Shown here: positions 1 to 64,000 of the stretch, in pieces
Position numbering within the stretch: the first letter of the stretch is position 1
Layout of the letters: each line of letters starts with the position of its first letter
NCBI GenBank assembly: GCA_951813565.1
Contig: OX638351.1
Coordinates: 1,792,001-1,856,000 of the forward strand
Origin: an uncultured Poribacteria bacterium
GTDB taxonomy: Bacteria; Poribacteria; WGA-4E; WGA-3G
Direction: 5' to 3'
Length of the DNA: 64,000 nt
Translations under genes and position numbers: made by a program
Notes under the pieces: generated by a model
Told to the model about the DNA's origin: nothing
Seen by the model: only the letters and a program-made list of their open reading frames with translations
Databases searched by the model: none

Positions 1-880
1 ATCCCAAATTATCTTCAAGTTGTTCCATCGTGCGAGGACCGATAATGACAGAAGTAATGGTTGGATTTGCTAACACCCATGCTAATGCGAATTGTGTTAG
101 TGTTTTGCCGTGCGCTTCTGCCAAGGGCATCAACTTTTGTGCCACTTCAAAACTTTCTTGGCGAAGTTCGGTTTGTAATATTCGCCTATCTTTGCGTGCT
201 GCCCTTGAGCCTTTAGGTGGCTTTTTCCCAGGCAAATATTTACCGGACAACACGCCACGCGCCAGTGGACTATAAGGCACTACACCGACACCGTACTTTT
301 GACAAAACGGAAGTAGTTCTACCTCAACGTCACGATTCACAATGTTATAAAGTGGTTGAACACAAACAAATTCCTCTAATCCTTGTTGCTTGCTTGTCCA
401 GAGTGCTTCACAAACTCGCCATGCTTCAAAGTTGGAACAAGCAATGTAGCGAACCTTCCCCTGCCGCACACAATCGCCAAGTGCACGTAGAGATTCCGAA
501 ATTCGCGTGGATGCGTCCCAACGGTGTAAATAATAGACATCAATATGGTCAGTGCCGAGGCGTTTAAGGCTCGCTTCAACTGCAGACATAATGTGAAATC
601 GGTGAGAGCCACTTTCGTTGACATCATCACCCATTGTGCCGTGAACTTTCGTGGCAATGACCCACTTTTCTCGGTTTTCACGAACTGCCTTACCGATGAC
701 CCGTTCGGATTCGCCTGCGTTGTAGACATTGGCTGTATCAAGAAAGTTAATACCTGCGTCCATCGCTTGGTGGATGATGCGGATGGAATCCTTTTCGTTT
801 GTTGGCCCGCCAAACATCATCGTACCGAGGCAGAGCGGTGATACCTTTACACCTGCATGTCCAAGTGTCCTATAGTCCAT
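1..880 (-). CDS. Aldo/keto reductase (3' end runs off the window)
   Basis: Manual translation from ATG at 880: MDYRTLGHAGVKVSPLCLGTMMFGG...AMDAGINFLDTANVY, the AKR N-terminal signature. Absent from the ORF track because no stop lies in the window. Confidence 0.9.
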   Translation of the reverse strand, partial: MDYRTLGHAGVKVSPLCLGTMMFGGPTNEKDSIRIIHQAMDAGINFLDTANVYNAGESERVIGKAVRENREKWVIATKVHGTMGDDVNESGSHRFHIMSAVEASLKRLGTDHIDVYYLHRWDASTRISESLRALGDCVRQGKVRYIACSNFEAWRVCEALWTSKQQGLEEFVCVQPLYNIVNRDVEVELLPFCQKYGVGVVPYSPLARGVLSGKYLPGKKPPKGSRAARKDRRILQTELRQESFEVAQKLMPLAEAHGKTLTQFALAWVLANPTITSVIIGPRTMEQLEDNLG

Positions 881-903
881 ATCCGATTTCCTTTCCAAAT
901 TTG

Positions 904-1635
904 TTATGCCATCCGAATACCGCCATTAACGTCAAGTGTTGCACCAGTGATATACTGTCCCTCTTCCGAAGCGAGAAAAAGAATAACATTCGCGACCTCT
1001 GAGGGGTCTGCGACGCGTCCAAGTGGAATCTGGTCTGTCATATCTGGGTGGTTTTTCGCCATCTCTGTTGCTGCGATCCCTGGTGCAATAGAGTTTACCG
1101 TAATGCCGTACTCGCCTAAAACCCTTGCGAGCGATTTTGTCAGGCACATCACACCCGCTTTTGAAGCGGAATAAGGCGCAGATGCAACCAAGCCTCCCAC
1201 CTGTCCTGCTAACGAACCGAGATTAATGATACGCCCAAACCCTTGTACTTTCATCGTCTTCATAACCGCCTGTGAGCAGAGAAAAGGACCTTTGAGATTC
1301 ACAGCCATCATCCTATCCCACTCCACTTCGGTGCACGCGTCTATACGGGTATAACTAAAAATGCCCGCGTTGTTCACTAAAATATCGATTCGCCCAAATT
1401 CTTCAAGTGTTTTGTTTACCATTGCACACACGGATTCACCATTAGCAACATCCGTTTCAATCACGACACATCGCCTATCAAGTGCGGTTATCTCTTTTGA
1501 AACCGCCTCAGCATTCGTCATATTTACTTCGGGAACGACAATATCCGCCCCTTCTCGTGCGAACGCGAGACATGTCGCTTTCCCAATGCCGCCGCCACCA
1601 CCTGTCACAATCGCAACGCGTCCTTTCAACCGCAT
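904..1635 (-). CDS. SDR family oxidoreductase (FabG-like)
   Basis: TGGGGGIG, NNAG, YSASK motifs and C-terminal DVNGG. Confidence 0.92.
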   Translation of the reverse strand: MRLKGRVAIVTGGGGGIGKATCLAFAREGADIVVPEVNMTNAEAVSKEITALDRRCVVIETDVANGESVCAMVNKTLEEFGRIDILVNNAGIFSYTRIDACTEVEWDRMMAVNLKGPFLCSQAVMKTMKVQGFGRIINLGSLAGQVGGLVASAPYSASKAGVMCLTKSLARVLGEYGITVNSIAPGIAATEMAKNHPDMTDQIPLGRVADPSEVANVILFLASEEGQYITGATLDVNGGIRMA

Positions 1636-1808
1636 CTATGTTTCTCCTTTGCCAATTTTTATTATAGCGAGTGCAGGCTAATTTGAAACTCTCCCTACGC
1701 TCTTTTTGCTTGCAAAGCTATTGTAATTATTGTAACATGTGAACATTATCACACGTATTCTGTAAAAAGTCAACATCTGGCACAATCGAAAAGGTAAAGG
1801 TTTAAATC

Positions 1809-2819
1809 ATGAAAACAACTGTATTTTGGAATCTGCTAAAGTTTCTTTTCGTGTTAAGTCTTATCTGTAACTTTGTTTCTACAACATCCGCACAAAATTA
1901 TTATCCCGCTACTATAGGTAACGATTGGATTTTAGAGAGGACCGATGGCGAGGAAAGACGTACTTATTCACTTGAGAAACCCAAAGACATTGCAGATCAA
2001 GAATTTATCCTCCTTAAAATTGAAACTGAGAATATCAGAAATAACAAGGTTATTGATACAGACAAGTACTTTTTGACGACTGACGATGAAAGGATCAAAC
2101 TCCATAAAACTGTCTTAGAGCAAGCTATTGGTGCTACTGTGACAACTGTGGCAGCGAATTTTCCAACACCTGCTACTTTTTTTCCTAAAGTATTAGTGCA
2201 AGGAGATAAGTGGGATATAGTGGCGGATGCAACGATCTTGGAAATCCCTATAAAAAGCACCACCAATTTAGAGGTTGTTGGATTTGAGGACGTTGTAACA
2301 CCAGCAGGAACATTCCAGAACTGTGCTAAAATTGAGCTGAAAGTGGCAGTTACAAGTGCGGTTATTAACCTCCAACCAACAACATCCTACCAATGGTTAG
2401 CACCTAATGTCGGTCCTATCAAATTTGAAGCTGACAATGGTAATGTTTTTGAGGCAATTAGCTTCAAACTGTTCCCGCCACCTGTGAAAGAAGCCCAAAA
2501 TCCTCCCGTGTGGCAACTACCGTCTCAGGAGTTTCAATTCACCGGTTCGCGTCTCGGTGGAATACTCAATGCCAAGATACTTGAAAATGTTGAAGATTAT
2601 GCATCGGAAGTGGGAAATTTAGGTATAGTAGCTGTGACTGGCGGAATTGTTCCGCTTGGCGATGGCACTGGTTTTGCAACAAACTTGCAAGGGAAACAAG
2701 ATCTATGGGCTGCTGGAATCTATGGGAATGCACCTATCATCGGGACAATAACGCTTTTTGCAGAAAACAGTAAAGGCAGATCTACAGTAACTATTGAAGT
2801 AACTATTGATATTAGGTAA
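1809..2819 (+). CDS. Secreted hypothetical protein; N-terminal domain paralogous to 3215..5002
   Basis: Signal peptide ending SAQNYYP; VTPAGTFQNC...YQWLAPNVGPIK shared with the neighbouring gene. Confidence 0.8.
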   Translation: MKTTVFWNLLKFLFVLSLICNFVSTTSAQNYYPATIGNDWILERTDGEERRTYSLEKPKDIADQEFILLKIETENIRNNKVIDTDKYFLTTDDERIKLHKTVLEQAIGATVTTVAANFPTPATFFPKVLVQGDKWDIVADATILEIPIKSTTNLEVVGFEDVVTPAGTFQNCAKIELKVAVTSAVINLQPTTSYQWLAPNVGPIKFEADNGNVFEAISFKLFPPPVKEAQNPPVWQLPSQEFQFTGSRLGGILNAKILENVEDYASEVGNLGIVAVTGGIVPLGDGTGFATNLQGKQDLWAAGIYGNAPIIGTITLFAENSKGRSTVTIEVTIDIR

Positions 2820-2971
2820 CCCAATGTGGTATAAAGAGAGTAGATAGCGATGGAACTGTCAAATATCTTGGATTGGTGATCATTGCACAAAATTTCAGCA
2901 ATTCATCTTGAAAAGATATTTATGAATTTGACAAAATGTGACCACTAACATACATCGTTTGGAAAGTCAAT

Positions 2972-3154
2972 ATGGTAACTTGGAAAGTGGTATTAGTTGT
3001 GATCGGCATCGGTATTCTGCTTATAGCAATCGGTATGTGGTTAGGATATCGATACATATCGGAACAGGACGAAATTCTCCCAAACGCACAACATAAACCT
3101 TCTAACATGGAACCCCATTCACACTTATACACCTACCAACAAAAAATGTGCTGA
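2972..3154 (+). CDS. Small single-TM hypothetical protein
   Basis: Hydrophobic N-terminal helix, 60 aa. Confidence 0.4.
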   Translation: MVTWKVVLVVIGIGILLIAIGMWLGYRYISEQDEILPNAQHKPSNMEPHSHLYTYQQKMC

Positions 3155-3214
3155 TATGGTGTTCTCTTTTCTAACATTGATCAAATTGTATTCTTGAAAA
3201 AGGAGATATAAATT

Positions 3215-5002
3215 ATGAAAATTACCAAACCTATGTCTTGGCTGAAACCGATCTTGGTGTTAAGTCTTGTATGTAGTTTCGCGCTTACAGCCACAGCACA
3301 GGATTATTATCCCACAACTATCGGTAATACGTGGGTTTTCCTTAGTGCCGATGGTGCTGAGAGACGCACCTATTCGATTGAGGAATCCGATACCGCAACC
3401 GATGCGGAAGCAGGAATCTTTATCCTGAAAATCGTTACAGAGACTCTTGGGACAGAGACGGTTGATACCGACATATATTATATTTCTGATGATGCCGGCG
3501 ATCTGAAACTTCATCGTACAAAACTGGAAGAAGGCGCATTCGGTATCGCAGCAGCAATGCTTGATCCGCCTGCTCTTTTCTTTCCGGCAGATTTACCAGT
3601 CGGACGTACATGGGATATCGTGACGGTAGCAGAACTCGATCTGGTTGGTACAGCAACAACTACAAGTACTATAGAAGTTGTAGATTCTGAGGTACTTGAA
3701 ACCCCGGCTGGAACATTTGAAAACTGCGTCAAACTTGAGATACGGCGAAAATCCGTCACGGCACTTGCAGTTATCCGAACAACTTCTTACCAATGGTTGG
3801 CACCTGATGTCGGCCCCGTCAAATATGAGGACGATCAGGGCATTGTGTATCAATTGCAAAGTTATAACTTAATTGAGGCAACCCCTGAAGAACCTATGAT
3901 GGAAACGCCTGCAGAACCTGAGACCCCTGAAGTGCCTGTGGTAGAAACGCCTACAGAACCGATAGTAGAAACGCCTGCAGAACCTGAGACCCCTGAAGTG
4001 CCTGTGGTAGAAACGCCTGCAGAACCTATGGTGGAAACACCTGCAGAACCTATGGTAGAAACGCCTGAAGTAACCCCTGCCTTGCCCGAATCCAGTTTTG
4101 ATATTGCACTTGAGTCGGGATTAAACATGATCTCTATCCCACTGATGCCAGCAGAACCTTACACGGCAAAATCTCTTGCAGAAATGTTGGGTTCAACGGT
4201 TGTCATTAAGTTGGACGCAGCAACGCAGCATTTTGTAGGTTATTCCGCTGCTGAAGAAGGGGACGGTTTCGGAATTGATGGTAGCAGTGGTTATATCGTG
4301 AATACTCCTGCTGGTGGTGCTTTTACATTTACAGGTACGGCGTGGATGAACCAATCGGATGACGCAGCTGCTGCGCCTAAAGGCATTACTGCTAAGAGCG
4401 CGTGGGCATTTGTTCTCACAAGTGACTTGCAGAATAAAGAAACCGGTAAGACTTACACCGTTGTTGCCAAAAACCTCCGCACAGGGGTTATCACAACCCA
4501 GAAGGTTGCAAACGACAAAGGAAGCGTCTCTGCTGTCTGGGCAAATATGAATCGTAAAAGCGTTATTCAAGTTGGCGATAAACTTGAGGTTACGCTTCTT
4601 GATAAACGTGGCACTGTTGTATCTGGGCCTTTCCAACGCACTGTAACTACATCTGATATCCATAATGCCTATCTAAGTGTACAGATGCGGGTTGGAGATG
4701 TACGCCCTAAGGAAACTATTCTTGGTCAGAACTTCCCGAATCCGTTCAACCCAGAAACTTGGATACCTTATCAGTTGAGTCGCGATTCCAACGTAACAAT
4801 TCAGATTTATAATGTTTCTGGTAGTGCGATTCGGACGCTAAACTTAGGTCATAAGTCGACTGGTTCATACATGACGGCTTCAACTGCAGCGTATTGGGAT
4901 GGTAAAAATGGCGTGGGTGAACATGTTTCAAGCGGTATCTATTTTTATACCCTTCAAACAAAGAATTTCTCTGCTACCCGCCGAATGGTAATCCTTAAGT
5001 AA
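3215..5002 (+). CDS. Secreted protein with Pro/Glu/Thr linker and C-terminal T9SS-A/FlgD-Ig-like sorting domain
   Basis: AAAGGAG RBS; signal peptide; ETPAEP repeats; LGQNFPNPFNPETWIPYQL...YWDGKN...SGIYFY...RRMVILK. Confidence 0.88.
   Translation: MKITKPMSWLKPILVLSLVCSFALTATAQDYYPTTIGNTWVFLSADGAERRTYSIEESDTATDAEAGIFILKIVTETLGTETVDTDIYYISDDAGDLKLHRTKLEEGAFGIAAAMLDPPALFFPADLPVGRTWDIVTVAELDLVGTATTTSTIEVVDSEVLETPAGTFENCVKLEIRRKSVTALAVIRTTSYQWLAPDVGPVKYEDDQGIVYQLQSYNLIEATPEEPMMETPAEPETPEVPVVETPTEPIVETPAEPETPEVPVVETPAEPMVETPAEPMVETPEVTPALPESSFDIALESGLNMISIPLMPAEPYTAKSLAEMLGSTVVIKLDAATQHFVGYSAAEEGDGFGIDGSSGYIVNTPAGGAFTFTGTAWMNQSDDAAAAPKGITAKSAWAFVLTSDLQNKETGKTYTVVAKNLRTGVITTQKVANDKGSVSAVWANMNRKSVIQVGDKLEVTLLDKRGTVVSGPFQRTVTTSDIHNAYLSVQMRVGDVRPKETILGQNFPNPFNPETWIPYQLSRDSNVTIQIYNVSGSAIRTLNLGHKSTGSYMTASTAAYWDGKNGVGEHVSSGIYFYTLQTKNFSATRRMVILK
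3895..4075 (+). repeat. Intragenic tandem repeats encoding (M/V)ETPAEP(ETPEVPVV)
   Basis: Repeated gaaacgcctgcagaacct units. Confidence 0.85.
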
Positions 5003-5210
5003 GCAAGTTACGAACTTGTTTTAGTAAAACGCCTTGATTTTGAAAGCAATCCGGTTATTTACAGATCGAACTGGGATGGCTAAATCAAGGCGTTTTCTTT
5101 TATAACCCAAGTTGCAACTTAGGTTATAATACATCACAAAAGAAGCAAATTGTCAAAAACGATTCTCTCAATTTCATAGTGTTTTTTTGCAAATTTACAA
5201 TTTAGATATA

Positions 5211-6035
5211 CTATACCGTCAACGTAACCGTATCCTGCTTCACAATCTCCTTGATATACCCATACGGTTCAGACGCTACCAATTCCAACGTCTCAGGGGA
5301 CAACCGATCCAAAATAGGTTGCGGTAGATTATGTGTGCCAGCGTATTGTGGAAAATACCGCAAAACGAGAAACCGTCGATCTCTATCCTTCGGTTTCCAG
5401 CGCAGCACCCCGTGCGTTAGCAACTCTGAGATAATCACAATATCCCCTGCTTTTGGTGTAATATTCACAAAAACAGGGTCCTCAATCGGATCAATACCAT
5501 CCGCTTCGTCAAGCATTAGCAGCTGCTTTGGACGTGAAAACTCACTCTTATGCGAACCGGGAATCACGATGAGTCCGCCATCACCCGGATAGACATCCGT
5601 AAAATAGGGAAAACAGACAAAGTTATCGCAGTAGATACGCCCGTTACTTGCTTCATAGCGGGTGCTATACCATCCGTAGTCATCGCGAGCGCAGTGTAGC
5701 CCACCCGGATTTATATGTGCGTTCTCTCCAACTTTCCATAAATCATGTCTATCATGCTTGAGCGAACCTCTACCAAACCGCGGTTGATTGTCGGTCAACT
5801 CTTTGATAATCGGCCATAGTGCAGTATGCATCGTCAAACATTCAAGCGATTTGTCAAAAGCGAACCCGTGTTGATGAAGTCCACGCTGTTCAAATCCCGG
5901 TGGCAATTCATCAGGCGGTGTGGTGATATATCTATCAACTGCCTCAGCAGCCTCCGCTAAGGCATCGCCAGTGATGACGTTTTTCAGGTGAAGATAGCCT
6001 GTTATATCAAATAGATAACGTTGTTTCGGTGTCAT
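5211..6035 (-). CDS. Phytanoyl-CoA dioxygenase (PhyH) family protein
   Basis: QRYLFDITGYL, GGLIVIPGSHKS, AGDIVIISELLTHG. Confidence 0.88.
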   Translation of the reverse strand: MTPKQRYLFDITGYLHLKNVITGDALAEAAEAVDRYITTPPDELPPGFEQRGLHQHGFAFDKSLECLTMHTALWPIIKELTDNQPRFGRGSLKHDRHDLWKVGENAHINPGGLHCARDDYGWYSTRYEASNGRIYCDNFVCFPYFTDVYPGDGGLIVIPGSHKSEFSRPKQLLMLDEADGIDPIEDPVFVNITPKAGDIVIISELLTHGVLRWKPKDRDRRFLVLRYFPQYAGTHNLPQPILDRLSPETLELVASEPYGYIKEIVKQDTVTLTV

Positions 6036-6086
6036 ATTTATGTTTTCCTTGTTGCAATCGAGAAATAGTTCCGCCTAGAGATAAAT

Positions 6087-6346
6087 GAGGGGTGTGCATA
6101 AATAATTCCGATGTTAAATATGCGCTTAAAGGTAGTCCGCACACGCCGTGGGTTTCCGTCCACAAGTTCAAAGAGGCGCAGCATGCCACACGGGGAATGC
6201 CATAAGGCATTCATACCGTTGATTTGGCGTATGCTGCGTTGATTTGGCAATGAATTGCGCGACTACAAACGCATTTCTATAAATCAAGCGGCACCTGGCG
6301 TCTGTCCCTGTCTGTGTTGATGCGCCAATATTTATGCACACCCCTC
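6087..6346. mobile_element. 260-bp MITE with GAGGG-type terminal inverted repeats and 8-bp TSD
   Basis: GAGGGGTGTGCATAAATA / TATTTATGCACACCCCTC ends; AGATAAAT duplicated at 6079-6086 and 6347-6354; inverted homologue at 15328-15587. Confidence 0.85.
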
Positions 6347-6356
6347 AGATAAATTA

Positions 6357-6457
6357 TACCATTTCTATATGATAATAGGAAATTATTTGTAGGTCGGGTT
6401 TCGCAAACTCTACCCGACCTACAATATGTTATGGCAATTTGTCAATTAGAAATGGTA
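6357..6457. mobile_element. 101-bp MITE with IS630-like ends
   Basis: TACCATTTCTA...TAGAAATGGTA flanked by TTA on both sides; internal GTAGGTCGGGT...ACCCGACCTAC palindrome. Confidence 0.8.
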
Positions 6458-6465
6458 TTAGATAC

Positions 6466-7359
6466 TTACAACGACATATTAAAATCTGTTCCTGTCACAT
6501 TACCTTTCACAAAAGCATCACGGAAAAGTGTTTGACGTTTCGGTGGCATTGTTTCAAGCAACGCTTGCGGCGGTTGTGAGAGCGACCACCGTTTGTCAAC
6601 CGAGTTATATGCATTGAAAATTGCGACTCGGTCAGTATCGGGGTTTTGCCACGCTTGACCGCTATGTGTAATCGCCTCTGTGAAAATAATGACAGACCCT
6701 GCAGGACAAGAATAGGTATCCCAAAACTCCCATTCTTGTGTCCGTGCCACCTCTGGGGCAGTATAAGCGGCTTTGTGGCTACCAGTAATGAACATCGTAC
6801 CTCCGGCCCCTTTCTCCACTGGGTTAAGTTCCCATACGACGCGCGTCAAACCGCTATATGCTTGTCCGGGTAAACATTGGTATTGATGGCAATCACCCGG
6901 CATCCTAAACATGCCGTTACCGTTATGCGGACCAAATGCGAAGGGCGGATCGTCCGATTCAGAACGCAACGCCATAAAACTCATCTCCATCCGAAACCCA
7001 TAGCAATTTTCTGATGTGAGGTAGGGTGATGCGAGGAATTCGTTGCCAAATGCCACAACAGCAGGATGGTCTATAAGTGTTTCCAGTGGACCGCCGTAGG
7101 TATTGCGGTGGTATTCAGGGGTAATTGTTTCGGGAGCCTGTTTTAACCGATAGCAGAAATCTTGCATCTCCTCTATCTCCGAATCCGTCAGCACGCCCGG
7201 AATTAAGAGCCATCCGTTTTTATCAAAAAGGTATTTCTGTTCCTGAGTCAAAGGGACGATGGGTTTGCCATCAGCGTTTGTTGTCGTAATGTCGCAAGCA
7301 TTTGTTGCCATAGGGTTGCCGAAATCTTTGTTAAATCTAATGCCTATCTGTTCTGCCAT
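6466..7359 (-). CDS. PhyH family dioxygenase
   Basis: QKYLFDKNGWL, GGTMFITGSHKA, AGSVIIFTEAITH. Confidence 0.85.
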   Translation of the reverse strand: MAEQIGIRFNKDFGNPMATNACDITTTNADGKPIVPLTQEQKYLFDKNGWLLIPGVLTDSEIEEMQDFCYRLKQAPETITPEYHRNTYGGPLETLIDHPAVVAFGNEFLASPYLTSENCYGFRMEMSFMALRSESDDPPFAFGPHNGNGMFRMPGDCHQYQCLPGQAYSGLTRVVWELNPVEKGAGGTMFITGSHKAAYTAPEVARTQEWEFWDTYSCPAGSVIIFTEAITHSGQAWQNPDTDRVAIFNAYNSVDKRWSLSQPPQALLETMPPKRQTLFRDAFVKGNVTGTDFNMSL

Positions 7360-7454
7360 AAATCTATTCCTCTCTTGTAGGAGAAAATCAACCTCAAATA
7401 CGTATTTGGCATTTGTTGGGTTGCTTGCTTTACTCCATAGGTGTTAACTTAGCG

Positions 7455-7535
7455 TTGATTTAAAGGTAGCAGGCATACTCCGTATGCCGTCCGCCTTAGC
7501 TTGTTTACGGCACACGGAGTGTGCCTACTACTTTT
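7455..7535. repeat. REP-like palindromic doublet
   Basis: GTAGCAGGCATACTCCGTATGCCGT...ACGGCACACGGAGTGTGCCTACTAC; inverted homologue at about 20302-20395. Confidence 0.7.
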
Positions 7536-7611
7536 AAACGCACATATAAATCGGTTATTTATGAACCCCTTAACAAACTATAGGTAGAACCTTTCCGATC
7601 CAATATGAATC

Positions 7612-8610
7612 TTAACGGATACGCCCACCCGTAAAATAGTCCGGATTTGCTCCCATCTTTTCTAAAAGCGGTGTTGTCAATTTGTCAAGACTTTCAATCA
7701 CATCAGCAGACGGTGTCCATTCAATAACACGCAAGTTTTCTGTCAATTCATTAACATTTCGGGTGCCGACAAGCATACAAGTAATTCCCGGTTTTGCCAT
7801 TGCCCAAGCAATTGCAAGCCGACTCATCGGAATCTGTTCATGCTCTGCGATTTTTCTGATGTCTTCCAGTGTCTTAAACACCTCTTCCTCCGCGCCTTCC
7901 TCACCGTGTGTTGCCATAGGTCGATCATCCCGAAAATGACGAAAACGAGAATGCACTGGTAGCATCTCATCTGCAGTCTTATATTTACCTGTCAATAGAC
8001 CTTGCAGTAGCGGCATATACCCCAAAATTCCGATGTTGTGTTCTTGGCACAACGGCAAGAGTTCAATTTCAATTGCGCGAGATAAAAGGTTATAACAGAG
8101 TTGGTTCACAGCAAGTTCCGTTCCTGTCCCAAGTGCCGCTGTTAGTTGCGCTACACCGAAATTGCTCACACCAATAGCACGAATAAGTCCATCTTCTTGC
8201 AAACGTGTTAATTCTGCCATGCTTTCATCAATAGGAAACTCATCGTGGGGCCAATGAATCATGTAGATGTCAACGTAATCTGTTTGTAATCTTTGCAGAC
8301 TTGCTTCGCAGCGTTCACGTATCGTGGCTGGATCCGGTGTACTTACCTTTGTGCCGATGACCGCCTCGTGTCGTCTACCTTTCAACGCGACACCGAGTGC
8401 CTCCTCGCTTCGTCCGTGGTTATATCCCTCTGCCGTATCAAAGAAGTTGATACCAGCATCTAATGCTGCATGCGCTACAGCGGTAACGTCCGATTGCGCC
8501 TGCGGTCCCCAATAATCGCCACCACCATACGACCAACACCCGATCCCCATCGGTGAAATCTCAATACCAGATTTACCACACACCAGCATCTCCATTTTCA
8601 ATCTCCACAT
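7612..8610 (-). CDS. Aldo/keto reductase
   Basis: GINFFDTAEGY, SLQRLQTDYVDIYMIHWP, IGVSNF. Confidence 0.93.
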   Translation of the reverse strand: MWRLKMEMLVCGKSGIEISPMGIGCWSYGGGDYWGPQAQSDVTAVAHAALDAGINFFDTAEGYNHGRSEEALGVALKGRRHEAVIGTKVSTPDPATIRERCEASLQRLQTDYVDIYMIHWPHDEFPIDESMAELTRLQEDGLIRAIGVSNFGVAQLTAALGTGTELAVNQLCYNLLSRAIEIELLPLCQEHNIGILGYMPLLQGLLTGKYKTADEMLPVHSRFRHFRDDRPMATHGEEGAEEEVFKTLEDIRKIAEHEQIPMSRLAIAWAMAKPGITCMLVGTRNVNELTENLRVIEWTPSADVIESLDKLTTPLLEKMGANPDYFTGGRIR

Positions 8611-8638
8611 TTATAAGCAAGACAGACAATCATACGAT

Positions 8639-9478
8639 TTAACCTAATTCCTCACAAAGTTCGGAAACCAACACAGCGTTTTCACCAATCTGGTCACCAA
8701 ATTGTTGATACATACCGAGCAGGAACACATCAATCGGTTTAGAATTCTCTAAAGCGAATTTTACTTCCTCACGTATTTGCTGCGGACTTCCGATTGTCCT
8801 GCCTGCTGCAAGCACTTTGAAGATGATGCACGGTTTATCTGTGCGTTGTATCGCCTTGCTCATCTCATCGCGGTCTTCGCGTGCATAGATTTCACCTAAA
8901 GGCGCGTAGCCGAATTTCTCTCTAAACTTTTCACTGCCGCCGTGTAGGTTATAGAGTGCAGTCATATAATAGTCTATATCCCACCCTTCGTCTTCAGCGA
9001 TATGCACAAGTTTCGGGTCATGCACCGATAAACCGACAAGATTACCGGTATCGCGAATGCGTTTGAGAATATCCTGCAACAGATCAAACTTGTTTTCCCG
9101 TAGACAACGTTGCCCTACGCCACCACCGTGTGGTGCCATACCGATCGGATTGTGTTTTGCATCTTCAAAAACTTGGTCAGGTTCCTCGTACCAAACAGAA
9201 CTCCAGCTAAGACAGAACCAATTCATTGTACCACCCGAATCGCGGTAAAGCTGTAGGTCGGACATTGAGCGTTCCGTAACGCTATTCTGCCAACCATTTA
9301 TCCCGACTTCCTCTGCTCGTTTGAGTGTTGCTACAACCCGTTCCGGCGTATGATATTCCTTTTGATGCTGTGAAAGCAGTTGATTGAAGTGAGAATAGCC
9401 GTAAATTGGATTATCTCCAATCAACAACTTACTGATTTGATGATTACAAAATGAGACTTTTGGTAAGGTAGTTTCCAC
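8639..9478 (-). CDS. Hypothetical protein, AKR-like TIM barrel
   Basis: ISKLLIGDNPIYGYSH, KPCIIFKVLAAGR; probable GTG start at 9478 after GGAGG. Confidence 0.7.
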   Translation of the reverse strand: METTLPKVSFCNHQISKLLIGDNPIYGYSHFNQLLSQHQKEYHTPERVVATLKRAEEVGINGWQNSVTERSMSDLQLYRDSGGTMNWFCLSWSSVWYEEPDQVFEDAKHNPIGMAPHGGGVGQRCLRENKFDLLQDILKRIRDTGNLVGLSVHDPKLVHIAEDEGWDIDYYMTALYNLHGGSEKFREKFGYAPLGEIYAREDRDEMSKAIQRTDKPCIIFKVLAAGRTIGSPQQIREEVKFALENSKPIDVFLLGMYQQFGDQIGENAVLVSELCEELG

Positions 9479-9502
9479 TGTTTTCCTCCAAGTAAAACAC
9501 AT

Positions 9503-10573
9503 CTAACCAAACAGAAATCCTTCCAGAACAGATGTGTCAATTTCACGTACAAGATGCATCGTCAAATCCAACGCTGCATTGTAGTCATCAATGTTAATAA
9601 TTGAGACATGACTATGGATATATCGTGATGGCACACCGAGCACTACGGAAGGCACACCTCTACCGAATTGATGAATTGCACCTCCATCTGTTCCGCCAGA
9701 TTGACGCACCCCAAGTTGATACGGTATTTCATGTTTCTTTGCCGTTTCAATCACAAAATCAGCCAACATCGGATTAACAATCATTGAAGAATCAATTATC
9801 CGAATTTGTACACCCTCGCCCAGTTTCCCTTGCGAATTTCCAACACTTAATCCTGGTGTATCATCGCCAGGTGGTCCCTCAAGCACAATAGCGAGGTCAG
9901 GTTCTACACTTGCTACCATCGTCTTCGCACCTCGCAATCCTATCTCTTCTTGCACACTTCCTGCACCGATCACGGTGTTCGGATGCTCTTCAAGCCGCAA
10001 AAGTGCTTCTATCACAAGGGCAACACCAACGCGATTATCAAACGCTTTAGCAGTGAGTAATTTCTCATTTTTCAACCGCATAAAGGGTCCGTAAGGCGCA
10101 ATCGGGCATCCGGTTACTATACCATACTCTTCCACCGCCTGTTCTTCGTTTTCCGCACCGACATCAATAAAAAGGTCTTTTACGTCTAAAACTTTATCAC
10201 GTGATCCTGAAAGTAGATGTGGTGGTGTTGACCCGATAACGCCCGGTACTTTGCCCAATTTCGTTGTGATATTAACGCGTTGCGCTAATAATGTGTGCGC
10301 CCACCATCCGCCAAGTGGCAGGAACTTGACAAATCCATTATCCGTGACGTTTTGCACAACAAAACCGATTTCGTCCAAATGTGAATCAAGCACGATCCTC
10401 GGAGTTTCAGCACTTCCAGCACGCGTACAGAAAATACTCCCCAGTCTGTCCGTTTCAATTGGACCGACATCAGCGACAGCGTCACGAAAAATATCTCGGA
10501 CTTCTGCCTCATAACCAGGGATTCCGTCTGCTTGTGTTAGGGATTTAAGTAGTTCAATTGAGGTCTCATTCAT
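9503..10573 (-). CDS. M42 family aminopeptidase
   Basis: SHLDEIG, KAFDNRVG, VQEEIGLRGA, GGTDGG, RYIHS. Confidence 0.95.
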   Translation of the reverse strand: MNETSIELLKSLTQADGIPGYEAEVRDIFRDAVADVGPIETDRLGSIFCTRAGSAETPRIVLDSHLDEIGFVVQNVTDNGFVKFLPLGGWWAHTLLAQRVNITTKLGKVPGVIGSTPPHLLSGSRDKVLDVKDLFIDVGAENEEQAVEEYGIVTGCPIAPYGPFMRLKNEKLLTAKAFDNRVGVALVIEALLRLEEHPNTVIGAGSVQEEIGLRGAKTMVASVEPDLAIVLEGPPGDDTPGLSVGNSQGKLGEGVQIRIIDSSMIVNPMLADFVIETAKKHEIPYQLGVRQSGGTDGGAIHQFGRGVPSVVLGVPSRYIHSHVSIINIDDYNAALDLTMHLVREIDTSVLEGFLFG

Positions 10574-10675
10574 CGTTGCATTCCTTGAGTATTCGTGTTA
10601 TAATTTAGTGAGATTATAACACGAATCTGGTTTTGTACCAACTTTTAAGTGGACTTCGTATCCGACATAAACTTA

Positions 10676-10736
10676 TTTTCCTTATTAACGTTTAGAGGCG
10701 TAAACGTTAATAACGCTTTTCCTTATTAACGTTTAG
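10676..10736. repeat. 20-bp direct repeat combined with a 13-bp perfect hairpin
   Basis: TTTTCCTTATTAACGTTTAG at 10676 and 10717; TTATTAACGTTTA-GAGGCG-TAAACGTTAATAA at 10682-10713. Confidence 0.7.
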
Positions 10737-11019
10737 TGATGTAAAATGAATCCAGAAAACTTTAGAAATTCAAATGCGGGAAAATGTGTCCGCAGCATAG
10801 GTCGTCATCCATATTGGGCTTATGTACCCAATCCACTCCCTCCGAAAATAGAATTGGATTGGGAGTTGGCTAATCTTCTCTCAGAAGCAAACATTAATTT
10901 TACACTGATCTAATAGAATGATATACTAAATTTAATCGCAAAAGGTGTGTCAAAATATACGTTGATACACTCACAGAGACATCTACCGTCTAAATTTTTC
11001 TCGGGACTGTCAGCGGAGG

Positions 11020-11316
11020 ATGGAAGAAATGGGACATACAAATACGCAGAATCACAACAGCGACTGGACATCAATACAATCCACCGATAAGGAAGCTTCT
11101 TTGTTAATGATAATTCAAGAAAATTCACAATTGCCGGAAAAAGATCGGACCCGTTATCAGCTGCTGTGGTACAAGTGTGAAAATGGAACTATAAGTGATG
11201 ATGAACTCGCCGAGTATCAAACGCTGTTGCGCCAATTGGAAACTCGTAACCTGAAACGGATTGAGGCACTGATGGCTTTGGCTCAGATCAAAGGAAAACG
11301 TTACGGAAAATTGTAA
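11020..11316 (+). CDS. Small helical hypothetical protein
   Basis: 98-aa ORF; second ATG preceded by GGAGG. Confidence 0.55.
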   Translation: MEEMGHTNTQNHNSDWTSIQSTDKEASLLMIIQENSQLPEKDRTRYQLLWYKCENGTISDDELAEYQTLLRQLETRNLKRIEALMALAQIKGKRYGKL

Positions 11317-11358
11317 CCAAACCACAACTAATTATTGAAGGAATTACATTTTGGAGTG

Positions 11359-11469
11359 ATGCTAATGACAAAAACTGTTGAAAAAGTTCAAAAAACCACC
11401 ACTATTCCCAACGAGGAAAGACTCAATCAACTCAAACAACTTTATCCAGAATGTCTAATACCAAATTAA
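11359..11469 (+). pseudogene. N-terminal remnant of a probable type III restriction-modification Mod methyltransferase, cut at the IS630
   Basis: GGAG RBS then MLMTKTVEKVQKTTTIPNEERLNQLKQLYPECL, resembling the 'LKQLFPECF' start of Mod proteins; runs directly into the IS terminal repeat. Confidence 0.55.
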
Positions 11470-12611
11470 CGAGAGTCATATTGTGTTTTCCATTTTGCAA
11501 ATCCACTGAAAACCGACATGTTCTTGTACCTTCTTTTTGTTTTTGGAAAACCACTGACACCTTTTCACAAGCACTTCTTCAAGGTCTGATAGCGTTCTAA
11601 AAACTTTATTGGCAACCACCTCTCGCAACAGAGGCCACAGCCGTTCGGCAGGTTGAAGTTCCGGTGTATACGGCGGTAAAAAAAATAACTCAATACCTTG
11701 TGGGACATCTAAATCCTTACCCGTGTGAAAACCGGCACGATCTAATAAGAGGATTATCTGTTTCTTGCCTTCCGGGTTTACATCCCGAGCAAACTCTGCC
11801 AACGCAAGGTTCATCACTTCAACACTCACACTCGGCATCAGAAGCCAATAGGTCTCACCCGTCTGTGGACGGACAAAACCGAAACCATAAAGCCATTTAT
11901 ATGACGGACACACCGAGGCTGTCGGTCTTTCACCTTGCTTCGCCCAGACACGCCGATGAACCGGCAATAATCCCACGCGTGCCTCGTCTTCTGCCCAGAC
12001 TTCTACCGATTTCTCCGGGTGCTGACCTTCAAGCTCAGCTACCCGCTCCCTAAGTTTTTTTTTAATGCTTGCTGCTCATCTGGTGTTGCAGCTGACTGAT
12101 GTTGAGGACGAGGTGTTTGTAAAGTATAACCGAGACGCTTGAGATATTTCCAACCTGACACATCACTGACAGGACGCTTGAGTGTCTCGGATATCCACGC
12201 AGCCACCTTCGGACCTGTCCACAGACCGCCATCAGCAGGAGGCGAAGAAAGTGCAGCTTCAAGGGCTGCTTGCTGTGTTTCATCCAAAATACGCTTGCGT
12301 CCATTGTTTTTGCGTTTGTCTCGCATAGCTGCTTCGCCTTCAGCGTTGTAGCGTTTGCGCAACTTCCGAACCCAGTCCGGCGTGCATCCTACAATCTCAG
12401 CAACTTCGCGAGGTGTTCGCGGATGTGTGGTATCAGCAAGAAGCCAAATAATATGCCAGTGCGTCCGTTCAATAGGACATTCACATTCAAGATACCTTTG
12501 TTTCAGAACTTCTACTGAAAAGTGAGGGAAAACCCCATGTTTTTTATTTTTCATCTGATCACAATAACACATCCAAAAAATAAATGCAAGAACAATCATA
12601 TTAATATGGTA
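11459..12611 (-). mobile_element. IS630-family insertion sequence
   Basis: IRs TACCAAATTAA / TTAATATGGTA, TAA on both flanks, two-ORF transposase. Confidence 0.9.
11476..12599 (-). CDS. IS630 transposase, expressed by -1 frameshift (HTH ORF 12039-12599 + DDE ORF)
   Basis: A9-C slippery run at 12055-12063; the -1 frame reads KKLRERVAELEGQHPEKSVEVWAEDEARVGL, then LLDRAGFH and LPPYTPELQPAERLW. Confidence 0.88.
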
Positions 12612-12620
12612 TAAGATCGC

Positions 12621-14105
12621 CTACTCTAAAAATGGAAATTGCATAAGTCCTGGCCAGAATAAAGCTTCATACGACTTAATCCAAGCTTCCCATGAATCCC
12701 TCATCTGATTTTGTGTAACACCTAAACTTGTCCATAGTTCTGGTAGTGCCGGATCGCGACGTAGAAGTAAAGTAGCACGCTGTTTTATTTCGTATCTCTC
12801 ATACAGAAAATCAAAAGGGACATTCAGAAAATCAAAAGGGAGATTGAAGCTACTAAATGGTTTTGATCTTATTTTTCTTCCAGTAGTAATTTCTACCGCT
12901 AATTCATGCATACTCAATGCCATGTAGTATGCAACAAGTGAAGATCGATACTCTGAATCATTTGCAAATATATGAGACAACCATTCCCATCTTTCATAAG
13001 CGTTAGCCAAATATCTCCAACCTTCTTTGCGTTCTATACCAAGCGATTGACAGTAACCCATGAGTTGAATGTTTTTCCATAAACTTTTGGTGTATGTTGG
13101 ACCCGTTGGTAAAGGAAATCTTGCCAGTGCTAAGTTTAACGCAAGATCTAACTGATTCGTTTGGATGCAAAGACTCCCATGCAAGCTATGGTAGACGTAT
13201 CCGAGGGCATACGGAATCTCAATCCAAGGCCCGTAGCCAGCAGGGTTCCAACCTTCCATATTTAGCAGGTCATCAAGCAAAGATTTTTGGTCGTTGAATT
13301 GCTCATCACAGGATTCGACTCCCACAAGTGCAACAGAAATTAAGGGGGCAACAATATCAACTGCTTTATCCATTACTTGATGTCGTTGCTCTATGTTTTC
13401 TACTCGTTGCCCATCCAATTCCTCTTTTCGCCACTTTACTAATGATTTGAATGCATTCGGACGAATTCGCTTAATAAGTCTTGACCAACCCATGATATCA
13501 TCCGCCCTGGCAAGCTCAAATGCAGAATCGTAAGCATGATCAACCGATTCGATCTTTTCAGGAATCTCAGGGAGGTTATGACTTAGAACTTTAGGGACCA
13601 AAAGTTGATTAGAAAGAGGATTTTTTCCTAAAGGTGGTTTCTGTGTTATTGGCACTTCATGGATCTCATGGAGCAATTCATTGAGTTTCTCATCAAATTT
13701 TTCGTCATCTGTGAAATCAATATAGACTCTCGTTGCTAAAAAAGTTGGTGTTTTTTCATCAGTTGACGATTGACGAATTATGGGTATAAATTTATTCGTT
13801 CCTAAATCTTGAGCGAGTTGAGCGGTAACAATAAGCCTTTCATATCCTACACCTCCCTGACCAGCGTTTGCCTTTCTTACATAGGTGTCTGTGCATATAA
13901 CAAGTACTCGATCAGAATCCCTAACACCGTTTTCCATGAATAATGTCATGTCATCACCTGCTCCCAAATCCCATTGATCGAGTATTACATCAACTCCACT
14001 TTCACGGAGTTTGCAACTGAGTTTCAGTACCCATTCTTTGTGTTCATCCGAATCGTGAGAATATGAGGCAAATACTTTCGGTGGTTCCATTGTTTCCTTT
14101 GACAA
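12621..14105 (-). CDS. TIR/SEFIR domain protein, putative anti-phage defence
   Basis: KVFASYSHDSDEHKEWVLKL...GVDVILDQWDL...GGVGYE; helical C-terminal region. Confidence 0.85.
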   Translation of the reverse strand: MSKETMEPPKVFASYSHDSDEHKEWVLKLSCKLRESGVDVILDQWDLGAGDDMTLFMENGVRDSDRVLVICTDTYVRKANAGQGGVGYERLIVTAQLAQDLGTNKFIPIIRQSSTDEKTPTFLATRVYIDFTDDEKFDEKLNELLHEIHEVPITQKPPLGKNPLSNQLLVPKVLSHNLPEIPEKIESVDHAYDSAFELARADDIMGWSRLIKRIRPNAFKSLVKWRKEELDGQRVENIEQRHQVMDKAVDIVAPLISVALVGVESCDEQFNDQKSLLDDLLNMEGWNPAGYGPWIEIPYALGYVYHSLHGSLCIQTNQLDLALNLALARFPLPTGPTYTKSLWKNIQLMGYCQSLGIERKEGWRYLANAYERWEWLSHIFANDSEYRSSLVAYYMALSMHELAVEITTGRKIRSKPFSSFNLPFDFLNVPFDFLYERYEIKQRATLLLRRDPALPELWTSLGVTQNQMRDSWEAWIKSYEALFWPGLMQFPFLE

Positions 14106-14202
14106 TTTTGAATTGTTTTCCTACGTTTATTGCTGTATAATTCTATTCAATTAGACACAAACGTTATAACACATTTAGGCACCTAAATCAAGGAAAAGCG
14201 TC

Positions 14203-15309
14203 ATGAAATACTACACACTTATCCTCACATTATTACTCTCAACAACTCTGATCGCAACTGCCGCAGACCACGACAAAGACCCAATTATAACTTTACTGAA
14301 GTTTGATGCAATCCCCGCTATCACAAAGCCGCAATTTGTGCCTGCGGGTAAAGCAAAATTAGACGCGAACGCTCCTGTCATTGGCGTAAACTTCAACGGT
14401 GAAAGCCATGCCTACTCGCTCTATCTGTTGAACGGACACGAGATTGTGAACGATGTTGTTGGCGGAAAGAAAATCGCTACGACATGGTGACCGCTCTGCA
14501 AAACGGCTATCGTGTATAGCCGGGAACTTGACGGTAAAACCTATACCTTCGGTGTCAGCGGCAAATTATGGCGAGATGCGCTGTTGATGTATGACCACCA
14601 GACTCGTTCGCTATGGTCACATATCACAGGTGAAGCGATAGAGGGACCACTGAAAGGTAAGCAATTGAAACCACTCGCTTCCATGCCACAGATCGCATGG
14701 AAAACATGGCGTAAGAATTATCCTAAGACAAAAGTGTTGTCTGTAGGTGCGCGTGAAAGCCTAAAGCGAGATAATTACGCAGACTATCATAAAAGCCAAC
14801 GCGCAGGTGTGAGTGGGACGAGATACACTGATAAGAGACTACCCAATAAGTCTCTTGTGATCGGTGTTCAAGTGCAGACCAAAGACGGTGCTCCGGGCAG
14901 ACCTGGTGCGCATGGTAGAAACGGCACTGATGGACAAGATGGTGCTGCTGGTCGGAGTGGTTCTTTCGATCCCTATAACACACAGTTTCGTGCGTATCCA
15001 TTGACGCACTTTGCTAAAACTGCGGTGATTAATGACATGGTTGGTGAGGTGCCGCTGCTGGTTTTTCACGATAAAGAGTCATTCGCAACGACTGTCTTTA
15101 AGCGGAACGTAGCGAAGGATGTGCGCACCTTTAATTCTCAAGATGGGCATTTTGTAGAAGACAACACCGGAACACGCTGGAATCTGGTCACAGGTGAGAC
15201 AACATCTGGTAAAGAGAAAGGGACACGTTTGGAAAGGTTGCCCGCTGTCAATATCTACTGGTTCGCTTGGGCACGCTACTACCCCGAAACAACAGTTTAC
15301 GGTCAGTAA
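14203..15309 (+). CDS. DUF3179-family selenoprotein (UGA at 14488-14490 read as Sec)
   Basis: Two in-frame ORFs joined as ATTW-U-PLCKTAIVY; DAIPAI, HEIVND, FGVSGKL, YDHQTRSLWS and YWFAW motifs; hairpin 14504-14522. Confidence 0.88.
14504..14522 (+). promoter_or_regulatory. Candidate bacterial SECIS hairpin
   Basis: CGGCTAT-CGTGT-ATAGCCG, 13 nt after the UGA. Confidence 0.75.
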
Positions 15310-15327
15310 CTTATCAAATGTCTAATT

Positions 15328-15587
15328 GAGGGTGGTTCATAATTATTTTGCATAACATCATAGGTAGTGCCATACTCTACACATCCGCCCATCTGGGTTT
15401 ACAGCGTTTGTAGTCGCGCAATTCATTGCCAAATCAACGCAGCATGCGCCAAATCAACGGTATGAATGCCTTATGGCATTCCCCGTGTGGCATGCTGCGC
15501 CTCTTTAAATTTGTGGACGGAAACCCACGGCGTGTGTCTACTACCTTTAAGCGTATATCTAACATCGGCTATTTATGAATTACCCTC
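15328..15587. mobile_element. 260-bp MITE (same family as 6087-6346), inserted in the 3' end of the SDR gene
   Basis: GAGGGTGGTTCATAA / TTATGAATTACCCTC ends; GTCTAATT duplicated at 15320-15327 and 15588-15595. Confidence 0.85.
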
Positions 15588-16343
15588 GTCTAATTCGACG
15601 ACTTCGCCCGCCATATCACGATGCATCGTCGGACGGATAACCAATTCAGGTATGTTGCTCCGTTGCGGCAAGGTAGCAATCAGTAGAATTGCTGCTGATG
15701 TTTCGGCAACGTCTACCATAGTTGTCCGCGCATCATCATCCGGAGGGATCGGACGTTTGTCCAGAATCGGCGTTGCTACTTCGCCAGGAATTATGACGCT
15801 TGCTCGGATACCTGTATTCCGCAAATCATTATTGAGAAACTCGGTGAAGTTAATTACCCCTGATTTTGCAGCACCATAAGCAAACCCACTGAAAGGACCA
15901 GGCGTAACCGCTGCCAGCGAGGAGATGTTGATAATCGTCCCCGATTTCGCTTTCAACATAGCAGGTACTACCGCTTGCGTACAAAAAAATGTGCCGATTA
16001 GGTTTGAATCAATGACTGAGCGCGTCTCCTCTGGTGTCGTATTGAGGAGACGTCGATTATGTGAACTGTGTCCAGCATTGTTCACAAGCACATCAATCCG
16101 ACCAAATTTCTCAAGCACATCACGGACCATCTGTTGAACAGCATCATAGTCCGCGACATCAAGTGCATAACTTACCGCTGTCCCACCCGTTGCCGTTATT
16201 TCAGATTTAACGGCATCTAACTTGGATTCTGTTCTGCCGACAATTACAACTTTGGCATCTTCTTGCGCCATTTTGAGAGCAGCATCACGACCAATTCCGC
16301 TGCCACCACCTGTGATGACACATACTTGTTCCTTTAATTTCAT
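15573..16343 (-). CDS. SDR family oxidoreductase
   Basis: TGGGSGIG, NNAG, YGAAK. Confidence 0.92.
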   Translation of the reverse strand: MKLKEQVCVITGGGSGIGRDAALKMAQEDAKVVIVGRTESKLDAVKSEITATGGTAVSYALDVADYDAVQQMVRDVLEKFGRIDVLVNNAGHSSHNRRLLNTTPEETRSVIDSNLIGTFFCTQAVVPAMLKAKSGTIINISSLAAVTPGPFSGFAYGAAKSGVINFTEFLNNDLRNTGIRASVIIPGEVATPILDKRPIPPDDDARTTMVDVAETSAAILLIATLPQRSNIPELVIRPTMHRDMAGEVVELDEGNS

Positions 16344-17176
16344 TCCTCACCTCCATTTGGCAAAATACGTTGGACAGCCGCTTTCACCTCTTTTGAAAAC
16401 GATTCCAGTTCATACTGTTCATCAGAGATTTTATCACGATGTTCCTCAAATGGATACCCTCCCTTTCCACCTTCATTGAAGTAGACACTCAGCTGGTATC
16501 GTTGAAAAATGTTCATGCGGGGATAATCTTCTGTCCACGGACTTGCATCGTGAAGCAGATTCGTTGAGAAGACAGCAACATCACCTGCCTGCATCGGTAA
16601 CGTAATTGAGGTCGGTGGATCGTGCTTGACAGGTAGATGTGCTGGCGTTTGAAATAGGGATTTATGACTGCCAGGGACAAGGCAAAATCCTGTTCCCGGT
16701 GGCACGTCCACCAAGGCAACCCACGTCGCAATATGGTTACAATAGATATGCCCAGCGGCAGCTTGATAATCGTTATGCGGATTGCGGAATCCCGATGGAA
16801 ACTTAAACCCGCTATCATCACGATGAAAGTGTTGAGGATAGTCATGCTTTGTCATCATCGTGAAATTGTTGTGAAAGAGACGCGGTGCGTTCATAGTTAA
16901 CCCCGCTACAACCCGCATAATGCCCGGGTTCATTGCGAGGTCTTGAAACAAGCGATGTCCATATTGGATATGTCCTATATGTGTTTTACACGGTTCTTGT
17001 CTCCCGCGGTGTAATGGCGGCGGGATGCCAGATTCATCAATTGTGAGCCAATGTTGAAGCACCTTTAACATCTCCTCAATCTCGTCCTTCGGGATAACAT
17101 TCCGCAAGACAAGGAAGCCTTGTAAATCAAAATACCACTTTTCCTCTTCGGTTAAAGTGGGTTGAATATCATACAT
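16340..17176 (-). CDS. PhyH family dioxygenase
   Basis: EKWYFDLQGFL, HRD facial-triad motif, VPGSHKS, AGDVAVFSTNLLH. Confidence 0.9.
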   Translation of the reverse strand: MYDIQPTLTEEEKWYFDLQGFLVLRNVIPKDEIEEMLKVLQHWLTIDESGIPPPLHRGRQEPCKTHIGHIQYGHRLFQDLAMNPGIMRVVAGLTMNAPRLFHNNFTMMTKHDYPQHFHRDDSGFKFPSGFRNPHNDYQAAAGHIYCNHIATWVALVDVPPGTGFCLVPGSHKSLFQTPAHLPVKHDPPTSITLPMQAGDVAVFSTNLLHDASPWTEDYPRMNIFQRYQLSVYFNEGGKGGYPFEEHRDKISDEQYELESFSKEVKAAVQRILPNGGEE

Positions 17177-17270
17177 TAATTTTCTCCACAGTTACTGGTT
17201 GTGATACATAATAGATTATCAAAATTACCCAAAATTTACAAGGGATGACATTTGGAATTTAACTATCTGC

Positions 17271-17298
17271 TTGACAAAAACCTAAAAACATCTATAAT
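17271..17298 (+). promoter_or_regulatory. Sigma70-type promoter
   Basis: TTGACA-N16-TATAAT upstream of 17396. Confidence 0.7.
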
Positions 17299-17395
17299 TG
17301 AAAAAACTTCACAATCGGTTAATTCCCAAGAAAATAACTATAAAACGGTAATAAGATTATCATGCAAAATTTAGAACTTACTAAGGAGCATTATA

Positions 17396-18640
17396 ATGCC
17401 AAAACGTATAAAAATCGGACTGATCGGATGTGGCATGATATCCGGTTCACACGTCAACGGATATCTGGGACATCCACAGCACGCGGAAATCGTTGCTGTT
17501 TGCGATACAGTTGACGCGAACGCACAACGGAGAGCCGCAGAAGTACTTTCTGGTGCAGAATCTCGCGCTAACTCTGCTACTGCCGACGCAGAAAAAGCGG
17601 ATACTGCGGAAGCACGCGATCGCTTGAAAGAAAACGCTGCACGTTGGGCAGAATATAAAGATAACGGTGTCAAAATCTTCAGTGATTTCAACGAAATGTT
17701 GAAAGAGTGCGAATTAGACGCAGTCAGTCTTGCTACACCACCTTTTGTCCACGAACCCGCTTCAGTTGCAGCTGCAAACGCAGGAAAACACGTCTTCTGC
17801 GAAAAACCGATGGCACGCACTGCAACTGAAGCAAGAAATATGCGCGATGCATGCGATAAAGCAGGTGTTAAACTGGCATATCAGAGCGGTGGTACATGCC
17901 TCAACCCAACGAGTTACGCTATCCGAGAGTCTGTCATCTCCGGAAAAATCGGAGATGTCCACTACGGTAGACTCACCAGTTACCGTCTTCGCGGTAGACC
18001 CAATGTTGATATGTTCGGTTTCGGCAAATGGTTTCTTAATTCTGTTTACAGCGGTGGCGGGACGATATACGACACAGGTGTCTACGATATCAACCGTTCT
18101 ATCTATTTACTCGGTTCACCACAACCCGCAACAATCAGCGGCATTGCATATCGTGGCATGCCTCCGGAATATACAGGTGAAGAAATTAACGATGTTGAAG
18201 AATTCGTTTCTGTGTTTGTCCGATTTACAAACGGCATGTCATTTACTTACGAACACGGCTGGTCATGCAATATGGCAGGGCAACCGCAAGGCATCTTTAT
18301 CTTCGGTTCAAAAGGGTCATTTAGTGGTGATAAACTTTTCCTTGAGAAAGGGAAATGGGAAACCGATGACAAAGGCAACCGTAGACGTTATCAAGGCAAT
18401 CTCGTCGAAACACCGTTAGAGCTGCCCGATAAGCACTTCCCCGATAAGTTCCGTGATTTTCTCAACGCCTGCAATAGCGATGCACAACCTGTCAGTAATG
18501 GCGACATTGGTCAGAAAGTTACTGAAATTATGAGCGGCGCACTCTTGTCGGCAAAACTGAAGCGTGAAATCAGTGTAGAAGAACTCTACGAAATAGAAGC
18601 ACTCCGCACCGAACCGACACCGGGTTGGCCTATTCCGTAA
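17396..18640 (+). CDS. Gfo/Idh/MocA oxidoreductase
   Basis: IGLIGCGMIS, GKHVFCEKPM, GGGTIYDTGVY. Confidence 0.92.
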   Translation: MPKRIKIGLIGCGMISGSHVNGYLGHPQHAEIVAVCDTVDANAQRRAAEVLSGAESRANSATADAEKADTAEARDRLKENAARWAEYKDNGVKIFSDFNEMLKECELDAVSLATPPFVHEPASVAAANAGKHVFCEKPMARTATEARNMRDACDKAGVKLAYQSGGTCLNPTSYAIRESVISGKIGDVHYGRLTSYRLRGRPNVDMFGFGKWFLNSVYSGGGTIYDTGVYDINRSIYLLGSPQPATISGIAYRGMPPEYTGEEINDVEEFVSVFVRFTNGMSFTYEHGWSCNMAGQPQGIFIFGSKGSFSGDKLFLEKGKWETDDKGNRRRYQGNLVETPLELPDKHFPDKFRDFLNACNSDAQPVSNGDIGQKVTEIMSGALLSAKLKREISVEELYEIEALRTEPTPGWPIP

Positions 18641-19351
18641 AGAACATTCGGTTTTCCGAAAGTTATGCTTCTTCAGCAAAACCTAATACCATTAAATGAC
18701 TATCCAGGGGTATTTAGTTTTCGTTTTTTTTAGCATATTTTATCACAAACGTTAATGTTTATAGCAAATCTAAATATGTGAACACCTTGGTAGGTGCGAT
18801 TCCCTAACCGCACCTACTGTAACCTATAAATAATTACTATATTATCCTAACTCTCAGTAACACGCATCAACTGATAATTCTTAAAACTATAGTGAACTTG
18901 GAAAATAAAGGGACATATTTTCTGTAGGAGCGATCTCCGAATCGCGACGAACCTCACTGATAGTCGGGAATCGGAGTTCCCTCCCGCCAAATGCCAAACG
19001 CGCATTTGGCGTTGATTCACATCTCAAAATGTCCCGTTAATTCTAAAGCTTACTATAAATAACCCTGATGACTATCAATTTAAGGTTGAAAAACACCTCT
19101 TTATAAGGTATCCTTAATAAAATTCAATTTGTGATGCTTTCAACACCTCTTTACCAAGGAACAGATGTTAGACTGATTACCAGAAAAAACTGTAATACAG
19201 GAACCTCTTTGATGGTAGAAACCATATCTATTATCCTAAAAAAATACACAAAATAGAAAAAAATATGCAATTTGCTATTAACTTTTTCTATTTAAGATAT
19301 ATATATAAAGTTAAAGGATGTTTTAAAAAAGGGAGAGGGTCTCTCATTAAA

Positions 19352-20013
19352 TTGAAATGTCAATTGGTAGGTGCGAATTGCCCACCTTACTCACATAAGG
19401 GTGAATTCCGACCGAATAACGCAACAATTACCGGTTTTTTACCTGATTTGCGTCGGTGTGCAAGTTGTATTGCGTACGGTTCGCCATTGCTCCCCGCGTT
19501 TCGGGATGATTTGATACAAATTGCTTCCATAACGCTTATAGAAAAAGGACCAGCGTTCAATCCTACACATGAAAGTGGTGCCAGCTTCGGAACTTTCATC
19601 CGCCCGCGAATTTGCGTAAGTTTGATAAATGCAAAGTGTAAGGAACTTAAACACCATGCACGGGAACGCTCTGAATCCTATATGGATCCAGATATCGACG
19701 AGGCACTAAATCAAAATGACAAAGCCAAAAGAGATATAGACCTTATTTCAAATGTTCCTGATGTCAATGCCGAATGTTTTGTGGATAGGCTTATTTGGGA
19801 GATATCAGTTGCAAATTTTGAGAAGGTCCTGCCTCAACTCCTTGAAGCATTGACACAACGTGAACGACAGGTTTCATCTGCATTCGCGAGGATATGCCGA
19901 ATTGTGATATTGCTAAAATGTTGCAACTTAGCCCACCGCGAATCAGTCAGTTGGTGCAAACCATAGAACAGAAGTTGCGCCAGGGGTGTCAAAAGTTCGG
20001 ATTAATTGAATAG
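19352..20013 (+). pseudogene. Sigma-70 family sigma factor, frameshifted
   Basis: Region 2-like DDLIQIASITL..FNPTHESGASFGTF; a 1-nt shift at 19871-19874 restores LTQRERQVFICIREDMPNCDIAKMLQLSPPRISQL (region 4 HTH), ending at TAG 20011-20013. Confidence 0.75.
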
Positions 20014-20097
20014 GACTTAGAGCAGATACTCACAATTCCCTATAGCAAAGCGTGTGAGGTTCATTCTATTTTGAAAATACTTATGCCTCAACTGCAG

Positions 20098-20146
20098 AGG
20101 CGATTGCACATGCCAGCAGTGCAGCTGGTGCGCAATCGCCTTTTTT
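20098..20146 (+). terminator. Intrinsic terminator
   Basis: AGGCGATTGC...GCAATCGCCT followed by a T-run. Confidence 0.65.
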
Positions 20147-20785
20147 GTTTAAGCATCCAACACGCGCCTAACAATACCCGACAACTATTCCAATGCTTGT
20201 TGTTGGGTGTCATACCCAATTAACCTATAACTGTCAATTTAAGGAGTGAAGGAGCACAACCTCTTGTCGGAGGCATTTGCAACACCGATAAATACGTATG
20301 CAAAGTAGTAGGCACACTCCGTGTGCCGTATTATACCAAAGCATATGAGGCGGATGGCACGCGGGCGTGCCTGCTACCTTTAAATCAACGCTAAATTGAC
20401 AACTATGGATGTCATACCCAATTAACCCAATTCGTAGTGCAAGGTCTCTGTGCCTCGCAATGCCGACTTTCTCAGAAAACGCCTAATTAAGTCAATTTGT
20501 TATCAGTAGGCACTTGAAGTGCAAGCCTCAAAGCAGTACAACCACACACAATTAGACACTATCCTCAATCCATTCTAAATTAGCAGGATTTGATTAGAAG
20601 TCAATTACCACAAAGCAAAATGAAAATCACCGATTTTCATTTTTCCTTGCATCGCACAAGGTTTTTGGAAATTTGTAAGAAATTTGCAATTGCTATTAAC
20701 TTTTTCTATTTAAGACATATATAAGTAGTAGAGGGTTCATAAATCATTGAAACAGCAATTAAATGTAAACGAGAAGGAGTATCCT

Positions 20786-21145
20786 ATGTCAACTACAATT
20801 CGTTAGAAAGATAACATCATAATTTTGGAACCGACTGGCAAAATTATGGGCGAAGTTATACCGGAATTGCGAGAAATCCTGATAAAACAGATAGATAAAT
20901 CTGAAAGACCTTGCATTCTCATCAACTTTGGACGCGTTTATAAAATGGATAGTGCCGGGCTCGGAACATTTATCGTAGCCTATAACATGGTAAGGTCGAA
21001 AGGAGGACGTATCGCAATCATCAATGTCGGCAAACACATTAAAAACTTGATTGTCCAAAGCCGACTCATCAACATTTTTGAACATTTCAGGACTGAAGAT
21101 GCAGCGATCAAAGCATTTTCAAATACCTATTTGAAAAACTATTAG
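20786..21145 (+). pseudogene. STAS-domain anti-sigma factor antagonist with in-frame TAG at codon 7
   Basis: AAGGAG RBS, MSTTIR*KDNIIILEPTGKIMG...MDSAGLG. Confidence 0.75.
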
Positions 21146-21294
21146 GATTATATACATTATGTTGTTAGGCATCGTCGTTTTTGTTTTGCTGGTTTTACTC
21201 GGTATCTCTATACGAAGTTTTTAATCTATCATAAGAAAGACATGAACGAATACATCAAATGGACATTGGAGGGTATCACGACCCTACTAATTTA

Positions 21295-21501
21295 ACGACT
21301 TGTGTTAGTTAACTATTTGTTTGTATTCTTTTCACACATATTGAACTCATGTTATATACATATCGTCCCTACCAAATCAACGTCAAATGCGCTTATGGCA
21401 TTTGTCGGGACTGAAGAAGGAATCAACTAATGATAAAAACTAACAAAACGTCATGTAATTGTGAAACAATATTTTACAAATAGTTATTTAGCACAACTCG
21501 T
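21295..21501. mobile_element. 207-bp MITE, AC...GT ends, 7-bp TSD
   Basis: ACGACTTGTGTTAGTTAACTA / TAGTTATTTAGCACAACTCGT; TAATTTA duplicated at 21288-21294 and 21502-21508. Confidence 0.75.
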
Positions 21502-21816
21502 TAATTTAGTTCTCTTTTACTACGCTTGGTAGTCGTATATCATACCTTATCTTTATCAATAATAACAGATAGGATTGCCCATCTGCCAAAATCTTCTGGC
21601 GGTTCTCCACACCCCAGAGCTATCAAGCGTGTCTCAGCTGCCACATCAAGTTTACGAGACAGCGAATGCTCTCACTTAAAACGATATAAGGCACGAGAAT
21701 AGCCCCTTCCAAAATTTGACATTGCACATCTACTAACCCCAATTAATGTTCATCGCGACATTCAAAATTTCTTCACCTAATACAAAATTTACGTAAAAAC
21801 CTAAATGAATTTAAGG

Positions 21817-21845
21817 TTGACAATTATGCATTAATTAGGTATTCT
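21817..21845 (+). promoter_or_regulatory. Sigma70-type promoter of the Mo-hydroxylase operon
   Basis: TTGACA-N17-TATTCT. Confidence 0.6.
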
Positions 21846-21934
21846 TATAATTGAAAATTCTCCAGTGTTACGGAGCAACAGAAGATAGAAACAGCACATA
21901 TAACCTTGAAGTACAAATAAAAGGAGGACTAAAT

Positions 21935-22789
21935 GTGAAAAATTTTGAGTATTTTGAGCCTACAACCCTTGCGGAAGCGTCCCGCCTGTTTGCACAAGAG
22001 CACGCGCAGCTCCTTGCAGGCGGGACAGACCTTGTTATCGGCATGAAGGCATACACTGAAACACCGCAATCCGTAATCAGTCTACAAAATATACCGGGAT
22101 TGGATGACGTAACTACCTATTCTGATGGTAGCATCACTATCGGGGCAATGACAAAGGTGCGGGAAGTTGAATTGTCCGAAGATATACAAGAACATCACAC
22201 AGCATTAGCGGAAGGCGCATCAGAAATCGGTTCTATCCAAATTCGCAACCTCGCAACAATTGGTGGAAATATTGCGCACGCCTCCCCTGCAGCAGATACC
22301 GTTGCCGGTTTGCTCGTTGCTGACGCACAGGTAGGCATTGCGAGTGCTGAAGGCGAACGAACGGTGCCGATTGACGAGTTATTTACCGGTCCAGGACAAA
22401 CCGTCTTGAAAGCAGGTGAGATTATAACGCAATTTCGTCTACCAAATCCTGCATCTGGTTCTCATTATATCAAACATAAAATCCGTGAAGTCATGGACTT
22501 AGCATTTATCGGTGTTGCTTCCGCTATCAATTTAGATAACGGAACGATTACAGATGCCAAAATTGGACTCGCCGCTGTTGCCCCTACACCAATTCGAGCG
22601 ACTGAAGCAGAAAATTTGCTAAAAGGGAAAGAACCCACCGACGAACTCCTGCAACAAGCAGGTGAAGCTGCGGCAGCTGCAACCAGTCCAATATCTGATT
22701 TACGGTGCTCTGCTGAACATCGCAAGGAGATGGTTGATGTGCTTACAAGGCGAACCCTTCAACACGCTTTGGACAGAGCAAGAGGATAA
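21935..22789 (+). CDS. Xanthine/CO dehydrogenase family FAD-binding (medium) subunit
   Basis: AGGTDL, QIRNLATIGGN, ASPAAD, PISDLR; GTG start after AAGGAGG. Confidence 0.93.
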   Translation: MKNFEYFEPTTLAEASRLFAQEHAQLLAGGTDLVIGMKAYTETPQSVISLQNIPGLDDVTTYSDGSITIGAMTKVREVELSEDIQEHHTALAEGASEIGSIQIRNLATIGGNIAHASPAADTVAGLLVADAQVGIASAEGERTVPIDELFTGPGQTVLKAGEIITQFRLPNPASGSHYIKHKIREVMDLAFIGVASAINLDNGTITDAKIGLAAVAPTPIRATEAENLLKGKEPTDELLQQAGEAAAAATSPISDLRCSAEHRKEMVDVLTRRTLQHALDRARG

Positions 22790-22858
22790 AAAAGCATTCA
22801 TATTTAAGCGAGGACTGACGTTCACGCCTCGCATCGTATTAAGGTCAAGGAGGAAAAT

Positions 22859-23338
22859 ATGACAAAACACCCTGTCAGTCTAACAGTCAACGGTGATGAA
22901 CACGATTTACTTATTGAACCGCGTAAAACTTTACTTGCAGTGCTTCGCGATACGATCGGTTTGACAGGAACTAAAGAAGGATGTAGCACAGGGGACTGCG
23001 GTGCATGCACCGTTATCGTTGATGGCAAAGCCGTCACGTCCTGTATGGTACTCAGTGTCACCGCTTCTGGAAAAGATATTACTACCATTGAGGGGTTAGC
23101 CAGCGATGGCGAACTTCATCCTGTTCAACAGGCATTTATTGACACAGGCGGCTATCAGTGTGGTTTTTGTACCCCCGGTTTTATCATGGCATCAAAGGTA
23201 CTTATAGATGAAAATCCTGATCGTACCGAAGAGGAATTCAGACATGCGCTCGGTGGGAACATCTGCCGCTGTACTGGATACACAAAAATACTTGAAGCAG
23301 TCCTACAAGCCGCTGAAGAGATACGTACAACTTCATAA
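22859..23338 (+). CDS. Xanthine/CO dehydrogenase family 2Fe-2S (small) subunit
   Basis: GCSTGDCGACT, QCGFCTPG, NICRCTGY. Confidence 0.95.
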   Translation: MTKHPVSLTVNGDEHDLLIEPRKTLLAVLRDTIGLTGTKEGCSTGDCGACTVIVDGKAVTSCMVLSVTASGKDITTIEGLASDGELHPVQQAFIDTGGYQCGFCTPGFIMASKVLIDENPDRTEEEFRHALGGNICRCTGYTKILEAVLQAAEEIRTTS

Positions 23339-23383
23339 AAATATGCAGATTCATATCTGCTCTAAGTTAAAAAGGAGAAAAAC

Positions 23384-23632
23384 ATGGCGAAAACACATCG
23401 TGGAAGTGGTATAAGACATCTATACGTTGATCCAAACGGAAATGTCCATGAAAATGAATATAACAGTGGTCGTGGAACTTGTCCCGCTTGTGGGCGTACC
23501 GGCGTTAAAGTCCTGCCTGATTATAGCGTAGAGGTTGGTGAAGATACCGTGAAAGTTTGTAAAAGATGCTATACTGCTATTGGACGTGGAAAAATAGAAC
23601 TCCCAGCTGCAAGTAAAGTCGCACAGGAGTAA
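23384..23632 (+). CDS. Small basic Zn-ribbon protein, possibly a ribosomal protein bL38 homologue
   Basis: AAGGAG RBS; MAKTHRGSGIR...GRGTCPACGRTGVKVL...KVCKRC. Confidence 0.7.
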   Translation: MAKTHRGSGIRHLYVDPNGNVHENEYNSGRGTCPACGRTGVKVLPDYSVEVGEDTVKVCKRCYTAIGRGKIELPAASKVAQE

Positions 23633-23708
23633 GCATACATCATGTGTTAACATACATCGTATGCTAAGTTAACATACGTACAATTTATCAAAGTGAAAGG
23701 AGAATTGC

Positions 23709-26012
23709 ATGTCAGAATATAGTGTTGTCGGTCAAAAACTACCGCGCGTTGATGCAGTTGAAAAAGTGACCGGTGCCGCACAATATGGTGCGGATGTGCA
23801 CCCAGCTGGAATGCTCTACGGCAAAATCGTCCGAAGTAAGCATGCACACGCGAATATCCTCAGTATTGACACAAGCGAGGCGGAAAAACTGCCCGGTGTC
23901 AGAGCAATTATTACGCAAGACGATGTCCCAAGTGGACGCCGTGTCTTCGCGACTGATAAAGTACTTTATTTGGGTGAACCGCTTGCCGCTGTTGCTGCTA
24001 CCGACCCAGATATCGCTGAGGAAGCTGCTGAACTCATTAAAATCGAATACGAAGTTCTACCTGTTGTGCAGGACGTGATGGAAGCAATTAAGCCATCAGC
24101 ACCCCATTTGCACGGGGATGCGACAAAAGAAGGTCCAAATCGGCGAGACATTAGCACAAAAATCAAGGAACTATCTCGCGGTGAAGCAGATGATAACAGC
24201 AACGAAATTCGTAAACTTGAAGCAGAATTAGAGAAATATGCCGATGAAATTTACTATAATATTTCTGCAGAAAGCCATACTGAAGCGGGCGATGTTGAAA
24301 AAGGATTTGCGGAGTCTGATATCGTCGTTGAAGACACATACTTTATTCCCCGCGTGCATCAGACCTACATGGAACCGCACGTATCAGTTGCCAGTGCGGA
24401 TTCATCAGGTAAAGTCACGGTGTGGGCATCTACGCAGGGTCCGTTTGCTATCCGTTCAGGTATTGCTGGCACACTCGGCATCCCACTGACACAAATTAAC
24501 GTCATTGGAACGACAATGGGTGGCGGATTTGGCGGGCGTTTCGGTGTTATCATTACGCATGTTCCTGCAGTCCTACTCTCGCAAAAAACTGGACGTCCAG
24601 TCCGTGTACAAATGACGCGTGAAGAGGAATTCCTTGATGGCAGACCTGCACCAGGATGCGTTATCAAACTCAAAACAGGCGCAACCAAAGATGGACATAT
24701 TCTCGCCCGACAAGCACTTGCATTTTGGGATTCTGGTTCTGTCTCAGGCGCATCCATCGGTAGTACAATACGAGTTCGCGGTGTCTATAAGATTCCAAAC
24801 ATCAAAGTAGACGCTTACGGTGTGCATACCAACAAATCTGGCACAGCTGCCTATAGGGCACCAGGCGCACCGCAAGCCATTTTTGCAGGCGAATCGCAAC
24901 TTGACGATATTGCTGAACAGATTGGCATGGACCCAGTCAAATTTCGCCTGATGAATATGCGCGAAGAGGGTGATGCTGTCCCCGCAGGTGGAAGTGAACC
25001 TAAAGTCGGTTACAAAGAAACCTTAGAAGCTGTTGCGGATGCCGCTGGATGGTGGGATCGGGAAGCAGATGATAACCAAGGTTGGGGCGTCGCCGTTGGT
25101 GATTGGACAAACGGTTGTGGACCCGGTGGTGTTTACGTTTCTGTCCACGAAGACGGCAGCGCGCGAATTTTTCACGGTTCCATGGACATCACAGGCACGG
25201 ATACAGCCATCACACAAATTATCGCTGAAATCTTGACTATTCCATACAAAAACGTCACAATTCGCCGTGGTGATACAGATTCAGCCCCGTATTCTACGGG
25301 TTCAGGCGGAAGTGTTGTAACCTTCACAATGGGGAACACTGCTAAACTTGCGGCTGAAGATGCACGCAGACGTATTCTTGAACTTGCCTCTGAAAGACTT
25401 AATACAAATGAGGACAATCTTGAACTCAGAGACGGTGCTGTCCATATTATCACTGCAGACCCACCGAAATCTATTTCATTAGGGGAACTTGCAGCGTATA
25501 GTCTCTCAACAACAGGTGGTCCTATTGTCGGAAAAGGTTCCTTCGCACGGCAACCGAGTACTCCGGCGCTCGCAGCACAAATTGCTAAAGTTGAGGTAGA
25601 CCCTGACACTGGTAGGACCAGAGTGCTAAAACTTGTCGCTTCTCAAGATGTCGGATTCGCCATTAATCCAATGGCAGTTGAAGGACAAATTGAAGGTGGC
25701 ACTGTGCAAGGCTATGCATGGGCTATGATGGAAGAGATGCAATATGGTGAAAACGGAAACATAAATCCCGGATTTGTTGATTACCGTGTGCCGACCTCTG
25801 CCGATCTGCCAACAGTTGAATCTGTAATCGTTGAGGTGCCCGCACCGAATGGTCCCTACGGTGCCAAAGGTGTTGGAGAACCTCCTATTACCCCAACATT
25901 GGCAACAATGGCAAATGCTGTCAGAGATGCTGTCGGCATCCGTGTCACTGAACTGCCGATCAAGCCTGAAAAGGTTGTTGAGGCATTGAAGAACAACGGG
26001 CACGGAGCGTAG
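23709..26012 (+). CDS. Xanthine dehydrogenase family molybdopterin-binding (large) subunit
   Basis: KVTGAAQY, MGGGFGGR, AYRAPG, EGQIEGG, GAKGVGE. Confidence 0.95.
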   Translation: MSEYSVVGQKLPRVDAVEKVTGAAQYGADVHPAGMLYGKIVRSKHAHANILSIDTSEAEKLPGVRAIITQDDVPSGRRVFATDKVLYLGEPLAAVAATDPDIAEEAAELIKIEYEVLPVVQDVMEAIKPSAPHLHGDATKEGPNRRDISTKIKELSRGEADDNSNEIRKLEAELEKYADEIYYNISAESHTEAGDVEKGFAESDIVVEDTYFIPRVHQTYMEPHVSVASADSSGKVTVWASTQGPFAIRSGIAGTLGIPLTQINVIGTTMGGGFGGRFGVIITHVPAVLLSQKTGRPVRVQMTREEEFLDGRPAPGCVIKLKTGATKDGHILARQALAFWDSGSVSGASIGSTIRVRGVYKIPNIKVDAYGVHTNKSGTAAYRAPGAPQAIFAGESQLDDIAEQIGMDPVKFRLMNMREEGDAVPAGGSEPKVGYKETLEAVADAAGWWDREADDNQGWGVAVGDWTNGCGPGGVYVSVHEDGSARIFHGSMDITGTDTAITQIIAEILTIPYKNVTIRRGDTDSAPYSTGSGGSVVTFTMGNTAKLAAEDARRRILELASERLNTNEDNLELRDGAVHIITADPPKSISLGELAAYSLSTTGGPIVGKGSFARQPSTPALAAQIAKVEVDPDTGRTRVLKLVASQDVGFAINPMAVEGQIEGGTVQGYAWAMMEEMQYGENGNINPGFVDYRVPTSADLPTVESVIVEVPAPNGPYGAKGVGEPPITPTLATMANAVRDAVGIRVTELPIKPEKVVEALKNNGHGA

Positions 26013-26079
26013 TCTTTCTAACAACGTCTTTGCGAGGCATTCGTGCCTCGCAAACAAAATCGCCTCGCCAAAACGTTAC

Positions 26080-26835
26080 ATGATGACAAAATACGCGGCA
26101 ATAAAACCGACAGTCTATGTTGAAACATCAGTAGTCAGTTATTTAACTTCACTGCCGAGTCGTGATAGCCTTGTATTATCTCGACAAGAAGCGACTCGGC
26201 AGTTGTGGAATGAACATCTTGATGATTTTGAGCTTATTGTTTCGGATATAGTTATCAGCGAAATTAGGCAAGGCGATGAAAAAGAAGTTCAACTTCGACT
26301 TAAAGCGGTTGCTGACTTTACAAGATTGGATATGTCTTCACAAGCGAATGCTCTTGCACAATACTTAGTGGATACGGGTGCTGTTCCGCAAAACTCACCT
26401 CAAGATGCTCAACATATTGCAATTGCTGCAGTTGATAATCTCGACTATCTGATTTCATGGAATTTTAAGCATATTGTCAATGAAGCAAAGCGAGAGCATA
26501 TCAGCCAAGTTTGTCGTGCTGCAGGATTTCAACCTACGAATGTCTGTACACCTATAAACCTTATTGAGGAGATTAAGATGAAAGAGAAACCTGAACCCCC
26601 AACTGATCCTGTCCTTGAAGAAATCTATCGGATGAAAGCAGAATTCGCTGCCAAATTCAATTCAATGGAGGAACTTACCGCACATTTAAAAGAAGTCAAT
26701 AAAAGGGAGAAAGCACTCGGTAGGAAATATAAACCTGCACCACCACCACCGCCTGACTTTGAAAAAAAAATCGAAGAACTTTACAAAGAACTTGGAATCA
26801 TGAAGGAAACTGAAGACAAAGTTTCCGCTGAATAA
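26080..26835 (+). CDS. PIN-domain (VapC-like) protein fused in frame to an antitoxin-like C-terminal domain
   Basis: VYVETSVVSYL, DAQHIAIA, LISWNFKHIVN; internal GAGGAG-N6-ATG at 26578. Confidence 0.85.
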   Translation: MMTKYAAIKPTVYVETSVVSYLTSLPSRDSLVLSRQEATRQLWNEHLDDFELIVSDIVISEIRQGDEKEVQLRLKAVADFTRLDMSSQANALAQYLVDTGAVPQNSPQDAQHIAIAAVDNLDYLISWNFKHIVNEAKREHISQVCRAAGFQPTNVCTPINLIEEIKMKEKPEPPTDPVLEEIYRMKAEFAAKFNSMEELTAHLKEVNKREKALGRKYKPAPPPPPDFEKKIEELYKELGIMKETEDKVSAE

Positions 26836-26897
26836 TTCAGAATCTACTTCTTACACATCATATTTATAATTATCCGTATTAGGAAAATAAAGAACTT

Positions 26898-27614
26898 ATG
26901 TTTGGTGAAATTAGAAACGAACACGGCGAACTTCTTGACTACACATATCATGACGGCAAAGACGACAAAATTGTGGTGATTGGGCACGGTGTCACAGGTA
27001 ACAAAGATAGACCGGCACTCATCGCTTTGGCAGAAGGACTTGCCGATGCTGGTATCTCTGCCTTGCGCTTCTCATTCTCTGGCAACGGTGAATCAGAAGG
27101 TGCATTTACAGATTCCAATATCACAAAAGAGGTAGCAGACCTCGGTAGCATTATTGATGCGCTCGATGATTACAAGGTTTGTTATATTGGACATAGTATG
27201 GGGGGTGCAGTCGGTGTGTTACGTGCCGCTACCGATGAACGTATTGAAGTTCTCGTCTCGCTCGCGGGGATGGTACATACAAAAGCATTTGCTGACCGTG
27301 AATTTGGCGATGTGACACCCGACAAAGGTTTTATGTGGGATGAACCTGACTGTCCTCTTTCACAAGCCTATATGGACGACATGGCGGCGATCGATAGTGT
27401 TGCAAAACAAGCAAGTAAATTTGGCGGTCCGTGGCTTTTAGTTCACGGATCAGAAGACGATATTGTGCCAATTCAAGATAGTATCGATGTCCTTCAGTTC
27501 GCAAACGAACCAACCAAACTCCTTGATCTTCCGGGTGCAGATCATGTTTTCTCTGGTGACTCTACCGCTATAATGGTAGAAAAAGTTGTAACTTGGATTA
27601 GCCAAAAACTATAA
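26898..27614 (+). CDS. Alpha/beta hydrolase
   Basis: GHSMGG, HGSEDDIVP, GADHVF. Confidence 0.92.
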   Translation: MFGEIRNEHGELLDYTYHDGKDDKIVVIGHGVTGNKDRPALIALAEGLADAGISALRFSFSGNGESEGAFTDSNITKEVADLGSIIDALDDYKVCYIGHSMGGAVGVLRAATDERIEVLVSLAGMVHTKAFADREFGDVTPDKGFMWDEPDCPLSQAYMDDMAAIDSVAKQASKFGGPWLLVHGSEDDIVPIQDSIDVLQFANEPTKLLDLPGADHVFSGDSTAIMVEKVVTWISQKL

Positions 27615-27627
27615 GGCACAAATCAGC

Positions 27628-27855
27628 ATGGCGCGTATTGATAAACTCAAGGAAGAAATTGGTTGGCTAAAGGTTATATTCGCTATCTCAATTGCTGCGG
27701 ATATTTCCCTAATTGCTTGGCTAATTCAGAATTTCTAAAAAGAGTCCCCATTTCTTTTACTTATAGCAGGGGTTGGGGCTCTCTTGATTATGTTTGTAAT
27801 TATTTGGATTAATAGCGTCACGTATCGAAAAATTAATAAATTGGAGGAGTTATAA
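27628..27855 (+). pseudogene. Small two-TM membrane protein with internal TAA
   Basis: MARIDKLKEEIGWLKVIFAISIAADISLIAWLIQNF*KESPFLLLIAGVGALLIMFVIIWINSVTYRKINKLEEL; stop at 27736-27738. Confidence 0.6.
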
Positions 27856-27956
27856 TGGATTGGAGAGAAATACTCGTTGCCGTTGTGCTTATAGCATTTT
27901 TTGTTACCCTCGGTATAGTCGTAGGCACGGCAATAAAACATGCCAATAAAAGTTGA
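27855..27956 (+). CDS. 33-aa single-TM peptide, translationally coupled
   Basis: GGAGGAG RBS, TAATG overlap; MDWREILVAVVLIAFFVTLGIVVGTAIKHANKS. Confidence 0.5.
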   Translation: MDWREILVAVVLIAFFVTLGIVVGTAIKHANKS

Positions 27957-28049
27957 TCCGAAATAGATTATTAAATTGCTGTTTAACAGCACAATGGAGT
28001 TGCTTGAAACTTTAGCTGATTCAAATTGTAAAATTTTGGAGAATTTATT

Positions 28050-28874
28050 ATGCCAACACCTCGTCTGTCAGTATCAACGTGGAGTTTGCATCGTCAACTC
28101 GGAAAACCCGGATTTACCGGTCCTGTCCACGATATGCAAATTCCTACTGAAACCCATAACAAAGGTCCTATTTCACTTTTGGATCTGCCTATGCGTATCG
28201 CTGAATTCGGTATTAACACGGTGGAAATCTGCCACTTCCATCTCCCATCGGTTGAGAAAAGTTACCTATATGAACTCCGTGCAGCACTTCAAGCTGCCGA
28301 TGTTGAACTTTTCTCTCTTCTAATTGACGACGGTGACATCACGCACCCGTCTGATGCAGAACGTGACATTGCATGGATCGAAAAATGGATTGACATCGCT
28401 GGTGAACTTGGCGCGCAGTGCGCGCGTGTTATCGGTGGTAAAGCAGCACCCTCCACAGAAACCTTAGCACAAAGCCAACATGCACTCTCCCGACTAACTG
28501 AACGCGCAGAGACTGCTGGCATTCGCTTGATGACCGAAAACTGGTTCTCTATCTTTTCTACACCTGAAAATGTCAACACTATTTTAGACAAATTAGATGG
28601 GAAAGTCGGGCTATGTCTGGACTTCGGCAACTGGCGTGGCGGGACAAAATACAGTGACCTTGCCGCGATTGCCCCGTTAGCAGAATCGTGTCATACAAAA
28701 GCACATTTTGCTGCCCCGCGCGAAATGGATAAGGAAGATTACGTCCAATGCCTTGAACTGACACAGAAAGCTGGTTTTGCTGGACCACATACCCTCATCT
28801 ACGACGGACCCGGTGATGACGAATGGGAAGGCTTGGCTATTGAGCGCGAAGTTGTGAACCCATACCTCAACTAA
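28050..28874 (+). CDS. Sugar phosphate isomerase/epimerase (xylose isomerase-like TIM barrel)
   Basis: LSVSTWSLH, LMTENW, CLDFGNW, HTKA. Confidence 0.85.
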   Translation: MPTPRLSVSTWSLHRQLGKPGFTGPVHDMQIPTETHNKGPISLLDLPMRIAEFGINTVEICHFHLPSVEKSYLYELRAALQAADVELFSLLIDDGDITHPSDAERDIAWIEKWIDIAGELGAQCARVIGGKAAPSTETLAQSQHALSRLTERAETAGIRLMTENWFSIFSTPENVNTILDKLDGKVGLCLDFGNWRGGTKYSDLAAIAPLAESCHTKAHFAAPREMDKEDYVQCLELTQKAGFAGPHTLIYDGPGDDEWEGLAIEREVVNPYLN

Positions 28875-28920
28875 GTACATTAGTAGGCAAACTCCGCTGT
28901 GCCGTAAACACCAATAAAAT

Positions 28921-29763
28921 ATGTTTTCACTATCAAAAACACAACACAGTCTAACTATCTCTTGGGACGAACAACAAGTTTTAGGTTACCATTTTCCTGA
29001 AGATGGTAACCGTCCTTTTTGCCACCCGTTGAACCTACCCGGTGCCCCTCCGCTTACAATGAATGAGCCAGGGGATCACGTACATCATCAAGGGTTATGG
29101 GTTGCGTGGAAAAAGGTGAATGAAGTCAATTTTTGGGAACAACCCGCACCAGGTGCTGACCCGACAGGCTTCGGTAAAATCGTTCATCAACGGATTATTT
29201 CACTAAATACCACTACAGATAGCGCGAGTTTTGCAACAGAAAACGCATGGATAGATTGGCAAGGTAAAACACATCTAACTGAGCACAGAAAAATAACCGT
29301 TCATGCACCTACCGCAGATGCGATGCGGATTTCCGTGTCGTTGACGTTCCATCCTAACCAGCGCGAGGTTGTGCTTGACTTACGGCGCGGTGATCCAGGT
29401 GGAATGGGCAGATATTACAGCGGCATGGCAATCCGATTTGACAATATCATCACGCCGGGCAACCTATTAGATGCTGATGGACGCACTGAACCGACAGACA
29501 TCTTCGGCAAACAGAGTCGGTGGTGCAGCTTCACTTCGCAACACCCAGCTGACAATGAAACCTACGGTGTCGCTATCATAGACCACCCCGATAATCCTCG
29601 TTATCCGACAACGTGGTGGGTGCGCAACCGAAAAAACTACTGCTTAATCCATCCCTCACCTGTCTATTATGAACCGTTCCATCTCGCCCCGGATGAAACT
29701 TTGAACTTGCAGTATAGCGTTGTTCTCTATCTTGGGCAACCTAATGCAGCTTTATTTGAGTAA
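28921..29763 (+). CDS. DUF6807 (PmoA-like sugar-binding) family protein
   Basis: RPFCHPL, DHVHHQGLW, NFWE, IDHPDNPRYPTTWWVR. Confidence 0.75.
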   Translation: MFSLSKTQHSLTISWDEQQVLGYHFPEDGNRPFCHPLNLPGAPPLTMNEPGDHVHHQGLWVAWKKVNEVNFWEQPAPGADPTGFGKIVHQRIISLNTTTDSASFATENAWIDWQGKTHLTEHRKITVHAPTADAMRISVSLTFHPNQREVVLDLRRGDPGGMGRYYSGMAIRFDNIITPGNLLDADGRTEPTDIFGKQSRWCSFTSQHPADNETYGVAIIDHPDNPRYPTTWWVRNRKNYCLIHPSPVYYEPFHLAPDETLNLQYSVVLYLGQPNAALFE

Positions 29764-30091
29764 AGTGTCCCGGTTCCTTGGCAATCGTGCAGGGCTTTCT
29801 AAGCCCGATATTATGAGATTCAACCTGTCAAATCGGGGTTGAAAACCCGCCAAATGCCAAAAAGCGCATTTGGCGTTGATTCACTCCCACAAGAAGACAT
29901 ATCCTTAAATTGACACCTATGGGTTTCGCCAGCTCTACCCGACCTACAAACTACAGGTATAAGCGCAATATGTAAAGAAATTATACATATTATCTGTGAT
30001 ATATATAAAAATTGCGAAAAACTATACATATATGGTTTTTTGAAGGCAGTCCAAAACGCTTGCACCAAAGAGTTTTTTATGTTATCATTTA

Positions 30092-30595
30092 ATGAATGAA
30101 ACCCATCCTCAAGAAAAGCAGAGTGTGTTTACTGTTTACGTTGACTCGACGATACCAAGTTATCTGGTTTCAAAGCCGAGTCGTGTCCCACGAAGATCAG
30201 AATGGCAAAGAATTACCCGTGAGTTTTGGAACGATAAACGTTTTGAATTCGTGTTGTCGGACCTTGTAATTACCGAAGTATCAATTGGGGATAGAACCCA
30301 AGTAGTAGATAGATTGAAGGCTATAGAAGGCTTGCCTGTAGTGGACGTTTTGGATTTGGAGCGGTCATTGGCACAACAACTCATCATTGGAAAAGCAATA
30401 CCGGAGGTAGCACTTGCTGATGTTGTCCGCGTAGCAGGTACAGCAATTCAGGCAATACCCTATTTAGCGACATGGAATTTTGCACATCTTGCCAACCCAC
30501 ACACGATACCGAAAATTGAACAGATTTGTCGTGAGGCAGGTTATTCGCCTCCGCGCATTGCATCACCAAAGGCGATACTGGATGAACTCTCATGA
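30092..30595 (+). CDS. PIN-domain (VapC-like) toxin
   Basis: VYVDSTIPSYL, LATWNFAHLAN. Confidence 0.85.
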   Translation: MNETHPQEKQSVFTVYVDSTIPSYLVSKPSRVPRRSEWQRITREFWNDKRFEFVLSDLVITEVSIGDRTQVVDRLKAIEGLPVVDVLDLERSLAQQLIIGKAIPEVALADVVRVAGTAIQAIPYLATWNFAHLANPHTIPKIEQICREAGYSPPRIASPKAILDELS

Positions 30596-30774
30596 ATGAT
30601 AAAATTTTGAACGAATGCCGACAAGCTAAGGAACGGATTGCAGCTCTGTTTGGGGACGTGGACACCCTTATGGATTTTTTGATGAAACGTCGGGAACAAC
30701 GTCTGAAGCAAGGTAAAAAGTACATAGATTTCTCACCCCATCGGGAAAAGAAACAAAACAACCATAAATCTTGA
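30592..30774 (+). CDS. Putative antitoxin downstream of the PIN toxin
   Basis: ATGA overlap; similar to the C-terminal domain of 26080..26835. Confidence 0.7.
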   Translation: MNDKILNECRQAKERIAALFGDVDTLMDFLMKRREQRLKQGKKYIDFSPHREKKQNNHKS

Positions 30775-31015
30775 CACTGCTGCTTGTAAGCATTGATCGG
30801 TAATGTCCCATAGCACAATCCAAAATGTGAATGCTACGCGCCCCGTTGACCACATTCGAGATTTCCAATCCTGCTGGTCCTGGTTCAAACAGGTATTACC
30901 TGATACACATAATAGATTTAGCGTTCACCTACCCAACGGACGCATTAATGCTGCAATATAATCATTTAGAAATGGTATAACAATAAGAGATAAAATCTTA
31001 AATAGGAGGTTCATT

Positions 31016-32860
31016 GTGCAAAATCCAACTTCTACTCTTGAAGAAACCGGTATCGGCTCCATACACGTTGAAGCCCCACCACTAACCACGATAGACGAAA
31101 CCCAACTTGTTTATCACCAACTCTGCCCTGCTGAGGATTTTGAGGAACTTGAAGGTAAACCTTTTCATGTCAACGGCACACACCTCGCTGTTTTCAAGTC
31201 CAGTGACAAATTTTATGCCGTTGACAATCGATGTCCACACATGGGGTATCCGATGTCCAAAGGGAGTATTCGTGACGGTGTACTAATCTGCCATTGGCAC
31301 CACTGGGAATTTGACCTCAAATCGGGGGCATGTTTCTTAGCATCCGGTGATGACCTGAAAGCGTTTCCTGTTGAATTACGGGAGGACGGTTATTTGTATG
31401 TCGGGTTAGCGAAAGGCGAGCGGGAGGCAGCAAAACAACGCGTCATCGCAAACGGCAAACGTGCGCTTGAACGTGGTCTCAAGGACCGCAGCACATTCTT
31501 TATCGCCAAAGCTGTCACAGCACTCCGTGATGCAGGGGCAGACCCAGCGGAGATTATTCAACAAGGACTCCACTACGGCGCACATAAAAGTAGTGATGGT
31601 TGGTCGTCAGGTGTTGCTATCCTCACACTCGCAGCGAACATGTGGGATGATGTTGACACAGATGACCATAACTTATTCCTCGTACACGGACTAAGCCAGA
31701 TCAGTCGTAGAACAACGGGAAGTGCACGCCCTTATCGCGCACCCTTCCCGCGAGTGAAAGATGATCATGACCTTGATACACTAAAACGATGGTTCCGTTA
31801 TTTTGTGGATAAACGCCACAGAGGTGCAGCGGAACGTATCTTGCTAACACTAAATGATAGAGGCTACGATAAATCTGTCATCGCAGACTTCGTATACACA
31901 GCAGCAACAGACTATTACTTCACTGGCGATGGACACGCGCTCGATTTTGCGAATAAAATGTTTGAAGCGTTGGATTACGTCAACTGGGAAGGATCACACG
32001 AGATTTTGCGTCCGATTGTCGTTGACCTTGTGAGTAGAACACGCCATGAGGAGACATCTCGATGGGCAGATGCTGTACCTGTCTTAAGACCTGTTTTTAA
32101 GAGACTTGATAGTATATGGGAGGACAATCAAGCGAACAAAGCAGAACTTGATATATCGGCATTTACACAGACGCTCCTCGCGGATGAGTTTGAACCTACT
32201 GTTGCTACAGTTGAGGAAGCACTCCGCAACGGAGTCAAGCCAACCGACATCTGCCGCGCCATGACCTATGCCTCGGCAATTCGCACTGCCCGGTTCCATC
32301 TCAAAAACGAAGGCGACTGGCACGATGTTGCGAACATTTACTCTTACGCTCACGCCCTTTATCACGCTTTTCAGTATTCGCCAAGTGCTAACCTACTGCG
32401 TGGTATATTTCACGGTGTGGTTTACTTGGCATATCTGCGCTGGTTGAATATGCCTGCCGCTCGCATTCCCAAACCCGGGCAACGGGTGCCTGACGAAACT
32501 TACGATTCGCCTAAAAAAATGTTAGAACGTCTTCAAGAATTCGCTGACTTCCAAAAAGTCTACGAAGCAGAGATTCTGGTAAACCAATATCTCGAAGAGG
32601 GGCATGATGTAGACGCACTGAAACGAACGCTTGCACACATCCTGCTACGTGAAGACGCAGAACTCCACATGTTCCAGGTCCTTGAAGTTGCCTTCCGACA
32701 TTACGACTTGTCAGATGACTTTGAAGAACAACGGATGCATCTATTGGCAGCAACGCGCTACATCACAGCACAGAAGTTGATGAAGAATATTTTGTGGTCC
32801 ACCGAGAACGCGGAACGTCTTGCACGAGGTGAGTTACTTAGCGAACGCGACGATGACTAA
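31016..32860 (+). CDS. Rieske 2Fe-2S (NirD-like) domain protein with a large helical C-terminal region
   Basis: NRCPHMGYP...CHWHHWEFDL; DGHALDFANK; AGGAGG RBS. Confidence 0.88.
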   Translation: MQNPTSTLEETGIGSIHVEAPPLTTIDETQLVYHQLCPAEDFEELEGKPFHVNGTHLAVFKSSDKFYAVDNRCPHMGYPMSKGSIRDGVLICHWHHWEFDLKSGACFLASGDDLKAFPVELREDGYLYVGLAKGEREAAKQRVIANGKRALERGLKDRSTFFIAKAVTALRDAGADPAEIIQQGLHYGAHKSSDGWSSGVAILTLAANMWDDVDTDDHNLFLVHGLSQISRRTTGSARPYRAPFPRVKDDHDLDTLKRWFRYFVDKRHRGAAERILLTLNDRGYDKSVIADFVYTAATDYYFTGDGHALDFANKMFEALDYVNWEGSHEILRPIVVDLVSRTRHEETSRWADAVPVLRPVFKRLDSIWEDNQANKAELDISAFTQTLLADEFEPTVATVEEALRNGVKPTDICRAMTYASAIRTARFHLKNEGDWHDVANIYSYAHALYHAFQYSPSANLLRGIFHGVVYLAYLRWLNMPAARIPKPGQRVPDETYDSPKKMLERLQEFADFQKVYEAEILVNQYLEEGHDVDALKRTLAHILLREDAELHMFQVLEVAFRHYDLSDDFEEQRMHLLAATRYITAQKLMKNILWSTENAERLARGELLSERDDD

Positions 32861-33294
32861 TATCTATCAAGCAGTCAGTCCCGTAGGTTGGGTAGAGCGG
32901 TGAATGCCCAAGACACCTCCAACCTGTCAGGAAAATTCTGCTTTTCAATAATCTATTCATGGAAATCGACATAGCGAAACCCAACAAGCAAAGTTGCCCA
33001 TGTGGTAACGCGTTGAGTTTCCAACTTACACGTTTTGTTGACCGCACATTACGAAATAGAATTCCGCTTATGCAAAACGCAAAACCCAAACTCATTCTTA
33101 CAGACTGGCTTGAAACTTCACCCAACTCAAGACGAGATTTTCTTGCCAAAGTAGGTAAGGGTACATTACTTGTGAGTTTGGGCATGTTTGGCGCAGGCTG
33201 CGAAACCGTCAACCGTGGAATCCCAAGGGCTATCTCGGTAATGTTATTCACAGGTTGCCTGTTTCAATAACCGCATAAATAGAAGGATTTAGAA

Positions 33295-33777
33295 ATGAAA
33301 CTTGGTGTAATGTCAGACAGCCACGACAACATTCCGAATGTCAAACGCGCTGTAGCACTTTTCAACGAAATCGGTGTGGATCTTGTTGTCCATGCAGGTG
33401 ATTTTATCGCTCCGTTTGCGATTGACCCGTTAGCCGATTTGAAATGTCGTGTTGTCGGTGTTTTCGGCAACAATGATGGCGAACGCGTTGTCCTTGCGAA
33501 AAAGTTTGAAACTATCGGTGAGGTGCATCCGAACCTTGCCAGCACATCACTCGGTGGCAAGACCATCGCAGTAATGCATTATCCTGAACTTGCTATCCCA
33601 ATTGCAAAAAGTGGAGAATATGACATCGTTGTCTATGGACACACGCATAAGATAGACATTCAAAAAGGTGAATCTCTATTGCTTAATCCAGGGGAAACAG
33701 GTGGTTGGACGACGGGAAAGGCTACGGTTGCTGTTGTGGATATTGAGACGCTTGAAGCAACAATTCATGAACTGTAG
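33295..33777 (+). CDS. YfcE/MJ0936-family metallophosphoesterase
   Basis: SDSHD, HAGD, GNNDG, GHTH, NPG. Confidence 0.93.
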   Translation: MKLGVMSDSHDNIPNVKRAVALFNEIGVDLVVHAGDFIAPFAIDPLADLKCRVVGVFGNNDGERVVLAKKFETIGEVHPNLASTSLGGKTIAVMHYPELAIPIAKSGEYDIVVYGHTHKIDIQKGESLLLNPGETGGWTTGKATVAVVDIETLEATIHEL

Positions 33778-34052
33778 CAGTGTGAGTGTTACATGTAGGA
33801 TATTATAGTGAAATCCAAAATTATTTGGACACTTTGGTTCTTGTGTGAATTTCAAAACACCTTGAATGTAAAGAGGCGCAATGAATTGCGCGACTACAAA
33901 CGCCACTAACCTAAAGAAAATGTAAATGTATTTTTAGATTTGGCTCATGTAAAGAATGAGTGCGAATGAAAATAGTTAACCCGCATGGTCACTGCCTTCA
34001 TGAAAAACAATCGCACACACCTTTTACATGAGCGTTAGATTTTACTATAAAT

Positions 34053-35330
34053 CTACTCAATATACCCCAAATTTCGTAACCTACCCTCTAAAATCTTTTT
34101 CTCCTCAGGTGTAGAGACTTGTGCTTGCAGGTGCTGATAATTAGAATTCATCAAAATCTCGTCGTAAACATCACGGAATCGCTCCGGGTCTTCGCAAGTC
34201 ATATCTTCACTGCTCATAATGTGCCGATAGACAAAATCACCCGTCTGCTCATCTTCACGGTAAAGATGCTCACCATCCGTTAGCGACCAGAGGCGCACCC
34301 CTTCTGAATACTTACTAATCTCTTCGTTATCGACTGTCGTCCGGGAAGTCACGCGGTGATGCGGCATCTCCAAATTCTTCTGACTGAGGAATCCGATACC
34401 ATATAAACTATCTAATTCAGATAATACCAAGCGGTTGTCATCAATTTCAGTTGGGTATAGTAAATCTTTTCCATATCCGTGATAGTCCGTTTCAACACCA
34501 GCAAGGTTCGTAATCGTTGGGAATAGGTCAATTGCTGAAATCGGTGCATTTGGAAATTCTAATGTCTCAACACCAGGGATATGTGCTAACAGCGGCACAT
34601 GTAAGACGTTCTGATTGAGTGTGCTGCCGTGATCAATAATTTCATCGCAAATACCTTCCCCATGGTCGCCAAAGATAAAGACTGCCCATTCTGGCAGCGC
34701 AAGTTGTTTTAGAATTTCAACCAACTTAAACTCAAGTATATGCGTTGCGGCGGCGTAGTAAAACCGTAACGCTTCATCTGTTTTGCCATGTTTTACAAGA
34801 GAACCGAGACTCGGTGCGCCCGGAATGCCGCTCATCCCGTATCCGCCATGTGTATACCAAAAATGTAGAAAACAGAATTGCGGTGTCTCCGAAGGTTGCT
34901 TCAGATGATGTATCAGGTCTTCAAGCGAACCGAGTTGCTGTGCTTTCGCGTTTGGGTCAATGGGCGTGATAAACGACTCATAATCAAGGAAGCGAAACAC
35001 CTCCGCGCGTTCTGAACGCCCTGTAATGTAATAGCCCGCATCAGCAAACAACTGAAATAGGTTCGGAATACCCTCAAACATCTTGAGGTAGGTTTGCCCA
35101 TAAACGCCATGTTCAAACGGATAAAGACCTGTAAAATAGGACGTATGAGAAGGACGCGTGGCAGGGGCAGCTACAAAAAACTTTTCCGCGAGTGAGAAAT
35201 CCTTGGTCAGTAGGTCAAATTTTGGTGTATTGAAGAGAGAGTTAGTCCGACTGAGTGCGTCATATCGCCAACAATCAATTGAAATGAGTAGAAATTTATT
35301 GACAGATTTGGTTTCCATATTTTTAATCAA
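34053..35330 (-). CDS. Sulfatase-like hydrolase/transferase (Thr in the nucleophile position)
   Basis: ISIDCWRYD, ATRPSHTSYFTGLYP, GDHGE, HVPL, RLRNLGYIE. Confidence 0.85.
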   Translation of the reverse strand: MIKNMETKSVNKFLLISIDCWRYDALSRTNSLFNTPKFDLLTKDFSLAEKFFVAAPATRPSHTSYFTGLYPFEHGVYGQTYLKMFEGIPNLFQLFADAGYYITGRSERAEVFRFLDYESFITPIDPNAKAQQLGSLEDLIHHLKQPSETPQFCFLHFWYTHGGYGMSGIPGAPSLGSLVKHGKTDEALRFYYAAATHILEFKLVEILKQLALPEWAVFIFGDHGEGICDEIIDHGSTLNQNVLHVPLLAHIPGVETLEFPNAPISAIDLFPTITNLAGVETDYHGYGKDLLYPTEIDDNRLVLSELDSLYGIGFLSQKNLEMPHHRVTSRTTVDNEEISKYSEGVRLWSLTDGEHLYREDEQTGDFVYRHIMSSEDMTCEDPERFRDVYDEILMNSNYQHLQAQVSTPEEKKILEGRLRNLGYIE

Positions 35331-36681
35331 TTAACCTTGCATTATACTGCCTTGCAGTATGTTGATAGCCTTCAAATAGGTCGGGATCAAAAGGATGAGG
35401 TGTATAGATATAAACTGCATCGCTATACGGGTCGTAGAGGATAACCTCTTCGCGAGCATCGCCACAAACATCAGCAGGAAAACAGTGATACCATCCCATT
35501 TTACCACCAGTGGGAGGTGGCAGTTCAGGAAACGTTACCACCTTGTTACCCTCACCATCATAAAGTGCAGCAGGACTGTAAGTCAATTCGGGGTTTCCTA
35601 AACCGTGCCAGCGGATAACCTCTAATCCTGTATTATTCGGTGTTTCATCAACACGGAATCGACTCCGAATCTGTTCATTGTTGTCCACCACCATTAAATC
35701 TGGATGATGTCCATTATAGCGGATAACTAAATTAGGGGACGCATCTGGGAGTAGATTACCATATCGGATCTCTTGTCCATGTGGCACGACGTCAAATCCG
35801 AGTGAAAACACAGAATTACCTTCAGCATCAACGATTTGTCCACCGCCAGAAAGGATAGCGCGGTTCTCACCATTCCACTCCTCAACCAAAACAGAGTCGA
35901 TATTTTCCCCAAGGTATTTATCCCAAAGGACTGTCCCATCAGCAGCAAGCCCAAAGTTGCCCCCGTTGACCTCATCAAGACCATCACCGTTGAAATCGCC
36001 AACTGCGGGGATGTATGCGGAATGCTTTGGATACCGAAACCATCTGTCGGTATGCTGCCAGAGCAGTTCAAGGTTATGGTTAAAGGCAAGCACATTAACG
36101 CCAACCTTAACGACAAAATCCTGTGGCTGCGGATTTCCGCTGAAATTGGCAATCATCAACCGTTGATGAACATAATTAGGGATATGGCGTTCGCCTTCCG
36201 CGTCCGCATCGCATTGCTGAAGTGCTTCAGACACTATAGAACGTTTAACAGCACCCGTTGCCCCATCTAAAATCATCAGACAAATTGCAGACAGATCCCA
36301 TTTGCTCGCTTGCGCGATATCTGAATCTATCCAGAAGCAGATAACCTCTGCCTGACCATCTGCATCAATATCGTAAATTGCAACGGGACCTGGACGGTCA
36401 GGTGAAAGTGTTTTAAGGGTTGTGGCCTCCGCGTCTATATCTCTGGTTTCCAGACGTTTATCCCCTAAAGACCAGAGCGGTTCACCTTCAAGCGTAAATG
36501 CACCGAGAAAACATGGATGGATACCACCAAGTGACTTGTAAACCAGAAAATCAGCGGTGCCGTTGCCTGTCAAATCACCGATGCGAATATCACCACCCCA
36601 CGAGCGTCCCGCTGTATCATTGAGAAATTCGTCTGGAATTGCAACCCGTTTATAGAGGTGTGCTTCTTGTGGTGTATTCAC
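35323..36681 (-). CDS. FG-GAP/beta-propeller protein, rhamnogalacturonan lyase PL11-like
   Basis: GDLTGNGTADF, YDIDADGQAEV, GDFNGDGLDEV, ADVCGDAREEV. Confidence 0.7.
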   Translation of the reverse strand: MNTPQEAHLYKRVAIPDEFLNDTAGRSWGGDIRIGDLTGNGTADFLVYKSLGGIHPCFLGAFTLEGEPLWSLGDKRLETRDIDAEATTLKTLSPDRPGPVAIYDIDADGQAEVICFWIDSDIAQASKWDLSAICLMILDGATGAVKRSIVSEALQQCDADAEGERHIPNYVHQRLMIANFSGNPQPQDFVVKVGVNVLAFNHNLELLWQHTDRWFRYPKHSAYIPAVGDFNGDGLDEVNGGNFGLAADGTVLWDKYLGENIDSVLVEEWNGENRAILSGGGQIVDAEGNSVFSLGFDVVPHGQEIRYGNLLPDASPNLVIRYNGHHPDLMVVDNNEQIRSRFRVDETPNNTGLEVIRWHGLGNPELTYSPAALYDGEGNKVVTFPELPPPTGGKMGWYHCFPADVCGDAREEVILYDPYSDAVYIYTPHPFDPDLFEGYQHTARQYNARLID

Positions 36682-37445
36682 TGAACAAATGCCTTGAAAA
36701 GTCCAACGTAGAGTGCTAAGACTTTTTCGGGGTCAGGTCCCGTATAAGCACATTCGTTGGAGATGTAGCCGGAGAAACCGATGCGATTGAGCCATTCGAA
36801 CATTTGCCGATAGAGCTCAAAAGTTTCCGGTACTTCCACCTTGTGGGTATGGACTGAAGTAATATGAGGTGCTACACGTGAAAAGAGTGGTTCAATGCTT
36901 TCCGCATCGCAACCGACAAATTGTGAATTGAAGACAAAACCAACATTCGGAAGATGGACACCTTCAATCACTTCCATCGCAGAATCCGGGTCAGTAAAAG
37001 AACCGTGCATCTCAATAGAGACAGTAATATCTTTCTTACCAGCATAAGTGCCAAGAGCCTTTAATCCATCAATAACATAACCGACAACCGTATCACGGTT
37101 TTCATCGCTGTATCTGTCTCCAAGCACACGGACATGATAACATTCCATAAATTCCGCCATGTCAATCACGCGTGTAACGCGACGGACTGTCTCTTCGCGA
37201 TCAGCAGCATTTTCTGAGTGGAAATTTTGGCAACTCGTTAGCGAAGAAATTACAACGCCACTTGCATCTACTTGTGTTTTTAATCCATCCCATGCATCTT
37301 TCGGGGTATCCCACTCAAACCCATGCTTCTGTTTGTAATCCATTAGCAGTTCAACACCGTGATAGCCTGTAGCCTCAGCGGTATCAAGAATTCGCTTGAG
37401 TTCCCAATCTTGACACGTTTGATATGTATTTAATGCCCACTTCAT
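36678..37445 (-). CDS. Sugar phosphate isomerase/epimerase
   Basis: GYHGVEL, HVRVLGD, SIEMHG, GFSGYISNE. Confidence 0.85.
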   Translation of the reverse strand: MKWALNTYQTCQDWELKRILDTAEATGYHGVELLMDYKQKHGFEWDTPKDAWDGLKTQVDASGVVISSLTSCQNFHSENAADREETVRRVTRVIDMAEFMECYHVRVLGDRYSDENRDTVVGYVIDGLKALGTYAGKKDITVSIEMHGSFTDPDSAMEVIEGVHLPNVGFVFNSQFVGCDAESIEPLFSRVAPHITSVHTHKVEVPETFELYRQMFEWLNRIGFSGYISNECAYTGPDPEKVLALYVGLFKAFVQ

Positions 37446-37451
37446 ATAATT

Positions 37452-38522
37452 CTACTCCTGAATTGGAATCGGGTACCAGAGTCCGCCAGTTTTAGATGAT
37501 AAAGCCAAGTGCGTAGTATCATGAATGCCAATAACATCTACTATGATCTGGTTCTGTTGACACTGACGTAGGACATCTAATAACTTGTAAGACCCTTTGC
37601 TTGCCTCGTCAGTTACGAGAACAAAACGTCGATTTGACCCTTCTCGAAATTTGACACGTCGAATCGCCTTTACGATCGCATTGTGTGCGCGTTCATCGCC
37701 TGCTGCCGCCACTACGTGTGTAGTCAATAACCTTTTATACCGTTCACTGTCCCTTGTCTGTGGATGGATAATTGTATCACCTTCAAGGTACCTAAAGATG
37801 ACAATACCGAGCGTAAAGTCAACGTCTTTTTCTTCAAATACCGTTACCATCTGACTAAGTTGTCTGCCGACAGCGCGGATATTATCTATCATACTCCCAC
37901 TGATGTCAAGCAGAAAAACGATGTCAACGACACGTTCATTTTTACTATCAGCAACACTTTCGGCAATCCCTTCCAATGCTTCTCCCATCATTCCGTCTCG
38001 ATCAACAGGTAGTGGTGCTTTTTCCGCAATTTGCTCAATTGTTCCCGATTGTTCCTGTAATTTTTCCGCAATAGGCGTAATTGTAGGTGATTGTGTTTTC
38101 GCTACCGGTATTGATTTCCACTCTGGTGACTCTGTCGCATGCTCACTAAGCGATATCTCCGCTAAAGGCAAATTTGCGTCTGTTCCTAATGTTATCATTG
38201 ACTCGCTTGTCGTAATAGGCCGTTCGGAAATCATCGGTTGTGGAGTGCTTTGATCGGTAATCTGTACCGCATTCGAAGAAACTGGACGACGCTTTGGCAT
38301 TGAACGTTTGCGCTCACTACTCAGGTGGAAACGTTTGACCGTTGACACGACCATTGCTTCTTCAATCAAGGATTCCGAAGGAAGCATTGGTCGATACCAC
38401 CGCACGTAACTTATACCCGTAAGCGCTATTACGACAACGTGCAAAACTACCGATATCAAAAATGCGCGCCGGGTTTTTCTGCGTTTTTGCTGAAGTTTTT
38501 CTGAATAGGCATCAAAAAGCAT
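37452..38522 (-). CDS. Membrane-anchored VWA domain protein
   Basis: SVVLH TM anchor; DIVFLLDISGSM MIDAS motif; LVTDE. Confidence 0.88.
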   Translation of the reverse strand: MLFDAYSEKLQQKRRKTRRAFLISVVLHVVVIALTGISYVRWYRPMLPSESLIEEAMVVSTVKRFHLSSERKRSMPKRRPVSSNAVQITDQSTPQPMISERPITTSESMITLGTDANLPLAEISLSEHATESPEWKSIPVAKTQSPTITPIAEKLQEQSGTIEQIAEKAPLPVDRDGMMGEALEGIAESVADSKNERVVDIVFLLDISGSMIDNIRAVGRQLSQMVTVFEEKDVDFTLGIVIFRYLEGDTIIHPQTRDSERYKRLLTTHVVAAAGDERAHNAIVKAIRRVKFREGSNRRFVLVTDEASKGSYKLLDVLRQCQQNQIIVDVIGIHDTTHLALSSKTGGLWYPIPIQE

Positions 38523-38612
38523 GTCCTGCTTCTCCGATTTAGGTGGAGTCCATTATTAGTTTAACGCTAATAATCCCAAAAACGCAACGCTATTGTTTTT
38601 CAAACAAACCTT

Positions 38613-41165
38613 TTAAGAGGATATGATTGAAACCGTTCCCTGATTCCCATCAACTTGAAGCATTTGCCCATCAGTGATATTTTGCGTAGCATTTGGGATG
38701 TTCGCAACTGCCGGAACACCATATTCCCTTGCGACAACCGCCCCATGCGACAGTAGACCGCCGCGTTCCATCACTAAACCTGCTGCATGTAGAAAAAGCG
38801 GTGTCCAAGCTGGATCGGTTGAGGGACAGACGAGAATATAATCCCGTTCAAAGAGTTGAATATCAGAGGGGTTCAATAGCACACGCGCCTGTCCTTTCGC
38901 TATACCACCGGAAACACCCATGCCTGTATATGTATCCGCTGCACCGCTTGGCAACGGAGCACCTATGCAATCAAGCGAATCACTAAAAATAACGTCCGGC
39001 ATGTCAATCTGTAGCAAAAACTCACGTTGTGCCTTACGTTCAGCAATCACATCACTGAATTCTTCACCATCAATAAGTTGCTCTAATTCACATGGCACCA
39101 GATAGAAAATGCCTCCGTTAAGCGTATAACGGTTATCCAATTCAACTAAAGCGCGTCGAATTTGTTCATAGCCGAGCATCAAGTAAAATTTCGCTGTTTC
39201 CCGAAAAGGCATATAACGTCTTGTAAAATCCAACTCACTTTCAATCTGTTTTCGCAATCCTACCTTATTTTTTATAACCTCAGCAAGTTCTTTTTCTGCC
39301 GTATTACGCTGCTCTATTTGTCGCGCAAAATGTTGGCTACCATTTTGTGTTTCTTCGTCAGGTTCTGAAACTTCTTGTGAAAAGGATGCAATTATCTGTT
39401 CAAGATATGAAGTATCTTCGCGCCACCGCGGTTGTGCCAATTCAAATTCATTGACAGCGCGATGTCCATAGTCTTTTAGAAAATCGGTAAGTGAAATTTG
39501 TCCCTTTGCAACTTCCCACAACTTTTCATTCGTTTCAACGGTGAGATTACCAGAAAGCCCGCTGATAAGTCTACTTACCAATCCCTTCGCCTCTGTTTCA
39601 TCAATACATTTCTGGAGTGTGGCTTCCAACCGTTGAAGTGAAAACGCAGCAAGAAGAGTAGCGGTAAGGGCTTTCGGTGCGAAATCATCTAACGTTTTTC
39701 TGCACCACTCTTGAAACTTTTCGACCAATTCCGCATCAGAAAGTTCTGAATAAGACAAATTCTGTTCGGCTGCAACCATCTCACGAAACTTCGGGAATTC
39801 CTGTTCTGTCAACACTTGATCGAAGTCTGAGCGAAACTTTCTTAATTGTAATTCTGCTTTTGTCATGCGGATTATGTGGAGTGGGAGTTTAAACCAAAAT
39901 GATGATGTACTATGCTTAATATTTGGCGTTGCTTGTGCATACATCGCTTTTTGCGGGTTCTGTTTCAGTTCTGCAAAATCGTGTGCAAACGGGAAACCGT
40001 TAAAGAAAAGTTCCGACTCACGGTTCAAATTGACATAAATTCTTCCACAGATTAGGTCTAAAATACCCGATCTATCTACCCGTTTGCTTGGATAGAAACC
40101 TAAACCACGATAAGCTTTGCCTAAGCCACCAGTACCTGACATAAATTTTCTCATAATTGCCCAGGTCATTGGCAACGGGGCGGGTAAAACTTCGGCAAGA
40201 TTATGATGACTCCATAACGTGCCGTGGGTATCTGCAAGCGTTTTGAGTATTTGGATCTCTGACTGACGATGTTTCTCAATTTCACTGTCTTTTTGGTCAA
40301 TTGAAATATGAGTCTGCGCGTGTGTTGTAATTGGTCTCGCCTGCAACAAAACAAACTTTCCATCCGCAAGTGCCCACTCAATATCCATCGGTTTTCCATA
40401 CAAAGTTTCAACTTGAATGCCGAGTTGTCCCAATTGTTTTAACTGTTCATCTGTGAGACTTGGAATATTTTGCTTTGCAGAGGAAACCTCGCTCACACCA
40501 GATATTGTTATCATTTCCTGTTTTGTTGCGACGGTTCTATCCAATACCTCACCGGTTTCTCGCGAGATTTGGAAACTGTCAGGTGTAATAGCACCAGAGA
40601 CAACAGATTCGCCTAACCCCCAATTCGACTCAATAATACTAACGTTCTTATCATAAGGACTGACAGTAAAAAGCACACCGGAAACATCTGCTGCACACAT
40701 CTCTTGAACAACAACTGCCATCGCCAAACCCCCATCAGGGATGCCTTGTGTGCGACGGTAAGCAATTGCCCGCTCAGACCAGAGAGATGCCCAGCACGTT
40801 TTCAGCGCGTCCAAAAGTTCATCAGATGTTACATTCAAGAAGGTATCCTGTTGTCCCGCAAAACTGGCTTCTTCTAAATCTTCGGCTGTCGCGCTGGATC
40901 GTACAGCTACTGTATCTGTCCGCAATTCGTCTCTCGCTTTTAGGATGGTTTCAATCAATTCAGGTGCTAAGACCACGTTTTTAACACTACTCGCGTTCTG
41001 TTCAGATAAGTGCTCAACAGAAAATCGGTAGGCATCTGTGGTAACGCAGATGCCTTGTGGAACTGAAAAACCTGCCCGCGTCAATTTCCCAAGATGCAGA
41101 CCTTTTCCACCGACACGTGGAAGATCATCTTCGTCAATTTCTAAGAAACGTCTGATAAATTGCAT
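38613..41165 (-). CDS. PEP/pyruvate-binding + His-swivel domain protein (rifampin phosphotransferase-like architecture)
   Basis: VGGKG, AVRSSATAED, SFAGQQDT, GLGESVVSG, LQARPIT, GGLLSHGAVVAREYG; likely start MQFIRRF at 41165. Confidence 0.9.
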   Translation of the reverse strand: MQFIRRFLEIDEDDLPRVGGKGLHLGKLTRAGFSVPQGICVTTDAYRFSVEHLSEQNASSVKNVVLAPELIETILKARDELRTDTVAVRSSATAEDLEEASFAGQQDTFLNVTSDELLDALKTCWASLWSERAIAYRRTQGIPDGGLAMAVVVQEMCAADVSGVLFTVSPYDKNVSIIESNWGLGESVVSGAITPDSFQISRETGEVLDRTVATKQEMITISGVSEVSSAKQNIPSLTDEQLKQLGQLGIQVETLYGKPMDIEWALADGKFVLLQARPITTHAQTHISIDQKDSEIEKHRQSEIQILKTLADTHGTLWSHHNLAEVLPAPLPMTWAIMRKFMSGTGGLGKAYRGLGFYPSKRVDRSGILDLICGRIYVNLNRESELFFNGFPFAHDFAELKQNPQKAMYAQATPNIKHSTSSFWFKLPLHIIRMTKAELQLRKFRSDFDQVLTEQEFPKFREMVAAEQNLSYSELSDAELVEKFQEWCRKTLDDFAPKALTATLLAAFSLQRLEATLQKCIDETEAKGLVSRLISGLSGNLTVETNEKLWEVAKGQISLTDFLKDYGHRAVNEFELAQPRWREDTSYLEQIIASFSQEVSEPDEETQNGSQHFARQIEQRNTAEKELAEVIKNKVGLRKQIESELDFTRRYMPFRETAKFYLMLGYEQIRRALVELDNRYTLNGGIFYLVPCELEQLIDGEEFSDVIAERKAQREFLLQIDMPDVIFSDSLDCIGAPLPSGAADTYTGMGVSGGIAKGQARVLLNPSDIQLFERDYILVCPSTDPAWTPLFLHAAGLVMERGGLLSHGAVVAREYGVPAVANIPNATQNITDGQMLQVDGNQGTVSIISS

Positions 41166-41304
41166 AAACTTAGATTGTTTAAAAAGGATGGAACTATTGG
41201 AATAGTATAGCAAAATCTTTCTGGCGAATGCAAATAAGTTTGGGTTTCTGCTGGTAAGGGAAGGATAACTTAAAATAATGAATAACAACTTTTAGAATTT
41301 TTTG

Positions 41305-41905
41305 TTAATCATCATGACCATCGTCTTTATGTTCATTTTCATCGTGATCATCGTCATCGTCATCCATATCGTCATCGTCATCCATATCGTCATCATCGTT
41401 ATCATGGTCTTCGTCCATGCCATCATGCTCATCCATGTCATCGTTATCATGGTCGTCCATACCGTCATCATGGTCATGCTGCACGACAACCTCTTGTGCT
41501 TCCTGTTGATTAATCCAGTCTCTGAAAAGTTGAATTTCCGCATCAGGCAGCGGTGGACCGTTAAGGGGCATGTTGCCAGATATGATTTCTTCAATCACTT
41601 CACTTTCTTCAGCATTACCCGGGATGAATACAGGACCGTGTTCCCCTCCAGCTATAAAAGACTCGTATGTTCTGAAATCCAGACCGTGAGGACCATCAGC
41701 AACATGACATCCAGCCAGCGCACATTTTGCTGTAAGATATTGGCAAAATATTTTGTTCAAAGGAAACTTCAATATCAACAGATTCGTGAACTTCCATAGA
41801 AGAGGAAATGTCACCTGGCATTATGACATCTGCAGGCTCACGAGTACATCCAAGTATACAAAATAGCAATCCGACAGTAAGTAAGAGAAATCTTTTTGTG
41901 TTCAT
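41305..41905 (-). pseudogene. Lipoprotein cytochrome c (planctomycete-type) with Asp/His/Met tail, frameshifted
   Basis: ILGC lipobox and VSFEQNILPI in one frame; LTAKCALAGCH...MPL...FRDWI in another; one extra base near 41737. Confidence 0.75.
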
Positions 41906-42080
41906 AACTATAAATAGTTACCTCCCCAATTTAATTTTTTATCTGTTTTCTAACTAAAAGATACTGCTCAAGAAGTGCAGAGCCTCTAACCGCACATCGC
42001 TGCAGCCAATTTAAAGAAAGGATAACATCTTTTGAGATAACCATCAAGGAAAAGTTGATTTCTTGTTTCATCAAGTTTAC

Positions 42081-43548
42081 GGGTTGGAAACCCAATCCTT
42101 TAGGTTTGGGAGGAAAACCCGCCCTTGTGTGTTAGACCACCTATTTTGTCAAAACAAATGATTTTTTTGACAAAAAGTATCAAAAATGTTAGCATTATTA
42201 CTATCACGTTGGCAGACATGTTTAGCACTACCGCTTGGTAGTGTGTCTGCCTACCCGCTAAACAAGGGTTAAAGACGTGATACGTGATAGTCTATGAAAC
42301 GAACCTTTAAATATCGGGCATACCCGATGGTTGCTCAAGAACGCTGGTTGTTTGATGAGTTGAAGCACCAGAAAAAGTTGTATAACTATATGCTTCAGAT
42401 GCGTTCGCAGATGTGGGAGTATGGTAGTATTTCTGTGTCTATGTATGACCAGATCAATCACCTTGCGAAACTTCGTGAATCCAACTTGCACTATTCTGAA
42501 CATCCGCAGGATATGCAGGTGTCTACCATCAAACGCGTCAACGCTGCGCATCAAAACTTCTTTGGCAGATGCAAAGACCCGAAAGCGAAAAAGAAAGGTT
42601 CCCCAAAGTTTAAGCGTTCTGTCCGATCGGTGACGTGGAATTTGCGAAAACACAAACTCAAGACAGGTGAACGTGTCCGTCAAAATCCTATCCGTGGAAC
42701 AGGCGCGCGGCTGAACCGATTGAAAGTTCCGAAACTTGGTGAAGTCAAAATCCGTCAACACCGTCCGCTCATCGGAGACCCGAAAGAGGTCACGCTGAAA
42801 AAGACGGCGCGTGGCTGGTATTGCTTTATCGTTTGCGAAGTGCCTGATACGCTGAGATGTGTTCCGAAATCCGCTTGTGGTGTGGATGTCGGCACACACG
42901 ACTTTCTGACGACCTCTGATGGCGAAACGACACCGAACCCCCGATTTTACCGAACCGCTGAACGCAAACTTGCCAAACTTCAACGCGTCCTTTCTCGTAG
43001 ACAGCGGGGTAGCAACCGTTGGTATAAGGCACGCGTGGCATTGGCAAAACAATCCGATATTGTTGCCTGTCAACGTCTTGACTTTATCGCGAAAACGGCT
43101 TACTCTCTTTTCCATCACAAAGGCTTTGATGCCGTTGTTGCCGAGAAACTCAAACCGAGCAATATGATAAAGAATAGATACCTTGCTAAGTCCATCTCTG
43201 ACGCGGCTTGGGGCATGTTCTTTGACTGGTGCGATTGGGTTGCCAAACGCGATCGCAAACATTTCCATCAAGTGCCTCCACACCAAACAAGCCAAACTTG
43301 TTCGCAGTGTTGCCAAAAATCCAAAGTCAAACTGGGGTTGGCTCAACGTGTGTTCCATTGTCCATCTTGTGGCTTGAAACTTGACCGCGACCACAACGCG
43401 GCTTTGAATATCTTACACAGGGCAGCTTGTGCCCTTCGTGGAGAGGTATGGGATACCATCCTCTATGAAACGAGAAACCCGTTATTACAACAGGCTTGTT
43501 GGGGTTAACCTCTTAACAAGCCCAAGTCTTTAGGCTTGGGGACTTGAC
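42081..43548 (+). mobile_element. IS200/IS605-family element, TnpB only (IS1341-like)
   Basis: Left hairpin CCCAATCCTTTAGGTTTGGG, right hairpin CCCAAGTCTTTAGGCTTGGG then GACTTGAC; exact left boundary uncertain. Confidence 0.85.
42294..43508 (+). CDS. tnpB: RNA-guided endonuclease TnpB
   Basis: MKRTFKYRAYP, GVDVG, VVAEKL, TSQTCSQC...CPSCG, DRDHNAALNIL; all three RuvC acidic residues present. Confidence 0.95.
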   Translation: MKRTFKYRAYPMVAQERWLFDELKHQKKLYNYMLQMRSQMWEYGSISVSMYDQINHLAKLRESNLHYSEHPQDMQVSTIKRVNAAHQNFFGRCKDPKAKKKGSPKFKRSVRSVTWNLRKHKLKTGERVRQNPIRGTGARLNRLKVPKLGEVKIRQHRPLIGDPKEVTLKKTARGWYCFIVCEVPDTLRCVPKSACGVDVGTHDFLTTSDGETTPNPRFYRTAERKLAKLQRVLSRRQRGSNRWYKARVALAKQSDIVACQRLDFIAKTAYSLFHHKGFDAVVAEKLKPSNMIKNRYLAKSISDAAWGMFFDWCDWVAKRDRKHFHQVPPHQTSQTCSQCCQKSKVKLGLAQRVFHCPSCGLKLDRDHNAALNILHRAACALRGEVWDTILYETRNPLLQQACWG

Positions 43549-43615
43549 AAAGGCATTCAAAAGACTTTCGCTATACTTCTTGACAAATCTATGTAAATTG
43601 GTTAAACTAAAAAGG

Positions 43616-44731
43616 ATGTTCCAGAATGCAGCCGAAAGTCTCACGCTAATTGCTTCTGCTGCTGTGCAGTGGCTTTTTTATAGAAAACCTTTGCCGAAGG
43701 ACTTTATCCCAGAACGCATTCTCGTTGTTAAACTTGACCACCTCGGAGATGTCCTATTAGCAACACCGGTGTTTTCTAATTTCCGTAAGTCTTACCCAAA
43801 CACTGAATTGCACGCGCTCACTGGGGCATGGAGTCGTGTTATTTTGGAAAACCACCCTGACGTAGATAAGGTGTTAGAATACAATTCGCCTGCATTTTGC
43901 CGATCTGGACAACCGACATCTTTTAAGAATGCCCTGCAATTCTACCGTCAATTACGTCGCCATAAATACGATCTGTTAGTAGAACTTCGGGGTGATTGGC
44001 GTATTGTTTTGTTTGCTCTTTTACGTGTTGCTCCGAGACGGCTCAACCGCGCATCTTTACAGATTGCAAACAAGTTAGGTTTCTCACAATTCAGTGGGAC
44101 ACACGAAACAACACGGAACCTTGACATATTAAAACGATCAGGTATTCCAACACCAATACAAACTACTACTTTCTCAATAACAGAAGAAGATGAAAAATGG
44201 GCATCTAATTTTCTTCAAATGCATCAGATCGACATAGAACAGCCTTTTATTGTTATTCATCCCGGATCTCCAATCCCATTAAAAAGGTGGCAGCCTGAAC
44301 GCTACGCTGAATTAGCTGATTGGCTAATCACACAAAAACATGCACAAATATTGTTTGTCGGCGTAAAGGATGAAATCCCGATTATAAGCCAAATTCAAGA
44401 CCTAATGGAAGGAAAGTCTATCAACATTGCTGGCAAAACAACTATAACACAATTGGCATCTATCTTGCACACATGCAACGTGTTTATTGGAAATGATAGT
44501 GGTCCGATGCATCTCGCTGCAGCCGTGGGCACTCAAACAATTGGACTCTACGGTCCCGGCGATCCGAAACGATTTGGCCCTGTCGGAGACAAGTGCCAAA
44601 CTATTCGAAAGAAACCGGACTGTCCCCCATGTTTAGGTGCTAACTGCCGATTTGGAACAGATGGGTGTATGTCTAAAATTCAGGTAGACGATGTAATTCA
44701 GATACTCAAAAATTCTGACTATTTGCATTGA
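43616..44731 (+). CDS. Glycosyltransferase family 9 (LPS heptosyltransferase-like)
   Basis: DHLGDVLLATP, HPG...KRW, GNDSGPMHLAAA; start moved to ATG 43616 because the track start lies in the IS end. Confidence 0.92.
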   Translation: MFQNAAESLTLIASAAVQWLFYRKPLPKDFIPERILVVKLDHLGDVLLATPVFSNFRKSYPNTELHALTGAWSRVILENHPDVDKVLEYNSPAFCRSGQPTSFKNALQFYRQLRRHKYDLLVELRGDWRIVLFALLRVAPRRLNRASLQIANKLGFSQFSGTHETTRNLDILKRSGIPTPIQTTTFSITEEDEKWASNFLQMHQIDIEQPFIVIHPGSPIPLKRWQPERYAELADWLITQKHAQILFVGVKDEIPIISQIQDLMEGKSINIAGKTTITQLASILHTCNVFIGNDSGPMHLAAAVGTQTIGLYGPGDPKRFGPVGDKCQTIRKKPDCPPCLGANCRFGTDGCMSKIQVDDVIQILKNSDYLH

Positions 44732-44913
44732 CAAACGGTTGCAGGTAATAATAGGTCTGTTCCTAACAATAAACCTTAAAAACCGAAAACTGAATGCTCC
44801 TGCAATGAATTAAGGAAACTCATAATGTTTACATTTACGGAGTTTGTAGTAACGCAATTCTTTCTGGTATAACAAAAACGAACCTTAAATGCACTAAAAA
44901 GCATTTAGTACTA

Positions 44914-45927
44914 ACGTGAGTTTGATAAATAGTTTTAGTTGTTACATGTCATTGGAAACGGATAATTAATATCCTTGAGTTCTTTGCGTTTGAGTGAGGG
45001 TTTTTTCTTCAAATAGGTATAAGCGATCAAGGCAGCAACTGTATTGACTTGGAAGTTAGCATAACTTCTATGCCGTGTGTGTTGGATCTCTGTCTGAGTT
45101 TTGAGTTCTTTATTCACCGGCTCAATGAGCATCCGTTTTTTCAGGAGTTCTGCGTCAGCATCAGATAAGGGTTCGGGTTTCATGTTCTTGCGCACTTTGT
45201 AAACAAGTGACACACCCCCTTCCCGCAGTTTATCCCGCAGCTTTTTGTTGATATACCCTTTATCGGCATAAAGTTTGCCAAATAGCCCTTTGGTCAACTG
45301 TGGCACAGGTTTCCGGTCATCTGTGTTTCCGGGTGTCACCATAGCAGACAACAACTCACCTTGATCGTTGATGACGAGATGCAGTTTGAACCCGTAGAAC
45401 CATCCCATAGAGGTTTTGGATCGTTCTGCCCCATCAGCGAAGACACGATGCGCTGAAATCCGACGATTATGGCAAACTGGAAGTGGCGTTGAGTCAATGA
45501 AGGAAGTCCCATTACATTCACCGAAACGGGTGTTTAGAAGAATAGACAACGGCATCAAAACCTCTTGGGCAAGCTGCACAAACCGACTATAGCTGACAAG
45601 GTTTGGAAACGCCCAACGGAGGTTGCCACAGACATGCTCTTGATAATAGCTTTTGAAGTTTTTACACTTATGTTGATGAAAATAAATAAGTATTGTCATA
45701 ACTTCGCTCGGATGAAGACACCTAAGTCTGCCACGGGTATTGCTTGTTCCGGATATTTCTGGCAACTGGTGTTGTGCTTGATATTGTTCATACAAAAGAA
45801 AAAAGTCGTCAATTTTACAGAAAAGTGTTATGATATCCATCAGAGAACTCCTTATGTAAGTATTTGGTATACTTCATAATAACAAAGGGGTTCTCTATTT
45901 ACCAGTTTTTAATTATCAAACTCACGT
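44914..45927 (-). mobile_element. IS982-family insertion sequence (1014 bp)
   Basis: Perfect IR ACGTGAGTTTGATAA; TAGTACTA direct repeat at 44906-44913 and 45928-45935. Confidence 0.93.
44935..45840 (-). CDS. IS982 transposase
   Basis: LFCKIDDF, SEVMTI, FIDSTPLPVC, GWFYGFKLHL, LYADKGY. Confidence 0.95.
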   Translation of the reverse strand: MDIITLFCKIDDFFLLYEQYQAQHQLPEISGTSNTRGRLRCLHPSEVMTILIYFHQHKCKNFKSYYQEHVCGNLRWAFPNLVSYSRFVQLAQEVLMPLSILLNTRFGECNGTSFIDSTPLPVCHNRRISAHRVFADGAERSKTSMGWFYGFKLHLVINDQGELLSAMVTPGNTDDRKPVPQLTKGLFGKLYADKGYINKKLRDKLREGGVSLVYKVRKNMKPEPLSDADAELLKKRMLIEPVNKELKTQTEIQHTRHRSYANFQVNTVAALIAYTYLKKKPSLKRKELKDINYPFPMTCNN

Positions 45928-45934
45928 TAGTACT

Positions 45935-46304
45935 ACTATACTTTGGACAATTTTAGCTGTTTTCGTGAGGTTGGGTTAGAGAAAAACATATAGTTTTCAT
46001 ATTGGACACCTGTCGCCCCGCTGGGGCTGAAGCGGGTTGTTTACCGCGTTTCTATACACCTGTCGCCCCGCTGGGGCTGCCCAAAAGGTATTTTTGGACG
46101 AGTTCTTTCAGCAAGCAAAATCGCAGAAAATATAAATAATATAAGATGACACCTTAGCCCCAGCGGGGCGACAGGTATATAGAAGAAGGTAATTGCCGCT
46201 GTCTAAAGCCCCAGCGGGGCGACAGGTGTCCAATATTTTGCTTTGGACACCTAACAGTTTCTCAGCAAGTCCTCGAACAATATGTAAATTGTCCAAACTA
46301 TAGT
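45935..46304. mobile_element. MITE/REP cluster with four GCCCCGCTGGGGC palindromes
   Basis: ACTATACTTTGGACAATTT / AAATTGTCCAAACTATAGT ends; TAGTACT on both flanks; CACCTGTCGCCCCGCTGGGGCT twice forward and twice reverse. Confidence 0.8.
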
Positions 46305-46376
46305 TAGTACTACAATATTCAAACATATTTTTAGATTGATTATAACATCAACTTGTGATTTAATGGAGGAATAGAG

Positions 46377-47042
46377 ATGAAACCGAAATCAACGCAGATT
46401 CTATTTATACTTTTCACAATCGGTATCCTAATTACCCACATTGTCGGGTGCGGTAGTGATGATGACACCCCAGCAGAACCTACTGAGACATCTTCAACCG
46501 AAGAATCTACCGAGGAAGTGGTTATTGCATCAAGTAAACCGATTGACTATGATGCTGAAAAACAAGCTATCCAAGAAGTCTTCAGCACTTTTTACCTTGC
46601 CTTTAATAATAGAGATATGCCAGAGTTAAAGAAAACATGGCACGCAACCACCGCAGCTGAATTCGCTGTTGTTTGGGTCGCTGGAGGCTTTAATGAACAA
46701 GTTGGACCCACTGTAAGTTGGGCGAACGTTGAAGCAACAATACAACAAGGTTTGTGGGTTGGTCAAGGCACTGCCGGACAAAAATGGGGAAATACTAACC
46801 GGTTGTCCGAATTTTGGATTAGAAGAAAAAAAACAGGTTCAAGAGAGTTAGAAGCCAGCGCAAGAGGATTGAATTGTTTTAGACCTGGCGCTCCAGGGAC
46901 GACCCTTGTTTATCTTGTCAAAAAAAATGATAAATGGTTAATTGAACAGATAGATAGTATGACACAACCGAGTCTCGCCTCTCGTAGAGGCAAACCACTT
47001 ATTAGTAAATACTTTACTGACCCAGATGCCAAAGCTGAATAA
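46377..47042 (+). CDS. Lipoprotein with NTF2/SnoaL-like domain
   Basis: IVGC lipobox; EKQAIQEVFSTFYLAFNNRD...LVKKNDKWLI. Confidence 0.75.
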   Translation: MKPKSTQILFILFTIGILITHIVGCGSDDDTPAEPTETSSTEESTEEVVIASSKPIDYDAEKQAIQEVFSTFYLAFNNRDMPELKKTWHATTAAEFAVVWVAGGFNEQVGPTVSWANVEATIQQGLWVGQGTAGQKWGNTNRLSEFWIRRKKTGSRELEASARGLNCFRPGAPGTTLVYLVKKNDKWLIEQIDSMTQPSLASRRGKPLISKYFTDPDAKAE

Positions 47043-47044
47043 GC

Positions 47045-47158
47045 TGCCCCATTTTGTGCAGCTTCTAACCTACTTGCCCTATTTTGTGCAGCTTTTACGC
47101 TCTCAATATAGGGTTTACCCGCATATACCATATACTTTCTAATGGCATATAAATTGCA
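47045..47158 (+). promoter_or_regulatory. Sigma54 promoter with tandem upstream activator sites
   Basis: TGGCAT-ATAAA-TTGCA (GG-N10-GC) at 47143-47158; TGCCCYATTTTGTGCAGCTT at 47045 and 47075. Confidence 0.75.
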
Positions 47159-47235
47159 TAGAGAAGTATAGGTTTAGTTTATTAATTTTAAAGTTTGTAT
47201 CAAAAACCAAATTTGTAATATTTTTGTGAGGTGAA

Positions 47236-48720
47236 ATGATGAGTGCTAAAAGAACATCTGGTGCCTTTATGACTTCACTTCTACTCCACTTAGTTTTAGT
47301 TCTTATTGCGGGACTCTATTTTGTTACGCAAACACAGACATTTAAGGATTTAGTTGGAATAGAAACGTTTGATCCGCCGGATCCACCGAAGCCTAAGGTA
47401 CGAAAACCTATTGTCAAGCAGATTATGAAACCGATTGTCCCGGTAGAAAATACGGTTGTCGTTGAACAAGTTCAAGTTCAACCGCGTTTAACAACTGCTT
47501 TCGCGCCAAAGACGACTCAAAATATCCAACAAACGGTACTGGAATTTTCTAACCAAGCCGTCAAGGTAGATGCTCCGATTAATCCAAATGTACCGAAAGT
47601 TGTTAGACCGAACGCACCAGTTCCAGAGGTGGTTACTCACACCGATTTACCCGTGTCAAATGCTCCCAGCGCTTTGGCTTTTGCTGGTCCTGCAGCAAGT
47701 GCACCTTCCGCGGGCCCCACTAACATTTCCCGTGGTGTCGCAGGAAGTCCCGTTCAGGTGAAAGTAACATTTCAACGTGCCCCAGGACTCGCGATGGTTG
47801 AAAACGTCGGTGTAGTTCGCGACGCACTTGGTAATGTTGCTGAAAGCATCACACTTGGTAACGTTGAAGTTCCACCATTGCCCAAGGGTGAACCGGGTGG
47901 ACGCGTCATCGGTAAAGGTCGTGATATTCGTGGTGTCCTCCGCTTTACGCGAATCCGCCATACCCTTTCTGACTGGTGGGCTGATTCTTCTTCGTTGAAT
48001 GCTCTTACCAAATGGCTCAACGAGAAAACCAAGATTAAAACGGATATGAATGTTGAAGGGGGATCACTAAAACTGACAGACTCAAATTTATTTAAAACGC
48101 CACTCGCTTTTATGACAGGACACGATCCGGCACTCACGCGGTCGCGGAACCTGCTCGGAAAACAGTATGGTGGTGGTAAAATGGATAGTCGGTTTACCGA
48201 AGCAGAAGCTGCCGGACTTCGTAAATACCTTGTTGAAAGAGGTGGTTTCTTGGTCTTTGACGACTGCGGTGTAAACGCTCCCGCACAAGCGATGGTGCGT
48301 TTGTTCATCGCACAAATGCGCTATGTCATGCCCGAATACCAAATTGAACGGATTGACAATACCCACGAGATCTATGACAACTTCTATACAATAGGTGGAC
48401 CTCCCGTCGGATTTGATATTTTCTGGTGGGGCACACGTCCGCCAAAACGGAATTACCTTGAAGGGTTCTCCGTAGGTGAAAAATTGTCCGTTATTGTCGT
48501 CCGCCGTGACTATATGTGCGCAATGGAAGCTGTTAGTTTACCAACACGGAGTGTCCACTATTCGCCTGGTGTCTATCGTTTCATGACGAATGTTGTCGTC
48601 TATGCTTTGACACACGGTGCCATTTCCGATTACAAAGGTTATGTGCCTGAAGATACTTTAGCGCAGAAGGAACTTCCGAAACGCGCGCCTGAAGCAGCAA
48701 AAATTGGAGCAACTGAATAA
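47236..48720 (+). CDS. DUF4159-domain protein with N-terminal SLLLH anchor and Pro-rich linker
   Basis: FMTGH, LRKYLVERGGFLVFDDC, NVVVYALTH. Confidence 0.8.
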   Translation: MMSAKRTSGAFMTSLLLHLVLVLIAGLYFVTQTQTFKDLVGIETFDPPDPPKPKVRKPIVKQIMKPIVPVENTVVVEQVQVQPRLTTAFAPKTTQNIQQTVLEFSNQAVKVDAPINPNVPKVVRPNAPVPEVVTHTDLPVSNAPSALAFAGPAASAPSAGPTNISRGVAGSPVQVKVTFQRAPGLAMVENVGVVRDALGNVAESITLGNVEVPPLPKGEPGGRVIGKGRDIRGVLRFTRIRHTLSDWWADSSSLNALTKWLNEKTKIKTDMNVEGGSLKLTDSNLFKTPLAFMTGHDPALTRSRNLLGKQYGGGKMDSRFTEAEAAGLRKYLVERGGFLVFDDCGVNAPAQAMVRLFIAQMRYVMPEYQIERIDNTHEIYDNFYTIGGPPVGFDIFWWGTRPPKRNYLEGFSVGEKLSVIVVRRDYMCAMEAVSLPTRSVHYSPGVYRFMTNVVVYALTHGAISDYKGYVPEDTLAQKELPKRAPEAAKIGATE

Positions 48721-48763
48721 CAATCTATTTTAGAATTATTCAATTGCTATCTTTTTCTATCAG

Positions 48764-48810
48764 AAATCTCCCGATGACAGACTTTTTAAGTTGTCGTCGG
48801 GAGATTTTTT
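48764..48810 (+). terminator. Intrinsic terminator
   Basis: AAATCTCCCGATGACA...TGTCGTCGGGAGATTTTTT. Confidence 0.75.
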
Positions 48811-48997
48811 GTTGGCAATACTCTTGTGGGAGGGTTTTGTAAGCCCGATTTCAATGTAAATTCAGTTAGTTGCTTGTCTGTTTGTAGTCGTGAAATTCAT
48901 TGTGCTTTTTGGCACTATCTTACATTTCAGAACTAAAAAACTATGGTAGATTTTGGAATTACTTGGACACTCTGCACCAGCGAGGTTAGGAAACCTC

Positions 48998-49256
48998 CAA
49001 ATCAAGAAATCAACGCTACAAATCATGGCGAATGCCATACGCGCATTCGTCTTTAGGCATTTGGCCAAATCAACGCTGAATACGCTTTTGGTATTCAGCC
49101 AAATCAACGCAGCATGCGCCAAATCAAGAAATCAACGGTATGAATCATGGCGAATGCCATACGCGCATTCGTCTTTAGTCATTCACCGGGTCCGAATGCC
49201 TGTTGGCATTCCCCGTATGGCATGCTGCGGGTATGAATGCCATTTAGGCATTCCCC
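48998..49256 (+). repeat. Nested/tandem array of about 8 hairpin micro-elements inside a REP palindrome
   Basis: Repeated AAATCAAC/G leader + AATGC/CATGC...GCATT/GCATG hairpins splitting GCGAGGTTAGGAAACCTC|GCCTAC. Confidence 0.85.
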
Positions 49257-49366
49257 GCCTACCGAGGGAGGCAAGTGTCTATTTATTTTTATAATTCACC
49301 ATAAATAGTCTTGATAACTCAAAGAAATATAGATTCTCCAACAAAATTATGCTATCATAGAACTAA

Positions 49367-49477
49367 TACCAATTCTATGAATTATTTTTTTTTTGAAAAT
49401 AAATGTCCGAGGCGCAATGAATTGCGCGACTACAAACGGTCTATTTCTTTACGAGGCATTATTTTTTAGAAATGGTA
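49367..49477. mobile_element. MITE with IS630-like ends
   Basis: TAA|TACCAATTCTA...TAGAAATGGTA|TAA. Confidence 0.8.
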
Positions 49478-49504
49478 TAACAATTAATTAGAGGTGAAAA
49501 TAAA

Positions 49505-50341
49505 TTGAAACTTGGCGTATCTACCTATTCATATTGGCATTTTAAAACTGAAAAGGTACCGATTGAACATGTCATTGAAGAAGCCGCACGACTTGAACTC
49601 GACGGCATTGAAATCTTACATCAACAGATGACGACCGAAGCTAATCCCTATCTTCAGAAACTGAAGCGGCTCGCGTTTATTCATGGACTTGATTTGTACG
49701 CACTCTCCATTCATCAAGGTTTCGTTTCTCCAGATACGGACACGCGGCAAAAAAACATCAATCATACGATACACTGCATACGGTTAGCGCATGAACTCGG
49801 CATCCCATCAATACGACTCAACTCGGGGCGATGGGGAACTATCAAATCCTTTGATGAATTAATGAAAACTGAAGGGAAAGAGCCAACCTTACCCGATCAC
49901 ACCGAAGATGAGGCATTCGATTGGGTGATAGCGTCAATTGAAAAGTGTCTCCCAGATGCTGAGAAATACGGGGTAATCCTTGGGCTTGAAAATCACTGGG
50001 GGTTGACATGTGCACCAGAGGGCGTCAATCGCATTCTCTCTACTATTGACTCAGAATGGTTAAAGGTAACAATGGATTGCGGCAATTTCCTCTCCGATCC
50101 TTATGATAAACTTGCACAGATCGCTCCCGAAGCAGTGCTTGTTCATGCAAAAACTTATTATGGTGGAGGGGAATGGTACACTTTAGACCTTGATTATGCA
50201 AAAATCGGAGAGATTCTGCGGCGTGTTGGATTCCACGGATATGTGTCTATTGAGTTTGAGGGAAAAGAGGATGCACACATCGGAGTGCCACAAAGTGTGG
50301 AAATGCTGCGTAACACCCTCAATGCCAAAAGCGATCTATAA
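49505..50341 (+). CDS. Sugar phosphate isomerase/epimerase
   Basis: LGVSTYSYW, LGLENHWG, MDCGNF, HAKTY, SIEFEG. Confidence 0.88.
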   Translation: MKLGVSTYSYWHFKTEKVPIEHVIEEAARLELDGIEILHQQMTTEANPYLQKLKRLAFIHGLDLYALSIHQGFVSPDTDTRQKNINHTIHCIRLAHELGIPSIRLNSGRWGTIKSFDELMKTEGKEPTLPDHTEDEAFDWVIASIEKCLPDAEKYGVILGLENHWGLTCAPEGVNRILSTIDSEWLKVTMDCGNFLSDPYDKLAQIAPEAVLVHAKTYYGGGEWYTLDLDYAKIGEILRRVGFHGYVSIEFEGKEDAHIGVPQSVEMLRNTLNAKSDL

Positions 50342-50348
50342 TTACAAT

Positions 50349-50379
50349 AAAAAGGGCGGGTTTGTGCTCGCCCTTTTTT
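50349..50379. terminator. Bidirectional intrinsic terminator
   Basis: AAAAAGGGCGGG...CTCGCCCTTTTT between convergent genes. Confidence 0.75.
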
Positions 50380-50391
50380 ACATTTATCTAA

Positions 50392-50549
50392 TACCATTTC
50401 AAAAAAATAAGATTTCATTATGAGATTTGTATGTTCACTCTCAAGTGAAGAATGTCCGAGGCGCAATGAATTGCGCTTGGTGAATGTGCGTCCGACATTC
50501 ACATTAAACGCGTTTTTTGTTAATGAAAGGCGATCAATTAGAAATGGTA
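50392..50549. mobile_element. MITE with IS630-like ends
   Basis: TAA|TACCATTTC...TAGAAATGGTA|TAA; near-identical copy at 53516-53671. Confidence 0.85.
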
Positions 50550-51661
50550 TAACTTGTTTCCCAAGGTGCTACTTCACCAACTGCTTGTGGTGCTGGGAAA
50601 CGACTTGATACATCAACAGGTTTTCCTAAATCTGACGACTCAAGCACCCGTTCACAAACCTCTAACACATGCCGTGCTTGCGCCCCGTTACACCTTGGGA
50701 TTCGGTCATTTCTAATCGCATCCGCAAAGTCCGCTACACCCTTTCCCCAATCCAAACCCGTGAATGCCTTCGGTGGGGAGGATTCGTCCTGCCATCCCGA
50801 TTGTGGTGTGAATTTCTTGATGCCTCGACCGTCATCATGAGCCTGAATGGAGAACCCTCCTTTTGTGCCATGGATTTCGTACGGAGGAATCTGTGAGGTT
50901 ACGGTAAAACTGTGGTAGATGAAACCGTGCGAACCACCTGCTTGTGGAACATCAAATTCAAGTACAGCGAACCCATGATCCTTTTCAGTGACCTCAAATT
51001 CAGTGCCTTGACGTGGCCCTTGGGTTAACACCCGTTTAGGCACAGCCACTCTTGCAAACCCATGAACTGTTTTGACTGGACCTATCATTGTTGTCATTGC
51101 AGTCAAAGGATAAGGTGCGACGTCTCGGAAGGGGCCTGCATGTTTTAAAAACGCATCCGCATTCGGATGCCAATGTTCCAAAGGACCACCGAAGTTGCCA
51201 AGGGCAGAAATTACATCACCAATTTCACCGTCGCGAATACGTTTCCAGACGTTCTGCTGAACATAACCGAGTATAGCGGATGGCGCACATGCCAGTTTCA
51301 AGCCATTAGCTTCTGCTGTTTCTACAAGTTCGTTCGCTTCATCGGTCTTGATAGAAATCGGCTTTTCAGAATAGACATGCTTACCTGCTTTCAGTGCTGC
51401 TAATGATACAGGATAATGTGAAATATGGATAGTCAAATTCACAATCGCTTCCACATTAGGGTCGTTCAAAACATCTTCAAGCGAGGGATAGACCTTCCCA
51501 CCACCTCTTTCTGCAAGTGCTGATGCACGCGCTTCGTCTTGGTCATAATAGCCAACCAATTCAATCTGATTCGGGTACGCTTGACATCGTGGTTGATAAC
51601 CGCCTGCTGCAATCATACCGCATCCAACGATCACAGTCCGTAACGGGGTTGTGTTAGACAT
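50534..51661 (-). CDS. Gfo/Idh/MocA oxidoreductase
   Basis: IVGCGMIA, GKHVYSEKPI, GPFRDVAPY. Confidence 0.92.
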   Translation of the reverse strand: MSNTTPLRTVIVGCGMIAAGGYQPRCQAYPNQIELVGYYDQDEARASALAERGGGKVYPSLEDVLNDPNVEAIVNLTIHISHYPVSLAALKAGKHVYSEKPISIKTDEANELVETAEANGLKLACAPSAILGYVQQNVWKRIRDGEIGDVISALGNFGGPLEHWHPNADAFLKHAGPFRDVAPYPLTAMTTMIGPVKTVHGFARVAVPKRVLTQGPRQGTEFEVTEKDHGFAVLEFDVPQAGGSHGFIYHSFTVTSQIPPYEIHGTKGGFSIQAHDDGRGIKKFTPQSGWQDESSPPKAFTGLDWGKGVADFADAIRNDRIPRCNGAQARHVLEVCERVLESSDLGKPVDVSSRFPAPQAVGEVAPWETSYTISN

Positions 51662-51928
51662 TCAAATTCTCCTTTTTGATCGCTAATTCACATTTTAAGC
51701 ATAGCAAATTCTTAAATTTATGCCAATAGAAATCAGGTTTTGACCATGATTATTTAGTTTTGGGATTTTCTTGTGATATTTTTCACAGATGTTTACCCGG
51801 TAGGTGCGGTTTCCTAACCACACCTGACGCCAATAAAACAAGATAAATCCTGTTAATTTGGTATAATAACGTGAGTTCAACATAGGTTAGAGAAATCTGA
51901 CACAATAATATCATAGTATCACATATTG

Positions 51929-53311
51929 GTCATAGCACCCACAGCGTAAACGCTGGGGCTTGTGCTTCGTAGCAGTTAGCGTTGTTCTCCGAAGAGAACA
52001 CCCGTCTCACATCTGCTCCACAAGGGGTTCTAAGCAGCCCCGAAGTATATTGATAGCAGCGTTTATATCTCTATCGTGGTGTGAACCACATTCATTGCAT
52101 ATCCACTGCCTATCTGCAAGAGAAAGATTATTGTTAGAATGTCCGCAGTTGCTACAAGGTTTTGTTGTAGCCATCCATTGCCCGACTTGATGGCATGCAC
52201 GATTATGTTTGAAACATTTGAACTTCAAAATCTCAACGAACTGGTAAAAGCCAAGATCGGAGACTTTACGTCCCCAGAGGCGTTTCATTCCATCAAGGTT
52301 GAGCGTTTCAGTGGCGATAATATCAAAACGTCTGCAGAGGTCAGTGGCAACTTTCCAATGCCAGTCTCTGCGTTGGCTGCTACTTTTGATATAGAGGCGT
52401 GTGAGTTGTCTGATAGCACGATACCAGTTGTTAGAACCTTTAACTTTGCGACTCACGCTTTTATTCAGTTTGCGAAGTTGTTTCAAAGATTGTTTATGGA
52501 ACTGCGGAGACTCTATTTTTTCACCAGTGCTGATTGTCAGAAAAGTTTTCAAACCGAAGTCTACGCCCACGCTCTCACCTGTTTGTTGCATAGGTTCGGT
52601 AGAAGTATTATCGGTGATGATATAGAGCCAGTATTCACCAGCATTATCACGAAGGATTTGGATATATCGGACATCTCCGTGCCAGTTGGGGTGTTGATGG
52701 AAAGAGAACCAAACACGATTGACTTTCAAAGATTTAGAATGCATGTCCCACGATTTGAAAGAGAGACGCACACGCCCATCTTCAAGTTTGTAGCCTGTTT
52801 GGAACTTAGCAGAACGGTATCTATGTTTTCGCTTCGGTTTCGGATGACCGCCTTGACCAGCAAAGAAACGTTGGTATGCGTCATGGATACGGATAATCGC
52901 AGCGTCAAGGGTGTCACGAGGTATCCAAGCCCAATGTTTATGGGTACGTTTCAGCAACTTGGTAAGATGCGGTTGCAACTTGTATCTACCAGCATATTTG
53001 CCGTAGATGCGGTAATATCGCTTTTCAAGACGCAGAAAGTGATTATGCACATCACACAAGTCATCAAGCATGTTGCCCAAACGTTTGTTCTTTGGGTGAT
53101 TGCGTCCCTTATATTTATAGGTTCGCATTACTTTACTCCAGCATTACTTCCGATTCCATTCGGTTTCGGTAGAGACCACCTCATGCGAGGTGGATGGAAT
53201 TCTCTACCTGTAATGCTGAGAATAGTATAACACACTTGGCACATAATTGTCAAGCAAAAAAAGAACGGGCATTCCTCCCCGACCTAAAGCAACGGGGTCT
53301 CCTGCCCGAAG
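51929..53311 (-). mobile_element. IS200/IS605-family element, TnpB only
   Basis: Minus strand: CAAT|CTTCGGGCAGGAGACCCCGTTGCTTTAGGTCGGGGAGG left end; CCCCAGCGTTTACGCTGTGGGTGCTATGAC right end. Confidence 0.85.
52007..53128 (-). CDS. tnpB: RNA-guided endonuclease TnpB
   Basis: GVDFGLKTF, IATETLN, CSNCG...CNECG, DRDINAAINIL. Confidence 0.95.
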   Translation of the reverse strand: MRTYKYKGRNHPKNKRLGNMLDDLCDVHNHFLRLEKRYYRIYGKYAGRYKLQPHLTKLLKRTHKHWAWIPRDTLDAAIIRIHDAYQRFFAGQGGHPKPKRKHRYRSAKFQTGYKLEDGRVRLSFKSWDMHSKSLKVNRVWFSFHQHPNWHGDVRYIQILRDNAGEYWLYIITDNTSTEPMQQTGESVGVDFGLKTFLTISTGEKIESPQFHKQSLKQLRKLNKSVSRKVKGSNNWYRAIRQLTRLYIKSSSQRRDWHWKVATDLCRRFDIIATETLNLDGMKRLWGRKVSDLGFYQFVEILKFKCFKHNRACHQVGQWMATTKPCSNCGHSNNNLSLADRQWICNECGSHHDRDINAAINILRGCLEPLVEQM

Positions 53312-53327
53312 ATTGATGACGGATATA

Positions 53328-53485
53328 TTCCAGCACTCCAGCGGAGTGCCATGTCTATAGAAAACCCAATATCCAAACTCCCACACTCCAGCGGAGTGCT
53401 ATGTGTGATAAAATTACGGACCGCTCCGCTGGAGCGGAAACGCTGGAGCGGATAGCTGCTATAAACATATTGCTCCGCTGGAGCA
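53328..53485. repeat. REP-like cluster
   Basis: CACTCCAGCGGAGTG twice and GCTCCGCTGGAGC twice. Confidence 0.75.
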
Positions 53486-53515
53486 AAGGCGGACATTTTA
53501 AGTGATGCCTTCTTA

Positions 53516-53671
53516 TACCATTTCTAAAAATGAGACTTCATTGTGAAATTATCGGTTCAAGCTGAGTTGAAGAATGTCCGAGGCGCAATGAATTGCGCTT
53601 GGTGAATGTGCGTCCGACATTCACATTAAACGCGTTTTTTGTTAATGAAAGGCGATCAATTAGAAACAGTA
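53516..53671. mobile_element. MITE with IS630-like ends
   Basis: TTA|TACCATTTCTA...TAGAAACAGTA|TTA. Confidence 0.8.
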
Positions 53672-53744
53672 TTATAATGTTAAGGCACAAAAATAGGTTA
53701 AAAAGGGTGCATAATATGAATAATGCAAGTTTCAATGTATATTA

Positions 53745-54188
53745 ACGTGAGTTTGATAATTAGACCTAAATGTAGATGTCCGTTGGGTAGAGCGAAGCGA
53801 AACCTATAGGCGTCAATTTAGTGCCTGATTTTCTTGTGGGAGGGCTTTCTAAGCCCGATATTGTGAGGCTCAAAACGTTATATCGGGGTTGAAAACCCGA
53901 CAAATGCCAAAAAGCGCATTTGGCGTTGATTTGGCAGCATGCCAAACGCGCATGCTGCGTTGATTCGCTCCCACAATAGGATATATCCTAAAATTGACGC
54001 CTATGAGTAGAGCGAAGCGAAACCCAACAATTCAACCGTCTTGGAAGTAATTTAAAGTTGAGTTTCACTCATTTTCCTGTTATTTCGGCATCAAATGGAG
54101 AAAAAATCTCTCTTTTATGTCCGATTTTTTGTTTATTCCGTTCTACCCAACGGACAGTGGTTATTGAATTTTATTATCAAACTCACGT
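53745..54188. mobile_element. Non-autonomous IS982-derived MITE with nested repeats
   Basis: Same ACGTGAGTTTGATAA IR as the IS982; TATATTA duplicated on both flanks. Confidence 0.88.
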
Positions 54189-54288
54189 TATATTACGAAA
54201 GCGCTGCACGAGAATTGGATGGATCAGACTTATCCCTATATTTCCTTGACATCATAAACGGATTTGTTGTAAAATTGAGTGAGCAAGG

Positions 54289-54699
54289 ATGGTTAGCAAA
54301 ATGCAACAAACATACACCAGAATCCAGTTACTCTCTATTTTCATAATCCTAACCTTGATCGGATGTGCGTCACACGACACGACAAGTGTCCAAGCGTACA
54401 ATCAGTTTGCCATAAAAGCAGCACAGGCAGGTCTTTGGAATGAAGCAATTTTTCGTTGGAAGCAAGCTGTATCTATTGACCCAGATAACGCTGCCACTCA
54501 CAACAACCTTGGCGTAGGTTACGAAGCTTTAGGTAAAATTACTGAGGCAGTGTCAGCATATCAACGTGCAACCGAACTTGATCCTGAAAGTAAATATTAC
54601 CGCATCAATTACCGCAGATGTCGCCTACATATTCGCCGAAGCGGAACCGACAGCGAAGAAACACTACCCGAATCCTCGGAAGAATCCGTAGGGAATTAA
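54289..54699 (+). CDS. TPR lipoprotein
   Basis: LIGC lipobox; GLWNEAIFRWKQAVSIDPDNAATHNNLGVGYE. Confidence 0.88.
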   Translation: MVSKMQQTYTRIQLLSIFIILTLIGCASHDTTSVQAYNQFAIKAAQAGLWNEAIFRWKQAVSIDPDNAATHNNLGVGYEALGKITEAVSAYQRATELDPESKYYRINYRRCRLHIRRSGTDSEETLPESSEESVGN

Positions 54700-54715
54700 T
54701 CAGGGAACCTTCCCG

Positions 54716-55471
54716 ATGCAGAAAAAAATCAAATCTCTCATTTTGCAATCTTATAAGCGACAGATAACAATATGTGCCTTGGTTATGATGACCTTAATGC
54801 TATGTGCCTGTGGCAGCAAGGTAGCGCGCGTTTCTATTCCAATTAAGGTGCAATCCGAAATTGATATTGATACCTATTCAAACTTTGCCGTGCTACCTTT
54901 TGTCAGTGAGAAAAACGCTACAAAACTTGATGGAATACCAGTTAAAACAGGAAACGAAATTGCTGAAATTCTAAGAAGCGGTTTAACACGACAAAAACAT
55001 TTTAAGGTCGTAAACAAACAAGAAACTACACGATTAATGACTGGTGAAGAGGTAGGAGAAGAATGGCTTGTGAATACCGAGCGATTAAGCGAGTTAGGTC
55101 GATACTTTGAAGTCAAAGGTATCATCGTCGGAAGTTATCAATTTAAAACCGATACCCGACCAAGACGCTACTACGGTGAACGATACTCAACCCGTCAACA
55201 ACGTTATGTCATGGATTATCAGGACTATATGCAGAAAACCTATATTCTTGCACTCCGTGTGATAATAATTGATGTTGATACCGAAAAAATTATCTGGGAT
55301 GAAGCATATCTTCAAAAAACAGCAGAGGCACATTCTATCGGTTCCTTCGTCTTTTCGCAGATGGCACCGCAGGAAACCACGTTAAGAGAACTTAGCAAAC
55401 GCGCTGCCTACGAATTTACACGCGATATTTCACCACACTATGAACAAGAGGACCGATTCCTGATGCGGTAG
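54716..55471 (+). CDS. Lipoprotein, CsgG/LpoB-like fold
   Basis: LCAC lipobox; FAVLPF, RVIIIDVDTEKIIW. Confidence 0.75.
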   Translation: MQKKIKSLILQSYKRQITICALVMMTLMLCACGSKVARVSIPIKVQSEIDIDTYSNFAVLPFVSEKNATKLDGIPVKTGNEIAEILRSGLTRQKHFKVVNKQETTRLMTGEEVGEEWLVNTERLSELGRYFEVKGIIVGSYQFKTDTRPRRYYGERYSTRQQRYVMDYQDYMQKTYILALRVIIIDVDTEKIIWDEAYLQKTAEAHSIGSFVFSQMAPQETTLRELSKRAAYEFTRDISPHYEQEDRFLMR

Positions 55472-55562
55472 ATACCTCATCATTAGAATGTCCTTTAGAT
55501 ACTTGCGTTGTCATCATTTTGAAATCCCAATCTTAATTCCAAATTTAGTCCGGTAAAAACTG

Positions 55563-58451
55563 ATGAACACTCTGAAAAAACTCACAGCAAAAAACATATT
55601 CGCCGATATTAGAATCACGCGTCTTTTTCTCTGTTTTTGCCTAACGATGCTCATTTCATCAAACGTTTTTGCGCAAGGTTTTGGAAAAAACAAGATTACT
55701 GCACAACGTGATTGGCATATCCATCGCACAGAACATTTTGACATCTACTACTACCCCAGCGAAGCCAAACTTGTGCCGGTGATGGCTGCCATCGCAGAGG
55801 ACGCTTATGAAAAACATAGCGAAGACTTTGAACACGAACTTGAAAACAAAACGCCGCTAATCCTTTACAAATCACATAAAGATTTTCAAGAAACCAATAT
55901 CATACTTCAGGAACTACACGAAGGCATCGGAGGCTTTGCTGAACTCTTCAAACACCGTATTGTCATTCCCTTTACAGGTTCACTGGAAGCATTTCGCGAA
56001 GTTATTTTTCATGAGCTTATCCACATCTTTCAATACGATATTCTCTATCAAAAACCCCATGCAAGCATCTATAGTGGTGAGTTTCTCTACTCTCCACCTA
56101 TATGGTTCATGGAAGGAATGGCGGATTATTTTGCTGAAGATAACGATGCTATCGGCGAAATGGTATTGAGAGATGCAAGTATCAATAATAATATTGTGCC
56201 TTTGACAGAGTTACAGAACTTTAATCGACTGAGTTCACCTTATCTCGGATATAAGATGGGGCAGTTGGCTGTTGCGCATCTTGTACAGACTTATGGACGA
56301 GAAAAAATCGCTGAGATTCTGCAAGGCTTAAGACAGAGTCGAAGAAAAGATATAGATTCAGTTTTTAAAAACGTCTTGGGAGTAAGTCTTGCAGAATTTG
56401 ACAAAGAATGGCGACAAATGATGCGAAAACGTTATTGGCCATTGATTCAGGATATGGAACTACCGAACATCGCTGCCAAGATACTTACCGAAGAAGCAAG
56501 ATTCTCTCATAATATTAAACCTGTATGGTCACCCAGTGGTGATATTATTGCTTATATTACCGGTAATGAAGGATTTTTGGAAATTGTCCTGATGTCTGCC
56601 AAAACTGGGCAACGGCTTGATCGGATTACGAAACGCTTATTCCGTAATAAATACGAGGAAATCCGCACCGATTCCAGTGGATTTGATCAAAGCCTGGCAT
56701 GGGCACCCGATGGAGACCATATTGCCTTCATTGGCAAACATCACAATGCAAATTACCTATTTGAAGTCAATATCCTTACGCATAAATTGACACATTATAC
56801 CAAGCTTGATTTCGACGCTGCCACTTCACCTAATTACGACAGAAGTGGAAAGCAAATCGTTTTTTCCGCCTTAAAGGAAGGGCAAACAGACCTTTATATT
56901 ATTGATCTGGAAACCGAAACGATTGATAGATTAACCCAAGACCCCTTTAATGATACACATCCGTCTTGGCATCCAACAAAAAATGCAATTGTTTACGCTT
57001 CAGAACGAGAACGTAAAAATAGACTCGTGTTAATTGATATCGACCAACGGACCGAACAGACTCTCACAGGCAGCACCTCAAATGCAATCAGTCCCGTATG
57101 GATGTCCGATGGAAAAACTGTTTTATTTTCTGATGATCGTACCGGAGTCTTTGACGCATACAAACTCCACATCGCTGACATGCAAGTAACACGTCTTACT
57201 AACTTTATAACAGGCTGTTCCAACCCAAGTTTTTCACCTGATGAGAAGCGGCTGTTGTTTAGTGCTTATCAAGATGGGAAATATGATATCTGTGTAATGG
57301 AATCAGCAAACATACTCGACGAAAAAATTGAGACCCCCTCGTTAGAAACACAATCGGTTCCTATCGTTTTAGATTCTGATACCCCTGAACCAAATTATAG
57401 AATTGCGAAACGGAAGTACAGTACAAAATCTACTTTCCGTCTTGATGCCATTTTCCCGCAATTTAGTTATGGTGCAGATGGACTACTCCGTAGCCAAATT
57501 CAGATGAGTGCCAGCGATATGTTAGGTAATCATCGCGTGGAAGTTAATGTGATTAATCAATCAGGTGGATATCTTCTTCCGGATTTTATCGCGCAATACG
57601 GGTTTTTGACGCATCGTGCTGATATTGGTGCAGTAGTTTATAACTACCATCAATACCATCAGCGCGGGATTTTACAACGTGTTACGGGACTCGGCGGCTA
57701 TCTGAGCTATCCATTTGACCGGTATCGTCGGTTAGACCTTCAGTTTTCAATGTATACAACACCGTTCTCCTATAATTATCAGACAAGCGAGCCTTTTAAC
57801 TATTATGATCGCGGACTTCTCTCGCTCGGTTCCATCGCTTTTGTCGGTGATAACACAATGTGGAGAGAGTGGGCACCCTACAGAGGCGCGCGTTATCGCT
57901 TTGAAATAGAACGTTCATTTCCAGCTATTGGCAGCCAGTTAGCCCTTACAAACGCCATTTTCGATTTCCGAAATTATTTCGGTTTAGGGAGACGGTCCAC
58001 CATTGCCACCCGACTGCTGCTTGGTGGTAGTTTTGGCACTGACAGGTCTCTCTTTTATCTCGGCGGAATTGATACGCTCCGCGGTTATAATTACGAAGAC
58101 CTCGTCGGTTCTCGTATCGGACTGTTTAACGTTGAACTACGTATTCCGTTCATAGATGTTCTATATTTCGGGTGGCCAATTCGTTGGTCAATCGGCGGCA
58201 TCGGAGGTATCCTCTTTGCTGACTTCGGCGGCACATGGGCAAATTGGCAATACGGTCCCGATAACCCTTTCCAAGCACTCCGACGTGATGGCAATCGCAT
58301 CCGTCTTGTAGATATAAAAGGATCAGTAGGCATTGGACTTAGGCTAAAACTTGGCGTGTTCTCTTTAGATTTTGCTGCCGCACGCCACACTGATTTAGCA
58401 AGCATCAAACCGGGATTCAAATATCACTTTGGTTTAGGACAAGCATTTTAG
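55563..58451 (+). CDS. Outer-membrane protein: HExxH peptidase (MA) + TolB/PD40 propeller + Omp85/BamA-type barrel
   Basis: QGFGKNK, HELIH...WFMEGMADY, WSPSG/FSPDE repeats, LRGY, terminal F. Confidence 0.88.
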   Translation: MNTLKKLTAKNIFADIRITRLFLCFCLTMLISSNVFAQGFGKNKITAQRDWHIHRTEHFDIYYYPSEAKLVPVMAAIAEDAYEKHSEDFEHELENKTPLILYKSHKDFQETNIILQELHEGIGGFAELFKHRIVIPFTGSLEAFREVIFHELIHIFQYDILYQKPHASIYSGEFLYSPPIWFMEGMADYFAEDNDAIGEMVLRDASINNNIVPLTELQNFNRLSSPYLGYKMGQLAVAHLVQTYGREKIAEILQGLRQSRRKDIDSVFKNVLGVSLAEFDKEWRQMMRKRYWPLIQDMELPNIAAKILTEEARFSHNIKPVWSPSGDIIAYITGNEGFLEIVLMSAKTGQRLDRITKRLFRNKYEEIRTDSSGFDQSLAWAPDGDHIAFIGKHHNANYLFEVNILTHKLTHYTKLDFDAATSPNYDRSGKQIVFSALKEGQTDLYIIDLETETIDRLTQDPFNDTHPSWHPTKNAIVYASERERKNRLVLIDIDQRTEQTLTGSTSNAISPVWMSDGKTVLFSDDRTGVFDAYKLHIADMQVTRLTNFITGCSNPSFSPDEKRLLFSAYQDGKYDICVMESANILDEKIETPSLETQSVPIVLDSDTPEPNYRIAKRKYSTKSTFRLDAIFPQFSYGADGLLRSQIQMSASDMLGNHRVEVNVINQSGGYLLPDFIAQYGFLTHRADIGAVVYNYHQYHQRGILQRVTGLGGYLSYPFDRYRRLDLQFSMYTTPFSYNYQTSEPFNYYDRGLLSLGSIAFVGDNTMWREWAPYRGARYRFEIERSFPAIGSQLALTNAIFDFRNYFGLGRRSTIATRLLLGGSFGTDRSLFYLGGIDTLRGYNYEDLVGSRIGLFNVELRIPFIDVLYFGWPIRWSIGGIGGILFADFGGTWANWQYGPDNPFQALRRDGNRIRLVDIKGSVGIGLRLKLGVFSLDFAAARHTDLASIKPGFKYHFGLGQAF

Positions 58452-58496
58452 TTGGCTTATCGGCATGCGCTTGAATATAGATAGAATATAGGAGAT

Positions 58497-61400
58497 ATGT
58501 TCCAAAAAGACATAATCCAGACACAAGGAGAAAAAATGGATTCACGGATCAAACGTTATATCATCACTATTGCAATTTTAGCTATCCTTGCGGGTATTTT
58601 TACCGCCTGGGTCAATATTTATCCAGATTATTTATGGTTTGAGATGGTGGAAAAGATAAACATTTACACCAAAATTCTCACAACAAAAATCTTCGTGGGT
58701 GTAGTCGTTGGGGTTGTCTATCTTGCTATCCTCTTGGTAAATATCTTCATAATTCATCGGTTCACACCTGCACATCTCAGTCCCGCTTTCATGGGCGGCA
58801 CTGAATTCACCGGTGGACAAACCGATACTCGAAAAATGATTTACGGAGGACTTACGCTGCTCGCAATCCTTTTCAGCATTTTAATGGGATATTCAGCGAC
58901 CGATCGATGGGAAGTCTTTTTGCGATATACGCACGCTGAAAATCTAAATTTCCAGTCTGCTACACCTATAGTTGTTGAAAATAACCTCAATTCAGACGAA
59001 ATCACTGTCCCAACGTTAGAACTTGAGGCAAAGAACATACAGGTAGGCGATGAGGTAAACGTTTACATTGATGGGGATGAGCCAATTACCGCACAAGTTG
59101 AAGAGGTAATAACAAGAGGTATTGAACGGGCGGGTGCTCAAAATACAATACCGGTCGGTTTGCGTTTGAACACACCGGTTCAGATAGAGAGTGGACAAAA
59201 AGCGTATTTCACATCACTTGCTCGTGATCCGATTTTTGATAAGGATATTGCCTATTACGTCTTCAAAATGCCGATGGAGCGGTACGTCATCGGCACACTA
59301 TTTGGCATCTTTCTATTAGTTACAATTTTTGCTGTGATTATCTACTTTTTCCATGGATTGATAACAGGTGAAACAAACGAACTTCGCTTTCGCCCGCCTT
59401 TCCGAGTGAAAGCACATCTGTTCACTTTGGTAGGGTTAACACTTATATTCCGCGGTTGGAACTACCGCTATGTAATGTTTGACCTGCTGCATACCTCAAA
59501 CGATGTTGTGCGAGGCGGTGGTGGATACGCTGCAATGAATGCCCGTTACCCTGTTTTATGGATTATGTTGGTAATAACTGGTTTGTGTGCTGCTGTTTTC
59601 ATCATTAGCATCTTCCTGCGGCGCAACACTTTTGCTTTTGCTGGATTCATAATCTTCATAATCGCTGGTTTTGTTGGACAATTGTATCCAAAACTTATAC
59701 AGACATGGCGAGTTGAACCTAACAAACAGGTATTAGAACAGAAATATATTAACTATAATATCAAAGCAACGCTCCATGCTTATGGCTTAGAAAATAATAA
59801 GGTGACCGAAGAAGAGTATCCACTGACAGAGAAACTCTCCTATGCTGACATAACAAGTCCCGAAAATCAGCCTGTTATCAATAGTATCCGCCTCTGGGAT
59901 TGGCGTCCGATACGCAGAATCTTCCGGCAACTGCAAGAATTACGTTCACAGTACGATTTCTATGATGTAGACATTGACAGATACACTGTTAATGACACCA
60001 TTCAGCAAGTGATGCTTTCTGCACGCGAGTTAAACATCAATGAACTCCCGGATGCTGTCAAAAATGATTGGTACAAGCAGACCTATACCTATACGCACGG
60101 CTACGGAGCTGTCGTCAGTCCTGTGAACGAAATTGAGAACGGTAACCCTAATATGTACATCAGAGGATTACCACCTATTGAGTATGAATCCCAATGGCCG
60201 GATAGGTTTAACACAGAACCAGGGCCCCGAATTTACTACGGGGAGCGTACCGACAGGTACGTCATCGTTCATCCAGAACGCACTGAATTAAAACTTGAGT
60301 TCGACTATCCACAAGAGGGTCAACAGTACGTGGACTACGCCTATCAAGGTAATGGAGGTGTGGTGCTATCTTCTTTCTGGCGCAAACTTGTCTACATGCT
60401 CAAGTTTAATAATGAAATTAAGTTTGTCCTACCCGGTGAAATTACATCAGCAAGTAAAGTGCTTTACGAGCGAAATATCAAAAAGCGGATTCACAAGATC
60501 GCTCCCTTCTTGCGCTACGATGGGGACCCGTACGCCGTTATTCATGAGGGGAAACTTGTATGGATAATTGATGCGTATACGATCACGCACCGATACCCTT
60601 ATTCCGTTTCAATGCAAGAGTTTATTCAACGGAGAAGACAACCAGGAGGTGTGAGTCAAAGAGGCGGAGAACCTTGGGGAAACTATATTCGAAATTCTGT
60701 CAAGGTCGTAGTTGATGCTTACGATGGCACAGTTAATTTTTACCTCATTGAACAGGAACGCGATCCGATTGCTGAATGCTATCGCAAGATTTTCCCAGAC
60801 CTTTTCAAGAGTTTTGATGAGATGCCTGCTGACTTAAAAGCACACATACGTTACCCAACTACGATGTTCCTTATCCAGTCTCGTGTCTATCAAGATTATC
60901 ACATGAAAGACCCAATCACATTTTATGCTGGTGAAGACCAATGGGAAATCGGAACGGAATTGTACGACAATACAGACACGCAGATTAGACAAACCAGCAT
61001 GCCGCAGCAAACCAGTCCTCTTACCCCACAACGGATAGTTGAAAAGAGCTTACCCAGTAATGTCCAACCAGTTGAACCTTACTATGTCGTTCTCAGGCTA
61101 CCTGGGGAAGAGAATGCTGAATTTATGTTGATGTTGCCGTTCACACCACGGAATAAACCGAATCTTATCGCATGGCTCGCCGCTCGATGCGATTTACCGC
61201 AATATGGCCAACTCCTTGTCTATCGATTTCCGAAACAGGAATTAGTTTCCGGACCGATGCAGGTTGAAAACTTTATTAGCCAAAAACCTGAAATTTCACA
61301 GCAAATCAGCCTATGGAACACACAAGGCACACGGGTACTTCGCGGCAACCTACTAATTATGCCGATGAATAATTCACTTCTTTATGTGGAACCGATTTAT

Positions 61401-61757
61401 ATCCAATCTGAAGATGAGGCGACCGCAATTCCCGAACTCCGACGCGTCGTTGTTAGCTACGAAGAGAATGACAATCTCCATGTCGTTTGGGGCGAAACGC
61501 TTGATGAAGCACTCAGAGAAATGTTTGTAAGAAGAATAGGAGGGCAAACCGAACTCACGGCTACAGTTGATGGCACACTTGAAGCAACTGACCTCCCAGA
61601 AACCGCTACATCGTTGCGCGGGCTAATTGAGCAGGCAAATAACTATTATAATAGCGCACAACAAGCACAACGCAACGGTAACTGGACAGAATACGGACGC
61701 AATGTTGAACTCTTAGAGCAAACCTTGAAACAACTTGATGCAAACACGCAACAGTAA
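58497..61757 (+). CDS. UPF0182 family membrane protein
   Basis: DYLWF, DPIFDKDIAYYVF, IRLWD, DVDIDRY, YTHGYG, YIRNSVKVVVDAYDGTV, LLYVEPIY. Confidence 0.95.
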   Translation: MFQKDIIQTQGEKMDSRIKRYIITIAILAILAGIFTAWVNIYPDYLWFEMVEKINIYTKILTTKIFVGVVVGVVYLAILLVNIFIIHRFTPAHLSPAFMGGTEFTGGQTDTRKMIYGGLTLLAILFSILMGYSATDRWEVFLRYTHAENLNFQSATPIVVENNLNSDEITVPTLELEAKNIQVGDEVNVYIDGDEPITAQVEEVITRGIERAGAQNTIPVGLRLNTPVQIESGQKAYFTSLARDPIFDKDIAYYVFKMPMERYVIGTLFGIFLLVTIFAVIIYFFHGLITGETNELRFRPPFRVKAHLFTLVGLTLIFRGWNYRYVMFDLLHTSNDVVRGGGGYAAMNARYPVLWIMLVITGLCAAVFIISIFLRRNTFAFAGFIIFIIAGFVGQLYPKLIQTWRVEPNKQVLEQKYINYNIKATLHAYGLENNKVTEEEYPLTEKLSYADITSPENQPVINSIRLWDWRPIRRIFRQLQELRSQYDFYDVDIDRYTVNDTIQQVMLSARELNINELPDAVKNDWYKQTYTYTHGYGAVVSPVNEIENGNPNMYIRGLPPIEYESQWPDRFNTEPGPRIYYGERTDRYVIVHPERTELKLEFDYPQEGQQYVDYAYQGNGGVVLSSFWRKLVYMLKFNNEIKFVLPGEITSASKVLYERNIKKRIHKIAPFLRYDGDPYAVIHEGKLVWIIDAYTITHRYPYSVSMQEFIQRRRQPGGVSQRGGEPWGNYIRNSVKVVVDAYDGTVNFYLIEQERDPIAECYRKIFPDLFKSFDEMPADLKAHIRYPTTMFLIQSRVYQDYHMKDPITFYAGEDQWEIGTELYDNTDTQIRQTSMPQQTSPLTPQRIVEKSLPSNVQPVEPYYVVLRLPGEENAEFMLMLPFTPRNKPNLIAWLAARCDLPQYGQLLVYRFPKQELVSGPMQVENFISQKPEISQQISLWNTQGTRVLRGNLLIMPMNNSLLYVEPIYIQSEDEATAIPELRRVVVSYEENDNLHVVWGETLDEALREMFVRRIGGQTELTATVDGTLEATDLPETATSLRGLIEQANNYYNSAQQAQRNGNWTEYGRNVELLEQTLKQLDANTQQ

Positions 61758-61817
61758 TCAAGGAATTTCATAATACGGCATGTAAAACCCTACGATTATA
61801 GAGAGGAGGTGAAACAG

Positions 61818-62063
61818 ATGTCTCTTGATTGGAAACCACGTCACAGGGATATGGTAATTGGCGGCATACCTTGGCTCGCAAGAATTTCTGATAAAGCTAA
61901 CGCAAAACTGCAAGGCATCATCGGTGAATACATATATCCGTGACCACAAGATAAAATGTTCCTGGAGGAACATAAGATATCTGCTGAGGATTTTGTTGAA
62001 ATAGTAAAAAACAATCCCTCAGATGATGAAATGATTGCTGCTATAAAGAAGTTGAGCAGTTAA
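61818..62063 (+). CDS. DUF5069-like small selenoprotein (UGA at 61941-61943)
   Basis: AGGAGGTG RBS; MSLDWKPRHRDMVIGGIPWLARISDKANAKLQGIIGEYIYP-U-PQDKMFLEEHKISAEDFVEIVKNNPSDDEMIAAIKKLSS; hairpin 61956-61973. Confidence 0.82.
61956..61973 (+). promoter_or_regulatory. Candidate bacterial SECIS hairpin
   Basis: ATGTTCC-TGGA-GGAACAT, 12 nt after the UGA. Confidence 0.75.
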
Positions 62064-62069
62064 CACAAT

Positions 62070-62420
62070 TCCGTCAAATCCGCATGCTTTAGCTTGTGGA
62101 TGTAGACGGGTAACCTGTGCTTGGGCATCACAGACTGCCAGCGAAATTGAAATAGGGGTAATCCCCAATCGTCCTAACCTTTCAAAGTCGGTGGATAGCG
62201 TCCATATCAAGCCAATGCAGCAAGGACTTATCGCGCGGCGTGCCTGGTAGAAAGGGCAGCTGTCCAATGGGTGGAACCAGAGCCAACCCACGACGTTGCG
62301 AAAAACATATTAAACAGGCGGCTAAGCCGCCTAAAGTGGAGCAGACGTAAGACGTTTCTTCGGAAACGCTGACTGCAAGGAAGCACAAGTCCCAGCCTTC
62401 AGGCTGTGGGTCACTATGAC
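62070..62420 (+). mobile_element. ORF-less IS200/IS605-type element carrying an omega-RNA-like right end
   Basis: Left hairpin TCCGCATGCTTTAGCTTGTGGA; 62335-62420 homologous to the right end of the 51929-53311 element, both ending CTATGAC. Confidence 0.8.
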
Positions 62421-62510
62421 TATCCGGTGGGCTAAAGGCCTACCGGGTATACAATTACAAAGTTATGAAAGTGTGTTTTTACGCGCACAGGAATCCATAG
62501 ACATCGCGCA

Positions 62511-63590
62511 TTGGAGATAGTTTCCGTGGAACTAAAAAAATTACGCGATCAAATTAATAGCATAGACGACCAACTTCTAAATCTTCTTCAAGAACGCGCA
62601 GAGATTTCCAAGAAGATAGGTTCCTTAAAAGCCGACACGGGGAAGGAAATTTATGTACCGCAGCGTGAGTACGAAATTCGTAATCGTCTAAAAACGCAGA
62701 ATCTCGGTATATATCCCAAAGATGCGCTTGACAAAATTTGGACTGAAATTTTTGCTGCTTCACGAGCCGTGCAAACCCCAAATAGGGTTGCTTTCCTCGG
62801 CCCATCAGGTAGTTTTGGACACACGGCAAGCCTATCGTTTTTCGGGCCTTTTGCTGAAATGATTCCGATCACTCCACAGATTGATATCTTTACTGAAGTT
62901 GAAACCGGACGCGCTGATTTTGGCGTGGTAGCAATTGAGAATTCAGTTTACGGCACTGTCCGGGACGTTTTAGAACGTTTTCAACACACATCTATGAAAA
63001 TCTGTGCAGAAATTTACCAACCTATCAGACACCATCTCATCTCAAAATTTCCGCTTCCTGAGGTTCAGCGTGTCTATTCCCACAGCCAACCCTTTGCCCA
63101 ATGTAGAATGTGGCTGAATAAATATATGAAATCAGTGGAACAGGTTGAAGTTGTCAGTACGTCTGATGCTGCACAACGCGCAGCAGATGAACCAAACGCT
63201 GCAGCAATCGCAAGTAAGCTGGCAAGTGAAATCTACGAGGTCCCTGTGATAGCGGATTCTATCATGGACGAACCGAATAACACGACTCGTTTTTTTATTA
63301 TTGGCGACCAAATAGTTGGCAAAAGTGGCAATGATTGCACATCTATCTTTTTTGCAATTAAAGACAAAGTCGGGGCATTGTATGAAATCTTGGGTGTCTT
63401 AGTAAAATATCAATTAAGCCTTAGTTATTTACAATCGCTTCCTTCGCGCACCGAACCGTGGGAATATATCTTTTTTGCTGATATTGATGGACATATTGAT
63501 GATGACAACGTTCATTCTGTCGTTGAACAGCTTGAGGATTTATGTCAGGATGTCAAAATCCTCGGTTCTTACCCACGCGGTGCAAAATAG
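62511..63590 (+). CDS. pheA: Chorismate mutase/prephenate dehydratase
   Basis: LRDQINSIDDQLL, VAFLGPSGSF, AIENS, YSHSQPFAQC, NTTRF, C-terminal ACT domain LGSYP. Confidence 0.95.
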   Translation: MEIVSVELKKLRDQINSIDDQLLNLLQERAEISKKIGSLKADTGKEIYVPQREYEIRNRLKTQNLGIYPKDALDKIWTEIFAASRAVQTPNRVAFLGPSGSFGHTASLSFFGPFAEMIPITPQIDIFTEVETGRADFGVVAIENSVYGTVRDVLERFQHTSMKICAEIYQPIRHHLISKFPLPEVQRVYSHSQPFAQCRMWLNKYMKSVEQVEVVSTSDAAQRAADEPNAAAIASKLASEIYEVPVIADSIMDEPNNTTRFFIIGDQIVGKSGNDCTSIFFAIKDKVGALYEILGVLVKYQLSLSYLQSLPSRTEPWEYIFFADIDGHIDDDNVHSVVEQLEDLCQDVKILGSYPRGAK

Positions 63591-63666
63591 CATTTTGTTC
63601 TTTACCTTAAAATGCTATTACGCTTTCTCTATTGAACAATTCCTTTTTAATTCCGAATAGAGAGCA

Positions 63667-64000
63667 ATGGCAAACACATTAACCCAACAAATCCAGACTC
63701 GCGCACACGAACTCGGCTTTGAACTTGTTGGGATTACCCCTGCCGAACAGAGTCAAACTATTCAACGTTACCGGCAATGGATTGAAAGCGGATATGCCGG
63801 GAAAATGGGTTACCTTGAAAGACACCTGCCACTCAAGGAAGATACCCGAAGACTTCTTGAAGAGACAAAATCCATTATTAGTCTGGCGATGAACTATTAT
63901 ACGCTGGATACACCTAAAGCATTAGCAGAAGATCCGAGTCGTGGACAAATATCTCGGTATGCATGGGGTGATGACTATCATGATGTCATTCGTGAACGCC
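63667..64000 (+). CDS. queG: Epoxyqueuosine reductase (partial)
   Basis: MANTLTQQIQTRAHELGFELVGIT...GYAGKMGYL...SRYAWGDDYHDVIRER. Confidence 0.9.
   Translation, partial: MANTLTQQIQTRAHELGFELVGITPAEQSQTIQRYRQWIESGYAGKMGYLERHLPLKEDTRRLLEETKSIISLAMNYYTLDTPKALAEDPSRGQISRYAWGDDYHDVIRER

Follow-up and report, generated by a model that had tools for sequence, protein, structure and literature searches.

Bacterial selenoprotein genes carry within their coding sequence a SECIS hairpin that is read by SelB, the type case being the formate dehydrogenase genes of E. coli. Such genes combine an in-frame UGA with a hairpin loop 16-37 nt downstream and a G in the first two loop positions, and they go together with selA, selB, selC and selD and with cysteine (Cys) homologues elsewhere. 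The gene described here, from an uncultured Poribacteria bacterium, is alike in all these respects, and its decoding mechanism is an ordinary one of a known kind. Unlike the catalogued bacterial selenoprotein genes, however, it belongs to an unlisted family and has no CxxU, UxxC or CU motif. In the catalogue, the families DUF1858, DUF166, DUF1573, DUF523, DUF3179, KCU-star/DUF466 and UXX-star, made up of proteins without an assigned function, were likewise recognised as selenoproteins via Cys/UGA pairs and truncated database entries; they have no Pfam or NCBIfam match in common with our protein and, in contrast to these small DUF-type families, the present gene is near-universal and single-copy in one class and lies outside any selenoprotein cluster.

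The family in question, DUF5069 (Pfam PF16798), does not appear among the 119 families in Table 1 of the 2026 catalogue (PMC13188914), a table that also cites the families of Haft and Tolstoy 2025. Neither the available text of BSepDB (PMC13326102), which compiles 111 families from earlier reports, nor that of deep-Sep (PMC12013277) with its four supplements mentions DUF5069. A search for DUF5069 or PF16798 and their variants, covering a literature to which most subscription papers and bioRxiv supplements do not belong, returned no paper; among papers on selenoproteins of Poribacteria or Latescibacteria, none is on DUF5069 by its title or the start of its abstract, and a search on 3OMD, the solved structure of the family, gave unrelated papers only. 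An earlier note on this DNA had doubted that this is a well-known selenoprotein family; the doubt holds within the searchable literature, the catalogue table and NCBIfam, and we are very probably dealing with a selenoprotein family absent from current catalogues and from NCBIfam.

A single gene split at an in-frame TGA

The window, that is, the whole stretch of DNA analysed, comprises 64,000 nt of contig OX638351.1 (GCA_951813565.1). The earlier note had described a strong ribosome-binding site, 41 codons, an in-frame TGA, 39 more codons and a TAA, with a perfect 7-bp hairpin 12 nt behind the TGA, and our analysis finds every one of these features in its place, the start being the ATG at 61818 (see the table). 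It had also pointed out that the gene is missing from the ORF listing, and this is readily explained: the halves appear as two frames, one of 44 aa (starting at the GTG at 61809) and one of 35 aa, and both were thus missed by the 60-aa cut-off. The core GGAGGTG precedes the start in 81/81 close loci and the product measures 81 aa in 80 of them and 84 aa in the remaining one. The locus is a single gene that annotation has cut in two at the UGA.

Table. Features of the DUF5069 locus and of the surrounding genome. Positions are those of the window unless marked G000:C1.
Feature	Position	Strand	Basis or remark
Shine-Dalgarno AGGAGGTG	61804..61811	+	sequence; 6 nt upstream of ATG
Gene, 81-residue short DUF5069 protein with TGA read through	61818..62063	+	translation, Pfam, fold
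In-frame TGA, codon 42, inferred selenocysteine, motif YIYP-U-PQD	61941..61943	+	conservation, Cys column
SECIS-type hairpin ATGTTCC-TGGA-GGAACAT, 7-bp stem	61956..61973	+	fold, codon freeze, covariation
True stop TAA	62061..62063	+	sequence; stop after residue 81 in 80/81 close loci
Conserved gene order on the two sides of the gene	55563..61757; 62511..64000	+	QueG by eye
Repeat of ~350 bp between gene and pheA	62071..62421		blastn
TnpB-like frame, 373 aa	52007..53128	-	by eye
selD	G000:C1 4610940-4611866	-	in-frame TGA
Further candidate TGAs	G000:C1 4467097, 4948687, 5150303, 5151710, 3262206, 4297404	+	
Further candidate TGAs	G000:C1 4462776, 3554159, 660557, 3198568, 2064961, 1111075	-	
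Paralogous frame L192	G000:C1:2853089-2854669	+	in-frame TGA, ESC-U-G
Paralogous frame L193	G000:C1:2855966-2858002	+	in-frame TGA, EAC-U-G
Paralogous frame L194	G000:C1:1717410-1718975	-	in-frame TGA, ESC-U-A
L195	G000:C1:3348581-3349411	+	F5/8 type C domain (E 5.6e-06), TGA in KWC-U-G
Three-domain DUF5069 paralogue, 427 aa	G000:C1:2772080-2773345	-	
Single DUF5069 domain in 155-aa frame	G000:C1:1590913-1591269	+	
Second, permuted tmRNA	G000:C1:593527-594166	-	ARAGORN; may be a false call
Ordinary tmRNA	G000:C1 2195363-2195712		

The TGA is not a sequencing error, as contigs from three further runs agree at this codon: those from runs X2 and X4, which may themselves be the source DNA, span 61500-62700 with 0 differences, and the X6 contig has 5 differences, none of them listed at the TGA. 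Four contigs from the RNA run X1, one with 1 difference in 151 nt, lie over the gene and none over the flanking genes; the run was located via this very stretch and consists of assembled contigs only, and it is therefore no measure of expression. On the gene's strand, the scan for promoters and terminators gave no signal exceeding that of shuffled sequences, Rfam returned two chance-level matches only over 61500-62700, and the plasmid search had no match.

Conservation of the UGA and its cysteine counterpart

The earlier note, going by the family motif, had placed the UGA exactly on the conserved Cys of DUF5069, and the alignments bear this out. Of the 166 database homologues in the best alignment, 116 have Cys in column 42, 15 have Ser, 13 have Trp and 4 have some other residue; a further 14 entries break off exactly after residue 41, the Pro that precedes the UGA, and the last 4 leave the site uncovered. 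At the level of DNA, the close loci carry TGA without exception (81/81), and the pairs of Cys and UGA forms that the note had suggested looking for are found in genomes and metagenomes alike, TGA standing alongside TGC and TGT. Among 148 genomes of the class that are >=90% complete, 146 have the gene, with TGA in 142 and Cys in 4; counted over matches, 143/147 have one TGA and the remaining 4 all belong to a single family (f8). When 20 orthologues were fetched across families, 12 had TGA and 8 had TGC or TGT, the latter all from the same family f8 (8/8). The best 80 of the 148 genome loci are named Candidatus Poribacteria or uncultured bacterium. The best 80 of 207 metagenome loci, at 44-97% protein identity, comprise 67 with TGA, 10 with TGC and 3 with TGT; one of them (L155) comes from approximately the window's own species.

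The distribution of the TGA form is wider than the earlier note had foreseen. For the Sec loci L107, L129, L130, L162 and L183, the taxa given for neighbouring proteins, or for proteins sharing a 90% cluster with them, are Latescibacterota or Handelsmanbacteria (for L107, also Gemmatimonadota), and by these names the predicted Sec form spans at least two phyla, Poribacteria and that of the Latescibacterota-type contigs. A Chloroflexota entry (P0136) ends at the same Pro, and Chloroflexota may be a third phylum with the Sec form. The Latescibacterota-type Sec forms (L107-L186) differ in their Cys content: in 29/67 a Cys lies exactly 24 residues beyond the Sec, and 36/67 contain no Cys at all.

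Were the UGA a true stop, the locus would be a pseudogene or would encode two tiny peptides, one of 41 aa and one of 35 aa starting from the ATG at 61956. The 14 database entries that end at the Pro before the UGA could be taken in that sense, as could the second halves deposited as separate short proteins (P0020, P0153), but the stop is always TGA and never TAA or TAG across 44-97% protein identity, both the frame and its end are kept behind the TGA, the Met at codon 47 occurs in 66/81 loci and so is not conserved, and the fold requires both halves. The second half also evolves as coding sequence, with a third-position entropy of 0.87 against 0.27 and 0.14. We reject termination at this codon and give it next to no chance of being right.

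The SECIS-type hairpin

The consensus bSECIS model (PMC13188914) has a loop of 3-9 nt, a stem of 4-16 bp, a spacing of 16-37 nt, a G in the first two loop positions and an MFE of at most -7.5. The hairpin behind the TGA has a loop of 4 nt (UGGA) that begins 19 nt past the TGA, a stem of 7 bp, a G at loop position 2 and an energy of -7.9 to -11.5 kcal/mol, and it lies within all four constraints of the model, much as the earlier note had expected in likening it to bacterial SECIS elements. It begins 12 nt past the TGA and overlaps codons 47-52 (MFLEEH). Taken alone, the hairpin is of modest stability against shuffled controls or chance (z -1.4 to -2.3), and a comparable perfect 7-bp stem is found at 1473/210073 of the genomic TGA triplets (0.7%); it rises above chance because it is conserved jointly with the TGA. 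An extended lower stem (AGAUA/UAUCU) was also predicted for the window; it is not conserved in the close loci, and we discounted it.

Several lines of evidence concern the letters of the stem rather than its mere presence. Codons 48-51 read TTC CTG GAG GAA in 79/81 loci and the two exceptions retain a G-U pair; the synonymous entropy of these codons is 0.05 bits against 1.02 at the 68 other codons. This spelling is predicted for 0.8% of cases from codon usage and is used by 0/19 of the FLEE peptides in the genome's long genes. The peptide varies while the stem stays (FLEE in 110, FLEG in 8 and FLDG in 3 of 123). Among 159 TGA loci, representing 122 distinct 42-mers, the loop is UGGA in 120/122 and at least 5 contiguous pairs form in 117/122, whereas none of the 19 distinct variants from 21 Cys loci reaches 5 contiguous pairs (0/19), a loss that the earlier note had not foreseen. 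Five of the 122 TGA variants are stemless in this register; three of these resemble a hairpin with a shifted 5-nt loop, and L128 and L132 have no matching hairpin. In a set of 62 related rows, hand-picked for diversity and with the structure taken from the window, the covariation score reached 0.32, whereas shuffles scored 0.14 and slid partners no more than 0.11; 88% of cells pair and 50 change both sides, and one stem pair switches between G-C (43 rows) and C-G (17 rows). From the synonymous freeze, the covariation and the loss in Cys forms, we infer that the hairpin is under selection as RNA. Two Cys forms, L089 (G009) and L122, have kept the first half of the hairpin, TTCCTGGA, and lost the 3' strand; these are possibly SECIS elements decaying after a return to Cys.

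Selenocysteine machinery and further candidates in the genome

The genome (G000) encodes selA, selB and selD, the last with an in-frame TGA of its own, and tRNA-Sec(UCA) directly behind selB, and so the complete set of selA, selB, selC and selD that the earlier note had proposed to look for is in place. Within the phylum, selA occurs in 163/176 genomes. It is found in 140/142 of the TGA-bearing genomes that are >=90% complete, the other two being fragmented and both having selB, and two near-complete genomes that lack the gene (family f5) also lack selA and selB. In family f8, 7/8 genomes retain selA yet use Cys, which argues that Sec is not essential to the protein's function.

The same data bear on the possibility that another genetic code or a suppressor tRNA makes this UGA a codon for Trp or Cys. 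The Trp at column 42 of 13 database proteins might suggest as much, but one of these entries (P0021) matches a contig (L107) that reads TGA, and the Trp is therefore an artefact of the gene caller. Besides, TGA terminates 440/2265 long frames in the genome, the sole UCA tRNA found is tRNA-Sec, TGG was seen at no locus, the alternatives to TGA being TGC and TGT only, and a SECIS hairpin would be superfluous. We consider such a reading extremely improbable and reject it. Of the three observations that the earlier note had named as speaking against a selenoprotein, namely a genome without Sec machinery, homologues with a residue other than Cys at the column (116/166 have Cys there) and a UGA not conserved in relatives (it is kept in 81/81 close loci and 142/146 gene-bearing genomes of the class), none applies, and the gene is very likely a selenoprotein, with Sec inserted at codon 42, as judged from comparative sequence evidence.

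The organism is rich in selenoproteins. Besides the present gene, the genome scan produced at least 16 further candidates with a UGA and a hairpin, and 11/15 of the scanned candidates match thioredoxin-fold, metal-binding or known selenoprotein models; the types include peroxiredoxin- and thioredoxin-like proteins, an ArsC-like protein, a heavy-metal-associated domain, a PrdB-like protein, the UGSC family and SelD, while a formate dehydrogenase candidate was called by motif only. Three paralogous frames of 520-680 aa (L192, L193 and L194 in the table), each with an in-frame TGA and a SECIS-like hairpin, have no Pfam or NCBIfam match, and their database relatives are Poribacteria hypothetical proteins, some of which end at the Cys before the TGA. 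The surroundings of their motif may have a wider likeness to selenoprotein N. The eukaryotic selenoprotein N carries the motif SCUG (PMC12839072), and no SelN-like family is present in the 2026 prokaryotic catalogue (PMC13188914). A further frame, L195, carries the hairpin TTCC-GGA-GGAA 20 nt past its TGA, near-identical to the SECIS of the DUF5069 gene, and has no NCBIfam match; its product is probably secreted, and it is possibly another uncatalogued selenoprotein. In passing, ARAGORN reported, in addition to the ordinary tmRNA, a permuted one that overlaps a tRNA-Ala.

Evolution of the Sec and Cys forms

For the phylogenetic analysis, 51 rows of 76 columns each were chosen from a set of 99 rows and the Sec/Cys column was masked. 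All the Sec rows (28/28) fell in one branch of 39 with support of 100/98, together with 11 Cys rows; a clade of Sec rows only was rejected (p-AU 7e-5), and 4-6 changes are needed. The hairpin, constant in its place and its spelling, would point to a single gain of Sec followed by repeated returns to Cys, the root of the tree not being established.

Family, fold and protein features

A Pfam search supports the family call of the earlier note: PF16798 matches residues 7-78 with an E value of 1.9e-14 and 54.4 bits, against a gathering cut-off of 27. The match covers positions 4-75 of the 133 profile positions only, an N-terminal part short of a whole domain, which the earlier note had not foreseen; the conserved stop after residue 81 indicates that this is a short subfamily and not a truncation. 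NCBIfam (20.0 models) gave no match up to E 1. The only solved member of the family, the uncharacterised protein 3OMD of Leptospirillum rubarum, is related with an E value of 1.3e-11 and shares with our protein the motifs R-x-x-D-K and Y-x-Y-x-C-P-x-D; its Cys stands in the same column, where the window protein would have Sec by virtue of the UGA and the SECIS. In contrast to its 145 aa with C-terminal helices, the window protein has 81 aa and is without those helices. The AlphaFold2 model (mean pLDDT 91) consists of four helices, 20-32, 43-51, 56-65 and 69-80, and resembles 3OMD with a TM of 0.85 and rmsd of 1.0 in Foldseek and a Z of 13.1 and rmsd of 1.2 over 79 residues in VIA. Beyond 3OMD, neither program found a fold match (the next hits had an E of 3.6 in Foldseek and a Z of 3.7 in VIA); no redox enzyme was matched by either, and no thioredoxin-fold chain stands among the matches listed. 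As nothing but 3OMD was matched, the fold gives no function.

Position 42 is the sole Cys/Sec site and the only S/Se residue of the protein, which lacks CxxU and UxxC motifs, and Arg22, Asp25, Lys26, Asp45 and Asp69 are conserved at >=90%. Longer forms of DUF5069 exist in 22 proteins, mostly as three-domain repeats, and among 41 scanned homologues we found fusions to cupin (3), DUF2249 (1) and methyltransferase (1) domains, some of which may be chimeric. The genome itself has two other DUF5069 frames, a three-domain paralogue of a form common in Poribacteria and a single domain within a longer frame; both keep R-x-x-D-K and have a G-x-x-S-G/E-x-D loop without Cys.

Probable decoding and possible function

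We regard it as very likely that the UGA is read as Sec with the hairpin's help, and we predict the product to be a small single-selenol redox protein; the redox function is our best guess, at about even chances. In such a scheme, the hairpin with its UGGA loop 19 nt past the UGA would be the binding site of SelB, which brings in Sec-tRNA(UCA); if selenium were lacking, translation would end at codon 42 and yield a fragment of 41 residues. Sec42 would immediately precede the predicted helix 43-51, where an anionic nucleophile is favoured, with the nearly invariant Arg22, Asp25, Lys26 and Asp45 shaping the putative site; the selenolate could then attack a peroxide, disulfide or persulfide substrate. 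Recycling of Sec42 would fall to an outside reductant, for example the thioredoxin-fold selenoproteins of the genome, and in the 29/67 metagenome Sec forms that have a Cys 24 residues downstream, this residue might resolve the selenol. According to the catalogue, most uncharacterised selenoproteins likely serve redox functions (PMC13188914). Counting against a redox role are the lack of CxxU and UxxC motifs and of a second Cys, the lack of a fold match to redox enzymes and the lack of a redox neighbour. The R-D-K surface may also have a job independent of Cys, since Ser occupies the column in 15/166 homologues and the three-domain paralogue keeps R-D-K without Cys.

The single Sec could also serve as a ligand of a metal or cofactor, be it a soft metal, an Fe-S cluster or heme, possibly shared by two subunits, and make the protein a small chaperone or sensor rather than a redox catalyst. 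A lone ligand residue on a tiny helical domain would suit such a role, as would the fusions of DUF5069 to cupin, DUF2249 and methyltransferase domains, few as they are and in part possibly chimeric, and Cys-Pro is a heme-binding motif. Metal-binding selenoproteins are also included in the catalogue (PMC13188914). The protein has, however, no second conserved Cys or His, the Pro after the Sec is Gly, Ala or Ser in 36/123 of the TGA variants, the title of 3OMD names no ligand and the neighbours do not handle metals, and we consider a ligand role unlikely, although it is the chief alternative to the redox role.

To return to the selenol reading, a more far-reaching version of it, which we put forward tentatively and hold to be rather doubtful, is that the short DUF5069 clade is a class of selenoenzymes whose fold no other enzyme shares, performing a core housekeeping reaction in Poribacteria and Latescibacterota with one selenol and the R-D-K surface; Sec would have been gained once and one SECIS sequence kept across two phyla, with several reversions to Cys as the hairpin decayed. 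If true, this would assign a function to DUF5069 as a whole and offer a clean natural experiment on why lineages that still have the machinery keep Sec or drop it. Whatever the function, the gene adds to the bacterial selenoproteome a family missing from the 2026 catalogue and NCBIfam, and shows that public databases split, or misread as Trp, a gene that almost all genomes of a major class of sponge symbionts carry. Since Sec nearly always marks a working residue, the gene points to Cys/Sec42 as the active site of DUF5069, and for a family that has a solved structure and no function this idea can now be put to a direct test. Matched orthologues, the Sec forms having the hairpin and the Cys forms having lost it, are a ready set for studying the rules of SECIS elements and the switches between Sec and Cys.

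Genomic neighbourhood

In 100 Poribacteria loci, the gene is followed on the same strand by pheA in at least 86, a lower bound as the picking of ORFs hid some pheA genes under antisense frames, and preceded by a UPF0182 membrane protein in 87. The association with the aromatic amino acid gene raises the thought of a selenium-dependent control element in which read-through or stopping at the UGA tunes pheA, but Cys forms likewise precede pheA, a gap of ~450 nt with an inserted mobile element separates the two genes in the window, and the protein itself is a conserved, folded domain whose relative 3OMD has a solved structure. The Latescibacterota-type Sec forms, moreover, have unrelated and varied neighbours: pheA is near the gene in 17/80 metagenome loci, and the 13 loci scanned have, for example, RsmD, HDOD, ABC transporters, SucC and glycosyltransferases. 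We find such control very improbable and reject it. The neighbourhoods examined contain no selenium or redox operon or cluster and no operon common across phyla, and the DUF5069 gene has the character of a single-copy housekeeping gene rather than that of a member of such an operon.

The conserved order in the window is a fusion of Omp85, PD40 and peptidase MA, UPF0182, the DUF5069 gene, pheA and a QueG-like frame. The repeat between the gene and pheA is absent at this place from 80 related loci and has 60 other blastn matches in the genome; 30/45 of the right-end matches lie within 400 nt of tnpB-like sequence, and the repeat is likely a non-autonomous derivative of IS200/IS605. Further upstream in the window, on the opposite strand, the TnpB-like frame has 51 tblastn matches in the genome.

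Follow-up and report, generated by a model that had tools for sequence, protein, structure and literature searches.

PATE-like elements, as described for Geobacillus stearothermophilus, often encode omega-RNAs that are used in trans (Meers et al., PMC10055086), and stand-alone omega-RNAs are reported to work with compatible effectors, with guides lying just outside the right end (PMC10691335). In these descriptions the elements and the full-length ones of their genome have subterminal hairpin ends in common, a target-adjacent motif (TAM) is conserved and no open reading frame (ORF) is present, and the right-end omega-RNA scaffold needs a TnpB encoded elsewhere, TnpA also being supplied in trans. 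A second described system, the IStrons, combines a group I intron with an IS605 or IS607 tnpB and is portrayed as carrying a large structured RNA by the left end, upstream of the omega-RNA and in one transcript with it, the two RNAs possibly competing via pairing (10.1101/2023.11.20.567912).

Here we analysed a window of 64,000 nucleotides from the genome of an uncultured Poribacteria bacterium (G000:C1:1792001-1856000; positions below are those of the window unless G000 is named), in which we found a protein-free element of the IS200/IS605 type, E1854. It resembles PATE-like elements in its shared hairpin ends, in a TAM 5' of the insertion, in having no gene, in an omega-RNA scaffold at its right end that would need a TnpB from elsewhere and in the presence of Y1 TnpA genes in G000. 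In contrast to PATEs, its family has a covarying domain of ~200 nt (about 150 nt in E1854), hereafter the leader, between the left end and the omega-RNA, absent from both full-length elements and Rfam, and E1854 itself has no recognisable promoter. The order of its parts is also that of IStrons, with a structured RNA that may pair with the omega-RNA; unlike them, it shows no group I signature and no tnpB in cis, it is inserted between genes and its end letters are unfit for group I splicing. What is known is thus the ORF-less element bearing an omega-RNA, and what is new is the conserved leader domain. We came across no description of a leader-like domain in what we consulted of the PATE and omega-RNA papers, and none of the literature matches listed joined Poribacteria with TnpB, IS605 or IS200.

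A family of gene-less elements

By searching G000 with positions 62060-62430 (blastn), we obtained 67 matching pieces, among them eight other ORF-less loci of ~400 nt (B-type copies) that match E1854 end to end (69-71% identity) or in two pieces split by an insertion (74-81%). These siblings are near-identical among themselves and ~70% identical to E1854, which is therefore a diverged, single-copy member of the family: its subtype is present once in G000. The eight copies sit in differing flanks, the right flanks are unrelated, and CTATGAC is the terminus of every copy. Both ends of E1854 are subterminal imperfect hairpins that also occur in tnpB-bearing elements of G000, and both covary. The features are collected in Table 1.

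The initial annotation had read the locus as an ORF-less IS605-type element and had proposed a genome-wide copy search; the eight copies and the want of any kept ORF bear this reading out. First, both strands of the 31 aligned copies (see below) have open frames of 43-146 codons, which shift from copy to copy and give no in-register ORF common to all. Second, two + strand frames had no Pfam match at E up to 10. Third, the 14 mini-element insertions examined in G000 (nine B-type including E1854, and five of the A-type described below) are all intergenic, and excising each of them restored a long frame across the junction in 0/14 cases.

The commonest full-length tnpB family of G000 (e.g. 3892770-3894147) has its first ~55 nt in common with B-type copies (88-91% identity) and also matches their last ~145-150 nt, at 91% for the sibling B611 and 73% for E1854. 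The ~200 nt between the B-type ends gave no DNA match to this family in short-word blastn. More broadly, the IS1341-type, tnpB-only elements of G000 (window 51929-53320 and G000 3892770-3894147) compare with E1854 at 91% over the left-end hairpin and 73-81% over the right end and omega-RNA, and they too end in CTATGAC; where E1854 has its leader, they have a TTGACA-17-TATACT promoter, a 5' UTR hairpin and a 370-aa tnpB. Two further ORF-less families were found in G000. The A-type, with five identical copies, differs in its interior and has kept a promoter (TTGACA-17-TATATT). The C-type (~570 nt, four copies) has ends from yet another tnpB family and has in common with the B-type interior its first half and a piece further on.

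Table 1. Features of E1854 and of the full-length tnpB element in the same window.
Feature	Position	Strand	Remarks
Whole ORF-less element E1854	62065..62420	+	356 nt; homologous end to end to eight ~400-nt G000 copies
TAM, TTAAC	62060..62064	+	conservation starts here in family left ends
Left-end subterminal imperfect hairpin	62070..62110	+	CCGTC...GACGG enclosing CCGCATGC-TTTA-GCTTGTGG; 91% identical to left end of full-length tnpB element
Remains of conserved leader domain	62116..62265	+	no tnpA/tnpB homology; leader HMM, covariation, covariance model R1
Leader helix H1	62124-62127 with 62136-62139	+	
Leader helix H2	62141-62144 with 62169-62172	+	inner stem 62155-62158 with 62163-62166
Long-range stem, 5' strand	62187-62190	+	predicted
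Leader helix H3	62191-62194 with 62202-62205	+	
Deletion point in E1854	62221..62222	+	~46 nt absent that are present in the other 30 aligned copies
Leader helix H7	62235-62245 with 62254-62263	+	
tnpB 3'-end vestige, also 5' part of omega-RNA scaffold	62266..62334	+	DNA homology to full-length element from 62278; H8 and 62317-62331 hairpin covary
Hairpin H8	62268-62274 with 62283-62290	+	covaries
CGAC, 3' strand of long-range stem	62291-62294	+	predicted pairing
Hairpin GGCGGC-TAA-GCCGCC	62317-62331	+	covaries
Omega-RNA scaffold and right end	62335..62420	+	aligned to the 51929-53311 element and 30 relatives
Stem GCAG with CUGC	62341-62344 with 62373-62376	+	encloses hairpin CGUUUC-UUCG-GAAACG
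String GAAGCACAAG	within 62335..62420	+	part of omega-RNA scaffold
Right-end hairpin	62390-62410	+	covaries
Terminal CTATGAC	62414-62420	+	common to all copies
Predicted guide TATCCGGTGGGCTAAAGGCC	62421..62440	+	3' flank; predicted by position only
Full-length tnpB-only element, other subfamily	51929..53320	-	tnpB 52007-53128; conserved block to 53320, not 53311; four copies aligned with flanks

Boundaries and target-adjacent motif

Using the left-end hairpin as anchor, we aligned 37 left ends of the family group of E1854 in G000. Conservation begins at TTAGC (27) or TTAAC (10) in 37/37 of them, and the choice between the two correlates fully with the type of left-end hairpin, E1854 having both TTAAC and the TTAAC-type hairpin. 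The outer stem of this hairpin covaries (CCGTC/GACGG, CGGTGTC/GACACCG, CGTTC/GAACG), and the same TTAAC/TTAGC motif is used by the major IS1341-type family. CAAT had been proposed as a candidate TAM preceding both E1854 and the full-length element of the window. Where E1854 has ACAATT, its homologs have ACTATT, GCCATT, ACTGTT or ACTCCC, so CAAT is element sequence found in E1854 only. As for the other element, the conserved block of its four copies starts at T-CATC-AAT, 4-5 bases before CAAT, and reaches 53320, which places CAAT inside it. Both left boundaries had thus been misplaced, and judged by these alignments the TAM of E1854 is TTAAC, not CAAT. A boundary after ACAA, suggested by the string TACAA|TATCCGG in a distant relative (L084), was rejected on the same alignment, in which ACAATT falls on element sequence of the homologs.

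With TTAAC as the TAM, both the CAAT+guide target and the TnpB of 52007-53128 that had been put forward as partner are probably wrong, the 5' flank motif of that TnpB's own element being different from TTAAC. A TTAAC-type TnpB would be the likelier partner of E1854. Bench tests should take both corrections, of the TAM and of the candidate partner, into account.

The omega-RNA part and the tnpB vestige

The proposed homology of 62335-62420 to the right end of a TnpB element was confirmed, this stretch aligning with the reverse complement of 51929-52010. So were the compensatory stem changes between the two (CGTTTC-TTCG-GAAACG versus GTTCTC-TTCG-GAGAAC; CAGCC-TTCA-GGCTG versus CAGCG-TTTA-CGCTG), CTATGAC as the terminus of both, and a vestige of the tnpB C-terminus, the frame over 62271-62372 reading ...THDVAKNILNR. 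The protein encoded at 52007-53128 is a plain TnpB (Pfam OrfB_IS605, 1.2e-22; Cas12f1-like TNB, 1.1e-18). Over 62278-62420, E1854 is 73% identical to a full-length element, and its homology to the tnpB 3' end plus right end of G000 TnpB elements spans the last ~145-155 bases. Among 31 aligned sequences, the stems of this part are kept by double changes in 4-14 sequences per pair (for instance GC:14 versus AU:13, or UA:16 versus AU:14). By these sequence and structure criteria, the right part of E1854 qualifies as an omega-RNA scaffold, with homology to TnpB right ends.

When all + strand frames of at least 30 residues were compared with two TnpBs (blastp), frames from sibling copies matched residues 333-370 weakly (E 0.035-0.1), the rest being chance matches scattered over the proteins. 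Since TnpB matches are confined to these residues, the tnpB-derived part would start near H8, at about 62266-62278. The view that the interior is not decayed tnpB holds for the conserved, covarying fold; it gives way at the right, where tnpB-derived sequence extends further left than had been supposed. Upstream of H8, ~150 nt in E1854 and ~200 nt in complete copies are without tnpA/tnpB homology. We rejected decayed tnpB as the origin of the leader itself, because short-word blastn found homology only from 62278, Pfam gave nothing in two frames and blastp gave only the weak matches to residues 333-370. By eye, H7 and H8 bear an unproven likeness to the zinc-finger coding region.

A conserved leader domain

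To the sequence of E1854 we aligned its B-type relatives from G000 and from other genomes (31 distinct sequences, 488 columns), for which RNAalifold gave a structure of 74 pairs, double changes occurring at 23. The leader structure that we then tested has 49 pairs in 10 helices and is partly derived from the RNAalifold prediction on the same alignment, which favours it. First, 97.2% of its 1489 cells can pair over the 31 sequences, versus 38-44% when partners were slid by 1-3 columns. Second, double changes occur at 12/49 pairs (59 cells), a level reached by 0/500 shuffles, and the covariation score was 0.164 versus 0.095. Third, many G-U pairs are fixed (for example in 30/31, 31/31, 26/31 and 27/31 sequences); they would be A-C on the other strand, which assigns the fold to the + strand, that of the omega-RNA. 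A structured interior, as the initial annotation had supposed, is borne out by helices that covary across the 31 sequences, and the hairpins it listed (GGGG-TAAT-CCCC, TGGA-TAGCG-TCCA and GGCGGC-TAA-GCCGCC) are all present in E1854. Folding E1854 alone (62065-62420) gave -122.6 kcal/mol versus -108.1 +/- 6.3 for shuffles (z -2.30), with 4/100 shuffles as good; this single-sequence fold lends moderate support, and the weight lies on the comparison with relatives.

Hairpins H2, H4 and H5 vary in length and sequence, with almost no variation in junctions and loops (for example GGUAGRAAGG and AAAAUGGGUGGAAACAGAGCC); loops and junctions of the leader are more conserved than the ends of the element. 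Two long-range stems seem possible, GUYG with CGAC and UGUG with CACA of the omega-RNA (7 bp in E1854), both resting on invariant or one-sided columns, and a distant variant (G084) does not keep GUYG. On this comparative evidence the leader is a conserved, covarying, strand-specific multi-helix domain, folded on the + strand, between the left end and the omega-RNA part.

Searched at gathering score, the whole window had no match in Rfam. With E up to 10, positions 61950-62550 gave only chance-level matches of snoRNA or miRNA type below gathering scores, and four sibling loci gave two matches, both with E>5. The models singled out at the outset (IS605-orfB, HEARO, group I) were among those without a match, and the additional ribozyme or group I intron domain that had been imagined for the interior found no support, given also that 14/14 insertions are intergenic and that C is the letter at the ends, where U and G would be needed. 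Judged by eye, resemblances to the hammerhead, T-box, k-turn, sigma-54 and group I motifs all failed on defining letters. HEARO, the omega-RNA of IscB, was rejected as well: besides the lack of an Rfam match, the leader HMM matches nothing at the single IscB gene of G000 (2829564-2830310).

Distribution of the leader

In G000, the leader HMM matches only the nine B-type and four C-type copies. Including copies with G139-type right ends, the leader is joined to at least three types of right end and omega-RNA. A 24-letter motif from H3 was found at 66 loci among species-representative genomes, and the HMM matched 58/58 of those titled Candidatus or uncultured Poribacteria and 0/8 from other taxa. 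It also matched 5/14 metagenome loci strongly, one of which (L169) is the locus of E1854 itself at 99.6% identity. With a covariance model of the leader (R1; 165 positions, 41 pairs) and stricter filters for the phylum search, we found the leader in 24/151 Poribacteria genomes, all of one family: besides G000, in 23/99 genomes of that family, the two genera concerned having 13/37 and 10/57, and in 0/51 genomes of the other eight families of the phylum. A tnpB match in the same locus was seen at 2/143 leader loci (redundant loci included), in both cases outside the leader-bearing element by position. Across the HMM search of G000, the species-representative loci and these 143 loci, the leader was never found outside IS605-type ends.

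Transcription, partners and proposed mechanism

Proteins that could act on E1854 in trans are plentiful in G000. Y1 TnpA (PF01797) has 10 matches over the cut-off, eight of them without stops, tnpB has about 45 copies (51 tblastn pieces), and one copy carrying both tnpA and tnpB lies behind a TTAAC left end (4319238-4320882).

No sigma-70-like promoter was found in E1854, in B611 or in the C-type copy C4013. The TAA within the TAM of E1854 (62061-62063) is the stop codon of the upstream gene, which encodes a DUF5069 protein. Among B-type copies of G000, 5/9 have a TAM whose stop codon closes a co-directional ORF, versus 1/30 other left ends (Fisher p 0.0012), and the baseline over all of G000 is 307 of 19,407 TTAAC/TTAGC sites. 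Outside G000, this holds for 2/20 insertions with a stop-bearing TAM; ten further entries had another TAM, or none by the search pattern. Orientation to the upstream ORF was discarded as evidence of read-through, as it fails to separate leader-type from promoter-type elements: promoter-bearing ones are also mostly co-directional with the ORF upstream (13 versus 3 of 16). Taking the lack of a promoter and the placement of the stop codon together with the weak enrichment in relatives and the co-directional promoter-bearing elements, E1854 is likely read through from the DUF5069 gene, and read-through from host genes is only suggestive for the family.

We put at roughly 60% the probability that E1854 is a gene-less IS605-type element making an omega-RNA for a TnpB encoded in trans, with the leader as a 5' module acting in cis. 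E1854 would be moved in trans by a Y1 TnpA of G000 and transcribed by read-through from the DUF5069 gene, and its omega-RNA would be loaded by a TTAAC-type TnpB made elsewhere, with the guide TATCCGGTGGGC... After excision, TnpB and omega-RNA would cut the emptied TTAAC+guide site, and the copy would be restored by recombination, as in the homing model of Meers et al. The leader would fold with the omega-RNA and either stabilise it or help its release from host transcripts. A generic cis function of this kind (stability, folding or release of the guide RNA) appears most likely since the leader is portable between right-end types, exclusive to ORF-less elements and placed 5' of the omega-RNA; it is also the weakest step of the model. 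A bolder proposal sees in the leader a structured RNA of a new class that has become obligatory as the 5' module of promoter-less omega-RNA elements. Processing itself or acting like a switch, it would carve a working TnpB guide RNA from host read-through transcripts, or gate that RNA; we offer this proposal tentatively and think it improbable.

The leader may bear on how gene-less IS200/IS605 elements get their guide RNA made and matured with neither tnpB nor promoter. In no fewer than three element lineages of a single Poribacteria family, promoter, 5' UTR and tnpB have given way to a ~200-nt fold that is under clear selection. Should this fold stabilise, process or gate omega-RNAs, it could be regarded as a portable RNA module, of interest to TnpB biology and to guide-RNA design for compact editors, and if the self-processing or switch-like proposal were true, gene-less transposons could parasitise host operons along with any compatible TnpB.

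Competing explanations

E1854 could instead be an inert fossil, inserted once, with its leader broken by deletion, and no longer transcribed, mobile or used by TnpB, the conservation belonging to the family. In line with this, its subtype is a singleton whose sole other match, L169, is the same locus, and it has no promoter. The ~46-nt deletion, at which contigs of sibling copies diverge from E1854 (62220-62222), cuts three helices: H4 loses its 3' strand, H5 is gone altogether and an AAGUC/GACUU helix lacks its 5' strand. This last helix is kept in all 30 other aligned copies, and variants from another genus that have no H4 (G139, two copies; G084, one) keep it too. The R1 score of E1854 is 108.5 bits, about half of that of complete copies (180-199 bits for most). 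The leader module in E1854 is probably impaired, judging from these losses, and the deletion could serve as a natural loss-of-part control. Moreover, the element looks fixed: a contig spanning it is present in 4/4 DNA runs (two studies), among which no contig joined across E1854 as an empty site.

Other observations speak against a fossil. The left end with its hairpin, the right end with its hairpin and every omega-RNA stem of E1854 are intact. The neighbourhood of the DUF5069 gene and pheA is kept in relatives (pheA was matched in 39/40 genomes of the genus, G000 included), and in 29/29 loci from relatives no element lies between the two genes, the closest relative (flanks 90-95% identical) included; the spacers of relatives are too divergent to align the exact empty site. 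Because this closest relative lacks the insertion, the insertion would be young relative to the ~30% distance from its siblings, a distance then gained in an active lineage. The four DNA runs also revealed four variable sites in E1854, a small sample, in which pairing is kept at 3/3 helix sites: 62141 G>A turns G-U into A-U, 62166 C>T and 62260 C>T turn G-C into G-U, and 62324 A>T lies in a loop, so that each of the four fits the fold. We regard the fossil as possible and, on balance, unlikely.

The leader might also be an autonomous functional RNA carried as cargo, be it a self-cleaving ribozyme, a ligand switch gating the omega-RNA or a regulatory or anti-defence RNA, the omega-RNA merely retaining the vehicle. 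Near-invariant loops and junctions next to variable peripheral hairpins (H2, H4, H5) are the pattern of RNAs with tertiary structure, and UCCA of H3 and UGUG could pair locally or with strings of the omega-RNA. The leader is moreover portable between three right-end types and never stands together with tnpB inside one element. Yet it belongs to no Rfam family even at E up to 10, nothing indicates a ligand, a cleavage site or a target, and it is confined to one bacterial family; never occurring outside IS605-type ends, it has no independent life. Such a cargo seems doubtful to us.

Much less probable is that the conserved pairing serves single-stranded DNA, and not RNA, in peel-and-paste transposition, where it might join the left and right ends. 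IS200/IS605 elements are described as moving as the top single strand, with end hairpins that act as DNA (PMC10055086), the folded strand here is that same strand, and the elements have no promoter. However, the end hairpins alone are known to be needed, and full-length elements with the same ends have no leader. Many fixed G-T pairs and conserved loops fit RNA better, and the leader adjoins the omega-RNA part, with which it may pair.

An IStron-like group I or other self-splicing intron that would remove the element from host transcripts can hardly be right for E1854, despite the matching layout (left end, then structured RNA, then omega-RNA with the right end) and a position inside a probable operon transcript. 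Rfam gave no match to group I or group II introns, whether at gathering score or with E up to 10, and 0/14 insertions interrupt a reading frame. In group I introns the 5' splice site is preceded by U and the last intron base is G, whereas C is the final letter of the 5' flank as well as of the element. PATEs that have IStron ends and no ORF have nonetheless been reported (10.1101/2023.11.20.567912).

The host locus

The gene upstream of E1854, in the frame from 61818, has 81 codons, and its DUF5069 match (E 1.9e-14) runs across an in-frame TGA. This TGA of the selenoprotein gene is kept in 25/25 aligned relatives. Downstream, the hairpin at 62421-62449 had been taken for the likely terminator of that gene; it has no T run, and we found no terminator-like site on the + strand of 61700-62600. 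The hairpin in the 3' flank of E1854, to which the predicted guide belongs, is conserved upstream of pheA in relatives.

Further ORF-less families and leader variants

Two ORF-less families occur in the genome of the window (G000) in addition to the ~400-nt B-type family, of which the element at 62065-62420 is a diverged copy. The A-type element retains a TTGACA-17-TATATT promoter and has a structured interior, which differs from that of the elements carrying the leader, i.e. the conserved covarying multi-helix domain that precedes the omega-RNA. Its right end is the closest to that of copy 62065-62420 (85%). The C-type leader, in turn, is an enlarged form of the B-type leader with a ~140-nt insertion; C-type elements follow a TTATC TAM, have the ends of another tnpB family and are also present in about 25 copies in one relative (L096-L150).

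Features and their coordinates in the window, in G000 or at loci of relatives
Feature	Location	Details
A-type ORF-less element, ~403 nt	G000 2117817-2118212 and four others	n=5, identical
C-type ORF-less element, ~570 nt	G000 925770-926340, 2324386-2324945, 2996541-2996936, 4013172-4013739	
Leader variants	L205, L206 (genome G139), L208 (genome G084)	another genus
DUF5069 gene, 81 codons	window 61818-62063	in-frame TGA at 61941-61943
Hairpin ATCCGGTGGGC...GCCTACCGGGTAT	window 62421-62452	upstream of pheA

The leader variants of another genus do not have hairpin H4, show compensatory changes in helices H1, H2, H5b, H7 and H8, and carry an additional ~55-nt piece upstream of the omega-RNA. The two G139 copies have differing flanks and both lie after TTATC.

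Placement of the elements and their flanks

The B-type copies at G000 247009-247421 and 3901688-3902100 each lie at the stop codon of a paralogous-looking gene, their upstream flanks being alike and their downstream flanks unlike. Homing to similar target sites could account for this paired placement, as could an ancient duplication. Tandem pairs of a B-type and a C-type element, lying within ~0.5-2 kb of each other, also occur in two genomes (L160 in a relative; G000 2994597-2996936).

Upstream of element 62065-62420, the Pfam DUF5069 match spans the in-frame TGA (E 1.9e-14) and this codon is kept as TGA in 25/25 aligned relatives; judged from sequence, the gene product is likely a selenoprotein. 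Downstream, the hairpin from which the predicted guide comes is conserved in relatives with altered stems (GGTGGAC/GTCCACC, GGTAGG/CCTACC). This hairpin lacks a T run and does not resemble a terminator; it may have a regulatory role, as the leader of pheA or otherwise.

Other TnpB and IscB features

G000 encodes one IscB-type gene (2829564-2830310; RRXRR domain, 519-codon frame), beside which the leader HMM found no match. A distant TnpB-like frame, with 28.5% identity to the TnpB encoded at 52007-53128, lies at window 42300-43415 (G000 1834300-1835415). Finally, window 53321-53470, directly next to the left end of the element at 51929-53320, holds a short palindromic repeat (CACTCCGCTGGAGTG-like) in several copies, which look REP-like.
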